Shown: positions 1-64,000 of the stretch, in pieces
Layout: each line of letters starts with the position of its first letter
How positions within the stretch are numbered: the stretch's first letter is position 1
DNA from: a virus
DNA length: 64,000 nucleotides
Virus record (IMG/VR): IMGVR_UViG_3300010430_000004
Coordinates: 64,001 to 128,000 of that record
Direction: 5' to 3' (one strand)
The notes under the pieces: generated by a model
Told to the model about the DNA's origin: nothing
Database searches by the model: none
What the model saw: the letters and a program-made list of their open reading frames with translations, nothing else
Made by a program: the position numbers and the translations under genes

Positions 1-2223
1 ACTCCCTTTGCCATTAGAACCACTGCTACCTCACAAGGGGTTCTAGAAGAGCATAATGCTGTAAAATTTAAAATGATATCCATAGCAGGAACCACTGGAA
101 TTTGGCCTAATAGACCTAATATTTCAGCTCCAGCAAGGTCAGCCACAGTAGCCCAGACCCTATTGGCTAATACTTTTCAGAATCTTAGAAGATTGGGTGA
201 CTCTGTAAGGCGAATACAAAATATTGCAGGAGGCAACCACCCATCTGATTCTCCAGAATCTCCCAAACCTGAAGGGGCTCTTGCAGAGCAAACAGGATAT
301 TACCAACTAGAATTACTTGAAAAATTTCTAGAACAATATGCAGTGGCCAAAAAAGACCCAAGAAACAAGCACTGGAGATTGGTCCTAGATATGCCTAAGA
401 AAAATGAGGCTTATGTAGTTTCTCCGATTGTCGCTCTTTATGATAAAAATCACGAGAAGCCAGCAGAAAATTTTTATACTTTACAATTAAAGGCATGGAA
501 GAGAGTAAACTTAAAACAAAAAGTAGAATCAATAAATCCAAGTGCCACACCTATTACAGCCAATAGTCTACAAAGAATATACAATTCTATCAACGAAGCT
601 AGGACAATAGTAGGAATATCCCTCGATTTGGTAAAGGCTGTTCGTTCAGATTTTCAAAGACCTTTAAACGCCCTTAGACAAGCTGCTCTTTTTCTTAAAG
701 ATTCCGTAGGTTTAGCAACAGCTGCTGCTGATTTGCCACGACAAATTGTTCAAGATTTCAGCTCATCTATAAAGGATTCTTTAAATATTATAGAAGATGC
801 TGTAGAAGATCTTGGAAATTTATTACCTGATGGTGGATTCTCTGCATTGCAAACCAATACCCAGAACAATGAAGGTTTATCAGAAAACCAAGTAAGATCT
901 GGAGCATTAGGCGATGAAAGACAAAATTATATAGACAGTGATCCTGCTAATAATATTTTTAGAGATCCTGAAAGATATCACGAGTTTTTCAATAATCTTG
1001 ATTTGGGCCTTATGAACCTAAACCAGGATCAACAAGATATTATTGACCAAGAGATTGAAACTGTTAGAAATTTTAGAGTTGAAGATTTTAGAGAAATAAA
1101 AACAACCATTCAAGATCTAGCACAAGGTATATCTAACAGATATGGAGCAATACCAGAGGCTTATGCAGAGCTTTATGGACTTCCAGCACCAAGAGTCAGA
1201 GTTACAGAAATGACTATTGAAGAAAACGAGATTCTTGCTGCACTTTTTGAAGTTATTCAAGGGTTGGATTATTTAACGGCCAGTAAATTTCTAGATAAGC
1301 AAAACACTCAAAGTCCTCTAGAATATGTAGGAGGATTGGCAGATGAGTCTGGCATAGCCTTTGAATTGTCTAACAGCAAATATTTAGTACCTGTGCCTTT
1401 TAATAAGACTATTGAGCAAATTTCTCAAAGATATTTAAAAAATGCTAATAGGTGGATTGAAATTGCCACTTTAAATAATCTAAAAAGCCCCTATATTGAT
1501 GAAGAAGGCTTTACCAGAGACTTTCTATCAAACGGAGATGGAAGACAATTCAATATTGATTCTGATGATGAATTATATATAGGCCAAACTATCACACTAA
1601 GCAGTACTACTGTACCTAGATTTACTAGAAGAATACAAAATATTGAAAAAATTACAGATGGTAACTATTTAATAACTGTTGATGGTCTGGACAATCTTAC
1701 CCAACTTAAAATTGCTCAAAGTGCCAAAATGACAGCCTTTCTTCCTGGAACGGTAAATTCTCAAAATATGATTTACATACCTAGCGAAGAAACAGTAGAT
1801 GACCAAAACGAAACCTTTGCTATACCTTACCTTGAAGAAGACGAACTTTCGGGTCTTTCCAAGATTGATTGGTTGTTAACAGACTCTGGTGATTTGGCCC
1901 TAGATGCTACTGGTGATTTTAGGCTTGCTAATGGATTAACCAATATAATTCAAGCAATTAGGCAAAAACTGGTTACTAAAAAAGGTTCTCTTTTTGTTCA
2001 CCCTAACTATGGTTTAGGATTACAGCCAGGAGTGTCCCATGCAGACATTTTAGCTGGAGATATTTTTGATGACATGAGAGATATGATAGAACAAGACCCA
2101 AGGTTTTCTGGCATCGAAAGGCTTATTTTGGACATAAAAGGCCCAACCTTGGAAATAAAAGCAGAGATATCTTTAGCTGGCAATAGAGGGCTTTTGCCTA
2201 TCAGCTTTGAAGTACCAATATAA
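1..2223 (+). CDS. Baseplate fusion protein, 5'-truncated: tube-initiator/hub-like N-terminus, LysM/gpX-like motif and C-terminal gp25/gpW-like sheath initiator
   Basis: Frame is open from base 1 (TPFAIRTTATSQGVLEEHNAVKFKMISIAGTTG). KTIEQISQRYLKNANRWIEIATLNNLKSPYI is LysM/gpX-like. C-terminal DLALDATGDFRLANGLTNIIQAIRQKLVTKKGSLFVHPNYG...DPRF is gp25-like. Lies directly upstream of baseplate J. Confidence 0.7.
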   Translation, partial: TPFAIRTTATSQGVLEEHNAVKFKMISIAGTTGIWPNRPNISAPARSATVAQTLLANTFQNLRRLGDSVRRIQNIAGGNHPSDSPESPKPEGALAEQTGYYQLELLEKFLEQYAVAKKDPRNKHWRLVLDMPKKNEAYVVSPIVALYDKNHEKPAENFYTLQLKAWKRVNLKQKVESINPSATPITANSLQRIYNSINEARTIVGISLDLVKAVRSDFQRPLNALRQAALFLKDSVGLATAAADLPRQIVQDFSSSIKDSLNIIEDAVEDLGNLLPDGGFSALQTNTQNNEGLSENQVRSGALGDERQNYIDSDPANNIFRDPERYHEFFNNLDLGLMNLNQDQQDIIDQEIETVRNFRVEDFREIKTTIQDLAQGISNRYGAIPEAYAELYGLPAPRVRVTEMTIEENEILAALFEVIQGLDYLTASKFLDKQNTQSPLEYVGGLADESGIAFELSNSKYLVPVPFNKTIEQISQRYLKNANRWIEIATLNNLKSPYIDEEGFTRDFLSNGDGRQFNIDSDDELYIGQTITLSSTTVPRFTRRIQNIEKITDGNYLITVDGLDNLTQLKIAQSAKMTAFLPGTVNSQNMIYIPSEETVDDQNETFAIPYLEEDELSGLSKIDWLLTDSGDLALDATGDFRLANGLTNIIQAIRQKLVTKKGSLFVHPNYGLGLQPGVSHADILAGDIFDDMRDMIEQDPRFSGIERLILDIKGPTLEIKAEISLAGNRGLLPISFEVPI

Positions 2224-2236
2224 AAGGCACTTAAGA

Positions 2237-2244
2237 AATCTTTA
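2237..2244 (+). promoter_or_regulatory. Candidate late promoter box AATCTTTA upstream of baseplate J
   Basis: Same octamer recurs 23-36 nt upstream of several gene starts (see findings). Confidence 0.5.
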
Positions 2245-2267
2245 ATAGATAAAGGGAATTAGATTAA

Positions 2268-5200
2268 ATGGCAAAATCACCAGAAGTAAAATCTTTCGAA
2301 CAAATACTATCAGAGGCTCTAGCGTCTTATGAATCTAGACATGGTGCCAACGATAACAATATTGGTGGAGCTAAACTATCATTTTTAGAGTCTGTTGCCC
2401 AAATGGTATACAGAACTACAGGTGATACTTTTCAAATACTAAAAGATCGATCTGTTGACAGAGCTAAAGGCGAAGCCCTTAAGGATATTGCACTAGAAGA
2501 AAAAGTATCAATTTTATCAGCAACCCCAGCAACTGGACCAGTTACTATTATTGATACATCTTTTGATAAAATAGCTACAAAAATATATGCAGGATCTATT
2601 GCTCAAAATTTGCCTAATGTTGGCAAGCTTTTTGTTGAAGTTTCCGATGCTTCTCTGTTTCCTACTGCTGGTTCAATTTATATTGGCAGAGGGCTAAATA
2701 CAGTTGAAGGTCCTATTGCTTATAGTTCAACCACTCAAGTAGGTGGATATTGGAGAATCAACTTAGATGCTCCACTTACAAAGTACCACAATATCTCTGA
2801 GCCTGTAATCCTTTCCCAAGGTGGAACAAGAACAGTGCCAGCTGGTACTGTAGTGTCAGCCCCTGCTGTTGGTGCCTCTGACGATATACTTTTCTCAGTT
2901 ACAGAAAACGTTACTCTTCTTGATGGAGAAAACCAAATAACAAATGTTAAAGTTGTTTCACAAAAGACTGGTGTAAAGAATAATGTACCTAAAGGTGCTA
3001 TTACCTCTTTTCCTTCTGAGCCTTTTGCTGGAGCTTCCGTACTTAATGAAATTAAATTTGATACCGCTAGAAACACCGAAAGAGATGAATCTCTAAGAGC
3101 AAGAATTAAACAATCAAGACTTTCCAAAGGTCTTGGTACACCAATAGCCATTAAAAACGCTACTCGTGGAGCTAAAGCTACCGATGAGTCTGCTACCGTT
3201 ACCTCAAACGAAATGGTCACTGGTGATGTTGACAAAACTGTTTTATTCATTGACAATGGAGAAGCATACGAAGAGAAAAGCACAGGTGTTGGGCTTGAGA
3301 TAATCGTAGAATCAGCCCTGGGTGGAGAAGATAGTTTCCAACTTTCAACTGGTGGAAGGCAGACTCAAGTAGCTAAAGCATTTATTGAAACCACTCTTTC
3401 GTCTCCTTTTGCTATTAATGGTGGAGATGTACTAGCTGTATTAGTTGGTGGAGTTGCTTATGAACACGCTTTTAAGGCTACTGATTTTGTAAGTGAAGGC
3501 GCAGCAACGGCTTTTGAAGTTGTAGCTTCTATAAACGCTAATTCAGCTATTGAATTTCAAGGCACCACTTCTGAAGATGGAGAAAAAGTAGTTCTTCAAG
3601 CCAAGGAAGAAGATGATGAATATATTCAAATAACAACGCCATCAAACGTTATCGCTGGCAATGCTGGTGACACTATGGGTTTTCCGATTAATGAAATCGA
3701 AACCATTAGAATTTATAAAAACAACAAACCATTAAACAAAAATGGGCGTTCAGCTGTTTTAAGAACAGAAAACCAAATAGATTGGTCAAATGCCATTGCC
3801 AATGGTGATACTCTTGTTTTATCTATTGATGGAACTCCAGAGCAAACTTATACTTTTACTGATGCAGATTTTATAGCCGAAGGAAGTCACACTACTGCAT
3901 CATCGACCAATACCCTAGCTTCTTGGATTAGCGTCATCAATGACAAAGTAACAGGTATAACAGCTGAAGTAGATGGAACACAGATAAAAATCACGAGTAA
4001 TCTTGGTGCAAAAACAAGAGCGGCAATTTCAATTAACCCTACATCTACTCTTGTAACCAAAGGTATGTTTACTACTAACCAAGGTTTAATATCTCAGGGC
4101 CTTGAAGCTGATTTTAAAATTTCTAGAAATACTTCTCAATTAAAATTATTTACACCATTAGATCCTGGAGACAGACTAACTGCTGGTTCTAGTTTTACCA
4201 ATGGAAATGTAGAAAGCAATCCTATTCTAGGTGGAACCCTTTCTTTTCCTACAGATGCTAGTATTTGGGTTAATTTTGATGATCCAGATTCTGCTGTGAT
4301 TAAAACTGGTTTAATTGCTGGCACACAAATGAATGTTACAAAAGAAGCAGGAAATGTTTTACGTTTCGAATCAACTACAGCTGGTGTTTTTGCTAATGTT
4401 GAAGTTGGAGATTACGTTATAATTTGGTCTGAAGAATTTGCCGCGACTAACAGGGGCGAATTTGTTGTTACAGCTAAAACTTCTGATTACTTAGATTTTA
4501 AAGTTACTTCTCTTGAATATGCCCTTGCTGCCGTTGAAGCTCTTGTTTCTTATAGTGAAGGTATTGTTGTTTTAAGATCTAAAGAAGTGCCTCAAAAATT
4601 TACAATAAGTGCTGGTGTTAAAAATATCAATACCGTAGCTGAAGAATTAAACAACCAATTTACTATGGGCGAAGTGCTGGTAGACAATGATGAAATTTTA
4701 ATTTTTGTTACAAATACAAAAGGCTCGCAGGGCTCTGTTCATATAGTTACTTTTGATTCTGCTGGTAAAAATTTAAACTTTGTTGAGGATACTTTAGATG
4801 CTAGTATCATTTCACAAATTGCTAGTTATGACAATCAAACTCTAGAAGGTTCGTTTCCTTTGTTCATACATGGTAAATTTACTTCTGAAGATGCTGCTTA
4901 TCCACCAAATGACTATATTGATACCATTGATATTGACACAGATATTACTGCTCAAGATCCAAATAATTTGGTAAATATACTAAGTCCTTATAATACAATT
5001 AATGATGTTCTAGGCGAAGACGAGCACACACAAATTAAAACTCAAAGTGCAACTACACTTACTGTTGAGCAAAATGCTCTTATTAAAAGAATCAGAACAG
5101 AAGATAGATATGCAATATTGAGCCCACTTAATTTTGGTTTTGAAGACGAGGTTGTTGCTGTTCTTGATGAAGATGCTTCAAATAGATCCTTTAAGATCCC

Positions 5201-8200
5201 AATGACTAGAACTATAACTACAAATACTACTGCAACTTTAAGTTCTAATACATTTAATGCCTACGACACAGACAATGGACCTACCGCTTCTTTGGAAGAT
5301 AGCTTTGGATCTTTGTTTAATTTTTCTAACTATAAAGCCTTGATGCAAGCCAAAAATGTACTAGATCCATCTGGTGATGAAAACTCTATATTATATAAAT
5401 CAGTTATATGGGGTGCTGGTGGAGAAAAATATAAAATAGGTTACACTTATCCTACTGCTCCTAACGCTCCAATTTTAAGTACAGTTGTGGTTAGAGACGA
5501 AGTAGATATTAAAATTTCTATAAAATCAGGAAATTCAGTCACCACTTCTATTGATGGCACTACTGAGTGGAATGTATCTATAACACCAAATACCCCTGTA
5601 GCTGGTACTGACCAAGTCACATATACATATACTGGTACTGGTACTGCTCCAAATCTCGCACCTCTTACTGGTGGAGAATATGTTAATATAAAAGAAACTT
5701 CAGGATTTAATGTTTTAAATAAAGGCATATTCAGAGTTTCAGATGAAGTTGGTTTTACTCCAACTGCTACATCTTTTAGTATAGTCAGAGCAAATGGGGA
5801 AGCTATAGCAGAAACAGACGCACCTACTCTTGTAGCAGCTGCTATTGTTTTTTATCTGTCTGACACTACCACTGCTCTTGAAGTGAAAGACTATATTGAT
5901 GCTAACCTTTCAGACTATATAGCTGCTACACTATTAGACGATAACGGAACCTCTGGCGCTGGTGAAATAAACAGAAGCACATACGAAGAAAGTGGCTTTA
6001 CTTTTTCTGAAGTTTATTTACTCGATGGTGTTAACTGGGTCTTAATGAATGATCTTTCATCTTCTCCTCAGTTTACTTTTAAAAGAAATCTCAACTTTAT
6101 TTCTGGCGGAGGCTATGCCTTTAATGATGGAGAAGTTGTAAAATTAATACCTACTACTTTTAGCCAGCTAAATGAGTTTTTAAATACACTATCTGTAACA
6201 GGTTTCTCAACACTTGGAACTGTTAAGCTTACAAATAGAGACGAGGCCCTTGAGCTTGGAACCCAAGTACTCGGTTCAGCTGGTGCGATACAGATAATTG
6301 GTGGATCAGGAAATAAAGTTGTTTCTCCTGTAATCAATCAATCAGTAGAAATCGATAATCAATATATAAAAACTTCTCTAGGGGCAGCTGCTACTTCAGG
6401 TATTAACCCTGATCAGTGGGTCAAGCTTGTCGCTCTAGACAATCAAAACAAGATTACAAATTTCTCAAATGTAAATAGAATAAAAATAACCCCAAATACA
6501 CCAACAGCTAATAAATCACTTATCCAAATAAGCAACTCCCAAGATGGAGAAAGACATTTTGGTGCTCCAAGAAGATTCGTAAGAGATCGTGGAAGAACTT
6601 TTAAGGTTGAATTCCAAGGTAGTCTTGTTTGTATTAGCCATGACGGTATATCTGCCAGTCCAGCTTTTCAAAAAGAAGTAGAGCTAAACGATGCTGCTGG
6701 TGGAACTATTAGTGTATTTCGTGGAATAAACAGCAATCTAGCTACCTATGTTATTGAGAGTGGTCTGGCCACCTTTAAAGCAATGGATCATGGTGACTTC
6801 CTAACAGTTTCTGGTTTATCTGATTCAGAAAATAACGGCACTTTCAAAGTAATCCAAATATCTTCTGATGGCTTAACTGCCACTGTAAGAAACCCAGATG
6901 CTGTAAATAGTCTTCCAGATGCTACTATAACTATTACAAATAACGCTAATATAACCAGTGATACTTTTTCTGTCAATGGAACTTCTCTAGTAGAAGGTGT
7001 AGACTTTGCTGCTGGAGTTGATGATGAAGCTACTGCTGCAAATCTTGCAGCTGCTATAGCAGTTATTGTAGGGGTTACAGCTGTAGCTGATACAAATATA
7101 ATTACTGTTACTTCTGATACTCAAGGTGTAATAGTTCCTATTTCTTATACAGATAGTGGAAGTGGAGTTGCTGCTACAGTTTCTGATCCTCAACTTACTG
7201 GTGAAACTTTTGCAGATGCTAATCTAGTAGGAAATGCTGAAATTAGAGAAGGCGACACCGTTATTTTTGGTTCACCTTTTAATATTCTTAATCAGGGAAG
7301 ACATAGAGTTATCAGAACCTATAATGATTCTATTTATATAGAAAATGATAAAGCCGTTGAAGAAATGGTTGATATCGTAGACAATTTAATTTCAACTGGT
7401 GCTGATGCGACTACTGAATACGATGTTTTAAATAATAATGAATTTATGAGAATCCAATGGACTGGTACAGGCACAGAGCCTGATTTAGGCTTGCTTAAAG
7501 TTGGAGATATATTAACTATCGGTACTGATTTTAATGCAGCAAACCAAGGCGAATTTGCCATTGTAAAACCTAAATCTGCTCAATCAGAAATAACTAGAGT
7601 TACAACTGTCCCATCGACAGAAATAACTACAGGAACTCACTTTTTGCTAAATAATGCTGGTGATGTAATAGAATATTACGTTTGGTATAATAAAAATGGC
7701 GGCGGTGGAGACCCAGGTTTGGCCGGAAAAACTGGAGTCGAAGTTGCTATTACTCTTGTTGACACTGACGAAGAAATTGCCACTAAGACAAAAAATCTTT
7801 TGGATCCTCTTGGTGATTTTACTGTTGGGTTACAGTCAAACGTACTTACAATAACTACTGTTGGTAAAAACTTTACCACAAATTCAGCCGATGGTGATAT
7901 TGGTGGAAACTTTTTAGTTGAAACATTACAAGAAGGCAATGTTACCTATGTTGACTTAATTAATCCAGGGTTTGCCACTGAAACTGGAATCACTGTAAGT
8001 GATGTTTTTGAAACCCATCGCCCATCGTTTAAAGTTTACGAATACGAAGCTTCTGTTGAAAATGACGTATTCAGTATTGCTTCTGATTATTTCAATGAAA
8101 ATAACATTGGAACATGGACCATTGAAGAAGTTCTTGACCGTGATACTATAATTGTTTCTGGAAATATGACTGCTTTAGATGAAACACCACTGTTAAGCAA

Positions 8201-8828
8201 TGAAGAAGCTATTTTTGTAGAAGAAGGTGTTAAATATACTGGTTACAAATTCATACATACCATGGGTATCGATCCTGGAAATAGCACTTTAATGAATCTT
8301 ATATTTGACAGCCAAGATCAAGTAGAAAAAATAAACAATATTGGTGTTGTTTCGGCAAATACTATTAATAAACTTAATTTTGAAACAGCCATTAAAAATG
8401 GTCTAGATAGTTACAGATTTTCAACTGGTTTAATAGCAGAAACAAACAGAATAGTTTACGGTGATCCTAGAGATAACCAAACATATCCTGGAGTTGCTGC
8501 TGCTGGTGCTGAGATTTTCATTAATGGACCTCTTGTTAAAAAGATTCAAGTGTCAGTTGACATTAGAGTTAAAACAGGTATTCCATTTACTTCAATAGCA
8601 GAACAAGCTAGAAACGCTATTTCTGCTCTTGTAAACTCTAACGACATAGGAAAAGCTATTGCAATTTCGGATATAGTTGGTGTTGTTAGGCAAATACCTG
8701 GAGTGTTGTCTATAGCTATAAGTAGCCCACAGTATGACCCAGCTAATGATATCATTGCTGTTCAGCCTGCTGAGAAAACACTAATACTAGATGATATTAA
8801 TGATATCATTGTAAGCGAAATTGGATAA
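2268..8828 (+). CDS. Giant baseplate J-like wedge protein (2186 aa) with inserted beta-rich repeat domains
   Basis: N-terminal KSFEQILSEAL...DRAKGEALKDIA...ATPATGPVT and ERDESLRARI motifs; C-terminal IGKAIAISDIVGVVRQIPGVLSI typical of baseplate J/gp6. Confidence 0.85.
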   Translation: MAKSPEVKSFEQILSEALASYESRHGANDNNIGGAKLSFLESVAQMVYRTTGDTFQILKDRSVDRAKGEALKDIALEEKVSILSATPATGPVTIIDTSFDKIATKIYAGSIAQNLPNVGKLFVEVSDASLFPTAGSIYIGRGLNTVEGPIAYSSTTQVGGYWRINLDAPLTKYHNISEPVILSQGGTRTVPAGTVVSAPAVGASDDILFSVTENVTLLDGENQITNVKVVSQKTGVKNNVPKGAITSFPSEPFAGASVLNEIKFDTARNTERDESLRARIKQSRLSKGLGTPIAIKNATRGAKATDESATVTSNEMVTGDVDKTVLFIDNGEAYEEKSTGVGLEIIVESALGGEDSFQLSTGGRQTQVAKAFIETTLSSPFAINGGDVLAVLVGGVAYEHAFKATDFVSEGAATAFEVVASINANSAIEFQGTTSEDGEKVVLQAKEEDDEYIQITTPSNVIAGNAGDTMGFPINEIETIRIYKNNKPLNKNGRSAVLRTENQIDWSNAIANGDTLVLSIDGTPEQTYTFTDADFIAEGSHTTASSTNTLASWISVINDKVTGITAEVDGTQIKITSNLGAKTRAAISINPTSTLVTKGMFTTNQGLISQGLEADFKISRNTSQLKLFTPLDPGDRLTAGSSFTNGNVESNPILGGTLSFPTDASIWVNFDDPDSAVIKTGLIAGTQMNVTKEAGNVLRFESTTAGVFANVEVGDYVIIWSEEFAATNRGEFVVTAKTSDYLDFKVTSLEYALAAVEALVSYSEGIVVLRSKEVPQKFTISAGVKNINTVAEELNNQFTMGEVLVDNDEILIFVTNTKGSQGSVHIVTFDSAGKNLNFVEDTLDASIISQIASYDNQTLEGSFPLFIHGKFTSEDAAYPPNDYIDTIDIDTDITAQDPNNLVNILSPYNTINDVLGEDEHTQIKTQSATTLTVEQNALIKRIRTEDRYAILSPLNFGFEDEVVAVLDEDASNRSFKIPMTRTITTNTTATLSSNTFNAYDTDNGPTASLEDSFGSLFNFSNYKALMQAKNVLDPSGDENSILYKSVIWGAGGEKYKIGYTYPTAPNAPILSTVVVRDEVDIKISIKSGNSVTTSIDGTTEWNVSITPNTPVAGTDQVTYTYTGTGTAPNLAPLTGGEYVNIKETSGFNVLNKGIFRVSDEVGFTPTATSFSIVRANGEAIAETDAPTLVAAAIVFYLSDTTTALEVKDYIDANLSDYIAATLLDDNGTSGAGEINRSTYEESGFTFSEVYLLDGVNWVLMNDLSSSPQFTFKRNLNFISGGGYAFNDGEVVKLIPTTFSQLNEFLNTLSVTGFSTLGTVKLTNRDEALELGTQVLGSAGAIQIIGGSGNKVVSPVINQSVEIDNQYIKTSLGAAATSGINPDQWVKLVALDNQNKITNFSNVNRIKITPNTPTANKSLIQISNSQDGERHFGAPRRFVRDRGRTFKVEFQGSLVCISHDGISASPAFQKEVELNDAAGGTISVFRGINSNLATYVIESGLATFKAMDHGDFLTVSGLSDSENNGTFKVIQISSDGLTATVRNPDAVNSLPDATITITNNANITSDTFSVNGTSLVEGVDFAAGVDDEATAANLAAAIAVIVGVTAVADTNIITVTSDTQGVIVPISYTDSGSGVAATVSDPQLTGETFADANLVGNAEIREGDTVIFGSPFNILNQGRHRVIRTYNDSIYIENDKAVEEMVDIVDNLISTGADATTEYDVLNNNEFMRIQWTGTGTEPDLGLLKVGDILTIGTDFNAANQGEFAIVKPKSAQSEITRVTTVPSTEITTGTHFLLNNAGDVIEYYVWYNKNGGGGDPGLAGKTGVEVAITLVDTDEEIATKTKNLLDPLGDFTVGLQSNVLTITTVGKNFTTNSADGDIGGNFLVETLQEGNVTYVDLINPGFATETGITVSDVFETHRPSFKVYEYEASVENDVFSIASDYFNENNIGTWTIEEVLDRDTIIVSGNMTALDETPLLSNEEAIFVEEGVKYTGYKFIHTMGIDPGNSTLMNLIFDSQDQVEKINNIGVVSANTINKLNFETAIKNGLDSYRFSTGLIAETNRIVYGDPRDNQTYPGVAAAGAEIFINGPLVKKIQVSVDIRVKTGIPFTSIAEQARNAISALVNSNDIGKAIAISDIVGVVRQIPGVLSIAISSPQYDPANDIIAVQPAEKTLILDDINDIIVSEIG

Positions 8829-8830
8829 TA

Positions 8831-10495
8831 ATGGCGACCATTGAAGAAGAAATACAAAAAGAATACGAAAGGTTAAGAAAATATCTTAACCCTTCAATTA
8901 AGGGTCCAGAAGTGGATGCTATTCTTTATGGTGTTGCCGCCATGAGTCGTGGCCTTATACACAACGTAGAAGCTGTACACGATCAATTATATATAGTCTC
9001 TGCTACTGGGAAATATCTCGATCAAAGACTAGCAGATTATGGCCTAATTCGTCCAGGCTCAGTTGGTTTATCTGATGAAATTTTTAAAGAAATCGGAATC
9101 GAAGTAATCAACAGAAAACAAGTAAGAGATCTTATACATATATTATTAAGAACAATGTATGGAGAAGAATTTACAAATGCTACTATTAGGGCAAATACTC
9201 TTGAACCTTACAATTTAAATGATGGTGATGATCTTATTCTTTCAATAGATGATAGTGATCCTATTATTGTAAAGTTTACCACTGATCAATTTTCAAATAT
9301 AAATGCTGCTACTGCTCAAGAAGTTGCTGATGCAATAACCAAAGAGATTAGAAAGCAAGGACTAACAGGTTCTGGTGTAGCAAAAGACGATGGCCTTGGT
9401 GGGTATGTAATTTTATTTTCAGACACTTCAGGTCCATCATCTACTATAAAAGTTCTTGGTGGACGTTCACAAAACGAATTTAAATTTGATCAAATCAGAC
9501 CTACCAGTGGAGATGCTTCCACTCAATGGACCATTGAACAACAGCCTTCTGGTACAACTCGTGCTACGTGGACTGCTGGTGCCAATCCAAATATAGGAAA
9601 AGTTAAAGTTGGAGACTATGCTAATATTTTTGGTTCAGCCTTTGACGATAACAATAAAGGTACTTTTAATATACTAGAAGTCAAGGGTGGAACTGTTGGA
9701 AATGCCTATGTAGAGTATGATAATCCATTAGGCATAAATGAAATTCAATTACAAGGTACACCGGATGGGTTTTTGTTTTTTAATCCTGAACGCAAAACAT
9801 TAAATAGCAAATTACGCTTTGCTGCTGCTTATCAGTCAGAAAGTAGGTTACTTGAGGTGTTCTTACCAGCAGTAACAAAAGTTGTTAGAAGAGACAGAGA
9901 AGGCGCTTCACATCTACATGACCCGACCGCTGCAGGATATGTACCTAACGATGGTACTTTCCCAGGTCCTTATCTTTTTGATCTTAGCAAGAACTATGTT
10001 ATTGGTGATGTAGCAACTACAAACGATGATGAACTTAATAATGGTTCTAATAATGTTTTTCAAGTAGCAGACTCTTCACAATTTCCAGATGAACAAGGAA
10101 GCTTAGTTTTTGGTTTTGGAACTTCGCATGAAGAGGGTCCAGTCCCTTATATTGCTAGACCTTCAAATAATTCACTTATGATTAGCCCTGCTTACAAATT
10201 CAAAAAAGTACACCCAGCTGGAACAGATGTTTCTTTTATTATTCAAAATAGCCCATATATTCCAGCTAAAGACGGCACGGATTATCCTTTTTATATTACA
10301 GACAGTATATCAGGCAGATTATATGCTGAAGAATTGATTAAAACAGTAGCTGCCACTGGTATTCGCTTAGTTATTACTATACTTTACCCCAATGATATTG
10401 GGCTTGGTAAACATGGCACTCCTTTTTCTGAAAAAACAGAAGTATGGGGTGACGATGGTTGGGCAAAACCTTTTCAAATAAATGAGGATGAGTAA
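8831..10495 (+). CDS. Baseplate wedge partner (gpI/gp7-like)
   Basis: QLYIVSATGKYLDQRLADYGLIRP...SDEIFK N-terminus and IKTVAATGIRL C-terminus; follows J. Confidence 0.7.
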   Translation: MATIEEEIQKEYERLRKYLNPSIKGPEVDAILYGVAAMSRGLIHNVEAVHDQLYIVSATGKYLDQRLADYGLIRPGSVGLSDEIFKEIGIEVINRKQVRDLIHILLRTMYGEEFTNATIRANTLEPYNLNDGDDLILSIDDSDPIIVKFTTDQFSNINAATAQEVADAITKEIRKQGLTGSGVAKDDGLGGYVILFSDTSGPSSTIKVLGGRSQNEFKFDQIRPTSGDASTQWTIEQQPSGTTRATWTAGANPNIGKVKVGDYANIFGSAFDDNNKGTFNILEVKGGTVGNAYVEYDNPLGINEIQLQGTPDGFLFFNPERKTLNSKLRFAAAYQSESRLLEVFLPAVTKVVRRDREGASHLHDPTAAGYVPNDGTFPGPYLFDLSKNYVIGDVATTNDDELNNGSNNVFQVADSSQFPDEQGSLVFGFGTSHEEGPVPYIARPSNNSLMISPAYKFKKVHPAGTDVSFIIQNSPYIPAKDGTDYPFYITDSISGRLYAEELIKTVAATGIRLVITILYPNDIGLGKHGTPFSEKTEVWGDDGWAKPFQINEDE

Positions 10496-10923
10496 TGTCA
10501 CAATCCATAGTAGTAAAAGGAGCAGATGTAAAAGTCTATATGAATGGCGAAGTTGTACCAGAGGTTCAAAAAATTAGCTATGCTATAAACTATGGCGAGC
10601 AAGAAATATATGGAATAGATCAAGTATTCCCTCAAGAAATTGCTGTAACAAAAGTGTCAGTAGCTGGATCTATATCGGGATTTAAAACAAAATATTCCGG
10701 TGGACTTCAAGCAAAGGCCCTACGACCATTGATATTTGATGTACTAAACGCACCATACATCAGCTTAAGAGTGGTGGATAGATCTACTGGTGAAGATATC
10801 ATTTATATTCCTAGCATTAAAGTTTCAGATGAGACTATGGGTGCTGCTGCTAAGGGAATAGTAAATCTTAGTTTTAAATTTAAAGGTATTATGCCTTTTA
10901 ATCCTCTTGACCGAAATTCTTAG
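10495..10923 (+). CDS. Tail-tube-like structural protein
   Basis: 142 aa; GADVKVYMNG...EIYGIDQVFPQEI...VSVAGSISGF pattern of tube-fold proteins; baseplate context. Confidence 0.55.
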   Translation: MSQSIVVKGADVKVYMNGEVVPEVQKISYAINYGEQEIYGIDQVFPQEIAVTKVSVAGSISGFKTKYSGGLQAKALRPLIFDVLNAPYISLRVVDRSTGEDIIYIPSIKVSDETMGAAAKGIVNLSFKFKGIMPFNPLDRNS

Positions 10924-11098
10924 AAATTTTTCTAATACACCAAGCACAAATCGCTGAATAAGAAACACCTATGCTGGCTGTCCAGAATATACCAAACGTA
11001 GGTGTAAATTCAACCATTAATGGAATTATAAAAATTAAAGAAATAAAGAAAAGTCTATCTAGCCAATTAAGCTTATTCTGGCTCATCGCTAGAGCCAC
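10898..11098 (-). CDS. Small two-TM membrane protein
   Basis: Two hydrophobic stretches; overlaps upstream minus-strand gene. Confidence 0.5.
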   Translation of the reverse strand: MALAMSQNKLNWLDRLFFISLIFIIPLMVEFTPTFGIFWTASIGVSYSAICAWCIRKISKNFGQED

Positions 11099-11396
11099 TT
11101 AAATCTAAGCTTTTTTCAGAAAGATTGATTTTAACTCCATCAAGCCTTCTGAGCCTATAAAATATAAAAGTAGAAAACATAAGCATGGTAGGCATTATAG
11201 TGGCGGTCATGTAGTCACCTTTAATAGTCATCATAACAGAAGATACCATTATAGTTAAAAAGGCTGTAAAGAAACCAATATAAAACATCATAAGAGTAAC
11301 TGAAGGCTTGCCACGTACAGGGTCATGTACAAACGGCCAGTTCATACCTTTTTTGCACCACTTTTCCCATCTTTCCATTACATCTGCAAAGCTCAT
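11073..11396 (-). CDS. Two-TM membrane protein, holin candidate
   Basis: GKPSVTL followed by two TM helices and a basic YRLRR; AGGAG RBS; AATCTTTA box upstream. Confidence 0.45.
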   Translation of the reverse strand: MSFADVMERWEKWCKKGMNWPFVHDPVRGKPSVTLMMFYIGFFTAFLTIMVSSVMMTIKGDYMTATIMPTMLMFSTFIFYRLRRLDGVKINLSEKSLDLSGSSDEPE

Positions 11397-11411
11397 AATA
11401 ATCTCCTACAA

Positions 11412-11419
11412 TAAAGATT
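11412..11419 (-). promoter_or_regulatory. Candidate late promoter box AATCTTTA upstream of the holin candidate
   Basis: taaagatt on the + strand in a 24-nt intergenic gap. Confidence 0.45.
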
Positions 11420-11420
11420 A

Positions 11421-11669
11421 CTAGAACTCCCATCTATATGAAATATATTTCTTATCTATAGCATTTGCCAATATAAGAGTATTCACTATCAATACTTTTT
11501 GGGTAGGAGATATTCCCTTTGTTATTCTTTTTTCATATTTTTTAATATTTTCATCTAGCCCAGCTTCTCTGGAATAGGATATAGCTAATTGATTCAAAGC
11601 CCTGTCTTGATCAGGGCTAGGTGTAATTGATATTCCAACTGCTAAAGAAAGTGTAACTATTTCGAGCAT
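11421..11669 (-). CDS. Small exported or membrane hypothetical protein
   Basis: Hydrophobic N-terminus; ends YISYRWEF. Confidence 0.5.
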   Translation of the reverse strand: MLEIVTLSLAVGISITPSPDQDRALNQLAISYSREAGLDENIKKYEKRITKGISPTQKVLIVNTLILANAIDKKYISYRWEF

Positions 11670-11836
11670 TTACAAGATTTACACTTGCCTTGTCTTAGCT
11701 TTAAAAGTTCATTTTGAAGCTTTGTATCAAGAGCATAAAATCCCTTGTCATCGATCACTTTGTTTATAAGGACTTTATTTTTCTCTTGTTCTTCAGCAAA
11801 TCTGATTTTATTACCTAATTTTTCAAAAAATTTCAC
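11657..11836 (-). CDS. 59-aa hypothetical protein missing from the ORF track
   Basis: GTG start overlaps the upstream TGA (GTGA); MKFFEKLGNKIRFAEEQEKNKVLINKVIDDKGFYALDTKLQNELLKLRQGKCKSCKCSK; fills the gap exactly. Confidence 0.55.
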   Translation of the reverse strand: MKFFEKLGNKIRFAEEQEKNKVLINKVIDDKGFYALDTKLQNELLKLRQGKCKSCKCSK

Positions 11837-12234
11837 TCTTCATCCTTTTCGCTAACAACTCCATCCACAGTGGCTGGATTGTATTTTTTCATAGCAGTTT
11901 TATTGTCGCACTCAAGGTTGCTACATTTTCTGCTATAATATACGCCATGTGGTAGATTCATCAATCTGATTTCCATAATACCACCACCACAGGTGTAGCA
12001 TTCCCATCTACTCTTGGCTTTGTTGTACTTTTTATTAATTTTTATTTGTTCTTTATCTTCTTCTATTTGCCTAGCTACTAGATCCTGAAGGTCTGCCAAT
12101 CTCTCAGAACTGGTGGCCCTACTTAGTTGGCTTCTTAATGAAGAAATCTGCCTTTTAAGTTTTTTAATAGTTTCCCTAGCTCTTTGAAGTTCATTAAGTT
12201 CTTTCTCGCCGTGAATTCTTCTACCTTTTGACAT
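11833..12234 (-). CDS. Coiled-coil and zinc-ribbon hypothetical protein
   Basis: Heptad N-half; CYTC...CSNLEC. Confidence 0.65.
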   Translation of the reverse strand: MSKGRRIHGEKELNELQRARETIKKLKRQISSLRSQLSRATSSERLADLQDLVARQIEEDKEQIKINKKYNKAKSRWECYTCGGGIMEIRLMNLPHGVYYSRKCSNLECDNKTAMKKYNPATVDGVVSEKDEE

Positions 12235-12383
12235 TGTGTATCCTTTTTAGAACCATCTTTATTAAAGATTTCGGTTTTTCCTGATTTGGTGAAAAATACT
12301 GCAATATATTCTTTTCCCATATATTGCACTACACCTCTGTCACCGTTATAGTCTACAATGTCATTTTCTATAAATTTTAACAT
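12135..12383 (-). CDS. Hypothetical protein (SH3-like beta N-terminus)
   Basis: KFIENDIVDYNGDRGVV pattern; coupled start; long 3' overlap lowers confidence. Confidence 0.4.
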   Translation of the reverse strand: MLKFIENDIVDYNGDRGVVQYMGKEYIAVFFTKSGKTEIFNKDGSKKDTQCQKVEEFTARKNLMNFKELGKLLKNLKGRFLH

Positions 12384-12601
12384 CCATGAGCCTCCGTCAA
12401 TTTAATAATATCCTCAAACCATTTGCTTATTTTGTCATGGTCGGCATTTTCTTTCTTAACCCTTAATTTGTGTGAGATTTGGCAATTATCTATATATTCC
12501 CAAACCTCATATCCAGGAGCTACATCTATTTGCAACATATTTATATCTCCTGCATTGGCTTGAATTGCCATAAACGATATTAATAACAGTAGTTTTTTCA
12601 T
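12377..12601 (-). CDS. Small secreted protein
   Basis: Signal peptide MKKLLLLISFMAIQANA; GGAGG RBS; first gene after a TAGC-class promoter. Confidence 0.65.
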   Translation of the reverse strand: MKKLLLLISFMAIQANAGDINMLQIDVAPGYEVWEYIDNCQISHKLRVKKENADHDKISKWFEDIIKLTEAHGC

Positions 12602-12618
12602 AATTCCTCCATATTTTC

Positions 12619-12648
12619 AATATAGCATGAATTTGCCAAAAAAGCTAC
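12619..12648 (-). promoter_or_regulatory. TAGC-class promoter: GTAGCT-N18-TATATT with extended -10 TG
   Basis: One of four copies with identical spacing. Confidence 0.7.
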
Positions 12649-12667
12649 TAAATTTTGTACAGTAATT

Positions 12668-12712
12668 AATCTTTAATTAAAGAATAATAAATGTTATAAA
12701 AGTAAATCTTTA
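12668..12712 (+). promoter_or_regulatory. Two AATCTTTA boxes (12668-12675 and 12705-12712) upstream of the long fibre gene
   Basis: Exact octamer twice in the divergent intergenic region; GAGG RBS follows. Confidence 0.55.
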
Positions 12713-12740
12713 TAATATAGACGCTTTATAGAGGAATTAA

Positions 12741-15700
12741 ATGTCAGTTAAACGTAGAGTAAATTTTGTAAACCAGATGCGTGTCGATGTTCCAGCTATG
12801 AAATCGATAGAATCTGGAATTAGTAATGATTTCGATGAGTTACTCAACGCTCTTGTAACTGGAGAAAATAATAGTTACGTTATTAGAGGTTTTAACGTAA
12901 ATATGACAGGAGCTATAGGCTCTGCTGCATCGGGTCTTCAGATGCTTGTTGAAGATTCTGCTATTCTTCACGGCTCTTCAAATGAGTCCGGTACATTTTT
13001 TGTAGTCCCTTCTGGAACTGCACCGCAAATTCTCAATTCTGTAACAAATACACGAGTAATCGGATCTTTTACTCCAGGCGCTCAAAACTATATAAGTCTC
13101 GAATTTGTTAGACAAGTAGATGACACTACTACTGGTCAAGTATATATATGGAATCCTGCCAATAAAAACGAAACAACTAAAACTATTCCTTTAGCAATTA
13201 CAATGGATTACAACCTAGTAATTGGAACTACCCAGCCAGCCAGCAATTCGTTGCCTATGGCTCTAGTTACTACTGATCTTAGCAATAACGTTGTAGACAT
13301 TACAAACATCAAACCAAACCTTTTAGGTCTTGGCCGTGGTGGAGCTTCCCCTGATCCCACATATTCTTATCCTTGGACAGATGGAAGAGAACCAAATGCT
13401 CTAACTTCTAGCAATTCCCTAATTGACCCATTTAAAGGTGGAGATCTTCAGCTTCAAAACTTGAAAGAGTGGATGGATGCTGTTATGTCTCGTTTCAAGG
13501 AAATCTTTGGAACACCATACTGGACTAGTGCAAATGCTTCAGGATCATTGGCCTCTCTTAGGCAAGATCTAGCAAATACCATTTTTACTGGCCGTGGAAC
13601 AGTTACCCATAGTGACACTGTTGCTGGACAAATTAACTGGTCAAATGATCTAAGTGCCGTGGTTATTGGTTCAGACATTAAATATGTTATTACTGCCAAT
13701 CCTGCCACTACAGATATTACTCTTGCCGATAATGATGTTGCTTATATTACTCTCGTAAGAGATGAAGACATTACACCAAATCTTATCTTTACCAATGCCA
13801 GCCAAGTAGTTACTTCTGTTGGTGCTATCCCATGGACAAGTGGTTTACAAGCCGGAGATTTTGTCAAAACTGCAACTGCTTCAGCTGCTCTATATTATGA
13901 AATTTTAACCGTTGACTCCCCTACCCAAGTAACTTTGGTTGAGGCTTATGCTGAAACTGATACTGGAGCTGTTGGGGTTCAATCACAATACGCTTTTGGT
14001 GGATATGAAACCAATCCCTCTCCATCTACTGATAGACATATAAAAGTTGCCCAAAGAGACCAAGTTCCTTTTGGTGAAAATATTTACTGGGTACTTTTAA
14101 GACAAGACAATGGTGGAAGTGTACCTAGAGTTTATGCTCGTTTTATTGGAAAAGAATTAGAGCAAGGTGAAACTCAAGACATTAACGATGGAACGCCTCA
14201 AGCAGTCCTAGATTATATTGGCTCATTCAGCGAATCTGATTCTGGACCAGACTATGGTCAAGCATATACGCCTCTAGTTGCTGAAGTAAGCACTATCACA
14301 GCTGTAGCAGCTTCTGACATTACTAGTGGGCAAAGATTTTCATTAAATGCTTCAAACGACATTGAACAATACTATGGTTGGTTTAACAAAGATGCTGCTG
14401 GTGGAGACCCTACACCTTCAGGTTTAACTGGTATTGAAATTCCAGTAACTACAGGTGACAACCAATTAGTTGTTGCTGCTGCCATTCAAGCTGCTGTTGA
14501 TGCTATTTCTGATTTTAATGCTGTAGATAATTTAAACGGTACAGTTACAATTACCAACGATGATGCTGGTGCTACAACTAATGCTGCAAACGTTGATGTT
14601 GGTGGAGCTTTTGCTATCGCTATTGATGTTGAAGGTACTGGAGATAGAAACAGATACGTTATTGACGAAGAAAATTTAACCAAAGGAATCAAAACTCTAG
14701 ACAAAGCTCTTGGTTTACTTCAAGATGCTATTGACGATTTGCCCTGGAAAGGCACTGCTATCAACTTTGCTGCCCTTCCTAGTAGTGGTAACTCTGATGG
14801 TGATGTTAGACTTGTATTAGATACTCGTGTTGCATATCACTGGGATGCTTCACAAAGCCTTTGGCTGCCACTTACAGGTGGATCTGGCCTCAAATTAATT
14901 GGCGGTGGAACAGTTTCATTAACTAAAGTTAAAGAACTTGTTGGTACAATAGAGCAGTTAGTTAACACTGCCAGCATTAATAATCCTAATCAAAATAACT
15001 TTACCGCTCAAACATTTACCCCTGCTGTAGACACTACTGTTAGTGCTGTTGAGCTTTTATTCTGGGGAGCTGGTTCAGCTCCTGTTGGAACAGTTACTTG
15101 TGAAATTTGGGGCACTGATGGTTCTTCTGAACCAGATGAAACAAATATTTTAGCTACTTCTACTCCGTTAGATGTAACTGGTATTCCTGATTTTGTAGAT
15201 GATATTAGACAATTTACCCTTACTGCACCAATCACGTTAACTGCTGGAACAACTTATGCTATAGTTTCTAACACAGACAATATGACTGGTGGATTTATTA
15301 GATATAGAGGATCTACTGCAAATCCTTATGCTGGTGGATCGGTCTTTGCTCAATCAAGTCCCCCAACTGGTGCTTGGTCAAACCCAGGCGGTGGAGCTTA
15401 CGATCTTTGGTTTAGAATCTTAGAAGAGCAAGATGCTCAAGAAGTTATTTATAACTCACCTAATGCTTCTCCTGATCAGTTTTTTGCTCCAAATAATAAC
15501 TATAGAATGGGTCAGAACTTTATTCCACCTGAAAGTGGAAATTTAACATCTGCTTCTTTATTTTTAGCAGGATCAGGTTTCTCAGGTTCAGGATCGATAA
15601 AAGCAGAATTATATGACACAAGTGGAAACAATCCAAATACTCTTATAGCTACTTCTACTAATACTGTAGATCCAACTACTCTTCCTAGTCACCCATCTGC

Positions 15701-18700
15701 TTCTGGTTTTCTTTTTAACTTTCCAGCAACTGCACTTGTAGGTTTGACTAAATATTCTATAGTTGTAAACTTAGAAGACGTAGTTTTTACTGGTGGAAGC
15801 ATAGGGGTATATCACAATACTGCTAACCCTGTTGCCACAACTGGAGTTGGTAGAGTATCAAGTACAAATGGTGGAGGCTCTTGGAGTTTTACTTCAGCAC
15901 ACGACCTTATAGGTACCATATCAATAGAAAGTAAAGGCGTTTCAATTAACTTTGATGCTGATATGTTTCTCGAAAAAGCTGGACTATTATATTCAGCCAA
16001 CACTATCCCAACTTCAGAAAGCCCAATAGCCCTATTAAGCGACAAAGATGTTGCTTATGTTGAGCCAAACCTAATTGCTCCTGGTGGCAATCTTGCGGTA
16101 GTTTTAGATACTCTTGATAACGTTCCACCTACTGCTGTAATTATCGGTAGAAACGATGGTGGCGAAGCTATTGTTGGTTCTTCTTCTACTAGATTAAAAG
16201 TAGGCGAATCAATCAAGCTATATGACACAATTACTGATCAGGCTCGTAACAAAGTTTACGGACATAAATCTGGTTTCTTTAGATCAGATGAACCCATAGT
16301 ATGGACTGGCTCAGAAATCCAACATACTACTGATATAATTTTTGAAACTCTCAAAGACGATGGAACAGAGCAGGCATATACAATAACCGCTCCAGCTCCA
16401 GCTGCTTTGCCAAATATAGAACAAACCGCTCAGTTAGCTTATGGTCTAGCTTTTATAGCTAACAATCATATAGCTCAGACATTTACAGTTCCAGGTGGAC
16501 AAGATTTTGATATCCTAACTTCTGCTTTTAAAATGAGAAGTCAAGGAGCCACTACTGGAACTTTTACTGCTGAAATTTGGGGTGTAGACGGCGGTGGATT
16601 GCCTGATAGCTCCAATGTCGTTGGTACAGCTACAGCTTCTTATGATGCTACAACCTTGCCTACCACTCCCACCGCTGGAGTAGATGCTACTTTTAATTTT
16701 AGTGGAGTAACATTAACTGCTGGAACTCAATACGCTTTTGTTCTAAATGGATCAGCCCTTGGTGGAAGTAATATAGAAATCGGAACAGCCAACTCTGATG
16801 TTTTACCTTCAGAAGAATTGGCCTTTGCAGCAAGCCCAGGAACAACTGGTTCTTGGAGCACAGATAATGAAGATGCTTATTTTGTTATTACTGGACAATC
16901 AGCGGCAGCTTCTCCAACGGCTCTTGCTGATGGAGAGTATGCTTACGTTACTATTGATAGAACACAAGATGCTCAGGCAATAGAATTTACTGTTGGTACT
17001 GCACCAGCTGAAGCTGCTCCAGGAAGTGAAGTAGTTATATTCGGTAAACGTAAAGATGTTTCCGGCGCTGGTTATTTACATCTTCCATTCAATAAACAAG
17101 TACTTGAGCCTGGACAGTCTGTTTTAATCGGAGCTGCTGGATCAGGCGGTAGTGGAACAATTCTTACTGCTGACGTTAAACGTAGGCTTTCTTTTAGCCC
17201 TTATTGTTATGCCACTGCAAACGAGATTGCATTAGATACCGATTCTAAAATCAACACAGTAGATTCAACTGGTGCTTATTCTCCAGCTGATAAGGCTTTT
17301 AAGTTTTCCAGCATAGGTGAAACTTTAGTTTCTAACGAATTGCTGGATGCAGACTTTTGGTCTCAGGGCAAAGACATCACTGAAGCTGAAGCCATGTTTA
17401 GATATGTACTAGCTAGCTATGATGATTCTTCGACCTTTGAATTATCTAGAGATGGTGGAAATGAATATCAAGCATTTGTACCCACTAGAATAGGTGCCAC
17501 GGACACTTTATCTGGAAAGCATGAATTTGCTGAAGAAGCTTCTTTTGCTCATTCATTTAATAATGGTGCTACAGATGGCTCTATAACTTTAACAGATGAC
17601 GCTGGACTTAACCCACTAGAGTCTGGAAGTTTTACCTTAACAGCAACTACAACTTTAAAACAGATTCCATTAAATGTAACTAAATCTGGAACTGCACTAG
17701 GAAATTATAGAATTCAAGTAGTAAAAGACGATGGAGGAAATCCTTCGACTGATACAGCAGACTTGTTATTTGAAAGCTCTGCTAAAAATATAGCTTTATT
17801 ATCTGCTGGTGCCAACGCTACTGTTTTAGATTTTACTTTAACTTTAGTTGCTGGAATCTATCATGTAGTTATTGTTACTGACACTGAATATAAAGATACT
17901 TATACTGCTAACAATGCAAACAATATAGCAGTAGAAGCCACTGGAACAGATTTAACTACTGTAGTTAATGGTAGAGAACTTTCACTATTATTAAGAGTTA
18001 CAGCTGGAACAGCCAATACTCTTTCTCAAGGTTATGGTGTTTTCTACGACAACTCTTATGGCTCTACAGATATTACCCTCAAGAAACAAATAAATAAGTT
18101 TTACTTTAGCAGTGATGATAACAAGGTTCTTTTTAATCTTAACTTTTTGCCTGATCCTGATATTTTGGTTGCTTATGATCCTTTTAGGGGTCAAACTTAT
18201 GTTGCTGCTGATGGTGTATTTAGAATCGAAGGTAACTCTGTTATTTTTGAAGCAGGAACTTTTGCTACCGATCCAACTACAGGTGCTGAAGATATTTTAA
18301 TAATCTTTAGACAAATAGTTGGAAACGGTTTTGATAATTCTGACCAAAATGCTAACAAAATTGCTTCAATAGAATCTCAACTAATTGATATTGGCGATCA
18401 ACTAGAATCTGTTTCTGATTCAATGGTTGTTCCAAAAATTGCCGCCCCTTTTACTACTGTACAAAGCAGAAGCTTAATGCCTGACCTTTCTATGGATTTA
18501 AAACCTAGATTGGGAATTGAACGCATAATGACTCAAAGTGTTTCAAAAATTCAAGATGAAATTGGTCCCAACGGTGGAGCAGTTTATGGTTTAGTAAATG
18601 ACAAATTTGACCAAATAAGATTTGTTGGGGATATTGACTCTAGAAACGACTCTTCTGGAGTATATATAGCCATTAACAACACAGATGGTACTGGATTTGT

Positions 18701-21137
18701 AGAAGTTACTTTTTACGGAACTGGGCTAAATTTATTATACTACTGGAACGGAGTAAGAGATCAGAGAGTATCTGTTGATGGCGGTGCAGAGACCACAATC
18801 AACCCGAATACATCTGGGTTGTTGAATGCTAGAAACTATACTCCAAATACTAGTGTTAATGTAGCTAGTGGATTAACTCTAGGTACTCACACAGTTAAAA
18901 TTAGAAATAACAATGGAGCTGGACAAGGTGTTCTTGGTTTTGAAATTTTAAACGAAGAAGTTAATGGAAATATTTTAACAAATCCTGGGGCACAGCTTTT
19001 CAAGGGCAAACGTTTAGTAAATTCTACCCAAGACTCTACTTCTTACAACTCAGACTTTGAATCTGGAACATTGACCACTTATGGTGGACACGTTTTAATG
19101 TACCAAAAATCCGATGGGTCTGTAGCTAAAGCCGTAAATTCTTCAGATGATACTTTGGGCACAGAATTAATCACCAATGGAACTTTTGACTCGGATATAA
19201 CTGGATGGACAAAAACTGGGGGAAGCCCAGGTACGATTACTCACTCAGCTACTTTTGGTGGAAGTTTAAGGTACAATGATACTGGTGCTGGGTATTTGCA
19301 AGCAAATGCTTTCTTTGCTACCGTTCCTGGTATAATGTATGAAATATCTGTAGATATTAAATCTATTTCTGCCAATCAGTTGGCTGCATTAGTAGGAGAT
19401 GCCGGAGAAGCTTTAGATGGAAACGGCTTTATAGGTATCCCAGGAAGATGGGGTGGCCTTGGTCTTGGTGGGGCACCTAAAGATAATATAAGGTTTAGTT
19501 TTGTTGCCCAAGGTACTAGTGCTAGAATTCAAATTTACGAAGGAAACTCTTCTGTAAACGTAACTGATGCCTTTGTGGACAATGTTTCCGTTAAGGAAGT
19601 GCCAGCAAAAGTTCTTGCAAGTGCTGACCACTCTAATGAAGAAATTATACGTAGGGTCACTTATAAAGAATTTGGTGCTGGACAGTCAACTGCCGATTTC
19701 AGTTCACCGCTTCCAACAAATGCAGGCCAAGGGCCGAGGGCATTTACTCTAGACGATGGAACTATGACTTTACTAAGTGATAATGTAGCTGTTTTTAATC
19801 GAGGAATTTATCCAAAAGATCCTAGCGATATCATCACTTTCACTTTTGTTGGAACAGGTTTGGATCTAATAAGCGTTTCCGACAATGCTTCAACAGCTTG
19901 GGATTATGACATTCATGTAGACGGAGTAAAAATTGGTTCTCCAGATCCTTCGTATTGGAACAACTTTGAAGGAACTAACAAAATAGTTTCAGGTCTTCCC
20001 TATGGAACCCACACTGTTCGTCTTCAAACAATAACAGCATCAGGCACTGCACCAGTGTTTAGAGACTTTATTATCTATGGACCTAAAACTCCGACCTTAC
20101 CTTCAGGGGCTAAGGCTGTTTCTGATTACTTTATTATGGCCGACTTTCGAGAAGCTTATAGTCAAGGGTTGTTAACAGTATCTCGTGGAGCACTAAGAAA
20201 AGACATTTCTAGAGAAATGCTTTATGTAGAAGGGACTGGTGGAGCAAACAACTGGGGATTAAGTTTTGTGCCTTCAGCAATAATTGGTGGATATCAAGCT
20301 TTTAGCGATAGGCAAGATGCTTATATGGAATACACGTTTTTTGGTACTGGATTTGACCTTAGATGGGCGGCTGACACAGGAAGAACAGCAAGCGTAGATG
20401 TAACTCTTAATGGAATTGCAGCTTCAGCAGCAAACTATCCGACAGCAGAATATTTCGAATACGGTGGAACAACAGCTAGATGGAACACAGGTCTTGGATC
20501 TTTATCAATGATAGATACAGGCCCAAACCTTGGTGTTGGCGCTGGAATAAGCAACTTGCCATTAGGAACTTATACTGTTAGGTTTTCTAACAACAATGCT
20601 GGATCTTTTATAGTGCCAGAAGCGTTAGATATTATAACACCTATTCACGCTCCTAAGCAAAATGGGCCATTTACTATTCAGGGTGCGTTAGAAGTTGGAT
20701 CTCAAGGCATTAGAGACTTGAGAAAGTTTAGCAGCAAGGACATTCCAGTTGCAAATATGTCCGGTGCTGGCTATACACAAATGCTTGACTCTTTGACGAC
20801 TTTAAGTGCTGGTCAAGTGAAACCTATTGGTTCTCCAATGAGTATTGTTCTAGAAGAAGATTCTTATGTTAATTTTACTTATAATGTTGAATACCGTTCA
20901 ACAGGGGCAGACTCAGCGGATGATTTCACTGTTTATCTAAACGGAAAAGCATTTGGGCTTAGAACTATAGATCAATCTCACTCAGCTAATAGATCAATAC
21001 AAAGATTCATTAGTGAGAGATTGTTTTTAAGAAAAGGAAGTTACACCGCTCACTTAGAAGTTGCTTCAGGAAGTGCTGTAAGCTTTACTTACAATGCCAC
21101 TAGACATAAAATGACCTATAAAGTGGAGAAAAAATGA
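12741..21137 (+). CDS. Long tail fibre / receptor-binding protein (2798 aa), multi-domain
   Basis: G/T/S-rich beta protein; four related modules starting AQTFT/GQNFI/AQTFT/SGSFT; ELITNGTFDSDITGW CBM-like insert; repeated TFxGTG...GLPYGTHTV beta-sandwich units. Confidence 0.75.
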   Translation: MSVKRRVNFVNQMRVDVPAMKSIESGISNDFDELLNALVTGENNSYVIRGFNVNMTGAIGSAASGLQMLVEDSAILHGSSNESGTFFVVPSGTAPQILNSVTNTRVIGSFTPGAQNYISLEFVRQVDDTTTGQVYIWNPANKNETTKTIPLAITMDYNLVIGTTQPASNSLPMALVTTDLSNNVVDITNIKPNLLGLGRGGASPDPTYSYPWTDGREPNALTSSNSLIDPFKGGDLQLQNLKEWMDAVMSRFKEIFGTPYWTSANASGSLASLRQDLANTIFTGRGTVTHSDTVAGQINWSNDLSAVVIGSDIKYVITANPATTDITLADNDVAYITLVRDEDITPNLIFTNASQVVTSVGAIPWTSGLQAGDFVKTATASAALYYEILTVDSPTQVTLVEAYAETDTGAVGVQSQYAFGGYETNPSPSTDRHIKVAQRDQVPFGENIYWVLLRQDNGGSVPRVYARFIGKELEQGETQDINDGTPQAVLDYIGSFSESDSGPDYGQAYTPLVAEVSTITAVAASDITSGQRFSLNASNDIEQYYGWFNKDAAGGDPTPSGLTGIEIPVTTGDNQLVVAAAIQAAVDAISDFNAVDNLNGTVTITNDDAGATTNAANVDVGGAFAIAIDVEGTGDRNRYVIDEENLTKGIKTLDKALGLLQDAIDDLPWKGTAINFAALPSSGNSDGDVRLVLDTRVAYHWDASQSLWLPLTGGSGLKLIGGGTVSLTKVKELVGTIEQLVNTASINNPNQNNFTAQTFTPAVDTTVSAVELLFWGAGSAPVGTVTCEIWGTDGSSEPDETNILATSTPLDVTGIPDFVDDIRQFTLTAPITLTAGTTYAIVSNTDNMTGGFIRYRGSTANPYAGGSVFAQSSPPTGAWSNPGGGAYDLWFRILEEQDAQEVIYNSPNASPDQFFAPNNNYRMGQNFIPPESGNLTSASLFLAGSGFSGSGSIKAELYDTSGNNPNTLIATSTNTVDPTTLPSHPSASGFLFNFPATALVGLTKYSIVVNLEDVVFTGGSIGVYHNTANPVATTGVGRVSSTNGGGSWSFTSAHDLIGTISIESKGVSINFDADMFLEKAGLLYSANTIPTSESPIALLSDKDVAYVEPNLIAPGGNLAVVLDTLDNVPPTAVIIGRNDGGEAIVGSSSTRLKVGESIKLYDTITDQARNKVYGHKSGFFRSDEPIVWTGSEIQHTTDIIFETLKDDGTEQAYTITAPAPAALPNIEQTAQLAYGLAFIANNHIAQTFTVPGGQDFDILTSAFKMRSQGATTGTFTAEIWGVDGGGLPDSSNVVGTATASYDATTLPTTPTAGVDATFNFSGVTLTAGTQYAFVLNGSALGGSNIEIGTANSDVLPSEELAFAASPGTTGSWSTDNEDAYFVITGQSAAASPTALADGEYAYVTIDRTQDAQAIEFTVGTAPAEAAPGSEVVIFGKRKDVSGAGYLHLPFNKQVLEPGQSVLIGAAGSGGSGTILTADVKRRLSFSPYCYATANEIALDTDSKINTVDSTGAYSPADKAFKFSSIGETLVSNELLDADFWSQGKDITEAEAMFRYVLASYDDSSTFELSRDGGNEYQAFVPTRIGATDTLSGKHEFAEEASFAHSFNNGATDGSITLTDDAGLNPLESGSFTLTATTTLKQIPLNVTKSGTALGNYRIQVVKDDGGNPSTDTADLLFESSAKNIALLSAGANATVLDFTLTLVAGIYHVVIVTDTEYKDTYTANNANNIAVEATGTDLTTVVNGRELSLLLRVTAGTANTLSQGYGVFYDNSYGSTDITLKKQINKFYFSSDDNKVLFNLNFLPDPDILVAYDPFRGQTYVAADGVFRIEGNSVIFEAGTFATDPTTGAEDILIIFRQIVGNGFDNSDQNANKIASIESQLIDIGDQLESVSDSMVVPKIAAPFTTVQSRSLMPDLSMDLKPRLGIERIMTQSVSKIQDEIGPNGGAVYGLVNDKFDQIRFVGDIDSRNDSSGVYIAINNTDGTGFVEVTFYGTGLNLLYYWNGVRDQRVSVDGGAETTINPNTSGLLNARNYTPNTSVNVASGLTLGTHTVKIRNNNGAGQGVLGFEILNEEVNGNILTNPGAQLFKGKRLVNSTQDSTSYNSDFESGTLTTYGGHVLMYQKSDGSVAKAVNSSDDTLGTELITNGTFDSDITGWTKTGGSPGTITHSATFGGSLRYNDTGAGYLQANAFFATVPGIMYEISVDIKSISANQLAALVGDAGEALDGNGFIGIPGRWGGLGLGGAPKDNIRFSFVAQGTSARIQIYEGNSSVNVTDAFVDNVSVKEVPAKVLASADHSNEEIIRRVTYKEFGAGQSTADFSSPLPTNAGQGPRAFTLDDGTMTLLSDNVAVFNRGIYPKDPSDIITFTFVGTGLDLISVSDNASTAWDYDIHVDGVKIGSPDPSYWNNFEGTNKIVSGLPYGTHTVRLQTITASGTAPVFRDFIIYGPKTPTLPSGAKAVSDYFIMADFREAYSQGLLTVSRGALRKDISREMLYVEGTGGANNWGLSFVPSAIIGGYQAFSDRQDAYMEYTFFGTGFDLRWAADTGRTASVDVTLNGIAASAANYPTAEYFEYGGTTARWNTGLGSLSMIDTGPNLGVGAGISNLPLGTYTVRFSNNNAGSFIVPEALDIITPIHAPKQNGPFTIQGALEVGSQGIRDLRKFSSKDIPVANMSGAGYTQMLDSLTTLSAGQVKPIGSPMSIVLEEDSYVNFTYNVEYRSTGADSADDFTVYLNGKAFGLRTIDQSHSANRSIQRFISERLFLRKGSYTAHLEVASGSAVSFTYNATRHKMTYKVEKK

Positions 21138-21841
21138 AAATAACTAGTGTAGATTCTTCAAAAGAAAAAATAGGAACACTAATTAATGCTGGCTCTGATA
21201 TTAATTTAGGGCCATCGGTGTTGACGATTGGTGGTTTGCAATATACTACAGAGTCAACTCTGGTTGTCGCAATGCCTGCTTTAGCAGAAAGTGAAAGATA
21301 TCAAGTTTATGCAGTTCAAATCGCTGGAGTTGTTAGTTTAGTTATCAGTCAAAATGAGAATTCAGTTGGTCCTTCAGGATACAATACTTGGAAACTAGTT
21401 GGAAGTTTTTATTCAAGTGTTGGTTCTAACTTTCTTCAATTTGCTAATATTAAAACTAAACCTTTTGAAGACATTGAAGAGGCCATTGATTTAGATGGAA
21501 ATGCAGATTTTACTACAGGAGAAATTACAGTTACTAGAAACGGAAATCAAATAAATATTCAAACCACTAGAGATTTGGTCTTTCCATCTCAATCTACAGC
21601 AGCTTCAACGATTGGTATATTGCCTTTGTGGGCAACCCCATTGCAAGATCAATTCAATATATATGTAAATAATGGCCCATCAAATATTGCTAGAGCTAAT
21701 GCTAGAAATAACAGAGGTTTTAATGTTGATTTTAGTAATTTTGACGGATCCAATTCCAACGAAACAACAGATTTTGGTTGGGCTCAGTTAGATTATAGAG
21801 TTCCAGGAAATACTGATAAACGAAACATTGAGGACTTATAA
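21134..21841 (+). CDS. Tail fibre-associated protein
   Basis: Beta-rich; ITVTRNGNQINI...LPLWATP motif of fibre-tip domains; coupled to neighbours. Confidence 0.55.
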   Translation: MKITSVDSSKEKIGTLINAGSDINLGPSVLTIGGLQYTTESTLVVAMPALAESERYQVYAVQIAGVVSLVISQNENSVGPSGYNTWKLVGSFYSSVGSNFLQFANIKTKPFEDIEEAIDLDGNADFTTGEITVTRNGNQINIQTTRDLVFPSQSTAASTIGILPLWATPLQDQFNIYVNNGPSNIARANARNNRGFNVDFSNFDGSNSNETTDFGWAQLDYRVPGNTDKRNIEDL

Positions 21842-23106
21842 TGAGTAACACAGGAAAAGGCGCAACGTCTATTAAAAAAGATATTCTCCAGCCAGGAAGT
21901 ATCCCAAAGACTGGATACAAAAGCCTTAGATGGAAACATCAAGCAAGTGCTGGTGACACTGTAATTAATATACAATCACTAACCGTTCCAGCTATATCTA
22001 CTGCTAAAGGTTTTGTCCAACCTTCTGCCCCTGAACGCGCAACTGTTGATCATTTTCAATATATGAATAATTTTCGTTTAGAATCTTCCCTTAGAATGCT
22101 TTCTATGCCTGAAGATTACAGAATAACTGGTGCTCAAACTATAGTTTTAGAGGTTGCTGCTGCTGAAGGCGAAATTTTTACAGGTGTAATGATGGCTTTT
22201 CCTGTATCAGGAAACACCATTGTTGACGCTAACACAGATCCAATTTCAGTAGTTTTACCTGCTGGACAAACAGACATTTCCATCGGAACCTATGACGTGG
22301 GTAAAAATACCAACGCCCAACATGGTCAATATACTGTTCACGAAGATGGACAATTAGTTTACCGTAACTTTGGAAACCAATCCGATGGCGAAGGTTCTTA
22401 TTACGAATTAGACGGCATTATTCGTTTTAACACTACGAGCACAGAAGATAGAAACATATCTTTAATTCCTACAGCAGCTATCGTTCACGCCCCTGATAAT
22501 TCTCTTCTCCAAAAAATTCAAACAGTATCTGGAAAAGTAGATTCTATGATTCCTACACTTGCTGCTGAAGCCGGAGTTCCTGAGAGTACGTTTGGTGGAG
22601 TAAGTGACCCAGACATAAAGGCCCATGGTGCAAGGGTTGTGCAAAACGAAGCAGACATTGCTCAAAATACAACAGATATAACTACTAAAACACAACACGT
22701 ATTGCCGTATGTTGATTCTGGGGTTCAAACATTGAGCCCTACTATATTCTTTAATTTGACTATACCAGCTGGTACAGTAACAAAACAATACCGTTGGATT
22801 AGGACTGGTAAAGTAGTAGATCTTTGGATTTGGTTCAGATACGATGGTGCAGCAGCAACTAATGATTTTTTCTATTTCGATTACACTACACTTGGAATTC
22901 CAACTCCAGAAAACCACCCCAATGCATCTACTTTTCAGCAAGATACTATCAGTAGCTCTGGAAATGGTGGTTGGGGTAACGGTGGATCAGTATTGAGTCC
23001 AGCAACTTGTCAGTTTTTGCAAAATGATAGAATTTATTCAACTGCTGAAGATCAGAAGGTTATTGCTGAGTTTCATGGTCACATAAGATACATAACGAGC
23101 GATTAA
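21841..23106 (+). CDS. Tail fibre-like protein
   Basis: Short coiled segment then YRWIRTGKVVDLWI fibre-tip motif. Confidence 0.55.
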   Translation: MSNTGKGATSIKKDILQPGSIPKTGYKSLRWKHQASAGDTVINIQSLTVPAISTAKGFVQPSAPERATVDHFQYMNNFRLESSLRMLSMPEDYRITGAQTIVLEVAAAEGEIFTGVMMAFPVSGNTIVDANTDPISVVLPAGQTDISIGTYDVGKNTNAQHGQYTVHEDGQLVYRNFGNQSDGEGSYYELDGIIRFNTTSTEDRNISLIPTAAIVHAPDNSLLQKIQTVSGKVDSMIPTLAAEAGVPESTFGGVSDPDIKAHGARVVQNEADIAQNTTDITTKTQHVLPYVDSGVQTLSPTIFFNLTIPAGTVTKQYRWIRTGKVVDLWIWFRYDGAAATNDFFYFDYTTLGIPTPENHPNASTFQQDTISSSGNGGWGNGGSVLSPATCQFLQNDRIYSTAEDQKVIAEFHGHIRYITSD

Positions 23107-23116
23107 GGGATAGATA

Positions 23117-23623
23117 ATGAGTGCTAGAAGAAAATCAAATGAAGAAATAGAAACTAGGATAGCTGCTTTAGAAAATCCTGCAGAGCCTCTTGGTATTTTA
23201 GCTAGCCTTACTACTGGTGGCGTTACCCACGCTGGCGGTGCTACTTGGGACGCAATACCATTTAACAATATAAAAAGCAACAATGGAATGTCTTACAATC
23301 CAGGAACTGGAGAAATAACCATTACAAAAACTGCTTGGTACACTGCAAATGCTAAAGTCAACTTTGTAATTAATCCACCAGGAAACCATACACCGAGCAT
23401 TAGGGCTTTTATTACTAGGCCAGGCGGTGCCAACGATTCCTTAACAGGAGATTTTCAGTCAGAATCAACTTCAGGAAGTTTTAATTTTGGTAGAGGAGTG
23501 AGTTTTTCCGAAAGATTTGAGGCTGGAACGGTAATTAAATTTGAGGCATTTGCCAATTCTGGATCTGTAGCCACGCTCCAAACCTCTGGCTTAACATACT
23601 TTTCATTAGTGGAGAACAGATAA
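23117..23623 (+). CDS. C1q/TNF-like trimeric fibre-tip protein
   Basis: IETRIAALE coil then IPFNNI...YNPGTGEITITKTAWY...GTVIKF. Confidence 0.55.
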   Translation: MSARRKSNEEIETRIAALENPAEPLGILASLTTGGVTHAGGATWDAIPFNNIKSNNGMSYNPGTGEITITKTAWYTANAKVNFVINPPGNHTPSIRAFITRPGGANDSLTGDFQSESTSGSFNFGRGVSFSERFEAGTVIKFEAFANSGSVATLQTSGLTYFSLVENR

Positions 23624-24696
23624 TGAGTATTTTAACCCCAAGAAGCAATAGATATGACAGAAATTTGTTTATCAATGGTAACTTTGATTTCTTTAGATAC
23701 GGTACAGCTGGTAATTTAGGTTACGTTGCTGACAGGTTTAGAACTTCTGGTTCTGGAAACGGCCAAGGCACTGCTGCATTATTGCAATCTAAGAATACGG
23801 ACGTTCCATTTGGCGGTGGAAATTCTATGCAACTTGAATGTATAGGACTAGCTTCCCCTGATCCCACAGATTCTTTAGGATTCGTTTCCATAATGGAAGG
23901 TGCTGATATTGAAGAATATTTAGGACAAGAAGTTACTTTTGGTGCTCATTTTAAGGCCAATCATACAGGAACTTATGGAGTAGGCTTTAACGTTGGTGCT
24001 GGAGAGTTTTCTTACGTTTCAGCATTAACTATAGATACAGCAGACGTATGGCAATTCCATACCTTTACAGTGACCCTTCCTTCTAGTGTTGCAGCTCCTT
24101 TAGACAACACCAACGGATTCGCTTTAGTAATCGAATTAATGGAGTCTTCGGCTTTTTCTACCAGCACACTTGATCAGATTATTTCTGGAAATAAAAGAGG
24201 GATTGCTGGACAAAAAAACCTATTCGATAATATTGGAAATACGCTAAAAGTAGCAAAAGTACAACTCCTTAAGGGTAGTGGGATATCTCCAACAGAATTT
24301 GTTAGACGTGGCTTTGATAAAGCTGAAGAGTTGCAAAAATGCAAAAGATATATGAGAAAAACGTATAGCGAAGAAGTTACGCCTGGAACAATTACCAGTT
24401 CAGGGAGATATAGTCACGCACACTTTGAAACAAACTCAAATGTTTTAGACTCTGTAACTCACCATTTTGGTGAATCAATGAGGGCAGCACCTCAAATGAC
24501 AGCTTATTCATACAATACAGGTGCAGCTAATCAATGTCTATATGTAACAGCAGCTAGCAGCTCCTCCGTTCATCCTGTCAACTTTTATGAAGAGACAGAA
24601 AAAGGTTTTAGTTACGGAGCTACTGGAACAGTCGGTGGAACTCGTGGTAACGCTGCTTTAATGTTATTTCACTGGGTAGCCAGAGCAGAGCTATAG
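23623..24696 (+). CDS. Tail fibre protein with CBM-like domain
   Basis: RNLFINGNFDF...YVADRF...KVQLLKG...ELQKCKRY...MRAAP...ARAEL, a recurrent phage fibre architecture. Confidence 0.65.
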   Translation: MSILTPRSNRYDRNLFINGNFDFFRYGTAGNLGYVADRFRTSGSGNGQGTAALLQSKNTDVPFGGGNSMQLECIGLASPDPTDSLGFVSIMEGADIEEYLGQEVTFGAHFKANHTGTYGVGFNVGAGEFSYVSALTIDTADVWQFHTFTVTLPSSVAAPLDNTNGFALVIELMESSAFSTSTLDQIISGNKRGIAGQKNLFDNIGNTLKVAKVQLLKGSGISPTEFVRRGFDKAEELQKCKRYMRKTYSEEVTPGTITSSGRYSHAHFETNSNVLDSVTHHFGESMRAAPQMTAYSYNTGAANQCLYVTAASSSSVHPVNFYEETEKGFSYGATGTVGGTRGNAALMLFHWVARAEL

Positions 24697-24705
24697 GAGA
24701 ATTAA

Positions 24706-26913
24706 ATGCCAAATAAGACAAAAGCAAAAATTGCAAATATAGGTGAGGCTCTTGGTAAAAAAGCTAAAGAGTTTACTTTCATTGATCCTCCTATGGTTGA
24801 CGCTCCTTTTACCCAGATACGAAACCTGGATGATTCCAATCGTCAACTCCCAGATCCTAGCAAAACCCTCAAACCTGCTATGGGCGTTGAAAGAATAGAA
24901 TTTAGCGCAATAGAACTTTCTACTAAAGAAAAATTTAACGATGGCACTTCAGTGTACAAAATGATCAAAGACGACCCCAGAGTTAGATTTTTTGGAGAAG
25001 TCGATGGTACCAATACCTTTGGAGGTTCAAAGACTGGTTTTACCATAACTTTTCTTTCTACTGCAAATGAAGGTTTTGAAGTAACTTATTTTGGTACTGG
25101 CATAAATCTTATGATCCAGCAAGCAGCCAACGATGGTAGATATATGGAGGTAGTTGCCGATGGCGTAGTGCAGCCCAATATAGTTGTTGGATCTTCTACA
25201 ATTTTAAATGTTAGGAACACTAAAGTAAGGTCAATTTATAATGCTGTAAAAGGACAAACACTAGGTATTCACACAGTTAAATTTAAAATTGGTCCATCTG
25301 GCTCTTTGCCTATTAATGGTATAGAAATACTCAACGAGTCTACTCAAATTCAAATTCCTCAAGGGGAAATTTTTGCTGCTGGAAATAAATATGCAAACGA
25401 TACTTTAGTTACAACAGATTATAATGCTGATTTTGACAATTCACCAGTTCTTAATGGTCGTGGTGGACGAGTGTCTATTTATATGACTCCCCAAGGCGAA
25501 ATTAAAAAAGCAATTCAGCAAACAGATAACACGCAATTAAATTTATCTTTAGTTGATCACTCAAATGAAGAAGTTATTAGCAGAATTAATTGGAGAGAAT
25601 TTGGCCTAAATAGAGCAGATGATTTTAGTACTCTTACTTCTAGCAATTCAGACAGGGCATTTACTCTAGACGATGGTGCTACTACCTTAATTGGAGATGA
25701 CGTTAGAACTGGAAGTACAATGGGGGTTAGACCTAGCCTTACAGGAGACAAATTAACCTTTACTTTCATTGGAACTGGACTAGACTTTTACTGCGAGCAT
25801 TCGGTAACAAGTAACACTGCTCATGAAGTTATTATCGATGGTGTATCGGTAGGAAACTTGGTTCAAATAGATTCCACCAAAACAGAAAAAATAGTTTCAG
25901 GGCTTCCCTATGGTTCTCACACTGTACAGATATCAAAGATAGATGCTTCTTCGAATATAGATATTGAATATTTTATAGTGTATGGACCTAAAAAGCCAAC
26001 TATTCCAGACAATGCCCAAGAAATTAGCGAATATTTTTTAATGGCTGATTATGACGGTACTACTGCTACTGGAACTGCTGTTGCTGATCAACTTCAAAGA
26101 CCTAAAGGTGTTTTACAAAAATGTTCAGAGAAAGAGCTGGTTTATTCTGGAACTTGGATTCAAAGTGGAGGGGTTCAGCCAGACAATCCTTCTGGATTTT
26201 TCATAAATACCTCAACCTTAAACGACTTTTACGAGTATACGTTCACAGGAACTGGTATAGTAATTCATCACGCTGGTACTGTGAGTGGCACTTATAGTTT
26301 TGAAGTTCAAATAGATGGCGCAACTAATGATGCTGGAGTAGCAAGAAGTAACGTAAGTAACGATGGTTCTGGAAATTACAGTACAACCGTAGCGACAAGT
26401 AATGCCCCTGTAAGATTAGAATTTACAGGTCTCACAATGGGCGCACATACTATTAAAGTAACTCTAAAAACTGCTGCTAGAAATATGGGAATGGGAGCTT
26501 TATATATAATAACCCCTATTCACTTCCCCAATACAAAATCTGGCTCTCAATCCATGAGCCCTGGAACTCAACTTCAAACAAAGACTGCTAGTGGTGGAGT
26601 AGATTTAGGAAAAGCTAAAGCTTGGGCCAAATACAGTACATTGGATGGCAGCATAATATCGTCACATAATGTATCGGCCATTATAGAGGTGAGTACTCAA
26701 CTTGTTAAATTTTATTGGGACACACCATTTAAAAGCGAACCAACCATTGTTGCTACCACTTCAGGTACTCAGTCTGCTATACCTAGAGGGATAGAAGACA
26801 ACGGTACAGGTTTGGCAGATGGCACAATGAAGCCAGGTGTAACTATAGGTTGCGATAGTGTTTCTAACTTTTATTCTGTTGTTGCTTACGGTGAACTGGA
26901 AGGAGAAGAATAA
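24706..26913 (+). CDS. Second fibre protein, paralogous to the C-terminal third of the 2798-aa fibre
   Basis: Shared DHSNEE, RAFTLDDG, KIVSGLPYGxHTV and FIxYGPK blocks; C-terminal AKAWAKY domain. Confidence 0.7.
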   Translation: MPNKTKAKIANIGEALGKKAKEFTFIDPPMVDAPFTQIRNLDDSNRQLPDPSKTLKPAMGVERIEFSAIELSTKEKFNDGTSVYKMIKDDPRVRFFGEVDGTNTFGGSKTGFTITFLSTANEGFEVTYFGTGINLMIQQAANDGRYMEVVADGVVQPNIVVGSSTILNVRNTKVRSIYNAVKGQTLGIHTVKFKIGPSGSLPINGIEILNESTQIQIPQGEIFAAGNKYANDTLVTTDYNADFDNSPVLNGRGGRVSIYMTPQGEIKKAIQQTDNTQLNLSLVDHSNEEVISRINWREFGLNRADDFSTLTSSNSDRAFTLDDGATTLIGDDVRTGSTMGVRPSLTGDKLTFTFIGTGLDFYCEHSVTSNTAHEVIIDGVSVGNLVQIDSTKTEKIVSGLPYGSHTVQISKIDASSNIDIEYFIVYGPKKPTIPDNAQEISEYFLMADYDGTTATGTAVADQLQRPKGVLQKCSEKELVYSGTWIQSGGVQPDNPSGFFINTSTLNDFYEYTFTGTGIVIHHAGTVSGTYSFEVQIDGATNDAGVARSNVSNDGSGNYSTTVATSNAPVRLEFTGLTMGAHTIKVTLKTAARNMGMGALYIITPIHFPNTKSGSQSMSPGTQLQTKTASGGVDLGKAKAWAKYSTLDGSIISSHNVSAIIEVSTQLVKFYWDTPFKSEPTIVATTSGTQSAIPRGIEDNGTGLADGTMKPGVTIGCDSVSNFYSVVAYGELEGEE

Positions 26914-27299
26914 TGGCTAAATTATATAAAGATTCTGAAGACAATATAGTGAGTATAATTTCTGTCAATGGTACTATACCCGATGGTTACACTGAACTTA
27001 TAGCTGAAGAAATTGACGCTGCTGAATTACAACGTTGCAAGGATAGCAAAATAGCAGATATTAAAATGAAAAGAGATATTAAACTTTTAGCAAACGATAA
27101 AGAATGGATCATAGCCTCTAAAAGTGGCAACGATACAGTTTCTATTGTTGCAACTAGAGACGCTTTGCTTGCTGATGTTGAAACGGCAGAAACAGATATT
27201 GCCGCTTTAACCACTAAAGAAGAAGTCAAGGCTTTTTGGTTATTTCCTGAAGACGAACCAGCACCTGAGCCAGAGCCTGAAGAGGAGCCTGAACCATGA
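26913..27299 (+). CDS. Tail fibre assembly chaperone-like protein
   Basis: KDSKIADIKMKRD...IAALTTKEEVKAF helical pattern after fibre genes; PE-rich tail. Confidence 0.5.
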   Translation: MAKLYKDSEDNIVSIISVNGTIPDGYTELIAEEIDAAELQRCKDSKIADIKMKRDIKLLANDKEWIIASKSGNDTVSIVATRDALLADVETAETDIAALTTKEEVKAFWLFPEDEPAPEPEPEEEPEP

Positions 27300-27664
27300 A
27301 ATTTGGAATAGTTTGTCAGAAAACATCAAAAGTTTTTAAAATATATGAATCAGATGAGCCAAAAGATTCTACAAAATTCTGGGACTATAAGTGGACCAGC
27401 ACTGAAGGCCATTGTGAGCACATACAATTACACAACGATTTAGATGAAAGCTCTATTGAAGAGCTAAACGCAGAATTGAACAATCTAGAATCTAAAATGG
27501 TAAAAATTCAAATAGGAATATCTAGAGTTCCTACTGGAGAAATGGAAGAAGCTCGCGACGATGAAGGTGTTATCATATTAAATGAAAATAACAATCCAAC
27601 AATGGTACCTAGCTATATTGACCAACCCACTTTACAAGACGTAAAAAGAATAGTTAGAAAATAA
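27296..27664 (+). CDS. Hypothetical protein (fibre module)
   Basis: Coupled ATGA/TAATG junctions. Confidence 0.5.
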   Translation: MKFGIVCQKTSKVFKIYESDEPKDSTKFWDYKWTSTEGHCEHIQLHNDLDESSIEELNAELNNLESKMVKIQIGISRVPTGEMEEARDDEGVIILNENNNPTMVPSYIDQPTLQDVKRIVRK

Positions 27665-28260
27665 TGTGGAAATTTATATTGTCTCTTTTTAAGGGGTCAA
27701 CCAAAACAACACCTAAAGCTAAACCTAAGAAAACAGAAAGAGAAATAATAGAAGAAATTTCTAAAATCATACAGGAATCAGAAATGAGCAGTGCTAAAAA
27801 TCCAGATTATAAAGTTACATTAAAAGAATTCTTAAAAGGTCGAGCAAACTTTGACAAACTTGACGCTGATATTCAGAAAAATATTGAAGAAACTCTTGAG
27901 AAAATAAACAAGGTTAGAAATAAATATGGCAAAGCCATGAAAGTCAATGATGGCCTTAGAATCAAAGAAGGATATAAGGGTTCTGGAGCACCAACTAGTA
28001 AACATTTCAAGGGCCAAGCCATTGATATTGACGACAACGATGCTGGTGACTTTGCTATTTGGTGTATAGCTAATTTAGATTTCTTAGCTTCTGTTGGTTT
28101 ATTTATGGAAGACTTTAGATGGACCAATGGCTGTGGATCATGGGTGCATTTTCAAACAGTTCCACCTAGAAGTGGCAAGAGAGTTTTCATACCCAATTCA
28201 TCACCAGCTTGTAATCCTAAGTTATGGGATGGAAAATACGACAAGAAACTTAACGTATAG
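27664..28260 (+). CDS. Endolysin, peptidase M15 zinc peptidase
   Basis: GLR...SKHFKGQAIDID (SxHxxGxAxD) and WVHFQ (WxH) zinc motifs. Confidence 0.8.
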   Translation: MWKFILSLFKGSTKTTPKAKPKKTEREIIEEISKIIQESEMSSAKNPDYKVTLKEFLKGRANFDKLDADIQKNIEETLEKINKVRNKYGKAMKVNDGLRIKEGYKGSGAPTSKHFKGQAIDIDDNDAGDFAIWCIANLDFLASVGLFMEDFRWTNGCGSWVHFQTVPPRSGKRVFIPNSSPACNPKLWDGKYDKKLNV

Positions 28261-28492
28261 TATAATACAAAAGTATTCCAGCTTGACAACCAGCTATAGC
28301 GTATTGGGCAATCAGAGCCTTATCTTTACTGGTCTTATAGACATAGAAACATAAAATAAACATTGAAATAAACCACATAGATAACCATGAAGGGTCCATG
28401 CCCTTGCCGTGGCCTTGCTTAATAACTAACAATACCTGTGGCATTGAACAAGCCACTGCAAGAAAAGATCCAAGATATCCTAAATGTTTCAT
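28250..28492 (-). CDS. PQ-loop / SemiSWEET-like three-TM protein
   Basis: LGYLGSFLAVACSMPQVLLVIKQGHGKGM; three hydrophobic helices in 80 aa. Confidence 0.7.
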   Translation of the reverse strand: MKHLGYLGSFLAVACSMPQVLLVIKQGHGKGMDPSWLSMWFISMFILCFYVYKTSKDKALIAQYAIAGCQAGILLYYTIR

Positions 28493-28589
28493 TTAATTCT
28501 CTTAAGAATAACCTTTTTAGGTTTTGTAATTTTCTTATAAAGATAAATAGATATAAGAGAAAAAACCAAAAATATATAGCCGAAATAAA

Positions 28590-28841
28590 TTAATGCCATT
28601 CTAGCTCTAATTGTCCGTTGTTTTCTTCGTTAACCATAGAGTATACTGAAATTCCCATATCTGCTACTTGTCTTTCAAATTCTCTAAGCTTAGAAGTTTC
28701 GCAAATAACTATACAGTTAAAGAAACCAAGCTTTGCGTGTTTCATTACTATTTTTTCTACTTCTTTCATTGTAGAGCAAATCTTATCGTGGCTTTCTTTA
28801 ACAGCTTTAAGTGAAATCTCTTTTAGTTCATTTCTTTTCAT
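28590..28841 (-). CDS. Hypothetical protein, probable relative of 50180-50524
   Basis: AKLG...ADMGI...LELEW pattern; AGGAG RBS. Confidence 0.55.
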   Translation of the reverse strand: MKRNELKEISLKAVKESHDKICSTMKEVEKIVMKHAKLGFFNCIVICETSKLREFERQVADMGISVYSMVNEENNGQLELEWH

Positions 28842-28894
28842 AAAATTCTCCTACACAAAATAATATCGATATTAATACATAAGAGGAGTATATT

Positions 28895-29515
28895 TTGGAA
28901 AAAGAAACGAATAATTCTAAAGAATTTGACAAGATTGATCAAGAATTTCTAGAATTTGAAACAAAATACAATACCGATGGTGAACTTGTTTACAAATTTA
29001 AAGAAATTGTAGGTAGCCACCCAGATATTGAAGACTTCTTATATGTAGAGGGCGACGACATTTATTATACTAAGGGCGAAGAATTCCTTAGATATAGAAT
29101 GCCACAATCAAAGAAAAACAAAAGAGCAGAACTAACATACAAAACTAAACATGGCAACAAAAATAATATTGCTAGAACTGAAGTTAATTTAAGAGTAGAC
29201 CCCAATGACCACGCTACTGTAGAAAAATTTGTCAATATTCTTGGTTATGAACAAAATTTTAGAATCACTAAGATTTGTCATATATACTATACCAAAGAAG
29301 CTAATCTAGTTTTTTATAGCATTATTGACCATGCCAACAAATCTAAGTCTATGAGCCATTTCATAGAAATTGAAGTAAACGAAGAATTGGCCACTGGCCT
29401 CACTGAAGAAGAAAATTGGGATATTATTAGAAAGTGGGAAGGCGTTATGGCCCCCCTTGGAGTTCTTGCTCAGAAGAGATTAAGAAAATCACTATTTGAA
29501 ATGTATAGGAAATAA
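28895..29515 (+). CDS. CYTH / triphosphate-tunnel metalloenzyme (class IV adenylate cyclase-like)
   Basis: EFETK (ExExK), DDIYY, FLRYR, LTYK, RTEVNL, FIEIEV, KSLFEM. Confidence 0.8.
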   Translation: MEKETNNSKEFDKIDQEFLEFETKYNTDGELVYKFKEIVGSHPDIEDFLYVEGDDIYYTKGEEFLRYRMPQSKKNKRAELTYKTKHGNKNNIARTEVNLRVDPNDHATVEKFVNILGYEQNFRITKICHIYYTKEANLVFYSIIDHANKSKSMSHFIEIEVNEELATGLTEEENWDIIRKWEGVMAPLGVLAQKRLRKSLFEMYRK

Positions 29516-29516
29516 T

Positions 29517-29807
29517 ATGCCTTATTTAAAGCGCAAAAGAAGACCTAATATTTTTAAAAAATACGATGATGATTCTATTCAGATAGATGGCCATGTTGTT
29601 TTTGCTGATAGTGTAGAAAACGGCGGTGATTTACAATATGCTATTGCTGAAATTATAAATCTTATGTTAAAAAAATTGCCAGACAATTATGCAAGTAAAG
29701 AAATGATAATGGGAGCTTTATCTGGTGCAGATAAAGAGTTTTACAGAAAAGTAGTTGCACCTTATGAAGACAAAAAAATCGAAGAAAATGGAGCAGTATA
29801 TGACTAA
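29517..29807 (+). CDS. Conserved phage protein (DUF6899-like)
   Basis: MPYLK...GDLQYAI...MGALSGADKEFYRKVVAPYEDKKIEENGAVY; start moved to ATG 29517. Confidence 0.6.
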   Translation: MPYLKRKRRPNIFKKYDDDSIQIDGHVVFADSVENGGDLQYAIAEIINLMLKKLPDNYASKEMIMGALSGADKEFYRKVVAPYEDKKIEENGAVYD

Positions 29808-30024
29808 AGAACAACAGCAAATTATAAATAAATTCATTCTCGCTTTAACTAAAGCTGAAGCTTTTGTTCCAGAAGTTATGTTACCTGAAGATATGTGCAT
29901 TTCAAAAGAAAGCAAAGGTTCTTTGGCTATGATTAGTGTAGCCAAAATTATGTCTGAGTGGAAAAAGTGCAGAGTAGAGTTAGACAAAACTCAAGATTTT
30001 TCTGGAGAAAGCGATGAAAAATAA
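29800..30024 (+). CDS. Hypothetical protein
   Basis: ATG 29800 after GGAG; overlaps neighbours. Confidence 0.5.
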   Translation: MTKEQQQIINKFILALTKAEAFVPEVMLPEDMCISKESKGSLAMISVAKIMSEWKKCRVELDKTQDFSGESDEK

Positions 30025-30715
30025 AACAGTAATTTTGGACGTTGATGACATTATTCTTAAATTTATTGAAGGGTTCAATAGATACTTAGTCACTGTACGG
30101 GCCGATATAAAGATCAAACCTCATTATCTCCCTAAGGTTTGGGGTTTTACAGAGCTTGGTGACATTAGCAAAGAAATTAACGAATATATCAATACCTATG
30201 CCGATGGTGGACAAATAAGTTGTGACGGTGTAAAAATAAGCTTTGGAAAACTTTACGATGGTGCTGCTGATTTTACTAACAAGATCAAAGAAATGGGCCA
30301 CGATGTTGTTCTTCTAACTGCTCACCCATCTCACAGAATTATTGAAAGAATTAATAACTTAAAAAGTCAGGGTTTGAAGTTTGACCATATTTATTGTACC
30401 GCTGCTCACGATGCTGATGGTAATAAAGTGTACCACTCTAAATCAGATTTCATTGAGGCTCTTGGATATACTGATGAAAACTTTTTATTTGCTGACGATA
30501 AAGCTGCTACAATTATGGAAATGCTTGGTAGATTTAAAAATGCCGATTTGTTTACCCTAGATAGAGACTATAACAAAGAAGCCCTTGTAGAGTCAGCTAA
30601 TTTATTTGATGAAGACAGAGAAAGGTTAAATATAATTCCAGGAGGGAATAATATTATGCCAAGCAATCAAATAGCCCTTCTATACGAACAAATATTACAA
30701 AAACTGGAGAAATAA
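30014..30715 (+). CDS. HAD-family 5'(3')-nucleotidase-like phosphatase
   Basis: VILDVDDII (DxD), VVLLTA, SKSD, LFADDK. Confidence 0.7.
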   Translation: MKNKTVILDVDDIILKFIEGFNRYLVTVRADIKIKPHYLPKVWGFTELGDISKEINEYINTYADGGQISCDGVKISFGKLYDGAADFTNKIKEMGHDVVLLTAHPSHRIIERINNLKSQGLKFDHIYCTAAHDADGNKVYHSKSDFIEALGYTDENFLFADDKAATIMEMLGRFKNADLFTLDRDYNKEALVESANLFDEDRERLNIIPGGNNIMPSNQIALLYEQILQKLEK

Positions 30716-31260
30716 TGCTTATAGCCTTTGTTGGATCACCTTGTTCTGGCAAGACTACAGCTGCTGCTGCCTTATTTTCTGAATTGAAAAACATGGGCAA
30801 GCCTGCTGAGTTCTTTCCTGAGTATGCTAGAGAATATATTATGAAGAAAAGATTCACTGAAAAGACAAGTGAACTAAATGAACAAGATCAGTTAAATATT
30901 TATGATGGGCAAAAAGGCATAGAAGAATCATATAAAGTAATGAGCCCTAATTCCATAACTATTACCGATGGTTCTACTCTCAATTCATATTTTTATGGTT
31001 TAAACAAATATGTAAAGCTGGAAGAAGAACTTCATAGATATGATGTTATTTTCTTTTGTCGTGGTTTAAAAAATAATGATCAAGATGATAATCGTGTTCA
31101 CGATGAAGATTTTTCTAAACAAATAGACAAGCAGATGGCTAAAAAAATACACAAATATATCAATAATATAAGCGAAGATTCAAAAAAGATCTGTACTCTT
31201 TGGGGCAACAGAAAGCAACGAATGAAGACAGCACTGGAATTCTTGAATGAAGTTTCGTAA
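30715..31260 (+). CDS. P-loop NTPase / NadR-type nucleotide kinase-like protein
   Basis: GSPCSGKTT Walker A, PEYAREY, ITDGS. Confidence 0.7.
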   Translation: MLIAFVGSPCSGKTTAAAALFSELKNMGKPAEFFPEYAREYIMKKRFTEKTSELNEQDQLNIYDGQKGIEESYKVMSPNSITITDGSTLNSYFYGLNKYVKLEEELHRYDVIFFCRGLKNNDQDDNRVHDEDFSKQIDKQMAKKIHKYINNISEDSKKICTLWGNRKQRMKTALEFLNEVS

Positions 31261-32788
31261 AGTATCACCTACAAAAGCTTATATTGTAGATTATACTGAA
31301 GCTGAGTTTGCTGATCTTGAAAAGCATTGCAAATACACCAATAGTAGTGTTGGCTTTCAATTATCAAAACACATGAAAAATACCAGATACAGGAACTGGT
31401 GTGCAGCAAACAATAGCTCTAAATGGGAAGATACCAAAAATGAGCTAATAGCCAAAAAAGATCATTCACTATTGCAAAGAGACAAAGAAGGTTGGCACCT
31501 TTACCCAGGCTACTTGGGCTATTTGCCTAAGAAAATAAAAGTGGAAGTTGAAGACAATTCAACCTACCCAGAATTCAAACTTCTGGCTTGGAAACACAAG
31601 TTTCCCCATGAGCTGTATAATTGTCAACAAGAGACCATTGATCTCATGTTAAAGAACCCTCACTGCCACGCCGAACTTGCCACTGGTATTGGTAAAACTA
31701 TCACAATCATTACCCTTGCCCAACAAACAGGCAACACTATTATTGTTACTCCATCTAAGGATCTATTTAAGGATCTTGTTAAAAAATTCACCTACTATCT
31801 TGGAGCAAACAACGTAGGAACGTATGGAGATGGAAAAAAGAAAATAGGAAAACCTGTAACTATATGTATAGCCAAGTCGTTGACAATGATCAAGCCGAAT
31901 ACTCTTGAATGGGAATTCTTTAGTAACGCGTCAGTGGTCATAGGTGATGAGTGCCACACACTGGCAGCAGCAACACTAGAGAAGACATTTCACAATGTAC
32001 TAAGCAACGTACCATACAGATGGTTTTTGTCCGGCACAGCTGTACGTGGTGACGGTACTGGCAAGATGTTGAAGAGTGTAATAGGGCCACAAGTTTACAG
32101 TTTTAACACTAAACAAGGCATAGAGGCTGGTATACTCTGTAATTTAGAATTTAAAATAGTAAAAATACTCACGGATAAGCCTGGAAAAACCTCAAAAGAC
32201 CCTATGGTTGAGAAAAGAAATCATTTGCTTAGAAATACAAATGCTTCAAATTTTTATTCAAAAATGGCTAACTTATTGTATGAAAAGAAAAATCAGAAAA
32301 CGTTGATATTAGTAGAAGAGATTGAGCAGATATGTATGCTTGCTAAAAAATTAAGAGTGCCCTTTACCTATGCCCATGGCAATACTGTTAAAAAGGCTGA
32401 TCTTGAAAAACTTAACAAGAAACATGGAACCAATATTGAAAGCCGAACAAAAAATGATGAAAGAATTGACGCATTTAATAAGGGTGAATTTGGTGTTTTT
32501 ATTGGAACCAGCTGTGTAAGTACTGGTACAAATTTTTTCGCCAATGCTCACACAATGAATTGGCAAGGTGGAGGCTCAGAAACTTCTACTAAGCAAGGAA
32601 GTATTGGCAGATCAGTTAGACAACTGCACCTATCAGAGTATGCTCATTTACATGACCCTATTACTCTTAGAACTGTATGGGACTTGGATATTGTTGGAGT
32701 AGAGAAAATGCAGAAACAGTTAATGCAACGAATAGAGTACTACGAAGAAACTGGTGAAACCTTAAAGTTTATAGAAGGAATTAAATAA
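31247..32788 (+). CDS. SF2 helicase, UvsW-like
   Basis: ATGIGKT, DECH, SGT, QGSIGRSVR motifs. Confidence 0.85.
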   Translation: MKFRKVSPTKAYIVDYTEAEFADLEKHCKYTNSSVGFQLSKHMKNTRYRNWCAANNSSKWEDTKNELIAKKDHSLLQRDKEGWHLYPGYLGYLPKKIKVEVEDNSTYPEFKLLAWKHKFPHELYNCQQETIDLMLKNPHCHAELATGIGKTITIITLAQQTGNTIIVTPSKDLFKDLVKKFTYYLGANNVGTYGDGKKKIGKPVTICIAKSLTMIKPNTLEWEFFSNASVVIGDECHTLAAATLEKTFHNVLSNVPYRWFLSGTAVRGDGTGKMLKSVIGPQVYSFNTKQGIEAGILCNLEFKIVKILTDKPGKTSKDPMVEKRNHLLRNTNASNFYSKMANLLYEKKNQKTLILVEEIEQICMLAKKLRVPFTYAHGNTVKKADLEKLNKKHGTNIESRTKNDERIDAFNKGEFGVFIGTSCVSTGTNFFANAHTMNWQGGGSETSTKQGSIGRSVRQLHLSEYAHLHDPITLRTVWDLDIVGVEKMQKQLMQRIEYYEETGETLKFIEGIK

Positions 32789-33840
32789 TGGCATTTAAAA
32801 GATTCGACGATTCTTTTTATAAACTAGCTAATCAAATAGCTGTAGTTCTTGAAAGAAACAAAGATCCCAAATACGATGGTATGAAGGATTGGGAAATTCA
32901 AAAAGAGCAACTAGAAAATCTTATGAAATATGAAGACAAGTTCAAACAATCCATATACAGAAGCATTCAGACCAGAGAGATTTACAAAAAGTTTATCATA
33001 ACTACTGTTCAAAACAATATCCTTTCAGCTCGCCCTTTCTTTAGAGAGAAAGCCAAAGTATTTAGCGCCGAAATTACACCAGCTATTCGCGAAGGTGATT
33101 TTGAGGCTCTTAAGACTTTTAAAATCAATTATAAATTTATCCAATTTATTAGAGAAAACTGGAAAGGTAAGTTTCCAAATAAAGGCGAGCAATGGTACGA
33201 AAAGATTATGAAATCTAGGACATTGCTTATAGAAAACTCTCTACCTTTGGCTGTAAACATTGCTAAACGTTTCTATAAAAGCGTACCAGAAAGCCACATG
33301 GAGCTGCTAGACGCTATTAATATTTGTGTAGACGGACTTATTTCTGGAGTAGACAAGTATTCGGCTGAAGAGTATACTAAGGTTTTTAGAAGCGTATGTA
33401 TTGGTAGAATGAAAGGTGGAATGGTAGAAGACTACTCTCAAACTCTTATTCACTTCTACCCATCTGATAAGAAAATTCTTTATAAAATTAATATTCTAAG
33501 AAATAGAGAAAAAATTACAGATATTCACCATTTATGTGAAAGACTAAATGAAGTAATTAAAGAAGACCAAAAAGAAGGCAAGAACCTAAAAGTAGATACT
33601 GTAACTGTTCCAGAAATTATGAGACTGATGCATGGCTCTTCTACGTTTAGTGCCGATCAAGCAGCAAACGAAGATGAAGAGGGCAATGATATCAATATTT
33701 ATACCTATGCTGCTGATGACAAACCCACCCAAGAAGAAATGGTTGAGAAGGCTGATCTGCTTGGTAAGATCTTTGATTCTTGTGAAGATCTTGATATTTT
33801 AGAAATGAAGATATTAAAACTCAAAGGAATTTCAATATGA
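32788..33840 (+). CDS. Phage sigma-70-family factor with region 4.2 missing
   Basis: Region 2: LLIENSLPLAVNIAKRF...LLDAINICVDGLISGVDKY; ends LDILEMKILKLKGISI without the -35 HTH. Confidence 0.75.
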   Translation: MAFKRFDDSFYKLANQIAVVLERNKDPKYDGMKDWEIQKEQLENLMKYEDKFKQSIYRSIQTREIYKKFIITTVQNNILSARPFFREKAKVFSAEITPAIREGDFEALKTFKINYKFIQFIRENWKGKFPNKGEQWYEKIMKSRTLLIENSLPLAVNIAKRFYKSVPESHMELLDAINICVDGLISGVDKYSAEEYTKVFRSVCIGRMKGGMVEDYSQTLIHFYPSDKKILYKINILRNREKITDIHHLCERLNEVIKEDQKEGKNLKVDTVTVPEIMRLMHGSSTFSADQAANEDEEGNDINIYTYAADDKPTQEEMVEKADLLGKIFDSCEDLDILEMKILKLKGISI

Positions 33841-34139
33841 CAAGTATTAATCGTGTGTTTTGTGAAACTTATCAGAAAAAAGGCGTAGAAGTCAAAGCAA
33901 GCAAGGGCCTAGCTCTTGGTGGAGCTAAACAGAAGATTTCAGTGATCAAATTAGAGGTGTTGGTTCATTGTCAAATCTTTATGGGATCACAAGTATTAGA
34001 AATCGAGGCTGGACAAAAGCTTTTAGTAAAAGAAGAAGATCTTCATATAGGCGCTACTGGTGCTCAACAATTAAATATGGATGGAATTGAAGGTCCTTTT
34101 ATTATCATTGATCCTGCTTATATTTATGGTATAGAATAA
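33837..34139 (+). CDS. GroES/gp31-like co-chaperonin
   Basis: NRVF...KASKGLALGG...EVL...IEAGQKLLV...FIIIDPAYIYGIE follows the GroES layout; 100 aa. Confidence 0.5.
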   Translation: MTSINRVFCETYQKKGVEVKASKGLALGGAKQKISVIKLEVLVHCQIFMGSQVLEIEAGQKLLVKEEDLHIGATGAQQLNMDGIEGPFIIIDPAYIYGIE

Positions 34140-34399
34140 TGGATAAAAAGCTGAAAAGCAAGATTCAACAATCAATGCTTGAGCTGTATAACGAGGAAAC
34201 TTACAAAAACAAAAATAAACCTCTAACAGTAGATCAGATGCAAGTAATGCTTCCTTTATGGTGGAAAAAATTAGAGAGACAAGGATTAACTAAACCTCTT
34301 CAGAAAAGAAATTTTGGATACTCTAAATTTGTTGAGTCTTTTTTAAGAGTAAAACAGAGAGAAGAATTATTTAAGCATTTTAATATTAACTATAGGTAG
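34139..34399 (+). CDS. Hypothetical protein
   Basis: TAATG-coupled ORF. Confidence 0.55.
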   Translation: MDKKLKSKIQQSMLELYNEETYKNKNKPLTVDQMQVMLPLWWKKLERQGLTKPLQKRNFGYSKFVESFLRVKQREELFKHFNINYR

Positions 34400-34401
34400 A
34401 T

Positions 34402-35391
34402 ATGTACATTATCATTGGCGACCCTCACATTACTAAAAGAAACCTTAAAGAAAGTAAAAAATTCTTTAAAGAGCTTTTTAATAAAATAGATTCAATGAAT
34501 GGAGTCGAGCCAGTAGATGTCATTTTCCTTGGTGATGGTCAACATACTCATGCTACTATTTCCATGGAAGTTTTAAATCTTTGGGACAAAATATTCAAAG
34601 CCCTTTCTAAGGCACCTAATACAAGAAGTGTAATTTATCTTGTAGGAAATCACGACATTTCTGGAGAGGTTTCTCGTGAAAGAGAAGAATCTTCTTTTAG
34701 TGTATTCAAAGACAAATATAGTAAAGTTATGATCATTGATAAGCCAATTATATTTGGAAACGTAGCTTATGTTCCATATACTTCTTCTGAAGAGTTGTTT
34801 GTTAAAGATTGTCAATATCTTTATGATAATGGTGCAGAAAATACTGTAATTTGTCATCAGACCTTTAACGGTGCTAAATTTGAAACTGGTATGTATGCTC
34901 CTGAAGGTTTTGATCATTCTAGAGTTCCACAGAAAAATATAATCAGTGGGCATATTCATAAAAGACAAGAATTTGAAAACGTCATATATCCTGGAACGTG
35001 GAGATGGATGACAAAAAGTGATGCTAACGATGATAAGGGTATTTTCTTTGCTGAAGAATTGGATATTGAAAAAATCGAACTAGAGTTTTCAAGCACAGAA
35101 AATGTATGTACTCCAATAAAAGAATATATTCACAATGAAGGCGAAAAAATGCCTGATCTTAATCCAGATCATAAAAACTACATGACTCTTGTAGGGACAG
35201 CTAAATGGGCGAATACTACTAAGAAGAAAATAAAAGATAATGCTATTATAAAAATACACACAACAGATAATAAAGCTAGACGTGTAGAAGTTTCAGAAAA
35301 CGTAACCATAGTAGAGTTTATTGAAAAGCACATGGATCTTGAAAAAGAAGTAACCAAGAAAGAAGTCATTCAGTATATAGGTGCGCTATGA
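34402..35391 (+). CDS. Mre11/SbcD-like (gp47) recombination nuclease
   Basis: GDPH, FLGD, GNHD, CHQ, SGHIH, YPG motifs; Rad50 partner downstream. Confidence 0.8.
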   Translation: MYIIIGDPHITKRNLKESKKFFKELFNKIDSMNGVEPVDVIFLGDGQHTHATISMEVLNLWDKIFKALSKAPNTRSVIYLVGNHDISGEVSREREESSFSVFKDKYSKVMIIDKPIIFGNVAYVPYTSSEELFVKDCQYLYDNGAENTVICHQTFNGAKFETGMYAPEGFDHSRVPQKNIISGHIHKRQEFENVIYPGTWRWMTKSDANDDKGIFFAEELDIEKIELEFSSTENVCTPIKEYIHNEGEKMPDLNPDHKNYMTLVGTAKWANTTKKKIKDNAIIKIHTTDNKARRVEVSENVTIVEFIEKHMDLEKEVTKKEVIQYIGAL

Positions 35392-35774
35392 GTACCCTAG
35401 CAATTATTGATGATCTTAGAAAAATGATGATTATGTCTGGCAAGATGAGTGATCTTCACTATGCTAACTTACAGGGTTGGGGTCAATTAGTGTTTTCTGA
35501 CTATGAATCTGTTGAAATTGAATATGATATTAAGACCACTGATCCTAAAAAATATAGAGAACTTACAGGACATTCTCTTAAATCTGTTGACGAAAAAGCA
35601 GCTTTTGGGTCTACAATCACTTATAGAGTAAAAACTAAAAAAGGCAAGAGAATTACAAAAAAACAGGCAGAAACTGCCCTAAATAGCCTTAAGCTGTGGA
35701 TAGGCCATTTATTTTGGTCAGATATCCAAGTCCAAATCTTTATTAATAAGAAGGAATACAAGGGTTTATCGTGA
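35388..35774 (+). CDS. Hypothetical protein
   Basis: Coupled ORF. Confidence 0.55.
   Translation: MSTLAIIDDLRKMMIMSGKMSDLHYANLQGWGQLVFSDYESVEIEYDIKTTDPKKYRELTGHSLKSVDEKAAFGSTITYRVKTKKGKRITKKQAETALNSLKLWIGHLFWSDIQVQIFINKKEYKGLS
35735..35742 (+). promoter_or_regulatory. Candidate late promoter box AATCTTTA, 36 nt before the GTG at 35771
   Basis: Same octamer and same distance as at the fibre gene; lies in the 3' end of the upstream ORF. Confidence 0.4.
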
Positions 35775-36418
35775 GTGAAGAAAATAAAGACATTGTAGAT
35801 GTTACTGAAATCAGCACTGATTTTACTTTTCAGGAAGAAACAGAGCTACAAAAATTTGTAGAAAAGGATATGCCTGGACTAACAAGCGTAACTGATGATA
35901 AGCTAACTCAGCTGTTTTCTATGTATATGAAGGGTAAAAGTTATACTGAAATTTCTCAGCATCTTAAAGTCAAAAAACCTGTCATTCTATGTCTAAGCAA
36001 ACAAAACGGCTGGTATGATAAAAAGGTAGAATATTACAATGCTATTCAGGCCAATATTCAGGATCGTTTATTACAGACTAAAATAGAGTCTACTAAATTC
36101 TTGGCAGATATTGTAGGCTATTACCATTCCACTATGGGTGCCAAGGTAGAACAAGCCCTTGCTGATGGAAAAAAGATTTCTGAGCTTATGGATAGCAAAG
36201 AGTTCGCTGTATACTTTAGAGCACTAGAGGCTCTTGAAAAAGGATCAGGCAAATCAGTAGATCCAGGTGGAAAAGGCCCAACTATCAACATTCATGGTGG
36301 AGCTAAAACTACAGTTTCTGAAGATGGAAAGACTCTAGAAATAGACACTTCCTCTGGAGAAGTAGGAGATATCCTCAAGTCCTTGGCTGAATTAACAAAG
36401 GCTAGAAAAAAAGACTAG
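35771..36418 (+). CDS. HTH protein, possible terminase small subunit
   Basis: LFSMYMKGKSYTEISQHLKV...KQNGW HTH, then helical body and PTINIH tail. Confidence 0.4.
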   Translation: MSEENKDIVDVTEISTDFTFQEETELQKFVEKDMPGLTSVTDDKLTQLFSMYMKGKSYTEISQHLKVKKPVILCLSKQNGWYDKKVEYYNAIQANIQDRLLQTKIESTKFLADIVGYYHSTMGAKVEQALADGKKISELMDSKEFAVYFRALEALEKGSGKSVDPGGKGPTINIHGGAKTTVSEDGKTLEIDTSSGEVGDILKSLAELTKARKKD

Positions 36419-36444
36419 CATTTTTGCCAAAAATATGTTATACT
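36415..36444 (+). promoter_or_regulatory. TAGC-class promoter: CTAGCA-N18-TATACT
   Basis: One of four copies; ATG lies 6 nt after the -10 box. Confidence 0.7.
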
Positions 36445-36450
36445 ATCTGT

Positions 36451-36795
36451 ATGAGATATTTATTTATACTTTTTATAGCATTACCATGCAACGCTGATAA
36501 TTCTAAAGAAGCCATTAGAACAGCAAGCAAGGCTTTTCTTAAAACCGATCAAGGAAAGACTATAAAGAAAAACGCCGAAAGCAAGACTAGATATATAATA
36601 GAGCGATACGTTGGTGAAAACAACGCAGCAATCGCTGGGGTTTTGGCAGATGTAGCCATAACTGGTCGGATAGATTCTGGAAAATTTAATACAAAAATAA
36701 AGCTTTTTGATAAAACCTATGTAAACCCTCATATAGTATATGATATTAACAATAGTGAGGCAAGTGGCCTCCTAACCATAGACATTAAATACTAA
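36451..36795 (+). CDS. Secreted hypothetical protein, probably leaderless
   Basis: Signal peptide MRYLFILFIALPCNA; the track start (TTG 36424) lies inside the promoter. Confidence 0.6.
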   Translation: MRYLFILFIALPCNADNSKEAIRTASKAFLKTDQGKTIKKNAESKTRYIIERYVGENNAAIAGVLADVAITGRIDSGKFNTKIKLFDKTYVNPHIVYDINNSEASGLLTIDIKY

Positions 36796-36806
36796 TAGGA
36801 GGAAAA

Positions 36807-37721
36807 ATGTCAAAATTAGTTACACTTTTATTTGCATTTGCTCTGGCATTCAGTGCTAACGCAAAAACAAGTAAAGTTGCAAAGGTCAAATTGACCGTAG
36901 ATAACACTATTGCCTTAAATGGGCCAGTAATGGAAGATAGCGTACAAGCTGTCCAACTTAAAGCCAAAAAATTGGATGCCACACTAAAAAGTGGATACCC
37001 TATTTATCTTATCTTGAATACTCCAGGTGGATCTATTCAGGCTGGATTAGAGCTTATTGAGTTTATGCGTTCACTAAATCGTCCAGTACATACTGTGACT
37101 ATTTTTGCTGCTTCTATGGGTTTTCAAATCGCCCAACATCTTGGCAAACGTTATATCCTTAAGTATGGTGTTCTTATGAGCCACAAAGCTTCTGGTGGAT
37201 TCCGTGGAGAATTTCCTGGACAATTAGATAACCGTAGAAATTTCTGGGGTCGTCGATTATATGAAATGGACGCTGTAACTGTTAAGCGTACTCGTGGTAA
37301 ACAAACAATGAAAACTTATCGTACTGCTTATGAAAATGAGCTATGGGTTGGTGGAGCAGATAGTAGAAAACTAGGATACGCTGATCAAGTTGTTCGCATG
37401 AGCTGTTCAAAAGAACTTTCTGATAGCCGTGATAAATTGGAAGTTTATTCTTTCTTTGGTAAATTTAACCTAGAATTTTCTGGTTGCCCTACTATTACAG
37501 GACCAACTGCTGTTACTGCAATGATTCGTACAACTGAAGGTTTAATGAGCATGGAAGATTTCAACAAAAAGGGTGGAGTTTATCCTAATGAAATCGGAAA
37601 AGACACCTATGCACCACTTAAAGCATTATCTCCCAAAGTTACTCAAGAGCTTATCCTTGACGAACTTAAAAAGCACCAATACAAGTTTCTTAACAGAGAC
37701 GCTGTTATTCGGAGTTACTAA
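36807..37721 (+). CDS. ClpP-like (S14/S49) serine protease with Sec signal peptide
   Basis: MSKLVTLLFAFALAFSANA; LILNTPGGS, AASMG (Ser), LMSHKASGG (His), LGYADQV. Confidence 0.8.
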   Translation: MSKLVTLLFAFALAFSANAKTSKVAKVKLTVDNTIALNGPVMEDSVQAVQLKAKKLDATLKSGYPIYLILNTPGGSIQAGLELIEFMRSLNRPVHTVTIFAASMGFQIAQHLGKRYILKYGVLMSHKASGGFRGEFPGQLDNRRNFWGRRLYEMDAVTVKRTRGKQTMKTYRTAYENELWVGGADSRKLGYADQVVRMSCSKELSDSRDKLEVYSFFGKFNLEFSGCPTITGPTAVTAMIRTTEGLMSMEDFNKKGGVYPNEIGKDTYAPLKALSPKVTQELILDELKKHQYKFLNRDAVIRSY

Positions 37722-37981
37722 TGCCTAGAATTGAATACTCTTGCACTAATAAAAAATGTAAGAAGTCATTCAAGAAGTTTTTCTCAAAAGCTTCCTCTAT
37801 AGTTGAAAAAACAGAATGTAAATTCTGTAAAGAGGAAGCCAAGAGAATACTAAGTGCGCCTAGCACTAAAAGCACAATGATAGTTGACAATGGAGTGCAG
37901 GGTAGACAAACAGAAATCATGCACGATATTGTTGAAATGAATCAAGATCGAGACAAAAAAGGCTATAACAGGGGTGATTAA
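37721..37981 (+). CDS. FmdB-like zinc-ribbon protein
   Basis: MPRIEYSCTNKKC...ECKFC...RILSAP. Confidence 0.7.
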   Translation: MPRIEYSCTNKKCKKSFKKFFSKASSIVEKTECKFCKEEAKRILSAPSTKSTMIVDNGVQGRQTEIMHDIVEMNQDRDKKGYNRGD

Positions 37982-40014
37982 TGCTTTACTTAAAAGGACT
38001 ATCTATTGAAGGCTTCAGGTCTATCAGAGACAAGCAAGAGATAGATATAAATGCCTTAGGTAGAGCAACCCGAATAGCTGGGGTAAACAATGACACTGGA
38101 GGAGACTCTGGAGCAGGAAAGACTTCAGTAGCTGAAGCAATAGATTATCTTTTTAATGTCTCAAGTATTCCAGCTACAGTGCTAAAGTGCAGAGAATCAA
38201 CTGGTCCTATAGAAATTTGTGGGACCTTTCTTAATGAAAAATCTGAAGAAATTGTAATTAAAAGAAACAGCAAAGATGGTGTTTCAGTTAGCATCAACAA
38301 TGAGCTAGTTGAAGGTTTGTCTACTATTGTTGAAGAAAAGATTGATGAATTGATTTCTATTCCTAGAAAAATATTCAGAAAAATGTATCACAAGAAACAG
38401 AAAGAGTCTGGTTTTTTTCTTAAACTAACCCCTAAAGAGAGTTGGAACTTTTTAAACCAAGCCTGTGGTCTGGGTGAATGGCAGATTAAGCTAGAGAAAT
38501 TGGATATTCGCGTAAAGGAATTAAAAGATCTTTTATCTAAGAAAGAATACGAAATATCAGTAGACAAAGATTCTTTAAAAGACCTTGAAGAAAGAACCAA
38601 TTTTGTAGTACCTGAGAAACCTGTCTTAATTGATACCAAACATATTGAAAAAGAAATTAAGCAAATAGAAAGTACTGTTGAAAAGCTTATAGCTGAAAAA
38701 GATGAAACCATCTCTAAAATCCAGAAGCCGGAAAATGTGCCTACTGATTATGGCAGGCTTATTGAAAAGCTAGAAGAAGAGATAGGCAAACACGAAAATA
38801 GGCACCAAGACGTTTTAGATGAAGTAAATGCTAAATACAAAAAATTAAAAACTATTGTTGAATTTAAAGAAAAAGAATTAAATGACAAGAGATTCGCAGA
38901 ATCAAATGCCAATCATCTTAAAAAAGATATAAAAAAGAAAGTAACCGAACTCAAAATGCTTGGTGAAGAAGAATGTCCTACTTGTAATCAAGTATGGGTA
39001 GACCCTATTAAACAGGAAATTATTAACGAAAAGAAAACAGCATTAAAATCAGATAAAGCCACTTATGATAAATTAGTTAAAGAATCTGACGGACAAGAAG
39101 ATCTTGTTGAAAAAATAGCAAAAGGCAAGGCCAAACTAGAAGAGCTATCTGAGCCTGTAGTCAATAACGAGTTAGAGCATATAAACAAATATAAAGCAGC
39201 GATTAAAAAATACCAGGAAAAAATAAGCAAAGCCTCTTCAGAATATCAAACGGCCTACTCTGCATACTCTACTGAAATAGACAAAGCAAAGAATCACTTC
39301 AATGAGCTTATTGAATCTCAGAAATCCAAAGCCAGTTCTTTGGCCTCTCAGGTGCAGGAAAACGAGCTTAAGAAAGAATATTATGACAAAGCTGTTGAGA
39401 AAATAGAGTCAGATAAGGCCATTTTTGAAAATGCCAAACAAACCAGAAGAGATAAAATATTTGCTAAAGAAAAAGAACTAAGCGAATTAAACAAAGAAAT
39501 GGATCTAGCATACGAATCTAAGAAAGCCATCAGAAGCTATAACATGAAGGTTTTTCAAGAAACTTTAGATACTATAGCTTACAATGCCTCTAATATTCTA
39601 AATATGGTTCCAAATGCACAAAACTCAACAATAACTTTTGAGTCCTTTAAAGAGTTAAAGAACGGAAATATTAAGGAAGAAATTACAGCATTTATTAACA
39701 ATGGCAAGGGACAAAACGTAGATGTTAGATCGTTTTCTGGTGGAGAAGAAACATCTATTGATTTAGCCGTAGATCTAGCTGTTATTGACGTATTAGAGGA
39801 CAAATTCAACAAGGGTATAAATATCTTTCTTATGGATGAGCCCTTTAACGGCCTTGATGGGATATCTAAAGAAGGATATGTTGAAATACTTACTAATATT
39901 GATACCAATAAGAAACTAATAATCATGGACCATTCAGTAGAAGTTAAAGAAATGATTAGCGATACTATTATAGTAGAAAAATCAAACGATGTAAGCAGGA
40001 TTGTAAATGAGTAA
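37981..40014 (+). CDS. Rad50/SbcC-like (gp46) ABC ATPase
   Basis: IEGFRS, GAGKTS, CPTC zinc hook, FSGGE signature, MDEPF, IIMDH. Confidence 0.9.
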   Translation: MLYLKGLSIEGFRSIRDKQEIDINALGRATRIAGVNNDTGGDSGAGKTSVAEAIDYLFNVSSIPATVLKCRESTGPIEICGTFLNEKSEEIVIKRNSKDGVSVSINNELVEGLSTIVEEKIDELISIPRKIFRKMYHKKQKESGFFLKLTPKESWNFLNQACGLGEWQIKLEKLDIRVKELKDLLSKKEYEISVDKDSLKDLEERTNFVVPEKPVLIDTKHIEKEIKQIESTVEKLIAEKDETISKIQKPENVPTDYGRLIEKLEEEIGKHENRHQDVLDEVNAKYKKLKTIVEFKEKELNDKRFAESNANHLKKDIKKKVTELKMLGEEECPTCNQVWVDPIKQEIINEKKTALKSDKATYDKLVKESDGQEDLVEKIAKGKAKLEELSEPVVNNELEHINKYKAAIKKYQEKISKASSEYQTAYSAYSTEIDKAKNHFNELIESQKSKASSLASQVQENELKKEYYDKAVEKIESDKAIFENAKQTRRDKIFAKEKELSELNKEMDLAYESKKAIRSYNMKVFQETLDTIAYNASNILNMVPNAQNSTITFESFKELKNGNIKEEITAFINNGKGQNVDVRSFSGGEETSIDLAVDLAVIDVLEDKFNKGINIFLMDEPFNGLDGISKEGYVEILTNIDTNKKLIIMDHSVEVKEMISDTIIVEKSNDVSRIVNE

Positions 40015-40513
40015 ATTTAAAGAAGTAGTTGATTATTTTAACTCTGAGAATAGAAACGCGTATTTCCTAACTAGAGATTTTTCCAAGCGTTTTGGTGGAA
40101 CACTAAATTCTTATTCTACATATAAGTGTTATCTCAGATCAGCAGGATATATAAGAAAAGTTGACACTGGACTTTACCAAAAAGTAAAAAATATACCAGA
40201 AAACATTACAGTTTCTAAATTATTAAACGAAGCCTATCCTAAAGAACCTAGATATTTTGGTCGTGCTCCCTTTATGGCCCCTATTAAACTTACTCCAGCT
40301 TTGATTGAAATATTTAATACAAAGAGAATGGAAATGCCTAGAACACAGATAGTTAAAAATCTTTGGGTGTATATTAAAAAGCACAATCTTCAAGATCCTA
40401 AAAACAAAAGAATTATTATTTGTGATGCAAAACTTAGAAAAGTAATGGGTAAATCAAGCATTTCAATGTTTGAAATGGTAAAAGCACTTAGTAACCACTT
40501 GGGATTCAAATGA
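40007..40513 (+). CDS. SWIB/MDM2-domain protein with N-terminal winged-helix-like region
   Basis: MPRTQIVKNLWVYIKKHNLQDPKNKRIIICDAKLRKVMG...MFEMVKALSNHL matches the SWIB signature. Confidence 0.85.
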   Translation: MSKFKEVVDYFNSENRNAYFLTRDFSKRFGGTLNSYSTYKCYLRSAGYIRKVDTGLYQKVKNIPENITVSKLLNEAYPKEPRYFGRAPFMAPIKLTPALIEIFNTKRMEMPRTQIVKNLWVYIKKHNLQDPKNKRIIICDAKLRKVMGKSSISMFEMVKALSNHLGFK

Positions 40514-42213
40514 GCAAATATGAAAACAACCAGAGAGAAGACGTTCTTCGTGACCTTAAAGAGGCACTGAATGACGCTGAAGATTTACCCAGAGAATATA
40601 GAGCTGAGAGAATTATGCAAGTTTTTGACAAGCACTTGTTACTAAACAAAATACCACTACAGATCAATCATTATGATATTACAGCTATGGTGTCCAATGC
40701 TAAAGGCAACATGATTAATATGCCTAGTTATGTAGAAATCTCTAAAAAACAAGTAGGACTTCATGAAGTTAGATTTGTTGCTATTTTACAGTCACTTATA
40801 GGATATTTAAATAGAAAAGACGCATTGAAGAGAATGCCAGAAATTGAATTTACTAAAAGAAGGCAAAAATGAATTTTATTCATATTTATTTTTATGTTTC
40901 TTGCGTAATAAGTGGAAATGATATAAATCACACAGATGCTTTTAGAAATATTAAAAGTGAGCATTTAAATATGTCACTTGAAAAACATGTGTGCTCTAGA
41001 AGAGAAGGTGTTTCTATATATATACCACCATCGAATGTCAAGCATTTAACTCCAGTTCTTATAAGAACTGCAAAGTTTACTGCTGCAAATTCGTATACTG
41101 ATCTCAATAAGGGAAGCAAATTAGAAACAGGCGCATCAGAAGGGTGCAAAATAACAACAAAAGAAAGAGTATACATTTCAGCAGTTAGCTGTAAAAGTTA
41201 CAATTAAGGAGAATATAATGGGTAGAGGAAGAAGTGCAAAAAGTATTGAAGAAAAAATCAGTGAAGAATTGCCTGAGTTTTATGATAGTGTTCAATCAAT
41301 GAGCATTGAGCAATTAAAGGATCAGTTGGCTCGTGACGCTGGATATCGCGTAGAAAACCAAATAGCCAAAAAAGAAGATACTGAACTTAAAGCTGCTCGT
41401 GATCACGCCTCATTTCTGGCTGGCCCTTATAATGATGCTGAGAAAATGCTTAAACTTAAGGCTGAATTTGTTAAATCTCTTCTTGACGCTAAAGGTGGAT
41501 CAGTTGAGCAAAAAGACACAACCGAAAACGCATCTTAATAAAGGTCTTCAGGAAAACATCAAAAAGAGTGGTGCTTTACCTGAAGATTTTGCTATGGTTA
41601 ACATAGCTGTTCGCTATGATCAGATGAGGTGCTTTATTGCTCACCTTAGAATGATTAATATTGACGTTGAGCTTCCTCCAAAAGTAGAAGCTCTTGTTAA
41701 GTTTTATGAAAACAAGGGAAAATCGGAATGACTACTCTACAAAAACTAGATTATTGTATAGCAAAAACTGAGTATTCAGATTCTATGTTCGCTTGCCATT
41801 GGCTTAGTGTTACTGAAAGAACTATTAAAGCTTTTAGGGCTCTTTCTACTGAAGAACAAGAAAATCCAGAATTAAAAATAACAAAAAGAATAGGCCCTAT
41901 TTACAATTTTCTAAAACTGGCCGAAAAAGCAAATTTATTTAGAGACTATCATCCAGCCAATATTATGGGCGCTGATTTAGACGAATATACCAGAGATCCT
42001 GAAGATGATGACTGCTATCTTTCTCCATCTTTATTTGTAAAATATTTCGGAGAGTACCCTGGAGAATATTCTGAAGAAAGCTTGATGAACTATATACATA
42101 TTATTATTGTAAATTTTTGCAAAAAAGAGATAGAAATAGAAAAGCTTGAGTCAAAGATTAAGCTCATGGAAAATGAAAAAGAAATTAAAAGACTTAGAGA
42201 AGAAAACTCTTAA
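40510..42213 (+). other. Run of small hypothetical genes (40510-40872, 40869-41207, 41218-41538, one ending at 41731 with uncertain start, 41728-42213)
   Basis: Tightly packed same-strand ORFs; no recognisable motifs. Confidence 0.55.
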
Positions 42214-42227
42214 TTGAAGGGCTATTC

Positions 42228-42854
42228 GTGAGGGTTCTTGCTCTAGATATGTCAACTAAAACTGGATGGGCTATTCTAGAAATGGAAAAAGGCAAATGCG
42301 AGCTCATTGATTGTGGAGTTCTTAAACAAACTCCAGAACCTGAAGGCTATGAGTATCCCTTTAGTTATCTTAAATGGTCAAATATGTGCTTTGATCAGAT
42401 AGCTAAGATCTGGGACACTAAAGCAAACCCTGAAGTAGTCGTTATAGAAGAAACCGCTAAAGGTTCTAGAAACTCTTTTACTCAGAAAATTTTAGAATTC
42501 ATCCATTTCAGAATGGCGCTTTGGCTTCAAGACGAATGTGAGCAAAACCCTGAATTAAAATATAGATACTATTTAACTGAAGAATGGCGTAGAATAGCAG
42601 GGTGCCAACAAAACGCTGCTGAAAAGAAAAACAATGCTAAACGTAGCAGAGAAAAAGCCAAAGCCAAGAAAAAAGGAGAAGCTACTACAGTTATAAAAGA
42701 TAAAGAAGGCAACCGTTTAGGTAGGGTGACTAAAAAACACGTTAATGTTAGAAGATGTAACGAGGTTTTTGGCACAGAGTTCATACTCAAGGATGAAGAC
42801 AAGGCCGATGCTTGTTTGTTAGGGTATGCTTATTATAAGGAGAATTTTGAATGA
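42228..42854 (+). CDS. RuvC-like Holliday junction resolvase
   Basis: VLALDMSTKTGW, VVIEE, EWR, EDKADA. Confidence 0.75.
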   Translation: MRVLALDMSTKTGWAILEMEKGKCELIDCGVLKQTPEPEGYEYPFSYLKWSNMCFDQIAKIWDTKANPEVVVIEETAKGSRNSFTQKILEFIHFRMALWLQDECEQNPELKYRYYLTEEWRRIAGCQQNAAEKKNNAKRSREKAKAKKKGEATTVIKDKEGNRLGRVTKKHVNVRRCNEVFGTEFILKDEDKADACLLGYAYYKENFE

Positions 42855-42949
42855 CAATAACAATACCTGATTGGATGGGTTACGCATTTGTGGCTTATTT
42901 AGTTATTAGATGTTTTCTAACATATATGGATATAAAGAGTTATAAATAA
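42851..42949 (+). CDS. 32-aa single-TM peptide missing from the ORF track
   Basis: ATGA overlap; MTITIPDWMGYAFVAYLVIRCFLTYMDIKSYK. Confidence 0.4.
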   Translation: MTITIPDWMGYAFVAYLVIRCFLTYMDIKSYK

Positions 42950-42962
42950 TATAAGGTAAAGC

Positions 42963-43757
42963 ATGGATAAAGACAAAGTACTGCAAGCAGTAAATGACAT
43001 TAAGAAAAAGTTTGCGACTGAAAGTGTAGATGAAGAACAGGTGAAGGAAAGCTTCGTAGATAAGCTTAATGCCTTGCTACAATCTATTTTCGGAGATGAT
43101 GTTGATGCTGCCTATGAGCTTCTTGAAAAAGGCGACCTTTCTAATTATAGGAAGAGCTATATTAAACGATTAAGAAAATTTGTATATTCTAATCTGAAAA
43201 ATTTCTTCTACGCAGCGTTTATGTTCAGTATTGTAGCATTTCTAGTATCTGAAGCTGTTACTTTTTATGCCGTTGATGGAGTGGTAGAATCTAAGACGTA
43301 TATAAAGGCTATACTGACTGAAGTCAGTTTCATCTTTCTTTCCGGCTATGTAGCAACGACCAAATGGACCCAGGTAATAAGCAAATTACTCCTGGCTGGA
43401 GTATTTGGGCTTATGCTGTTTGTAATCTCTGCTGAAACTCTTAAACAGGGAGAAGCAGGAAGTCAAGAGTCTGCTATTATTGCCCAACAGATTATCACAC
43501 TAGAGACACAGATAAAAGAAAAAGAAGAATTGATTAAATACTATGTATCTATTGGTTGGCCAAGAAATGCCACAACTACTAGATTAGAGAAACAAAAATT
43601 AGTAGATAAGCTGCTATTACTAAAAGAAAAACAAGCAGCTGGAAAAAATGAAAGCGTTACTGACATTGAGCGTTATAAAAGTTATGGTAAGGCTTTCTTT
43701 AGAGTGATATTATTAATGATCAACTTACTTATTTCTAGAAGAGTGTTTAAGTTTTGA
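42963..43757 (+). CDS. Multi-TM membrane protein with coiled coil
   Basis: Three TM helices, coiled coil, final TM. Confidence 0.65.
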   Translation: MDKDKVLQAVNDIKKKFATESVDEEQVKESFVDKLNALLQSIFGDDVDAAYELLEKGDLSNYRKSYIKRLRKFVYSNLKNFFYAAFMFSIVAFLVSEAVTFYAVDGVVESKTYIKAILTEVSFIFLSGYVATTKWTQVISKLLLAGVFGLMLFVISAETLKQGEAGSQESAIIAQQIITLETQIKEKEELIKYYVSIGWPRNATTTRLEKQKLVDKLLLLKEKQAAGKNESVTDIERYKSYGKAFFRVILLMINLLISRRVFKF

Positions 43758-44343
43758 GAAATAGAAGTAGAATCAGGGGCTATTGTTTTTGTTGCGGTAC
43801 AGAAACTGCAAAATGGACCAATATGAAGGGTATGTCTTTTAGATGGAGGCATACTAGAAAAATACTAAGACATGATTTTTGGAATTATGTCTGTACTGTT
43901 TGTGGAGAATATGGTATGTGGAGTTGTGACATTGCAAAATTTGCCCAACTCATTAACATGGGCACTGGTGATCTTTCAGGAAATGATGACTCTCAGGGTA
44001 TGGACTACAAATATTTTAATAAGGGTGGAATATGAGCATCAAAGACAAAGAAGTCACTATTGAAGAATTTGCTAAATGGGCAAGTAATAATAAAAACTAT
44101 ACATGGTATCATGGAAAAGGCGGTGGCTTTGATTTTGGCGGCACTAATTGTCCCTTTATTAAATATATGCGCCCTGCATTGGATACTCGTGACATGAAGG
44201 TTTATAGAATAGAGTGTGACCGTAAAGAATATACTACAGATTTTAGAGACGAAGGCGAAGGTACTATCCTTGATATTTTATCCGCTAAACTAGAAAAAGC
44301 TATGAAAAACCACAACAAAGAAATGGAGAAAGAAAATGAGTAA
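43754..44343 (+). other. Two hypothetical genes (43754-44035 with CxxC...CxxC; 44032-44343)
   Basis: Coupled ORFs. Confidence 0.55.
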
Positions 44344-44968
44344 TGGAATAGTCAAACAATTCGCCACTTCTGATTGGCACGTTGGACATCATAATGTTAT
44401 TGATTTCTCTAACAGGCCCTTCAAGGATACTCGTGATATGCACAGAGTATTGATTAATAATTATAACTCTACCGTACCTGAAGATGGCATTTGCTATTTT
44501 GTAGGCGACATGGGCATGGGAAATCCACTTACTCTTAAACACGTTATTAAAGAGCTAAACGGTACTAAAATTTTAGTACTAGGAAATCACGACAAAGGAT
44601 TAAACAAGATGTACAGTCTAGGCTTTGACGTAGTAACGTTTGGAGCGATCTTTGATATTTGTGGTGAGCAAGTAACAATGACCCATTGCCCTCTAAGAGA
44701 CACATACAGAGAAGATACAAGCAAAATGAAAGAAGGCGAGCTTTGTCCTAACTGGCATGGTGAGCATAGAAAAAAATATAAAAAATATACCATTCCTAAT
44801 TGGGGCCAATATCATCTTCACGGCCATATCCACTCTCCAAACTCTGGTCAATCAAAAAAGATTGAAGGTAGACAAATGGATGTTGGAGTAGATGCTAACG
44901 GATATCGCCCAGTAAGTTGGAGTGCCATTGAATCATGGATAGCAAAGACTAAAAATGTCAAAGGGTAA
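44336..44968 (+). CDS. Calcineurin-like metallophosphoesterase (COG4186/AQ1575-like)
   Basis: SDWHVGH, NRPF, VGD, GNHD, THCP, LHGHIH, DVGVD. Confidence 0.85.
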   Translation: MSNGIVKQFATSDWHVGHHNVIDFSNRPFKDTRDMHRVLINNYNSTVPEDGICYFVGDMGMGNPLTLKHVIKELNGTKILVLGNHDKGLNKMYSLGFDVVTFGAIFDICGEQVTMTHCPLRDTYREDTSKMKEGELCPNWHGEHRKKYKKYTIPNWGQYHLHGHIHSPNSGQSKKIEGRQMDVGVDANGYRPVSWSAIESWIAKTKNVKG

Positions 44969-45191
44969 TTTAAGCGTTTTTGCTGCCAATAAAACAAACT
45001 ATAATGATGGAATTAATAAAAGAGAAGATTTTATTACTAGAAGATGGTCAGCATATAGATTAGAAAAATTTGTAGGATTGAGAAGCTTTACTGATGCAGA
45101 CTCCTACAATGATATGAGAAGTAATGGGTTCGCTTATCCTCTTGATGAACACAATCATATAGAAGCTAGAAATAAGAAAGACAAAAAATGA
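44955..45191 (+). CDS. Small paralogue 1 of a three-gene family
   Basis: Core KTNYNDGINKREDFITRRWSAYRLEKFVGLRSFTDADSYND. Confidence 0.75.
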   Translation: MSKGNLSVFAANKTNYNDGINKREDFITRRWSAYRLEKFVGLRSFTDADSYNDMRSNGFAYPLDEHNHIEARNKKDKK

Positions 45192-45406
45192 GTAGGACTA
45201 TAGTTAATTTTGGAAAAAAAGCAAACTATAATCCTAAAGTAAACACTTCAAGCCTTAGCATTAGAGAAAAATGGCACAAGTTTAGACACGAAACATACAT
45301 AGGAATTGGCAATTTTTCTAATACTGATAATTATAATAGTGGAGTTTCAGAAAATACGAATATAAAAGAAAACAAAAGTTCAGAAATGGTAAACTTAAAT
45401 GAATGA
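45188..45406 (+). CDS. Small paralogue 2 of a three-gene family
   Basis: Core KANYNPKVNTSSLSIREKWHKFRHETYIGIGNFSNTDNYNS. Confidence 0.75.
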   Translation: MSRTIVNFGKKANYNPKVNTSSLSIREKWHKFRHETYIGIGNFSNTDNYNSGVSENTNIKENKSSEMVNLNE

Positions 45407-45614
45407 TGATTACATAAACAATATAATAGTAAAGACTAAATATTCTTATTCTCTTAATGATAGAAGTTTTCACATGGAAACCCACTGGTCTAATTATTGT
45501 ATGGAAGATTTCGTAAGTGTAGCTGGATTTACTAATACTGAAAATTACGATGAAATTGAAACAGAAGATATAGCCACGGATATAGAAGACCATGATCATT
45601 ATAGCGACGAGTGA
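45399..45614 (+). CDS. Small paralogue 3 of a three-gene family
   Basis: Core KTKYSYSLNDRSFHMETHWSNYCMEDFVSVAGFTNTENYDE. Confidence 0.75.
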   Translation: MNDDYINNIIVKTKYSYSLNDRSFHMETHWSNYCMEDFVSVAGFTNTENYDEIETEDIATDIEDHDHYSDE

Positions 45615-46290
45615 TACTCATTATAGGCACGAAAAAGTGGAGCTAGCTCCAGGTGATGTGTTTATTCATGCCGGAGACAACAACGCTGGTGGACCAAGCT
45701 GTGCTCGTGATTTTATTGAATGGGTTGGCGAACTTAATTACAAACATAAAATAATTATTGCAGGCAACCATGATAATGCCTTTGCCGATGATCCCAAGTA
45801 TATTGAGCAATTATGTAAAGATAATGGGGTCATATACCTAAACGATTCTGGAGTAGAGATTGATGGGGTTAAGTTCTGGGGAAGCCCATGGACACCTAAG
45901 TATGGATTAGACATTTATGTATTTAACGCTGCACGTTCAGTAACCGAACAAGCATTCTTAGGTTTTAAATATCCATTAATAGAAGAAAAGTGGGCTCTTA
46001 TCCCTGAAGATACTGACGTATTGATTACCCACGGCCCAGCTTATGATGTTCTTGACGTAAACAAAAAAGGCATACCTTGTGGGTGCGTAGAGTTGAGAAA
46101 AGCCATAGAAAAAATAAAACCACAGGTTCATATCTTTGGTCACATTCACGAAGGCGCTGGAGATACTAAAATAAATGAGACTGAATACTATAACGTGGCT
46201 TACTTTGGTAAGATTACAAGGCACTCTCGTAACGAATACACTATTGAAAAAAATCCAGCAAGCATGATTTATATTGACGATAATAAATAA
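45592..46290 (+). CDS. Metallophosphoesterase, MPPED2/239FB-like
   Basis: SDTH, IHAGD, IAGNHD, GSPWTP, LITHGP, CGC, HIFGHIHEG. Confidence 0.85.
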   Translation: MIIIATSDTHYRHEKVELAPGDVFIHAGDNNAGGPSCARDFIEWVGELNYKHKIIIAGNHDNAFADDPKYIEQLCKDNGVIYLNDSGVEIDGVKFWGSPWTPKYGLDIYVFNAARSVTEQAFLGFKYPLIEEKWALIPEDTDVLITHGPAYDVLDVNKKGIPCGCVELRKAIEKIKPQVHIFGHIHEGAGDTKINETEYYNVAYFGKITRHSRNEYTIEKNPASMIYIDDNK

Positions 46291-46296
46291 TTGAAT

Positions 46297-46639
46297 CTCC
46301 AGTCTGGACGGTGCGGTGTCGAAAGCCCACGTTCTTCCTGGACCGAGGGTTATGTGCGAGGCATATTAAAATGGTTGCTAAGATCTGCCCTTTACTTGTG
46401 GTATAGTCCATGAACTTACCACAGCCCCTAGAGATAGGTAGCTCCTTGATCTAGTAGAGGCTCTGCAAGCCTACACTGTTACTAGACGCGTCTAGACAGT
46501 TGTTTTTAAGCCCTATTATGGGCAGAACAAGCAGCGCATGGTGGATGTAGGAAACGCCACTAGGAGTCACAATCCTCTCAGCAGCTCAATGATACGGGGC
46601 AACAGCTGGAAAACTGTGAGGTTGCGGCTCGCTTTTTTT
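46297..46639 (+). ncRNA. Candidate large structured non-coding RNA (~340 nt), class unassigned
   Basis: Longest ORF-free gap in the window; 145/300 G+C over 46321-46620; about ten helices including a GNRA loop; G-U pairs favour the + strand; ends in a T7 run. Boundaries approximate. Confidence 0.7.
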
Positions 46640-46706
46640 ATTCAGCTCAAATCTGAGCCGAGCAAAATCTTCAATAATTTCAATGACTTTATTCTCTAAA
46701 AATTTA

Positions 46707-46736
46707 CTAGCATTTTTTAATAATCCATGTTATATT
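46707..46736 (+). promoter_or_regulatory. TAGC-class promoter: CTAGCA-N18-TATATT
   Basis: One of four copies. Confidence 0.7.
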
Positions 46737-46757
46737 TAACTCAACAAAGGAAATAAA

Positions 46758-46973
46758 ATGGTTTATTTAATAGTTGTAGGCTTAATATGTACCACAGGCA
46801 CTATTGATTGTTATTCAAAAATAAATAACAAAGCCGAGAAAATAAACGTTACTAGAGAAATGACCAAAAAAGAGTGTGTAGAGAAGACAATGATTCTTAG
46901 AAAATATATAACAGACAATAAATTAGGAAAACCTATAGTTGTTTGTAGAATAAACTGGGAGAAGGTACAATGA
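46758..46973 (+). CDS. Small Cys-containing exported protein
   Basis: Hydrophobic N-terminus; four Cys; AAGGA RBS. Confidence 0.55.
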   Translation: MVYLIVVGLICTTGTIDCYSKINNKAEKINVTREMTKKECVEKTMILRKYITDNKLGKPIVVCRINWEKVQ

Positions 46974-47386
46974 ATCCAAGAACGCCTAAATTTTTTAACA
47001 ATGGAATTGAAGTCAAACACATTTCTGAGAAAAAAGGCAGAGGTGTATTTGCTACTCGTACTATTAAAAAAGGTGAAGTATTTGAAATAGCGCCCTGCCT
47101 AATAGTGCCCCATGATGAGAGTGAACTAGTAAACGACACTTTTTTAGGTTTTTATACCTATTCTCCTCCAGGGCCAACTAAGGATGAGGATGAAGAAACA
47201 TACGATGAGTGCTCAATTATTGCTCTTGGTTATGGATCTTTATATAATACTAACAAGAACCCAAACGCTGACTATGCTGTTTATTATAACCATGCTAAAT
47301 ACTTTGCGCTAAGAACTATTAAAAAGGGCGAAGAAATATTAATAAACTATGGTTGGGATGAGTCTTATACAAAGGATTTTGAATGA
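46970..47386 (+). CDS. SET-domain protein (lysine methyltransferase fold)
   Basis: KGRGVFATRTIKKGEV, GSLYNT...PNA, FALRTIKKGEEILINYG; the usual NHS motif reads NTN. Confidence 0.85.
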   Translation: MNPRTPKFFNNGIEVKHISEKKGRGVFATRTIKKGEVFEIAPCLIVPHDESELVNDTFLGFYTYSPPGPTKDEDEETYDECSIIALGYGSLYNTNKNPNADYAVYYNHAKYFALRTIKKGEEILINYGWDESYTKDFE

Positions 47387-47419
47387 AAAAGCTAAGCCAT
47401 TGGTGGCGTTGTAGTTGGT

Positions 47420-50186
47420 GTGGATTTGCCACAAATGATTCGGTGCATATTTGCAAGGGGAAATGATATGGATGTTTATGTGGTTACTTATGGATATGAC
47501 TATGAAAGCACTTCTGTTCTTGGAGTATACTCTACTGAACAAAAAGCCCAAGCAGCAGTAGAAGATATGGTTGGTAATTATTATGATGAAGTGAAATGGT
47601 ACACAGACTATATGGCTAAAGAGTATAGCAGTGAATCAGACAGCACTGGTAGAAGATTTGAAATTGAACAATGTCAGTTAGATGACCAATATGAAGATGA
47701 TTTATTCGAGGACTAATTATGTTATACGGACTATATATGGAAAAAGAAACAGATAATATTGCTATAAAGCGCACAGCAAACTCTATTGAAGCTTTCAATC
47801 ACACCCACTATCATAAGGTTTGGAAGGCTAGAAGAGAAATTGGTGATAATCTAGGAAATCTTGATCAACCAAACCATTCGCTTGTGGGTAAAAAGCTCAG
47901 AAATCGCAAAACAGGAGATATTTATAATGTGGAGTCTGTTAAGAAACAGTTCTATGCTGGATGGTATTTTGGAGCGCTGCTTGAGTGTAACAACAGTCAT
48001 TGTTTTGCATGGTTCCACAACGAAAGCAGTATAGATAGTATTGTTGAAAAGCATTGTATAGAATTTTGGGAAGATTTTGAGGAAGTGAAATGAAAACACT
48101 GAAAAAAATTAAACTAACTTCAGATTGTGGAACAATGGCATGGACCGTTGATTTGCATGAAGTCGCCCACGATAGGGCCTGTTACTATTCCAAAAAAGAC
48201 AGCGACAATGCCACTTATGAAGATGAATATGAATTTACCTGTGAAGACGACTACGAAGCTGTTGATTGGTTACAAAACAATATGGACTGGTATAATTGTA
48301 GATCATTAAAGATGATTATGAATTTTGAAAAACCTTTAAACGAAGTAGATATTGACGATTGGGAGATAGTATAATGGGCTTAGATATAGATGGAATAAAA
48401 ATTATCAGAGAAGGAAAAACCGATGACACTGTTTTTGTATACGAAGGTTTTGAACGGTCCCTTAAAGATGAAGAAATAGTAAGTCTTGATTATGATGACG
48501 AAAATTGGGAATGCGTAGCTGACGGAATCTCTATGTCTTATGGATCATATAATGGATTTAGAAGAGTGCTGGCTGAAGCAGCCCTAAACACAAGTGTAGA
48601 AAATGTATGGAAATTGGCTGGAAATCTCAAAGATAGTGAACCTTATCCTTCTCCAATTTTTCATATACTTAATTTTGCAGACAATGAAGGTTTTATAGGC
48701 CCATCGGCTGTAAAAGAATTAGATAGTTATTTTGATGAAAGACTTGAATATCTTAAGGAAGAGCTTTCGGATGATGAATACTATATGCACAAGGTTATTA
48801 GTTTAGCTGAATGTATTAAAGAAACTGCCAAAGAAAATGGCTACTTGAGGTTTGGATAATGGGTAGAAAATTATCAAGGGCCTTGAACCCTAAACATGGT
48901 TGGCGAGAAGCTTTAGAAGATCTTAAGGATTTTTTATGGTACGACCCAGCTAGTTGGTGTCGATCAAAAATTGAAATGCTTCAGAGAATGGTATATTGGG
49001 GCTGGCACATGAGATGGAGTTGGGACTTTGACGCTAGTACTATTTATGAAATGCTTTACAGAAAATTAGACAGAATTTACTGCTGTATGAGAGATCATTC
49101 CCATTGTGTATGGAACAGCAGCATCGAACAGCCTAGAATGAGAGAACTAAGAGAAGCTAGAGAAATCGCTAAAAGACTATGGGAAGATGACTATGATATG
49201 GCAGCTTTCTATGAGACTGAGGAAAAATACGGCAAGCTTAAATCATGGACTGAAAAAATTCCAAACAAACCTCTCTATAGATATCATTCTTTATGGGGAA
49301 ATGACGAAGAAGTTGATAAGAAAGCTATAGTGTTTAATCGTAGAAGAGATAAGCATTGGAGAGAAGTAAAAAAGCTTCATAAAGATCGTTTATTTTATTT
49401 GCTAAACAAAAACGTAGAGTATTGGTGGGACTGATGATTCATCATTATCTTTATAAAAGCTTTTCAAATAAGACAAAAATAGCATACGTTAAGTTGACTT
49501 GTACTGGAGAAAAATATGTCTATGACGCTAAGGCCAGAAATGGTTGGTCGAATACCCCAAGTAGGGTTGCTCCAGTAACTACTAGTGCTAAATTAACTAC
49601 TTGCCCATTGTGCAAGAAAAAACTAGTAGACAAGTTAGAAAGCCAATTAAAGGAGTTGAGATAATGGAAATTTTATTTTTCATCATTCCAGTGTGGATTC
49701 TTATATTTGTAATGCTTGTTGTTTACAGCATTAGCAAGAAAAGATTAAAAGCATTCTTATTGCAGTTCTTAATATATGAGGTATTTTTTGCATTATTAGC
49801 CACGGTAGCTTTTCCAGTTTTTGGGACATTCTTTGGATTTACTTCTTATACTGCTGCTGCAATGTTTTGTGCTTCTGACTTATTAGATTGGGTCAAAAAA
49901 ATAGGAGAGAAAAATGAAAAGTAAAACTACAATACTATTATCTATACTGCCTTTAGTATTTGGATACTTGATTCTTATAGGGGTCAGCAATTCAGATGGG
50001 ATGGAAGCTTTTAAAAAATCTGAACAAAAAACAGCAACTTGTAGCCTCAAAGGATTTAAAGGTTTTCCAGAAAACGTAACCGGACCAGTTACCCTAGAGT
50101 TGGCCAAATTAATCACGGTTATGGTATCCAACGATGATGAAAGTTTAGAAATTACCGTAGCAAAGAAAAGGTGCGAAATCAAATGA
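47420..50186 (+). other. Run of small hypothetical genes (ending 47716, 48093, 48374, 48859, 49434, 49664, 49924, 50186)
   Basis: Coupled ORFs; several acidic or membrane-type; no recognisable family. Confidence 0.55.
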
Positions 50187-50524
50187 AAATTTTATATATA
50201 ATTTTATTAACTTTTGCTATACAATCAGCACAAGCTTTTACAGCAAAAGACGCAAAAACTTTGGCTAATATTAGTAATCTAACCACAGAAGCAGAAAATG
50301 ACGCTGAAATATGCAAACTTAATATACTAAAAGATGTTAGAAAAAAAGCAACTAAAGGTTATTCAATCCTTTTCTTAATAATGAATGATAGAGACTCTTG
50401 CAGTTGGGGAAATGTCCCAGAACTAGTTTCTAAAAAACTCGAAAAGATGGGATATAGTACGCATTTAGTTGAAGCTGGAATTAACGGTAATAAATGGACT
50501 AGAATATTGACGGTAGGGTGGTAA
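50171..50524 (+). CDS. Secreted hypothetical protein (true start probably the internal MKILY)
   Basis: Signal peptide MKILYIILLTFAIQSAQA; ATKGY...LEKMGY...ILTVGW. Confidence 0.6.
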   Translation: MRNQMKILYIILLTFAIQSAQAFTAKDAKTLANISNLTTEAENDAEICKLNILKDVRKKATKGYSILFLIMNDRDSCSWGNVPELVSKKLEKMGYSTHLVEAGINGNKWTRILTVGW

Positions 50525-50525
50525 T

Positions 50526-50864
50526 ATGCAAGGCGCAATACTAAATGAATTATTAAGCACCATGGACGCTAAGATGTTCAATCTGGCTGTTCAGTTGTTG
50601 CTTTTCGGAGCTATCGGTTTTTGGCTAAAAGACATGAATAGTCGTATAGTAAATTATTACAAACTTAAGATGAGTGATTTTGGCCGTGGAACAAAAGTTC
50701 TTATACTAGGACACGAAGGATTTATTAGTCGGATCGGATTCAACGAAGTAGAGATTACTATAGATGTAGACAAGACCCTTTTCATTCCAGTAAATAAGTT
50801 TATAAGCACTGACAAGATCATTGTAGCTAAACAAGTTCACCAAAAAATAAGGGATGAGAAATGA
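50526..50864 (+). CDS. Truncated MscS-like protein (pore helix and middle beta-domain)
   Basis: AIGFWLKD...FGRGTKVLILGHEGFISRIGFNEVEI...TLFIPVNKF follows the MscS F-x-x-G-D-x-I...G-V-I-G...IPN pattern. Confidence 0.6.
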   Translation: MQGAILNELLSTMDAKMFNLAVQLLLFGAIGFWLKDMNSRIVNYYKLKMSDFGRGTKVLILGHEGFISRIGFNEVEITIDVDKTLFIPVNKFISTDKIIVAKQVHQKIRDEK

Positions 50865-52402
50865 GTAAGGTTAGATTTAAGAGATATATGCACTCTAATA
50901 AAGAAGACAATTATGACCTTGAAGAAACATTCAAAGACAACGAACTGCTGTATTGTGGATATGAAGAAGAGTTGGTATATGAGTATGATACCCTTACTAA
51001 AGAATTAAAACTTATAGGAGCTGGTGGATATTTTCTAGGCGATGAAAAAATTTCAGAAAGTGAATTAACGGAGATAAAGGAATATGACTAAAAAATACGA
51101 TCCAGATATGCAAAATTTACCATCTATAGAAATAGATTATGGTCTAGTTCCTGAAATCTATGATGGAATAGTGCAAGATATGCACAAAGGGTACCTTACA
51201 GTTAAAGTAAATGGTCAAGAAATAGAAGATAGAGTTACTGCTAACCTTATAGAAAAATTAATAGGTTGTGTAGATCACGAAACTCTTATTGGAATACTTA
51301 AAGATATAAGGGATTATAAATGATTAGTGTTGAAAAGAAAACTGTAGAGAAGTACACAGTAAGAGGCGATGGCCTTAGCTGGAGCATATTCACCCTAGAT
51401 GATGAAACTGGCGATATCAGTGTTCAATCTGATTGGGGCAACTACTCTTATATATGGAATTGCAGAGGGAATGGAAAGTCCCTAAAAGACTTTTTAATCA
51501 CCGCTGGTGTTGGCTACGTTAAAGACAAATTTAGTTACCCATGTAACGGCGGCAAAAAACACGTTTATCGTAAAGAATCCCTTGACAACTTTAAAAGAGA
51601 TATTATTAATGCTAGAAGAGATCATCAAATTCCTAAACATTATGCTAGATCTTTTTACGAAGCTCTTGATCATTTAGATCTACATGGAGATATCAATACT
51701 GTATATCATAGCGTTGAAAATATGGTTAGCTATTTGCAAGACAGCTGTGAGTTAGATTTATTTGACGATGGACCTTGGAGTGATGACTATGATTTTATGG
51801 AAAATGTAGTGGTTGGTTGTTCTCCACAGCTTAACACTTTTATGGAAAAAGTTTGGCCAGTATTTATAGACGCTTTGAAAAAGGAAAGAAAATGACTGAA
51901 GAAAAACTAGACTACTATATGAATAGAAAAGAACAAATTACCCTAGCTGAATCTAAGACTTTAAGGGCCAACTCTGCTCAGTGGAGGAAATTGTATTCTA
52001 AAATGGACGACAAAGCTTTGTTGAGTGTAGTCGATAATTTTCTTAACAATATATTCATAGAAGATACTGGAACTTATGATAGTCAACTGGTTCACACTAT
52101 TGTACCGTTACTTGTTAAACGTATAGATCCCAATCATAAAAGAAGCAATGACAGATACTAATTGGAGTGCTTGCTATATATGTCAGGGAGATTTGCCCGA
52201 TGACTACGAGTATGCCACCTGTTGTTCAGGAAGGGAGTGTGGTTGTATGGGAATGCCTATAGAAGTTCCTATATGCTCTTATGATTGTGAAAGATTGAAC
52301 GGTAGAATGTTTATGGATTATTCTATAGAAGTAAATATTAAAAGCTGGTATCCTGCTTGGCTGGTTAAATTAATAGTAAAATATAAGATTTGGAGAAATT
52401 AA
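50861..52402 (+). other. Run of five small hypothetical genes (ending 51091, 51323, 51895, 52161, 52402)
   Basis: Coupled ORFs; the last is Cys-rich. Confidence 0.55.
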
Positions 52403-53364
52403 TGAGTATATTTAAACCTAGAGTAGTTTATAAGCCTTTCGAATACCCATGGGCTGAAGAGTATACTGAGAAACAACAAATGGCTCACTGGCTTAAATCT
52501 GAAGTGCCCATGAGTAGTGACATTAATGATTGGAAAACCAAACTGTCTGAGTCTGAAAAGAATCTTATAGGAAATATATTAAAAGGCTTTACCCAAGTAG
52601 AGGTTATTGTGGGAGATTATTGGACAACCAAGGTTCCTTACTGGTTTCCTAAACCTGAGATTATTGCTGCTGCCATTACTCTAGGAAGCTTTGAAGTCAT
52701 TCACCAACAAGCCTATAGTCATCTCAACGATAGCCTTGGGTTAGATAACTACTCAGAATTTTTAGATGATGAGGCTACTAAAAATAAGCTAGACCTTTTA
52801 GTGGCTACTAAGAACAAAAACAAAGAAGAAATAGCTAGGAGTCTTGCCATATTTAGTGCATTTGGAGAAGGCGTACAATTATTCAGTAGCTTTGCTATTC
52901 TTATGAGCTTTAGCCTAAGAAACCTTATGAAAGGCGTAGGCCAAATAGTGAGTTGGAGCGTTAGAGACGAATCTCTACATTCTAATTTTGGCTGTAAACT
53001 ATTCAGAGAAGTTATTAGAGAGAACCCTGAGATCTGGACAGATGATTTTAAAAAGACTATTTATGACGCTGCACGACTAGTTGTTGAGTTAGAAGATGCT
53101 TTCATTGACAAGGCTTTTGAATTAGGTAATATTCCAGGGCTAACTAAAGAAGACATGAAAGCATTTATCAGACATAGAGCCAGCACCAAGCTAGGCGATC
53201 TTGGGCTAAAAATGAATTGGAAAAATATAGACCAAGCTGCATTAGACAGAATGGATTGGTTCGATAACTTAACGGCTGGAGTAAATCATCAAGACTTTTT
53301 TGCAGGTCGCGTAACAGATTACTCAAAAGGGCACGTAGACTTTAGTGGGATATTTACAAAATGA
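52402..53364 (+). CDS. nrdB: Ribonucleotide reductase class Ia beta subunit
   Basis: YKPFEYPW, EVIHQQAYS, GEGVQLFSSF, VRDESLH, DFFAGRVTDYSK; start at ATG 52402. Confidence 0.93.
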   Translation: MSIFKPRVVYKPFEYPWAEEYTEKQQMAHWLKSEVPMSSDINDWKTKLSESEKNLIGNILKGFTQVEVIVGDYWTTKVPYWFPKPEIIAAAITLGSFEVIHQQAYSHLNDSLGLDNYSEFLDDEATKNKLDLLVATKNKNKEEIARSLAIFSAFGEGVQLFSSFAILMSFSLRNLMKGVGQIVSWSVRDESLHSNFGCKLFREVIRENPEIWTDDFKKTIYDAARLVVELEDAFIDKAFELGNIPGLTKEDMKAFIRHRASTKLGDLGLKMNWKNIDQAALDRMDWFDNLTAGVNHQDFFAGRVTDYSKGHVDFSGIFTK

Positions 53365-53845
53365 TAGATTTTTATGAAAAAGTTCTCAATACTAAAATTG
53401 AAAGCCATGACTTTAACGACCCTATTACTCTTAAGAGGTATCTTCAAAAATTACTAACTACTCTTATAGATGAGGAAGAAAGCTTTAGTGGCAAGAGACC
53501 TTTCGGAAACTCTGGATGGCTATGGGACGTATATCTAGCTTTAATAAAAGCCGGACATATTCCAGGCAAATTAGATGAAGATGGATATATTGAAGAAATT
53601 GAAACCAAAGACGCTGATAATTTAATCAATAATTGTATAGAGCACTTATTCAAATGAGTATATTCTATACTAAATATTTTCAAATATTTGAAGGCGAAAA
53701 CAGAGAAAGCTTATTGTTTGGAATTGGAATAGGCACTTGTTATGTATGTTCTGATGATGATGATTTTAAGGCTATTTCAATAGATATCATTTTTATAAAA
53801 CATTTCAATATTTTAATTAGATATAAAACTGTAAAAAAATACTAG
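53361..53845 (+). other. Two hypothetical genes (53361-53657; one ending at 53845)
   Basis: First contains FSGKRPFGNSGW; coupled. Confidence 0.5.
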
Positions 53846-53871
53846 CATTTTGTTTGCTTTCATGTTATGAT
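53842..53871 (+). promoter_or_regulatory. TAGC-class promoter: CTAGCA-N18-TATGAT
   Basis: One of four copies. Confidence 0.7.
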
Positions 53872-53890
53872 AAATCTAACTGGAGGAATT

Positions 53891-54283
53891 ATGGAAAACA
53901 ATAAATTAGAAAAAATGTTAACATCATTTTTAGAGCGTCTTGATAAAATTGAAGACTTTGCTATTGAACACGCTCCTGATTTTGTTAAAGATATAGTTAA
54001 GGTAGAGTACGTTAAGCTTCAAAATCAAATAATTCATAGTACAATTATCTTTGTTATAGCTGCCACTTATATTGCTGGTTTCTTTTATTTCATAGGAATT
54101 GAAGATTCTGATAATTTTGGAAAACAGTTAGTTTTTGGCATTCCAGCTATTATAGCATTTCTAGGGGTTATTGGTTCTATTTTTGACGGAATCAATGAAA
54201 TTCTCGAATATAGAGAAATGAAAGCTTCTGAAAGATTGGTAGCCATTAATGGAATAAGCAAACTTCTTAAGGGAAAATTCTAA
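53891..54283 (+). CDS. Two-TM membrane protein
   Basis: GGAGG RBS before ATG 53891; the track start lies inside the -10 box. Confidence 0.65.
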   Translation: MENNKLEKMLTSFLERLDKIEDFAIEHAPDFVKDIVKVEYVKLQNQIIHSTIIFVIAATYIAGFFYFIGIEDSDNFGKQLVFGIPAIIAFLGVIGSIFDGINEILEYREMKASERLVAINGISKLLKGKF

Positions 54284-56262
54284 TGAAATACTCAAAAACA
54301 GCTACTATTTTAGCAATGTATGGAGCAGCTTTTTACCTTATAATGGATCCTTTCATTTTTACTGGAGTGCTTTTGTTGTTTATTGGAACAGACCTAGAAA
54401 GTAGATGGCTTAGTGGGCCTGTATTAAAGAAACCTAAAAAAGGTGGCCTTGATCGCTGGCTGAATAGGCATAAAAAATGATTTATTTATTTGAAGACTAT
54501 AGCGGAGAAGATTGGTCTGCCAATGATTATATGAAATATATTGACTGCTTTGGCAGCATTGAAGATCTTGAAAAACGCTTAATGATGGGTGATCTTAGCG
54601 CATACGAAGATTACAGAATTATGGAAAACGGTAATTGGAGAGACGTTAAATTAAAGCAGCATTATAAAAAAGTAACATCAATAAAAGATAAAATTATCAC
54701 TGATGCTTATGGAAATGAACACACTATTCCAACAGAAGTGACAAATAATGAAAAAGACTATATAACTGTGGAGTACTCGTGACTATTGGAATGTGGTTCT
54801 TTTTAATAATGATTCTGTGGTGTGGACACGTACCAAAAAATAGGAAGTGATGTGGATAGCCTTAAAAATATGCTTAAAAAATATTACAAATTCTATAGAG
54901 CGCCACTTAACGAAGATCTTGAGCTTGATCTTGAAAAAATAGTAAACGATGTTGGCACTCATTTTTATAATATGGGCAGAATAACCGAACTAGATAAAAT
55001 GAAAAGAATCAAAAGAGAAGTTATGAGCACTATGATACTTTGTGATGCTTGTGATCTTCAGGTTCCAGAGATGGCTTGTACTTGTTATGAAGTCGATATT
55101 ATAGACGTATTGGACAATATTAAAAAAATACTAGGAGAAAACGATGGATAAAACTGAAGTTGTTGAAAGGCTTAAAGAAATGGCAGCTGATCTTCAAGAG
55201 CTGGGGTTTATACTAACCAACCATGAAGAACAAGATGCTTATGAGATTTTAAACGATGCTGCTGATCTAGTAAATGAAGCCGCCGATACCATAGACGTAG
55301 GTGAAGAATGAGTAATAAAATGATGAGCACTCACGATTTGCATTGCCCTAACTGTCACACAGAGGTTGATCCAGATACTTTGCAGCAACTATGTTTTGAA
55401 CCTTATAATGGAATCTACTTTGAATGTGACGATTGTAAGCATGGATATTCTCTCAATATATATGTAGAAGCCCAATTAATCAGTGAACCAGAGACAGATG
55501 ATGAGTAGTGCTTATATAACTTTAAAAGGCAGGTATAAGTTTTTTCAAGACTTTTCAACAGTAATTATAGATTTTAAAAGAGCCAAAAAATTTGAAGTGG
55601 TAGATGAAGTAAACGGCCTTTTAAGACTAAGAGCCAAAAACTTTGGTATTCTTGGCAAGAAAAATCAGTATGGAAATGGCTGCTTATATTTAAGCCCTAA
55701 AAATATAAAAGGAATACAAGATGAGCGATAAAATGAGCGAAGAATACGGAAAAAGTAAGAGTTTTTTACAAGCATTAGATGAATTTTCTACAGAGCTTAT
55801 GAAAGATTGGATGGAAGTAGAAGAGATTGTTCTAAAAAAGCACAGCTTTATCAAAGCAGTAATGCAAACAATGCCAACTGAAATTGAATACAGAAAACCT
55901 TCAGAAAAAGACTTTCTAGCAAGAGCCCTTGAAGAGGGGTGTTTTGAAATTTATACCCATGCAAATAGAGTCACTATTAGATTGAAGGATGAGGAGTAAT
56001 GGAATTTTTTAGGAAATGTTTAAGCAAAACCACCAGTTCAGATTGGGCGTTTTTATTGGTTCAATTTGGTCTTTTGATTTATGGTGTTTATGAAGAAAAA
56101 CCTGATCTTTTATTTATAATAATTGTAGCTATTAGTTTAGGCTTTTTGTCCAGTCAACTAATATTTAGTGCTTTGCATGACGTAGTAATGGATGAAGCAA
56201 ATGATCTTATAGATATTCAAAAAAAATATATAAAAATACTTAAGGAAAAAGATGAAAGTTGA
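54283..56262 (+). other. Run of small hypothetical genes, including an untracked 55-aa ORF at 55144-55311
   Basis: Coupled ORFs; MDKTEVVERLKEMAADLQELG... fills the gap; 55308-55508 is a zinc ribbon. Confidence 0.5.
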
Positions 56263-56614
56263 TCGTAGAAAGTTCCTAAAAGCCCTCGGTGGAGTGGCTG
56301 GTGCTGCTGCATTGGGAATTACTCTAATACCTGAAAGAAAAAGCAAACTAAATATTGATTGGTCCTCAGTGGAAACAAAACCTCCAGGGGCTATAGCAGA
56401 TGTTCAGGTTATAAATACTGAAGGTGGAGTTCTTACTCGTGAAATTGTTGAAGAAGCAGCAGAAAGAGCTGTACAAAGCTTTGGTCAACCCTATAAGTAT
56501 ATTATGCCCTATGACGTAGCAAAGGCTTGGATGGAAGTGGACGACAAGACTTTGAAAAAAATTCTAAAAAACAATTCAAATATTATCATTTCTGACTTTG
56601 CTTGGGGATATTAA
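56252..56614 (+). CDS. Twin-arginine (Tat) signal protein with a capsid-like segment
   Basis: DRRKFLK plus hydrophobic ALGGVAGAAALGITLIP; VINTEGGVLTREIVEEAAERAVQSFGQPYKYIMP. Confidence 0.6.
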   Translation: MKVDRRKFLKALGGVAGAAALGITLIPERKSKLNIDWSSVETKPPGAIADVQVINTEGGVLTREIVEEAAERAVQSFGQPYKYIMPYDVAKAWMEVDDKTLKKILKNNSNIIISDFAWGY

Positions 56615-56880
56615 AAAATATGAGTCAAACACTTGCAGAAAAATTAAGAAATAAAATTCAAAAAGACCTTTCTATTTTTCTAAAACAGAAAGTTTGGTCT
56701 CCTGAAACAGAAGAGGGCAAACTACAGCGAGAAAATATACAAAAAACTGTAAGCAAAGCTGTTGAGTGCTTTTTAGAAGGAAACGTAACAGAAATACAAC
56801 CAATAATAGAAGACGTTAAAATAGTTGGCAGCTCTATAGAACTAAAGCTATCAATACCAATAAGCTACATAGAGGAATAA
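56602..56880 (+). CDS. Hypothetical protein
   Basis: Fills the gap before nrdA; start uncertain. Confidence 0.5.
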   Translation: MGILKNMSQTLAEKLRNKIQKDLSIFLKQKVWSPETEEGKLQRENIQKTVSKAVECFLEGNVTEIQPIIEDVKIVGSSIELKLSIPISYIEE

Positions 56881-56881
56881 T

Positions 56882-58597
56882 ATGAAAAAAGGCATCGATT
56901 ATCCTAATTGGATGAACGAAGTTTCTGTTCAGACAATGAACAAGGGACAATTACTTCCAGGTGAAAACGTATATCAAGCCTTTGAAAGGGTAGCTAACTC
57001 TGCTGCTTGTCGATTGCTTATTCCAGACATGAAGAAATATTTCTATGAAGCTATGGAAAAGGGTTGGCTATGTCCAGCCACTCCAGTACTTACTAATATG
57101 GGCACTTCTCGTGGTTTACCTATTAGCTGTTTTGGAATAGACGTAGACGATAACCTGTACGATATCTATGACAAGGTTACTGAACAAGCCGTACTCACTG
57201 CTCAAGGTGGAGGGGTTGGAGTAGGCATGAACCGAATCAGAGGCCGTGGAGCACCGATTAAACAGCGTGGTGAATCTGAAGGTATTATTCCATGGGCACA
57301 CGTCTATGATAGCGCCATTATTGCTACTTCTCAGGGAAATATTAGGCGTGGAGCATCATCAATTAACCTTAATATTAGACATAAAGACATTCACGAATTT
57401 CTTAGAATGAGAAGACCAGAAGGTGACACTAATCGTCAGAACCTCAACTTGCACCATTGCGTACAAATCACTGATGAATTTATGGAAAGCATCGCTAATG
57501 GAAATAAAGCCGATCAAGACTTGATGATTGAGATTCTAAAGACTAGATTTGAAACAGGCGAGCCTTATATTCACTTCATCGACACTACTAACTATGATAA
57601 TCCTGCTGGATATAAAAGACTAGACCTAGACGTTTCTATGACTAATATATGTTCAGAGATTGTTCTTCATACCGATCCAACTCACAGTTTTGTTTGTTGT
57701 TTATCTAGTCTTAACTTATTAAAATATGATGATTGGAAAGACTATGTTTTCGATAATGGTATGACTCTCCCAGAACTAACTGCTTGGTTTCTTGAAGGAG
57801 TTTTAAACGAATTTATTGAAAAAGGAAAATCTATAAAAGGCATGGAAAACGCCATCAGGTCTGCTGTAAAGGGTAGGGCTATTGGAATAGGCGTTCTTGG
57901 CTGGCATGGGTTTTTACAATCAAAAAATATTCCATTCGTTTCTCTAATGAGCACTTCCTATACTCATGGAATATTTAAATTCATTGATTCTGAATCATTA
58001 AAAGCTTCTAAACAAATGGCTGAAATATTTGGCGTACCTAAATGGTGCGTAGATACTCGACACTCTCACAGAATAGCCTTAGCTCCCACAGTAAGTAATA
58101 GTGCTAGGGCGAATACTAGTGCTTCTATTGAGCCATATAGGGCCAATGCGTGGAACTATAAAGGCGCTCAGGGAGTTTACTTAATGAAGAACCCTCAATT
58201 AGAAACTTTGCTTAAAGATCTTGGAAAAAACACCAAAGATGTTTGGAAAAGCATAGTAGTTAACGGTGGATCTGTTCAACATCTTGAATTCTTATCAGCT
58301 GACCAAAAAGAAGTATATTTGACTTTTCCAGAAATAGACCAAGTAGAGCTGGTACGTTTGGCTGGACATAGACAAAAATATATAGACCAGGCTCAAAGCG
58401 TTAATTTATGTTTTCCAGCAAATGCTGACGCTGATTATATATGGGATGCTCATTTTGAGGCTTGGAAAAAGGGCCTAAAGACTCTTTATTATTGCAGAAG
58501 TGAAAGCGTAATTAAAGGTGACACTGGAAGTAGAAGCTTTGTACGCAAAAATGTCGATAATAATGAGGAAGAAGATTGCAGTTTTTGCGAAGGATGA
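56882..58597 (+). CDS. nrdA: Ribonucleotide reductase class Ia alpha subunit, no ATP cone
   Basis: PATPVLTN, ISCF, GGGVG, TNICSEI, VCCLSSLN, APT, IDQAQS, KTLYY, C-terminal CSFCEG. Confidence 0.95.
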   Translation: MKKGIDYPNWMNEVSVQTMNKGQLLPGENVYQAFERVANSAACRLLIPDMKKYFYEAMEKGWLCPATPVLTNMGTSRGLPISCFGIDVDDNLYDIYDKVTEQAVLTAQGGGVGVGMNRIRGRGAPIKQRGESEGIIPWAHVYDSAIIATSQGNIRRGASSINLNIRHKDIHEFLRMRRPEGDTNRQNLNLHHCVQITDEFMESIANGNKADQDLMIEILKTRFETGEPYIHFIDTTNYDNPAGYKRLDLDVSMTNICSEIVLHTDPTHSFVCCLSSLNLLKYDDWKDYVFDNGMTLPELTAWFLEGVLNEFIEKGKSIKGMENAIRSAVKGRAIGIGVLGWHGFLQSKNIPFVSLMSTSYTHGIFKFIDSESLKASKQMAEIFGVPKWCVDTRHSHRIALAPTVSNSARANTSASIEPYRANAWNYKGAQGVYLMKNPQLETLLKDLGKNTKDVWKSIVVNGGSVQHLEFLSADQKEVYLTFPEIDQVELVRLAGHRQKYIDQAQSVNLCFPANADADYIWDAHFEAWKKGLKTLYYCRSESVIKGDTGSRSFVRKNVDNNEEEDCSFCEG

Positions 58598-59257
58598 TAT
58601 GAAAGCTTTAACAAATATTTTATTAGCCATTGGCGGCATTGTGCTTGTAGGTGGATGTATTTATGGTGGTTTTTGGTTAAAGAGAACAATGAATTACAAC
58701 CTATATTACAAAGATCAAATAGTAAAAGAAATTAAAGAAAATGTAAAGAAAGAGTGCCTCAAATGAGTTGGAGTGAAAGCGTAGCCAAAGACACTTGGGA
58801 AAACAATGAGCTTTTTGAATTCTCTTTAGTTGGGGATGACTCTATGATGGCTATTCTTTGTAATGAATTTGAGCCTTACAATGTTGTCACAAATAAGCAA
58901 TTAAGTAAAGGCGATTTATTTTACGATGGAGCCGGACAAGCAGCAGTTATTATATCTCAAATTATAACAGGACCATATAAGGTTTATGAATACGAAGCTG
59001 TTTCTGAAGAAAATCCAACTTACGCTGTTTACGAAGATCCTATAGTAAGGGCCAGAAACCTTAGATTTCTTAAAACCTCAAACACCTTTATTGATTTATT
59101 AGAAGTTTCTGGATATACTGGTCATGTAGTTGATGGAGATGTAGAGATTCATTTTAAAGGTAGTGATCATTATTGTGTGCTTGCTAGGGAACTTTTTGAA
59201 CCACAGTATTTAGAATTTATTGAACTTTGGCATGGAGTTAAAATTGAAAGTAACTGA
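58518..59257 (+). other. Two hypothetical genes (TM protein ending 58766; acidic protein ending 59257)
   Basis: Coupled ORFs; starts uncertain. Confidence 0.5.
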
Positions 59258-59726
59258 TACACATATTTATTTTTGGGGAGGGATATACTCTCAATGGGCT
59301 AAGGTAAAGTTTAATGATGGAGAGAAAGAATTTTCATCTGCTGAACAATACATGATGTATAGAAAAGCAGTAACTTTTAATGATTTAGAAGCTGCTGAAA
59401 AAATTATGAAAACCAACGACCCTAAGAAACAAAAAGCTATTGGAAGAACTGTAAAAAACTTTGACCCTGATGTTTGGTCTAATATGAGCCTAGCAGTGGT
59501 TACTCTAGGAAACTTTTTTAAATTTAGCCAAAACCCTAAATTGTATAAAGAATTGTTAGCTACTGGTGATAAGACTATAGTAGAGGGCTCTCCCTATGAT
59601 AAGATTTGGGGAGTTGGGTTAGCATGGGATGATCCTAAGATTTTAGACGAAGCTAACTGGGATGGCCAAAATTTACTAGGCATAGCTATTATGGAAACTA
59701 GGTTCCTTTTAAGAGAGGTTGCATGA
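59232..59726 (+). CDS. NADAR (YbiA/DUF1768) family hydrolase
   Basis: YSQW, SAEQYMM..KA..F, KAIGR, KFSQN, LLATG, VEGSPYDKIWGVG, GQNLLG. Confidence 0.9.
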   Translation: MELKLKVTDTHIYFWGGIYSQWAKVKFNDGEKEFSSAEQYMMYRKAVTFNDLEAAEKIMKTNDPKKQKAIGRTVKNFDPDVWSNMSLAVVTLGNFFKFSQNPKLYKELLATGDKTIVEGSPYDKIWGVGLAWDDPKILDEANWDGQNLLGIAIMETRFLLREVA

Positions 59727-60013
59727 GAAATTTAATAGCTGTTCTTAGACTGTGCATTACAGTAGCCTTAGCAATGTCTGCTTACAAGTATGGAAAAATT
59801 GAAGGACGTAGAGAAGGAAGAGCCCAGGGCGCATACGATGGTATGAAATGGGGCAATGAAATGCTTAAGAAAGAAAAAAGAATCAAAGAAAATGAAATCG
59901 AAATCCTTGAAAAGGTTATAGAAAAATGCGACCTACCAGAGTCCCATGGTCTTGGTCCGGTAGAAACTGCGAGCCTTGATATTTATAAGAATATAGGAGA
60001 ATATAATGAGTGA
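59723..60013 (+). CDS. Membrane-anchored hypothetical protein
   Basis: N-terminal TM then GxxxG repeats. Confidence 0.5.
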   Translation: MRNLIAVLRLCITVALAMSAYKYGKIEGRREGRAQGAYDGMKWGNEMLKKEKRIKENEIEILEKVIEKCDLPESHGLGPVETASLDIYKNIGEYNE

Positions 60014-60932
60014 TCCAAATGATATCTGGGAAGACGAAGGTTCTGACAGAGAATATATGACTGAAGAAGAATACGAAGCCGTAGCAAACGGTCAGTATAT
60101 TGATGAGGGTTATCAAGAAGTTTACGAAGATGATCCTAACAATTTCATGGATGTATATGAAGAAGAATACGAAGATATGGAAGATGAAGAGCTTCAAGCA
60201 AAAACTGATGAAGTTCTTGATGGTGCTCTTATACGTCTTGAGCAAGGCCGCTTATATAAAATGATTATGGAAACCATAGACGGTGGAATGTTTGAAGATA
60301 CTGGATGCGATGAGCGTTCTATCAAAAATGTTGAGCGTGAGATGAAAGCGTTTATTATGAGTCGCCTAGAAGTTCTTCTTGGCATTCGTAAGAAAGCTGC
60401 AAAGAAAGTAAAAGTTGTTCGTGAAAAACAAGAAAATCAACTAAGTGACGTTGAAGTAGCTGTTATTAAAAAATTAACAAACACTGCTATCCAAAAGTCT
60501 GGCATTAAACCAGTAAGTGGGAATAGCGGATCACTTAAAAAGGTTGGAGCGCCTAAACAAGCGCCTAAACCTCAACCAAAAGCTGCTGCACCTGCTCCAA
60601 AGCCTAAGCCTAAGAGAAGAAAAAAGGCAACTAAATCAGCAGCGCCTAAGAAAAAGGTTAGAAGAAAAACTAGAAAATCATCCAAATCCTTTGCTGACAT
60701 GACAGACGAAGAAAAACTGGCTAGAAATCAGGAAGTTAGTGATAGACAAGCTAGAAATAAGGTAAAATACGATGGGGTGCCAACAGCACCAGGCTCACCA
60801 GCACCACTTCCACCTCCAACAGGAGATGAAATGGCAATGTACCATCAACAACAGGCTCAACAAATGCCAAATGGAACCGATCTTAAAGGAAATTTAACCC
60901 AACACATACTTAACGCGTTGAATAAGAAATAG
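60006..60932 (+). CDS. Protein with acidic N-terminus and K/A/P-rich histone-H1-like tract
   Basis: D/E-rich first ~65 aa; APKQAPKPQPKAAAPAPKPKPKRRKKATKSAAPKKKVRRKTRKSSK. Confidence 0.65.
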   Translation: MSDPNDIWEDEGSDREYMTEEEYEAVANGQYIDEGYQEVYEDDPNNFMDVYEEEYEDMEDEELQAKTDEVLDGALIRLEQGRLYKMIMETIDGGMFEDTGCDERSIKNVEREMKAFIMSRLEVLLGIRKKAAKKVKVVREKQENQLSDVEVAVIKKLTNTAIQKSGIKPVSGNSGSLKKVGAPKQAPKPQPKAAAPAPKPKPKRRKKATKSAAPKKKVRRKTRKSSKSFADMTDEEKLARNQEVSDRQARNKVKYDGVPTAPGSPAPLPPPTGDEMAMYHQQQAQQMPNGTDLKGNLTQHILNALNKK

Positions 60933-60940
60933 GAGAGACA

Positions 60941-61435
60941 ATGCAAAGCAATAAACCAAAAATATCTGAGAGAGTAGAAGCCCTTGAATTATCTGTAGAA
61001 AATTTAAGTGCAGCAAATTTAGGTATGGCGCAAGCTCTAGAAAATCAAAGAAGAGTAGTTGTTTCTCTGGCTGAAAAGATGGATGCTATTTTTTATCTAT
61101 CTAGTGCTAACCAGCCCATTACAGAAGAAGCAGTTGACGCTAGAGTAATTGATTTAAAAGAAAAAGAGCTTAAAGCTGAAACTGAGCAAGCATTAACTAA
61201 TGGCGACATTAAACCAGCAAAAGTTGTGGGAAATCAAAGCTTTGTGGTTGTTCGTGAGTTAGATAAAGATACGAAAAAAGTCATTCAACCTAGAGCACAA
61301 ATTGCTTTAGCTTATATGCCTGATGAAGTTAAAGATGACTTCCTTGGAAAAAAGAAAGGTGACAAAATCGAAAATGGAAACGTAATTATTGAAATTATTG
61401 AAGTTTATGATTTTGTTAAACCTGAAGGTAAATAA
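60941..61435 (+). CDS. Coiled-coil protein with GreA-C/FKBP-like tail
   Basis: N-terminal heptads; FLGKKKGDKI...IEIIEV. Family assignment is weak. Confidence 0.4.
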   Translation: MQSNKPKISERVEALELSVENLSAANLGMAQALENQRRVVVSLAEKMDAIFYLSSANQPITEEAVDARVIDLKEKELKAETEQALTNGDIKPAKVVGNQSFVVVRELDKDTKKVIQPRAQIALAYMPDEVKDDFLGKKKGDKIENGNVIIEIIEVYDFVKPEGK

Positions 61436-61439
61436 GGGT

Positions 61440-61447
61440 AATCTTTA
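61440..61447 (+). promoter_or_regulatory. Candidate late promoter box AATCTTTA
   Basis: In a 29-nt intergenic gap, 25 nt before ATG 61465. Confidence 0.5.
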
Positions 61448-61464
61448 CCTTAAAGGGAGCTTAT

Positions 61465-62670
61465 ATGAGTATTAAAAATTATACAGAAAAAGAAATAGCG
61501 TATATCATTAATTCTAAAGACACCAAAGACTGGACTTGGAATGAACTAGCTGAGAAGTACAACAAGAAGTTTAATCAAGATCGTTCACCTGAAACTATTA
61601 GAGAGTGTTATAAACGCTACGTTCATCTGTATAATGATGATCAGTTTGTGGTCAAACAATTACGAACAGTAGCAAATACTAAGAAAAATTCAGCCCTAAA
61701 AGCTAAAGAAAACCGCGTAATTCTCGAAAGGCTTAATACTCTTGAAGAAATTCTAGAAGTTACCAAAAATGCTGCTCGTGAAATTATTAAAGATATTCCT
61801 AAAAAGTCAAAATTTAAACCTCTTAAATCTAAGAAACGTCTAATGACTAAGGAATTATTGCTGTCGGATATTCATTTTGGCAAATTAACTGCTACTTTTA
61901 ATTTAGAAGTATTGCACAGGCGACTAGATGAAGTTGTTCGTGCTACTCTACACGAGATTGAAAGAGACAGCAAAGAATATGCTGTAGAAAGACTGATTAT
62001 CCCTATACTAGGAGACATTATTGAGTCTGATACTATGCACGGACCAGAAAGTTCTAAGGGTTGTGAATTTGGCAATTCTAGGCAAATATACGAAGCACAG
62101 ATTGGCTTGTTCAAGCACGTTGCTAAACCTATTTTAGACTACTGCCATGATAAGGGTATTTTTGTAGAATTTGTTATGGTTACTGGAAATCACGACCGGA
62201 CTGAAGAAAAAAGAACCTTTAATGATCCAGGGGAAGACAATGTTACTTATATTATTTACAATACCCTTAAAGATTATATTGAACTTGCTGGCTATAATAA
62301 TGTATCTTTTGACATACCTAGTGGGCCTTGGGCTATTACTAGCATTTATGGCTCTACTGTTATGTATGAACATTACGATAACGCCGCTAATGACTCTCGT
62401 AAAGCGTTAGAAACATTGATGACCAAAAGAGCAACGAACAATATTAAGAAAATTATTCATTTTATGAGGGGTGGACATTTTCACAATACTACTTCTTATG
62501 ACAACAACCGCATCCAAATCAACGGTTCTTTCCCTGGAAACGATTCTTACTCTAGCATACTAGGTTTTGATTCTCCAGCTGCTCAGACTCTTAATAGTTA
62601 TGTTAAAACTTCTAGAAGAAGCAACAGCTTTTATAGAACCTTTGTTATTCAACTAGAAGACGTAAAATGA
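61465..62670 (+). CDS. HTH-fused metallophosphoesterase (DP1-like nuclease type)
   Basis: Myb/HTH-like WTWNELAEKYNKKF; LLSDIHFG, LGDIIE, GNHDR, GGHFH, NGSFPG. Confidence 0.75.
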   Translation: MSIKNYTEKEIAYIINSKDTKDWTWNELAEKYNKKFNQDRSPETIRECYKRYVHLYNDDQFVVKQLRTVANTKKNSALKAKENRVILERLNTLEEILEVTKNAAREIIKDIPKKSKFKPLKSKKRLMTKELLLSDIHFGKLTATFNLEVLHRRLDEVVRATLHEIERDSKEYAVERLIIPILGDIIESDTMHGPESSKGCEFGNSRQIYEAQIGLFKHVAKPILDYCHDKGIFVEFVMVTGNHDRTEEKRTFNDPGEDNVTYIIYNTLKDYIELAGYNNVSFDIPSGPWAITSIYGSTVMYEHYDNAANDSRKALETLMTKRATNNIKKIIHFMRGGHFHNTTSYDNNRIQINGSFPGNDSYSSILGFDSPAAQTLNSYVKTSRRSNSFYRTFVIQLEDVK

Positions 62671-63817
62671 TAGTAAAGTCCAGTCACCTAGCTCTTAGAT
62701 TTTATAAAAATGATGGCTGGACTATGGCCCTTTTATCTGAGTGTTTAGAGAAAGGCTCTGCTATAGAATTTTGCCCAGGTATTGGTCTGGAATATTACAG
62801 ATTAGAAGTGGGCTCACGACTAGACCTTGACAAGCTAATGCCTCATGTAACCAATGTTCAGAATTGGAGAAACGAGTTAATTGGCCCTTCCAGAGAATAT
62901 ATAGACAAAATGATGTGGTAATCTCCGATACTTAATAGTATGGAGGTTATATGTCAGCAAATTCTAAAAGATCAAATAAATTATACAACTATTTAGTCAA
63001 CACTTTTGGTTTAAACAAAGAGACTATTCTAGAATATGTAGACAACCGTGTACAGGATCTATTGCCAAAGCATATAGACAATAAAATAAACTCTTCAAAA
63101 ATGGAATATATGATACTTGGCACTGTATCTAATATTATAAATAAAGGCTTTGGCGAGCATTCTCCCTACTATGATAGGAGAGTGGCTTTTGATAAATATG
63201 TTAAAAAATGTATAAGAGAAGAAGTAATTAAAATTGTCAAAGAAACTAAGGAAATAGAAGTCAAGCTAATAGACAAAGATACTTCAACAATACGTAGGGC
63301 GGATTAATGCAACATACCCTTAAAATTAATTTAAGTTATCTTATATATAATCTAAACGCTGAAATGCTGGATACAGATTATTATATTCCATATACTGAAG
63401 AAGATGCTAAAATTGTAGATAATTTTAGTGAAGTTTTTAATAGAGCAGTTTTTCTTAAAAAGAAGAATGAAAAACGTCACGCTCTTGAGCAAACCTTTAT
63501 ACAAATGAAAGAAATGTTAAAAGAAAATGACAGTAGAGGAGCTTTTGAGCTTCTTGAAAGGTTTTCAAAATTAGGAGAAGAAAATGATTAAAGTCGGAAT
63601 GGTGCTTATGTGCATCCTTAATATAAACTATACAGAATACCCACTTAGATTAAAAAACGTACCAGTAAAAGTGTTGCACATCACCAATGACCAGAAGGCC
63701 CTTGTTAGATATGACCTTAAAACTGTATCATCGGTAGAATATAGTGGTGGACCACAGCTAGAAGTTTTTCATGTAGAAGACCTTAAGGGCGATTACATGA
63801 AGTGTAAGGGTAAATAA
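62667..63817 (+). other. Four small hypothetical genes (62667-62921, 62951-63307, 63307-63591, 63584-63817)
   Basis: Coupled ORFs. Confidence 0.55.
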
Positions 63818-64000
63818 TTGAGTCGGATATGGGACAATGAAGCAGCACTAGCAAACGAACTAATCCTATGGTTAACCAAAGAGGGTTGGGTGGTTCATCA
63901 AGAAGTCCAACTTACTGGTTCTGGAAGAACAGTAGATATTGTTGCTGAAAAGGATAATAAGCTTTGGGCCATTGAATGTAAGAATACCTTTACGGAAAGT
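63818..64000 (+). CDS. PD-(D/E)xK nuclease, 3'-truncated, not in the ORF track
   Basis: TTG start; MSRIWDNEAALANELILWLTKEGWVVHQEVQLTGSGRTVDIVAEKDNKLWAIECK with E...QEV...DIV...IECK motif. Confidence 0.7.
   Translation, partial: MSRIWDNEAALANELILWLTKEGWVVHQEVQLTGSGRTVDIVAEKDNKLWAIECKNTFTES

Follow-up and report, generated by a model that had tools for sequence, protein, structure and literature searches.

Large lytic phages, among them the T4-like phages, carry hypervariable plasticity slots that hold small, lineage-specific ORFans. The locus described here, in which three small genes lie between the genes for two phosphoesterases (A upstream and B downstream), resembles these slots in having conserved flanks around a short interval that changes between close relatives, and in the character of the genes themselves, which are small, lack a family and evolve fast; a homing endonuclease is encoded nearby in one relative. 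It differs from the T4-like slots in that one occupant has been amplified to three diverged tandem copies that are of opposite net charge. Acb2, Tad1 and Tad2, which are sponges for nucleotide immune signals, offer a second comparison. They too are small phage proteins, and the proteins of our locus, which share a core with conserved aromatic, Lys and Asn positions, have a plausible role beside a putative cyclic-nucleotide phosphodiesterase. This is an analogy of genomic context, however, and the three proteins have no sequence similarity to any solved chain in the copy of the PDB that we searched. A third comparison is with the acidic DNA-mimic anti-restriction proteins Ocr, ArdA and Arn, whose very high negative charge is matched by the third of the small proteins and by a homologue in a sister phage. 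Here the differences are that two of the three proteins are basic, that there is no sequence match to the DNA mimics, and that the acidic tail of the third protein is partly a by-product of gene overlap.

The locus was found in a 64,000-nucleotide stretch of DNA, referred to below as the window, which corresponds to bases 64001-128000 of an IMG/VR virus record that is 168,536 bp long and has a completeness rating of 100%. Nearly all long ORFs of the window are on the + strand. They include genes for baseplate proteins, a helicase, SbcCD-like nuclease subunits and ribonucleotide reductase, which identify the source as a large tailed phage; it belongs to an uncultured group of tailed phages of ~170 kb. 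The small genes form part of a putative co-transcribed block of eight abutting or overlapping genes (Table 1) that encodes, in order, a 264-aa membrane protein, a 93-aa Cys-rich ORF, a 103-aa ORF, phosphoesterase A, the three paralogues and phosphoesterase B. A few kilobases from the paralogues the phage also encodes a SWIB/MDM2-domain protein (40007-40513; PF02201, E = 1.6e-27) and, a few kilobases away on their other side, a SET-domain protein (46970-47386; PF00856, E = 1.6e-15), both of which are eukaryote-type chromatin domains. A 98-aa ORF at 47420-47716 matches DUF7336 (PF24024, E = 3.6e-9) and phrog_3002.

Table 1. Features of the locus, in positions of the window
Feature	Positions	Strand	Length and properties	Shared core	Basis or nearest solved relative
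Putative co-transcribed block	42963-46290	+	eight abutting or overlapping genes		ORF layout
Phosphoesterase A	44336-44968	+	210 aa; calcineurin-like (phrog_547)		aq_1665, PDB 1xm7
Paralogue 1	44955-45191	+	78 aa; pI 9.5; net charge +3.7; tail end RNKKDKK	44991-45113	
Paralogue 2	45188-45406	+	72 aa; pI 9.4; net charge +2.7	45218-45340	
Paralogue 3	45399-45614	+	71 aa; pI 4.1; net charge -15.1	45432-45554	
Phosphoesterase B	45592-46290	+	232 aa; metallophosphoesterase (PF00149, phrog_1649)		MPPED2, PDB 3rl4, E = 2.7e-34

The small genes are packed tightly against each other and against their neighbours. The start of copy 1 overlaps the 3' end of the phosphoesterase A gene by 14 nt, the junction between copies 1 and 2 is an ATGA in which the start of copy 2 overlaps the stop of copy 1, copies 2 and 3 overlap by 8 nt, and copy 3 overlaps the phosphoesterase B gene by 23 nt. 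Because the frame of copy 2 differs from that of copies 1 and 3, and because every unit starts with an ATG (Met) of its own, we conclude that these are separate genes and not the remains of a broken repeat protein. Two independent metagenome contigs from other samples were 100% identical to the window over the paralogue stretch, which rules out an assembly artefact; the same identity left no polymorphism for a test of selection.

The overlapping starts and stops suggest translational coupling, and we infer that the small genes are co-expressed with the phosphoesterases in one operon. A simple scan for promoters gave no signal above background (29 sites, where shuffles predict 29.5). Nor was there clear enrichment of a Bacteroidota-type promoter pattern, with seven matches against 3.3 expected and 6 of 100 shuffles reaching seven, and none of the seven was close to the operon. 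Simple scans likewise found no recognisable ribosome-binding signal for the small genes, and an Rfam search of 40000-50000 returned no family. Within the block there is a single terminator-like site on the + strand, at 43313-43328, which falls in the first gene, that of the membrane protein, and a second terminator-like hairpin lies past phosphoesterase B at 46616-46632. Just beyond this hairpin, at 46699, is the exact end of both metagenome contigs, L004 and L005, which are 100% identical to the window; the assembly may have broken there at a junction that is variable or repeated.

The original prediction was that the three genes are tandem paralogues of ~70 aa that share an ungapped 41-aa core, and it is borne out by the ORFs, the pairwise scores and the comparison of invariant columns with shuffles. 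The translations agree with a core at the three places given in Table 1; all seven positions proposed as invariant (K1, Y4, N9, W19, E25, F33 and Y39) are present in the three cores, and the conservative positions listed alongside them are correct on translation. Smith-Waterman local scores between the proteins were 86, 105 and 76, compared to about 27 +/- 5 for composition-matched shuffles (z 8.8-17), and the scores were reached in 0 of 2000 and 0 of 500 shuffles. The seven invariant columns mark the best ungapped three-way window of 41 aa, and in 300 shuffles the number of such columns averaged 3.1 and never exceeded five. Similarity continues, with one-residue indels, for a few residues on the N-terminal side of the core, and the alignment upholds the proposed contrast between a fixed-spacing core conserved at the protein level and divergent tails. 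Significant pairwise similarity, separate starts and stops and head-to-tail order are what a tandem paralogous family should display, and at the level of sequence comparison these genes are firmly shown to be true, diverged tandem paralogues of a nearly orphan family.

How strongly selection has acted on these proteins is a separate matter. The predicted divergence of the DNA is real, in that the cores are only 50-54% identical in DNA and 27-34% identical in protein, but the accompanying claim that selection acts on the protein gained only modest support. By the Nei-Gojobori method, dN was 0.63-0.79 and dS about 0.95-1.7, the latter from ~22 synonymous sites that are near saturation, and the resulting dN/dS of 0.4-0.8 among the copies is not very informative on such sites. 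Constraint sits on a few positions and is not spread across the protein. A ratio moderately below 1 on saturated sites may be compatible with weak constraint or with partial decay of copies 1 and 2, and, together with the negative scans for promoters and ribosome-binding signals, it could be taken to mean that these two copies are drifting, functionless duplicates or that the ORFs are untranslated. We consider this very unlikely. All three frames are intact, their start positions are conserved, seven residues are invariant despite heavy divergence of the DNA, and the genes are compactly packed with ATGA-type overlaps, whereas drift at such divergence would have introduced stops or indels into the core.

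We scanned loci encoding relatives of the flanking phosphoesterases in all frames with an HMM of the family and found one homologue, a 73-aa ORF at L007:3799-4020 on a 49-kb viral contig of a sister phage (HMM E = 4.7e-8 among 7631 ORFs; pairwise z ~8 to each paralogue). It is the single copy in that contig, has a net charge of -14.4, like that of copy 3, and lies directly upstream of the phosphoesterase B orthologue, which it overlaps; copy 3 is its positional counterpart. In an alignment of the four sequences, the K, the N, the W and the last Y are still invariant and most of the other aromatic positions stay aromatic. The conserved pattern reads K, [YF], N, W, [YF] and Y; in the three window copies the E and the F are retained as well.

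The presence of a single copy in the sister phage indicates that the ancestral function could be performed without three different subunits. This bears on the suggestion, made in the original prediction, that the proteins form a hetero-oligomer, in its strict form an obligate assembly in which acidic copy 3 is joined by the two basic copies. Their net charges are complementary (+3.7 and +2.7 vs. -15), and the tight coupling of the genes favours near-equimolar synthesis. The sister phage, however, has an acidic copy by itself, so the fold functions without basic partners, and any heteromer would be a derived feature that is unlikely to be ancestral. We therefore regard an obligate hetero-oligomer as quite improbable.

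No known family had been recognised for these proteins in the original prediction, and this held in Pfam, PHROG, NCBIfam, PDB and large profile searches. The three paralogues had no matches in Pfam at E up to 1 and none in NCBIfam, and the sole PHROG match was that of copy 3 to phrog_12532, at E = 0.13. The sister-phage copy matched only PF12564 in Pfam (E = 0.048; 14 bits against a cut-off of 25). A word-seeded search of 5.8 billion clusters returned only the three paralogues themselves and, with a four-sequence profile, only these and the sister-phage copy. A HMMER profile search of 1.84 billion representative proteins yielded no credible relative beyond the three paralogues; it used the three-sequence profile, against which the sister-phage copy would score at about E = 0.01, and further members may thus fall slightly short of the cut-off. 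Among 50,697 phage records, neither the region nor copy 1 was matched by blastn (word size 11) or tblastn, and a scan of viral contigs with a degenerate pattern from the three-sequence alignment found nothing.

Two long proteins, P0004 and P0005, came up in the HMMER search with E-values of 6e-6 and 3e-4 and were rejected as homologues. Both contain tandem repeats of ~94 residues, in each of which an E-x-F-V-S-G-G-x-F-T-E motif bears a weak resemblance to the latter half of the family core, and their scores are sums over 7-13 weak repeats, which inflated the E-values. Their best single stretch scores 12-14 bits (library E-value >3000), and all that they have in common with the family is a short E-x-F-V-x-G-x-F-T motif.

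Searches for a structural relative were equally unproductive. We compared a three-sequence profile (A1) and a four-sequence profile (A2) with every chain in the PDB copy, which takes in any solved nucleotide sponges there, at E up to 10 and obtained only the ZZ zinc finger of p300 (PDB 6ds6), at E = 0.8 with the three-sequence profile. The 37-residue, gap-free alignment to this domain matches the N, W and E positions, but a ZZ finger has eight Cys/His ligands in a C-x2-C pattern, and the aligned columns of the paralogues are not Cys or His; copies 1 and 2 contain no Cys at all and copy 3 contains one. The match was gone with the four-sequence profile, and we treat it as a chance match. AlphaFold2 models from the three- and four-sequence alignments had a mean pLDDT of 50.6 and 52.9 and a pTM of about 0.2, and their only recurrent feature was a low-confidence central helix around the invariant Trp. 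Models of this quality are too poor for a fold search, since low-confidence models give meaningless matches. Judged by these profile comparisons, the family is new, with no characterised family matching it.

In three lineages the gene order is the same, namely the 264-aa membrane protein, the Cys-rich ORF, phosphoesterase A, a slot and phosphoesterase B. Phosphoesterase A is 77-82% identical across two sister lineages and phosphoesterase B 59-65% identical across sister lineages. What the slot contains is different each time: three paralogues in the window, one homologue in the sister phage L007, and four small ORFs in L089, which keeps both enzymes (A 77% and B 65% identical). The four L089 ORFs were tried as remote homologues, and pairwise shuffles and hhalign found them unrelated to the family or to each other. 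In L090, from a more distant phage, phosphoesterase A is followed directly by another metallophosphoesterase with no small gene between them. Flavobacterium phage immuto encodes both enzyme types, separated by unrelated genes, and has no family member. The family is also absent from ~80 other loci with phosphoesterase B relatives, and both phosphoesterases are widespread in phages that lack it. On this record of gene content, the region between the phosphoesterases is a hypervariable accessory slot with fast turnover, in which the number of small genes is 0, 1, 3 or 4; the triplication is a lineage-specific event.

A further variable position immediately precedes phosphoesterase A. In the window it is occupied by the 103-aa ORF (44032-44343), in L007 by a gene for a LAGLIDADG homing endonuclease (L007:2565-3191) and in L088 by a 90-aa ORF (L088:1613-1885), and in L089 it is empty.

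The location of the small genes between both enzymes, with starts and stops that overlap, raises the question of whether the whole cassette is one unit in which the small proteins are dedicated partners of the phosphoesterases, as inhibitor, activator, specificity or metal-delivery subunits. That a family member adjoins phosphoesterase B on its upstream side, overlapping it, in two lineages would agree with such a role. These are nevertheless the only two lineages in which the family and phosphoesterase B occur together, which is not the co-occurrence expected of an obligate subunit. The retention of both enzymes in L089, with unrelated ORFs in the slot, weakens the case for a required partnership, and the same direction is indicated by L090, by immuto and by the ~80 other phosphoesterase B loci. 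A dedicated partnership thus appears unlikely, and the small proteins are probably not obligate subunits of the phosphoesterases.

One further feature that might seem to favour metal delivery has a different origin. The proteins encoded directly before phosphoesterase B have ends that are rich in D, H and C and look like metal ligands: HDHYSDE in copy 3, DEDCDDDCCD in the L007 copy and DEDCSD in the L089 gene, which is unrelated to the family. In copy 3 these last seven residues are encoded within the 23-nt overlap with the phosphoesterase B gene (45592-45614), and the corresponding overlaps are at L007:3989-4020 and L089:2850-2905. The overlapping frame encodes the conserved N terminus of the enzyme, M-x-I-[IV]-A-T-S-D-T-H, and the likeness of these ends, as well as their metal-ligand appearance, results from overlap with this N terminus in another frame. 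As a general caution, similar Asp/Cys/His-rich C termini in unrelated small proteins can arise from overlap with a conserved downstream gene start.

The overlap also qualifies what had been predicted about the tails. They do differ as described, copy 1 ending in a basic stretch and copy 3 being acidic, but the extreme end of copy 3 is partly an overlap artefact, with its acidity continuing for ~17 residues further upstream, outside the overlap. Charge of this order (-15 in 71 aa, and -14.4 in 73 aa in the sister phage) would suit nucleic-acid mimics that block a DNA-binding host protein, e.g., a restriction enzyme, and the Lys/Arg-rich ends of the basic copies could then point to a different, possibly nucleic-acid-binding, role for these. 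Much of the negative charge, however, is in a tail that is probably disordered and whose last residues are a by-product of the overlap, and the occurrence of the same domain in acidic and basic copies is ill-suited to a surface-charge mimic. Mimicry by the acidic members is accordingly highly doubtful in our view.

The structure nearest to phosphoesterase A, aq_1665, is itself uncharacterised. Phosphoesterase B is clearly related to MPPED2, which is a cyclic-nucleotide phosphodiesterase, and this likeness suggests a cyclic-nucleotide substrate for the phage enzyme; a literature search on MPPED2-like phage enzymes returned nothing relevant. By analogy with Acb2, Tad1 and Tad2, the small proteins might be sponges for nucleotide immune signals that complement signal-degrading phosphodiesterases on either side. 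The many conserved aromatics of the core, together with its Lys and Asn, would be in keeping with ligand capture of this kind, and the small size of the proteins is compatible with oligomeric sponges. Yet the argument is one of neighbourhood, and with either profile no PDB chain was similar by sequence at E up to 10 save the ZZ match that was subsequently lost, so that we assign the sponge reading only a very slight probability. A broader version, in which the proteins are binders of immune signals or specificity factors for the phosphodiesterases, the signals or targets captured by the acidic copy differ from those of the basic ones, and all of them make up a multi-layer counter-defence cassette with both metallophosphodiesterases, also seems very improbable.

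Our preferred reading, which we hold tentatively and which as a whole falls somewhat short of an even chance, is that the three genes are tandem duplicates in an accessory slot that encode small stoichiometric binders of host or defence components. Its parts are not equally secure. To go by their sequences, the three genes are protein-coding and arose when one small gene was duplicated in tandem. The ancestral arrangement was probably that of the sister phage, with one acidic copy immediately before phosphoesterase B, in which case copy 3 would have kept the ancestral position and charge, and copies 1 and 2 would be basic derivatives. Each protein would consist of an aromatic-rich N-terminal mini-domain of ~50 residues and a short, unrelated, charged tail, with the mini-domain as a scaffold and the divergent tails setting target specificity. 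Duplication and divergence in charge may then have allowed such proteins to bind more kinds of host or defence component. From the small size and orphan status of the proteins, the rapid turnover of the slot and its neighbourhood of non-essential genes, one of which encodes the MPPED2-like phosphodiesterase, we infer a role as accessory binders in host takeover or counter-defence.

As a phenomenon, the lineage-specific tandem duplication of an ORFan in a slot between conserved genes is ordinary. Small orphan phage genes in variable slots are nonetheless a rich source of anti-defence and host-takeover proteins, and three copies with opposite charges make this locus a reasonable candidate for a function in the arms race between phage and host. 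If a structure were solved, the family would be a new fold family.

What the first reader, a model, noticed from the sequence alone, without database searches (positions are those of the whole stretch)
46297..46639. Unassigned ~340-nt highly structured RNA
48% G+C by my count (46321-46620), clearly above the AT-rich surroundings, and ORF-free in a genome with almost no intergenic DNA. Helices seen: 46306-46334 bulged stem closing GUCGAAA; UAUGU/GCAUA (46351-46365); perfect UGUGGUA/UACCACA (46397-46423) with a 13-nt loop; CCUA-GAGA-UAGG GNRA hairpin (46427-46438); AGGCU/AGCCU (46458-46472); ACUGU-CUAGA/UCUAG-ACAGU (46475-46500); UGUUUU-GCCC/GGGC-AGAACA (46501-46529). A 3' domain is closed by GCAGC/GUUGC (46531/46625) and contains GUGG/CCAC, AGGA/UCCU and a CUCA/UGAG junction. 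Possible long-range pairs: loop GUCCA with UGGAC (46305 or 46339), loop CCAUG with CAUGG (46537), and loop GCGAG with CUCGC (46628). It does not convincingly fit tRNA, tmRNA, RNase P or a group I intron, so it may be a new large phage RNA or ribozyme.
Basis: partly seen in the sequence, partly recalled or inferred. Interest (0 to 1): 0.85.

Follow-up and report, generated by a model that had tools for sequence, protein, structure and literature searches.

The report
Modular phage RNA with widespread pseudoknot
The gene-free stretch is not one large RNA but a swappable string of small RNA folds, and its last fold belongs to an unannotated knot-plus-hairpin family that many unrelated phages, including the lab model T5, place at gene boundaries, probably to shield their RNA from degradation.

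Summary
The GC-rich, ORF-free tract is real, but it folds no better than shuffles (z -0.9), and the proposed long-range pairs are at chance level. Orthologous tracts in related phages share only the first hairpin and the 3' end. Two near-identical strains have unrelated middles, and other relatives lack the tract. It is therefore a mix-and-match island of small RNA modules.

The 3' module (46562-46639) is an H-type pseudoknot followed by a hairpin with a GCU loop. I found 32 distinct copies in unrelated phages, about 440 T5-like genome records including T5, and one tombus-like RNA virus. All three helices show compensatory changes (one pair only in stem 2). Rfam has no match. Its scaffold closely resembles the ToxI antitoxin knot, and its layout resembles coremin-type exonuclease-resistant RNAs, but it fails membership tests for both.

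Best guess (about 40%): a cis-acting nuclease barrier at transcript boundaries. Rival (about 20%): an antitoxin-mimic decoy. No expression or functional data exist. This scan's first readers had flagged the T5-like copies in 15 other genomes without follow-up, and earlier agents reported similar, possibly distinct, 27-nt knots.

The parts
45592..46290 (+). Metallophosphoesterase gene; its stop codon abuts the tract, which is probably the 3' extension of this operon transcript
   Evidence: Pfam Metallophos E 1e-12; orthologue lies 1-2 genes upstream of the tract in L094/L111/L112
46306..46334 (+). Module A: doubly bulged hairpin, conserved at the orthologous locus
   Evidence: Same bulged stem in L094/L111/L112 with changed top pairs (GGU/GCC to AGG/CCU) and a GUCGA-starting loop; one independent homologue only
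46335..46560 (+). Variable middle: a run of small hairpins (46351-65, 46397-423, 46427-38, 46458-72, 46475-500, 46501-29, 46541-60) with no detected homologue
   Evidence: Pair probability above 0.8 for 46397-423, 46510-23 and 46541-60, low or competing for the others; no significant match in 25 related records or the fetched loci
46562..46576 (+). Pseudoknot stem 1 (46562-65 with 46573-76) closing the 7-nt loop; G46566 is the one-base loop 1 and 46567-71 is the 5' strand of stem 2
   Evidence: Stem-1 cells paired 88 of 96 in 32 copies, shuffle mean 64, maximum 76; compensatory changes
46577..46609 (+). Optional hairpin inserted in the linker (0-45 nt across the family)
   Evidence: Same two-stem insert in L113 and L210; absent in minimal copies
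46610..46620 (+). A-rich linker and 3' strand of stem 2 (46615-19). This copy deviates: A opposite C and linker AAAC, where the other copies have U opposite U (31 of 32) and mostly AAGU (28 of 32)
   Evidence: A-U to C-G compensatory change in T5-like copies
46624..46632 (+). Second hairpin with a GCU triloop (3 bp here, 4-6 bp in most other copies)
   Evidence: GCU loop in 20 of 32 copies; compensatory changes in the stem
46633..46639 (+). U7 run, probable transcript end
   Evidence: Terminator-like site (1 found, 0.4 expected); U-run after the hairpin in 12 of 29 copies
46707..46736 (+). Promoter-like element of the next transcription unit (18-nt spacer, TG-extended -10)
   Evidence: Same layout downstream of the tract in L094 and L112; read by eye, not picked up by the scan

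Best explanation
The tract is an accessory island of independent small RNA modules, transcribed as the 3' extension of the phosphoesterase operon and ending at the U7 run. Modules are gained, lost and swapped between phages. The terminal module folds into a compact H-type pseudoknot (3-6-bp stem 1, one-base G loop, 5-bp stem 2, A-rich linker against stem 1) followed by a GCU-loop hairpin. It most likely acts in cis as a mechanical barrier to host ribonucleases. It would then set transcript boundaries and leave the upstream cistron, or the module array, as stable RNA. Shown: sequence, mosaicism, distribution, secondary structure by covariation. Inferred: transcription, tertiary contacts (by analogy with ToxI), barrier function.
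For: Mosaicism: L094 and L112 are 98.6% identical over a 219-nt 5' block, against 90-92.5% in the flanking genes, yet their middles align at 48%, the shuffle level (mean 44, maximum 51). L113, L115, L182 and L198 share other modules in different combinations. Three relatives go straight from the phosphoesterase gene to the next gene. Structure: 98% of cells paired and 5 of 12 pairs with double changes; slid controls 36-59%. All 9 hits of a scan that named only the loop and linker words had a Watson-Crick middle pair in stem 1 and a downstream hairpin. The full descriptor gave 20 hits against 0 on reversed sequence. Position: at least 16 copies begin within about 35 nt of a same-strand stop codon, others close a long non-coding tract, and 12 of 29 precede a U-run. 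One copy lies about 55 nt before ORF1 of a tombus-like RNA virus. The hairpin-spacer-hairpin layout, single-G loop 1 and A-rich linker match Xrn1-blocking xrRNA-WCC (PMC10321173, PMC6546385).
Against: No expression or nuclease data. In coremin the loop of hairpin 2 is free, whereas here it is conserved, which suggests a specific contact. E. coli, the host of T5, has no RNase J (own knowledge), so a 5'-to-3' block cannot be the whole story. In this window only a U-run follows the knot, so it would have to act as a 3' barrier. A single copy per genome is few for general punctuation. The orientation scan favoured same-strand ORFs and is not an unbiased test. Stem 2 covariation rests on one change, in one phage family. 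The RNA-virus copy is a single case.
Confidence: 0.4

Rival explanations
1. The module mimics a type III antitoxin, and the island is a library of RNA decoys that bind host defence ribonucleases or sensors in trans.
For: E. coli ToxI (L298) and phiTE pseudo-ToxI (L278) share with the family the modal AGGU/ACCU stem 1, G as first and U as last loop base, and AAGU before stem 2. These are the residues that form the A-minor contacts and the U:U:G triple in the ToxINEc structure (PMC8860590). A hairpin insertion in the same linker is known in one ToxI (PMC3401426). Phage pseudo-ToxI is a precedent (PMC3475682). Fast turnover of modules fits an arms race.
Against: The loop lacks the toxin-contacting A6 (7 nt against 8). 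There are no tandem repeats and no A-rich cleavage tails, and phiTE needed 4.5-5.5 repeats to escape. The same loop is kept in phages of very different hosts and in an RNA virus, while ToxI varies with its toxin. This copy has lost the U:U:G set. From memory, T5 is restricted by E. coli toxIN; I could not check this.
Confidence: 0.2
2. The module controls transcription: pseudoknot formation competes with, or modulates, a terminator (attenuator or put-like antiterminator).
For: Here the stem-2 strand overlaps an alternative 5-bp terminator-like hairpin at 46616-32. 12 of 29 copies precede a U-run.
Against: 17 of 29 copies, including T5, have no U-run. The alternative hairpin does not covary, whereas the GCU hairpin does. 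Copies mostly follow stop codons rather than promoters.
Confidence: 0.15
3. The module is a binding site for a specific phage or host protein, or a small-ligand aptamer.
For: High sequence conservation of the loop, linker and GCU triloop. Six phages place it right after the same basic 63-aa gene.
Against: That gene is absent from this genome and from the other fetched loci. Flanking genes share no pathway.
Confidence: 0.12
4. The whole ~340 nt is one large folded RNA or ribozyme, or the module itself self-cleaves.
For: The first hairpin and last module stay together at the orthologous locus. A small, highly conserved three-helix core is typical of ribozymes.
Against: Middles are unrelated between close strains. 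Long-range pairs are at chance level. The module occurs alone. No Rfam ribozyme match at E up to 5-10.
Confidence: 0.1
5. A DNA-level element (operator, origin or recombination site).
For: The stem-2 words are an inverted repeat resembling two CRP half-sites.
Against: Their spacing varies from 8 to over 50 nt. Flanking stems covary and tolerate G-U on the + strand.
Confidence: 0.03

Closest known systems
ToxI antitoxin of type III toxIN systems (E. coli, Pectobacterium) and phiTE pseudo-ToxI
   Same: H-type knot with modal AGGU/ACCU stem 1, central G-C pair (29 of 32 copies), G first and U last in the loop, AAGU before stem 2; linker insertions tolerated
   Different: One-base loop 1 and 5-bp stem 2 instead of 3-4 bases and 3-4 bp; no A6; single copy, no cleavage tails, no toxin gene; followed by a conserved GCU hairpin
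Coremin (xrRNA-C) and xrRNA-WCC of plant and fungal RNA viruses
   Same: Short hairpin 1, single-G loop 1, A-rich linker, Watson-Crick loop-spacer pairing, second hairpin; found in UTRs and intergenic regions
   Different: 7-nt loop that fits neither YGAD nor YGNNAD; 5-bp stem 2 against 3 bp; long linker insertions; conserved hairpin-2 loop; mostly in DNA phages; resistance untested
Large ornate phage RNAs ROOL, GOLLD and raiA
   Same: GC-rich non-coding tract in a phage; some carriers lie among tRNA genes
   Different: No Rfam match; the tract is mosaic rather than one conserved fold
tmRNA
   Same: Similar length, and a 9-codon frame whose stop lies in the loop of the 46397-423 hairpin
   Different: No acceptor stem or T arm, no ARAGORN or Rfam call, frame not kept in homologues

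Membership tests
Type III antitoxin (ToxI) | H-type pseudoknot with G in loop 1, A-minor AA and U:U:G junction residues | tested here: met
   Family consensus has them (against and PMC8860590); the window copy itself has A/C and AAAC instead
Type III antitoxin (ToxI) | Loop 1 of 3-4 nt carrying the toxin-contacting A | tested here: not met
   Loop 1 is a single G in all 32 copies (PMC3401426)
Type III antitoxin (ToxI) | Tandem repeats with A-rich single-stranded cleavage tails | tested here: not met
   Single copy in the genome; no long repeat in the tract; a hairpin follows the knot
Type III antitoxin (ToxI) | Cognate toxin gene after the terminator | tested here: inconclusive
   No PF13958 match in G000 or four carriers, but the control also found none; the next gene matches only an unknown PHROG
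Type III antitoxin (ToxI) | Neutralises an endoribonuclease toxin | not testable with these tools
   Needs binding or kill-rescue assay
Coremin / xrRNA-WCC | Hairpin 1, spacer, hairpin 2 layout with single-G loop 1 and A-rich linker | tested here: met
   against PMC10321173
Coremin / xrRNA-WCC | 4- or 6-nt loop (YGAD, YGNNAD or G-started tetraloop) and 8-10-nt spacer | tested here: not met
   7-nt loop in all copies; linker up to about 50 nt (PMC10520033)
Coremin / xrRNA-WCC | Stalls a 5'-to-3' exoribonuclease | not testable with these tools
   Needs in vitro digestion
tmRNA | tRNA-like domain and conserved tag frame | tested here: not met
   No call by ARAGORN even at relaxed score or by Rfam; region not conserved in L094/L112
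Rfam families (ROOL, GOLLD, raiA, RNase P, group I/II introns, ribozymes, riboswitches) | Covariance-model match | tested here: not met
   Only chance snoRNA/miRNA matches for the window, L094 and eight other carriers

The most novel reading that the evidence does not exclude
Phages assemble exchangeable arrays of small RNA folds as a decoy library. The terminal knot is a ToxI-derived mimic that, as a stable processed RNA, disarms type III toxins or related defence nucleases across many hosts, T5 included.
Probability: 0.15. Interest if true: 0.88.

Novelty: new variant of a known kind. Interest (0 to 1): 0.62.

Why it matters
A conserved, covarying RNA element sits unannotated in T5 and about 440 T5-like genome records, so its function can be tested at once in E. 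coli. If it is a nuclease barrier, it extends exonuclease-resistant RNAs from eukaryotic viruses to DNA phages and links that fold to the ToxI scaffold. If it is a decoy, it would be a broad RNA counter-defence, and the shuffled islands would be a new place to look for others. It is also a caution that GC-rich phage gaps read as one large RNA can be mosaics of small modules.

Tried and rejected
Rfam at gathering and E-value thresholds: nothing (one search gave only tRNAs in neighbours).

BLAST of the whole tract against annotated phages: only the downstream AT-rich flank matched. Exact-word scans from the middle of the tract gave chance hits. The two GTDB matches to the 3' word lack the motif context.

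tmRNA reading: rejected (see membership test). Resemblances to FMN riboswitch, RNase P, group I, CptI, pistol and HDV words came from memory, had no model support and were dropped. Stop-codon readthrough was considered by eye: the frame after the stop differs between carriers.

The H-type knot count in the tract (11 against 5.4 +/- 2.8 in shuffles) is borderline and was not used.

Sequencing runs: no RNA holder listed. The one DNA run showed no variants, and two other assemblies are identical to the window.

The ToxN search had no positive control. The paper on T5 and toxIN was not held. Paper searches found no description of the motif, but the library is incomplete. The host was not determined.

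Full report
Setting. The window lies in a 168,536-base virus record, 35.9% G+C and about 95% coding. Its one listed sequencing run is a marine sediment metagenome. The tract starts at the stop codon of a metallophosphoesterase gene and ends in a U7 run. A promoter-like element for the next gene follows, with the same layout in relatives. 46291-46757 is the second-longest ORF-free gap of the genome.

Checking the observation. G+C is 48.3% as stated, and the listed helices are complementary. Energy does not single the tract out: z is -0.94 for the whole and -1.37 for 60-nt windows. The proposed long-range five-base pairings occur as often in shuffles (3 against 3.2), and the 3' word said to pair with the 46356 loop is kept in ten carriers without that partner. 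Rfam and ARAGORN give nothing. On the sequence alone the finding would be weak; the case rests on homologues.

Orthologous locus. Following the phosphoesterase led to L094, then L111 and L112. They share two things with the window: the bulged hairpin 46306-46334, with changed top pairs, and the last 23-24 bases. L094 and L112 are 98.6% identical over 219 non-coding bases, against 89.8% and 92.5% in the two upstream genes. L094 and L111 are 99.6% identical over the tract. Yet the middles of L094 and L112 align no better than shuffles. The high identity can mean selection or recent exchange; I cannot separate the two. A syntenic relative at about 70% DNA identity and two others have no tract after this gene. 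Phages of another clade carry the same 3' end behind a primase-helicase-like gene or other genes, joined to different modules that recur in other combinations (L113, L115, L182, L198). L094 holds two copies of the 3' module. The tract is therefore an accessory mosaic. Its middle hairpins have no detected homologue, so their reality as RNA structure is plausible but unproven.

The conserved module. Comparing the ends defined a core: a 3-6-bp stem around a 7-base loop, an optional inserted hairpin, an A-rich linker, five bases that pair with the loop, a G, and after a few bases a hairpin usually capped by GCU. A scan that named only the loop and linker words returned nine viral contigs, and all nine had the stem and a following hairpin although neither was asked for. 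A wider scan added more; there members were picked partly by stem length, so those counts lean towards the model. BLAST then reached T5-like phages, where one loop base and its partner have both changed (A-U to C-G). T5 carries it between T5.049 and T5.048, and 440 records cover at least 80% of the query. Over 32 copies, stem 1 is paired in 88 of 96 cells (shuffle mean 64, maximum 76). In a 13-row alignment 98% of cells pair, with double changes in all three helices, and slid controls reach 36-59%. A full descriptor found 20 copies in 2.25 Mb of fetched DNA and none in the reversed sequences. The window copy is a deviant member, with A opposite C where 31 others have U opposite U. Its insert matches those of L113 and L210.

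Where it sits. At least 16 copies begin within about 35 bases of a same-strand stop codon, six of them after one 63-residue gene that this genome lacks. Others close long non-coding tracts, as here, or lie among tRNA genes. Twelve of 29 are followed by a U-run. One lies about 55 bases before the first ORF of a tombus-like RNA virus.

How it may work. Two known RNAs explain the anatomy. ToxI has the same modal stem 1, first and last loop bases and AAGU linker; these residues make its A-minor and U:U:G contacts (PMC8860590). That supports a compact, stable tertiary knot (inference). But ToxI's toxin-binding base, tandem repeats and cleavage tails are missing (PMC3401426, PMC3475682). Coremin-type RNAs have the hairpin-spacer-hairpin layout, and the Watson-Crick variant needs a single G in loop 1 (PMC10321173, PMC6546385, PMC10520033); they block Xrn1 and scanning ribosomes. 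Position at gene boundaries, single copy and host breadth favour a cis-acting nuclease barrier (0.40) over a trans decoy (0.20), a transcription switch (0.15), a protein or ligand site (0.12), one large RNA or ribozyme (0.10) and a DNA site (0.03). None is shown.

Novelty. No Rfam model matches the window or nine other carriers, and four paper searches found no description. Within this scan, first readers noted the T5-like spacer in 15 genomes without follow-up. Follow-up agents described 27-nt coremin-like knots after phage stop codons, which gave me the coremin lead. Look-ups with the minimal form and with the stem-2 word did not return those reports, so they may be a sister family; I could not compare letters. 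I file this as a new variant of a known kind of viral RNA knot and not as a member of ToxI or coremin. Interest 0.62: the large-RNA claim falls, but a covarying, unannotated element in T5 with a ToxI-like core is directly testable.

Noticed in passing
L297:2938-3047 (T5 24937-25046, minus strand): T5 carries the module between two small membrane-protein genes, preceded by a short hairpin whose 3' strand overlaps stem 1.
   Followed up: partly
L198:827-849 minus strand; also L113 about 5265-5295: A second H-type knot with single-G loop 1, 8-bp stem 2 and an AAG-ending linker sits in the same arrays, suggesting a wider family with other stem-2 sequences.
   Followed up: partly
L113:5293-5348 and L115:5233-5288; also L182, L198: A 56-base module is identical in L113 and L115 and recurs nearly unchanged in L182 and L198, just upstream of the knot; no Rfam match at gathering score.
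   Followed up: no
L113:5057-5125 and L115:5061-5125; also L198: Another shared module: a stem with a variable apical hairpin followed by a small purine-loop hairpin; unannotated.
   Followed up: no
L234:4035-4223 minus strand; L151, L176, L202, L208, L210: A basic 63-67-residue protein (68-82% identical) directly precedes the knot in six phages; possible RNA-binding partner; absent from this genome.
   Followed up: partly
L125:360-402: A full copy of the motif in the 5' region of a tombus-like RNA virus contig (RdRP_3 and S-domain coat protein).
   Followed up: partly
L094:1330-1480: The L094/L112 array contains tRNA-like fragments (an anticodon-arm-like hairpin and a T-arm-like hairpin) and an 11-base direct repeat, but no callable tRNA.
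   Followed up: no
L123:582-626 and L129:5476-5520, minus strand: Minimal copies with almost identical downstream hairpins in two temperate-looking phages; in L123 the next gene looks like a replication initiator (by eye).
   Followed up: no
window:46297-46308 and 46645-46657: Short palindromes flank the tract on both sides; not kept in L094/L112.
   Followed up: no
window:40007-40513 and 46970-47386: The phage encodes a SWIB/MDM2-domain protein and a SET-domain protein.
   Followed up: no
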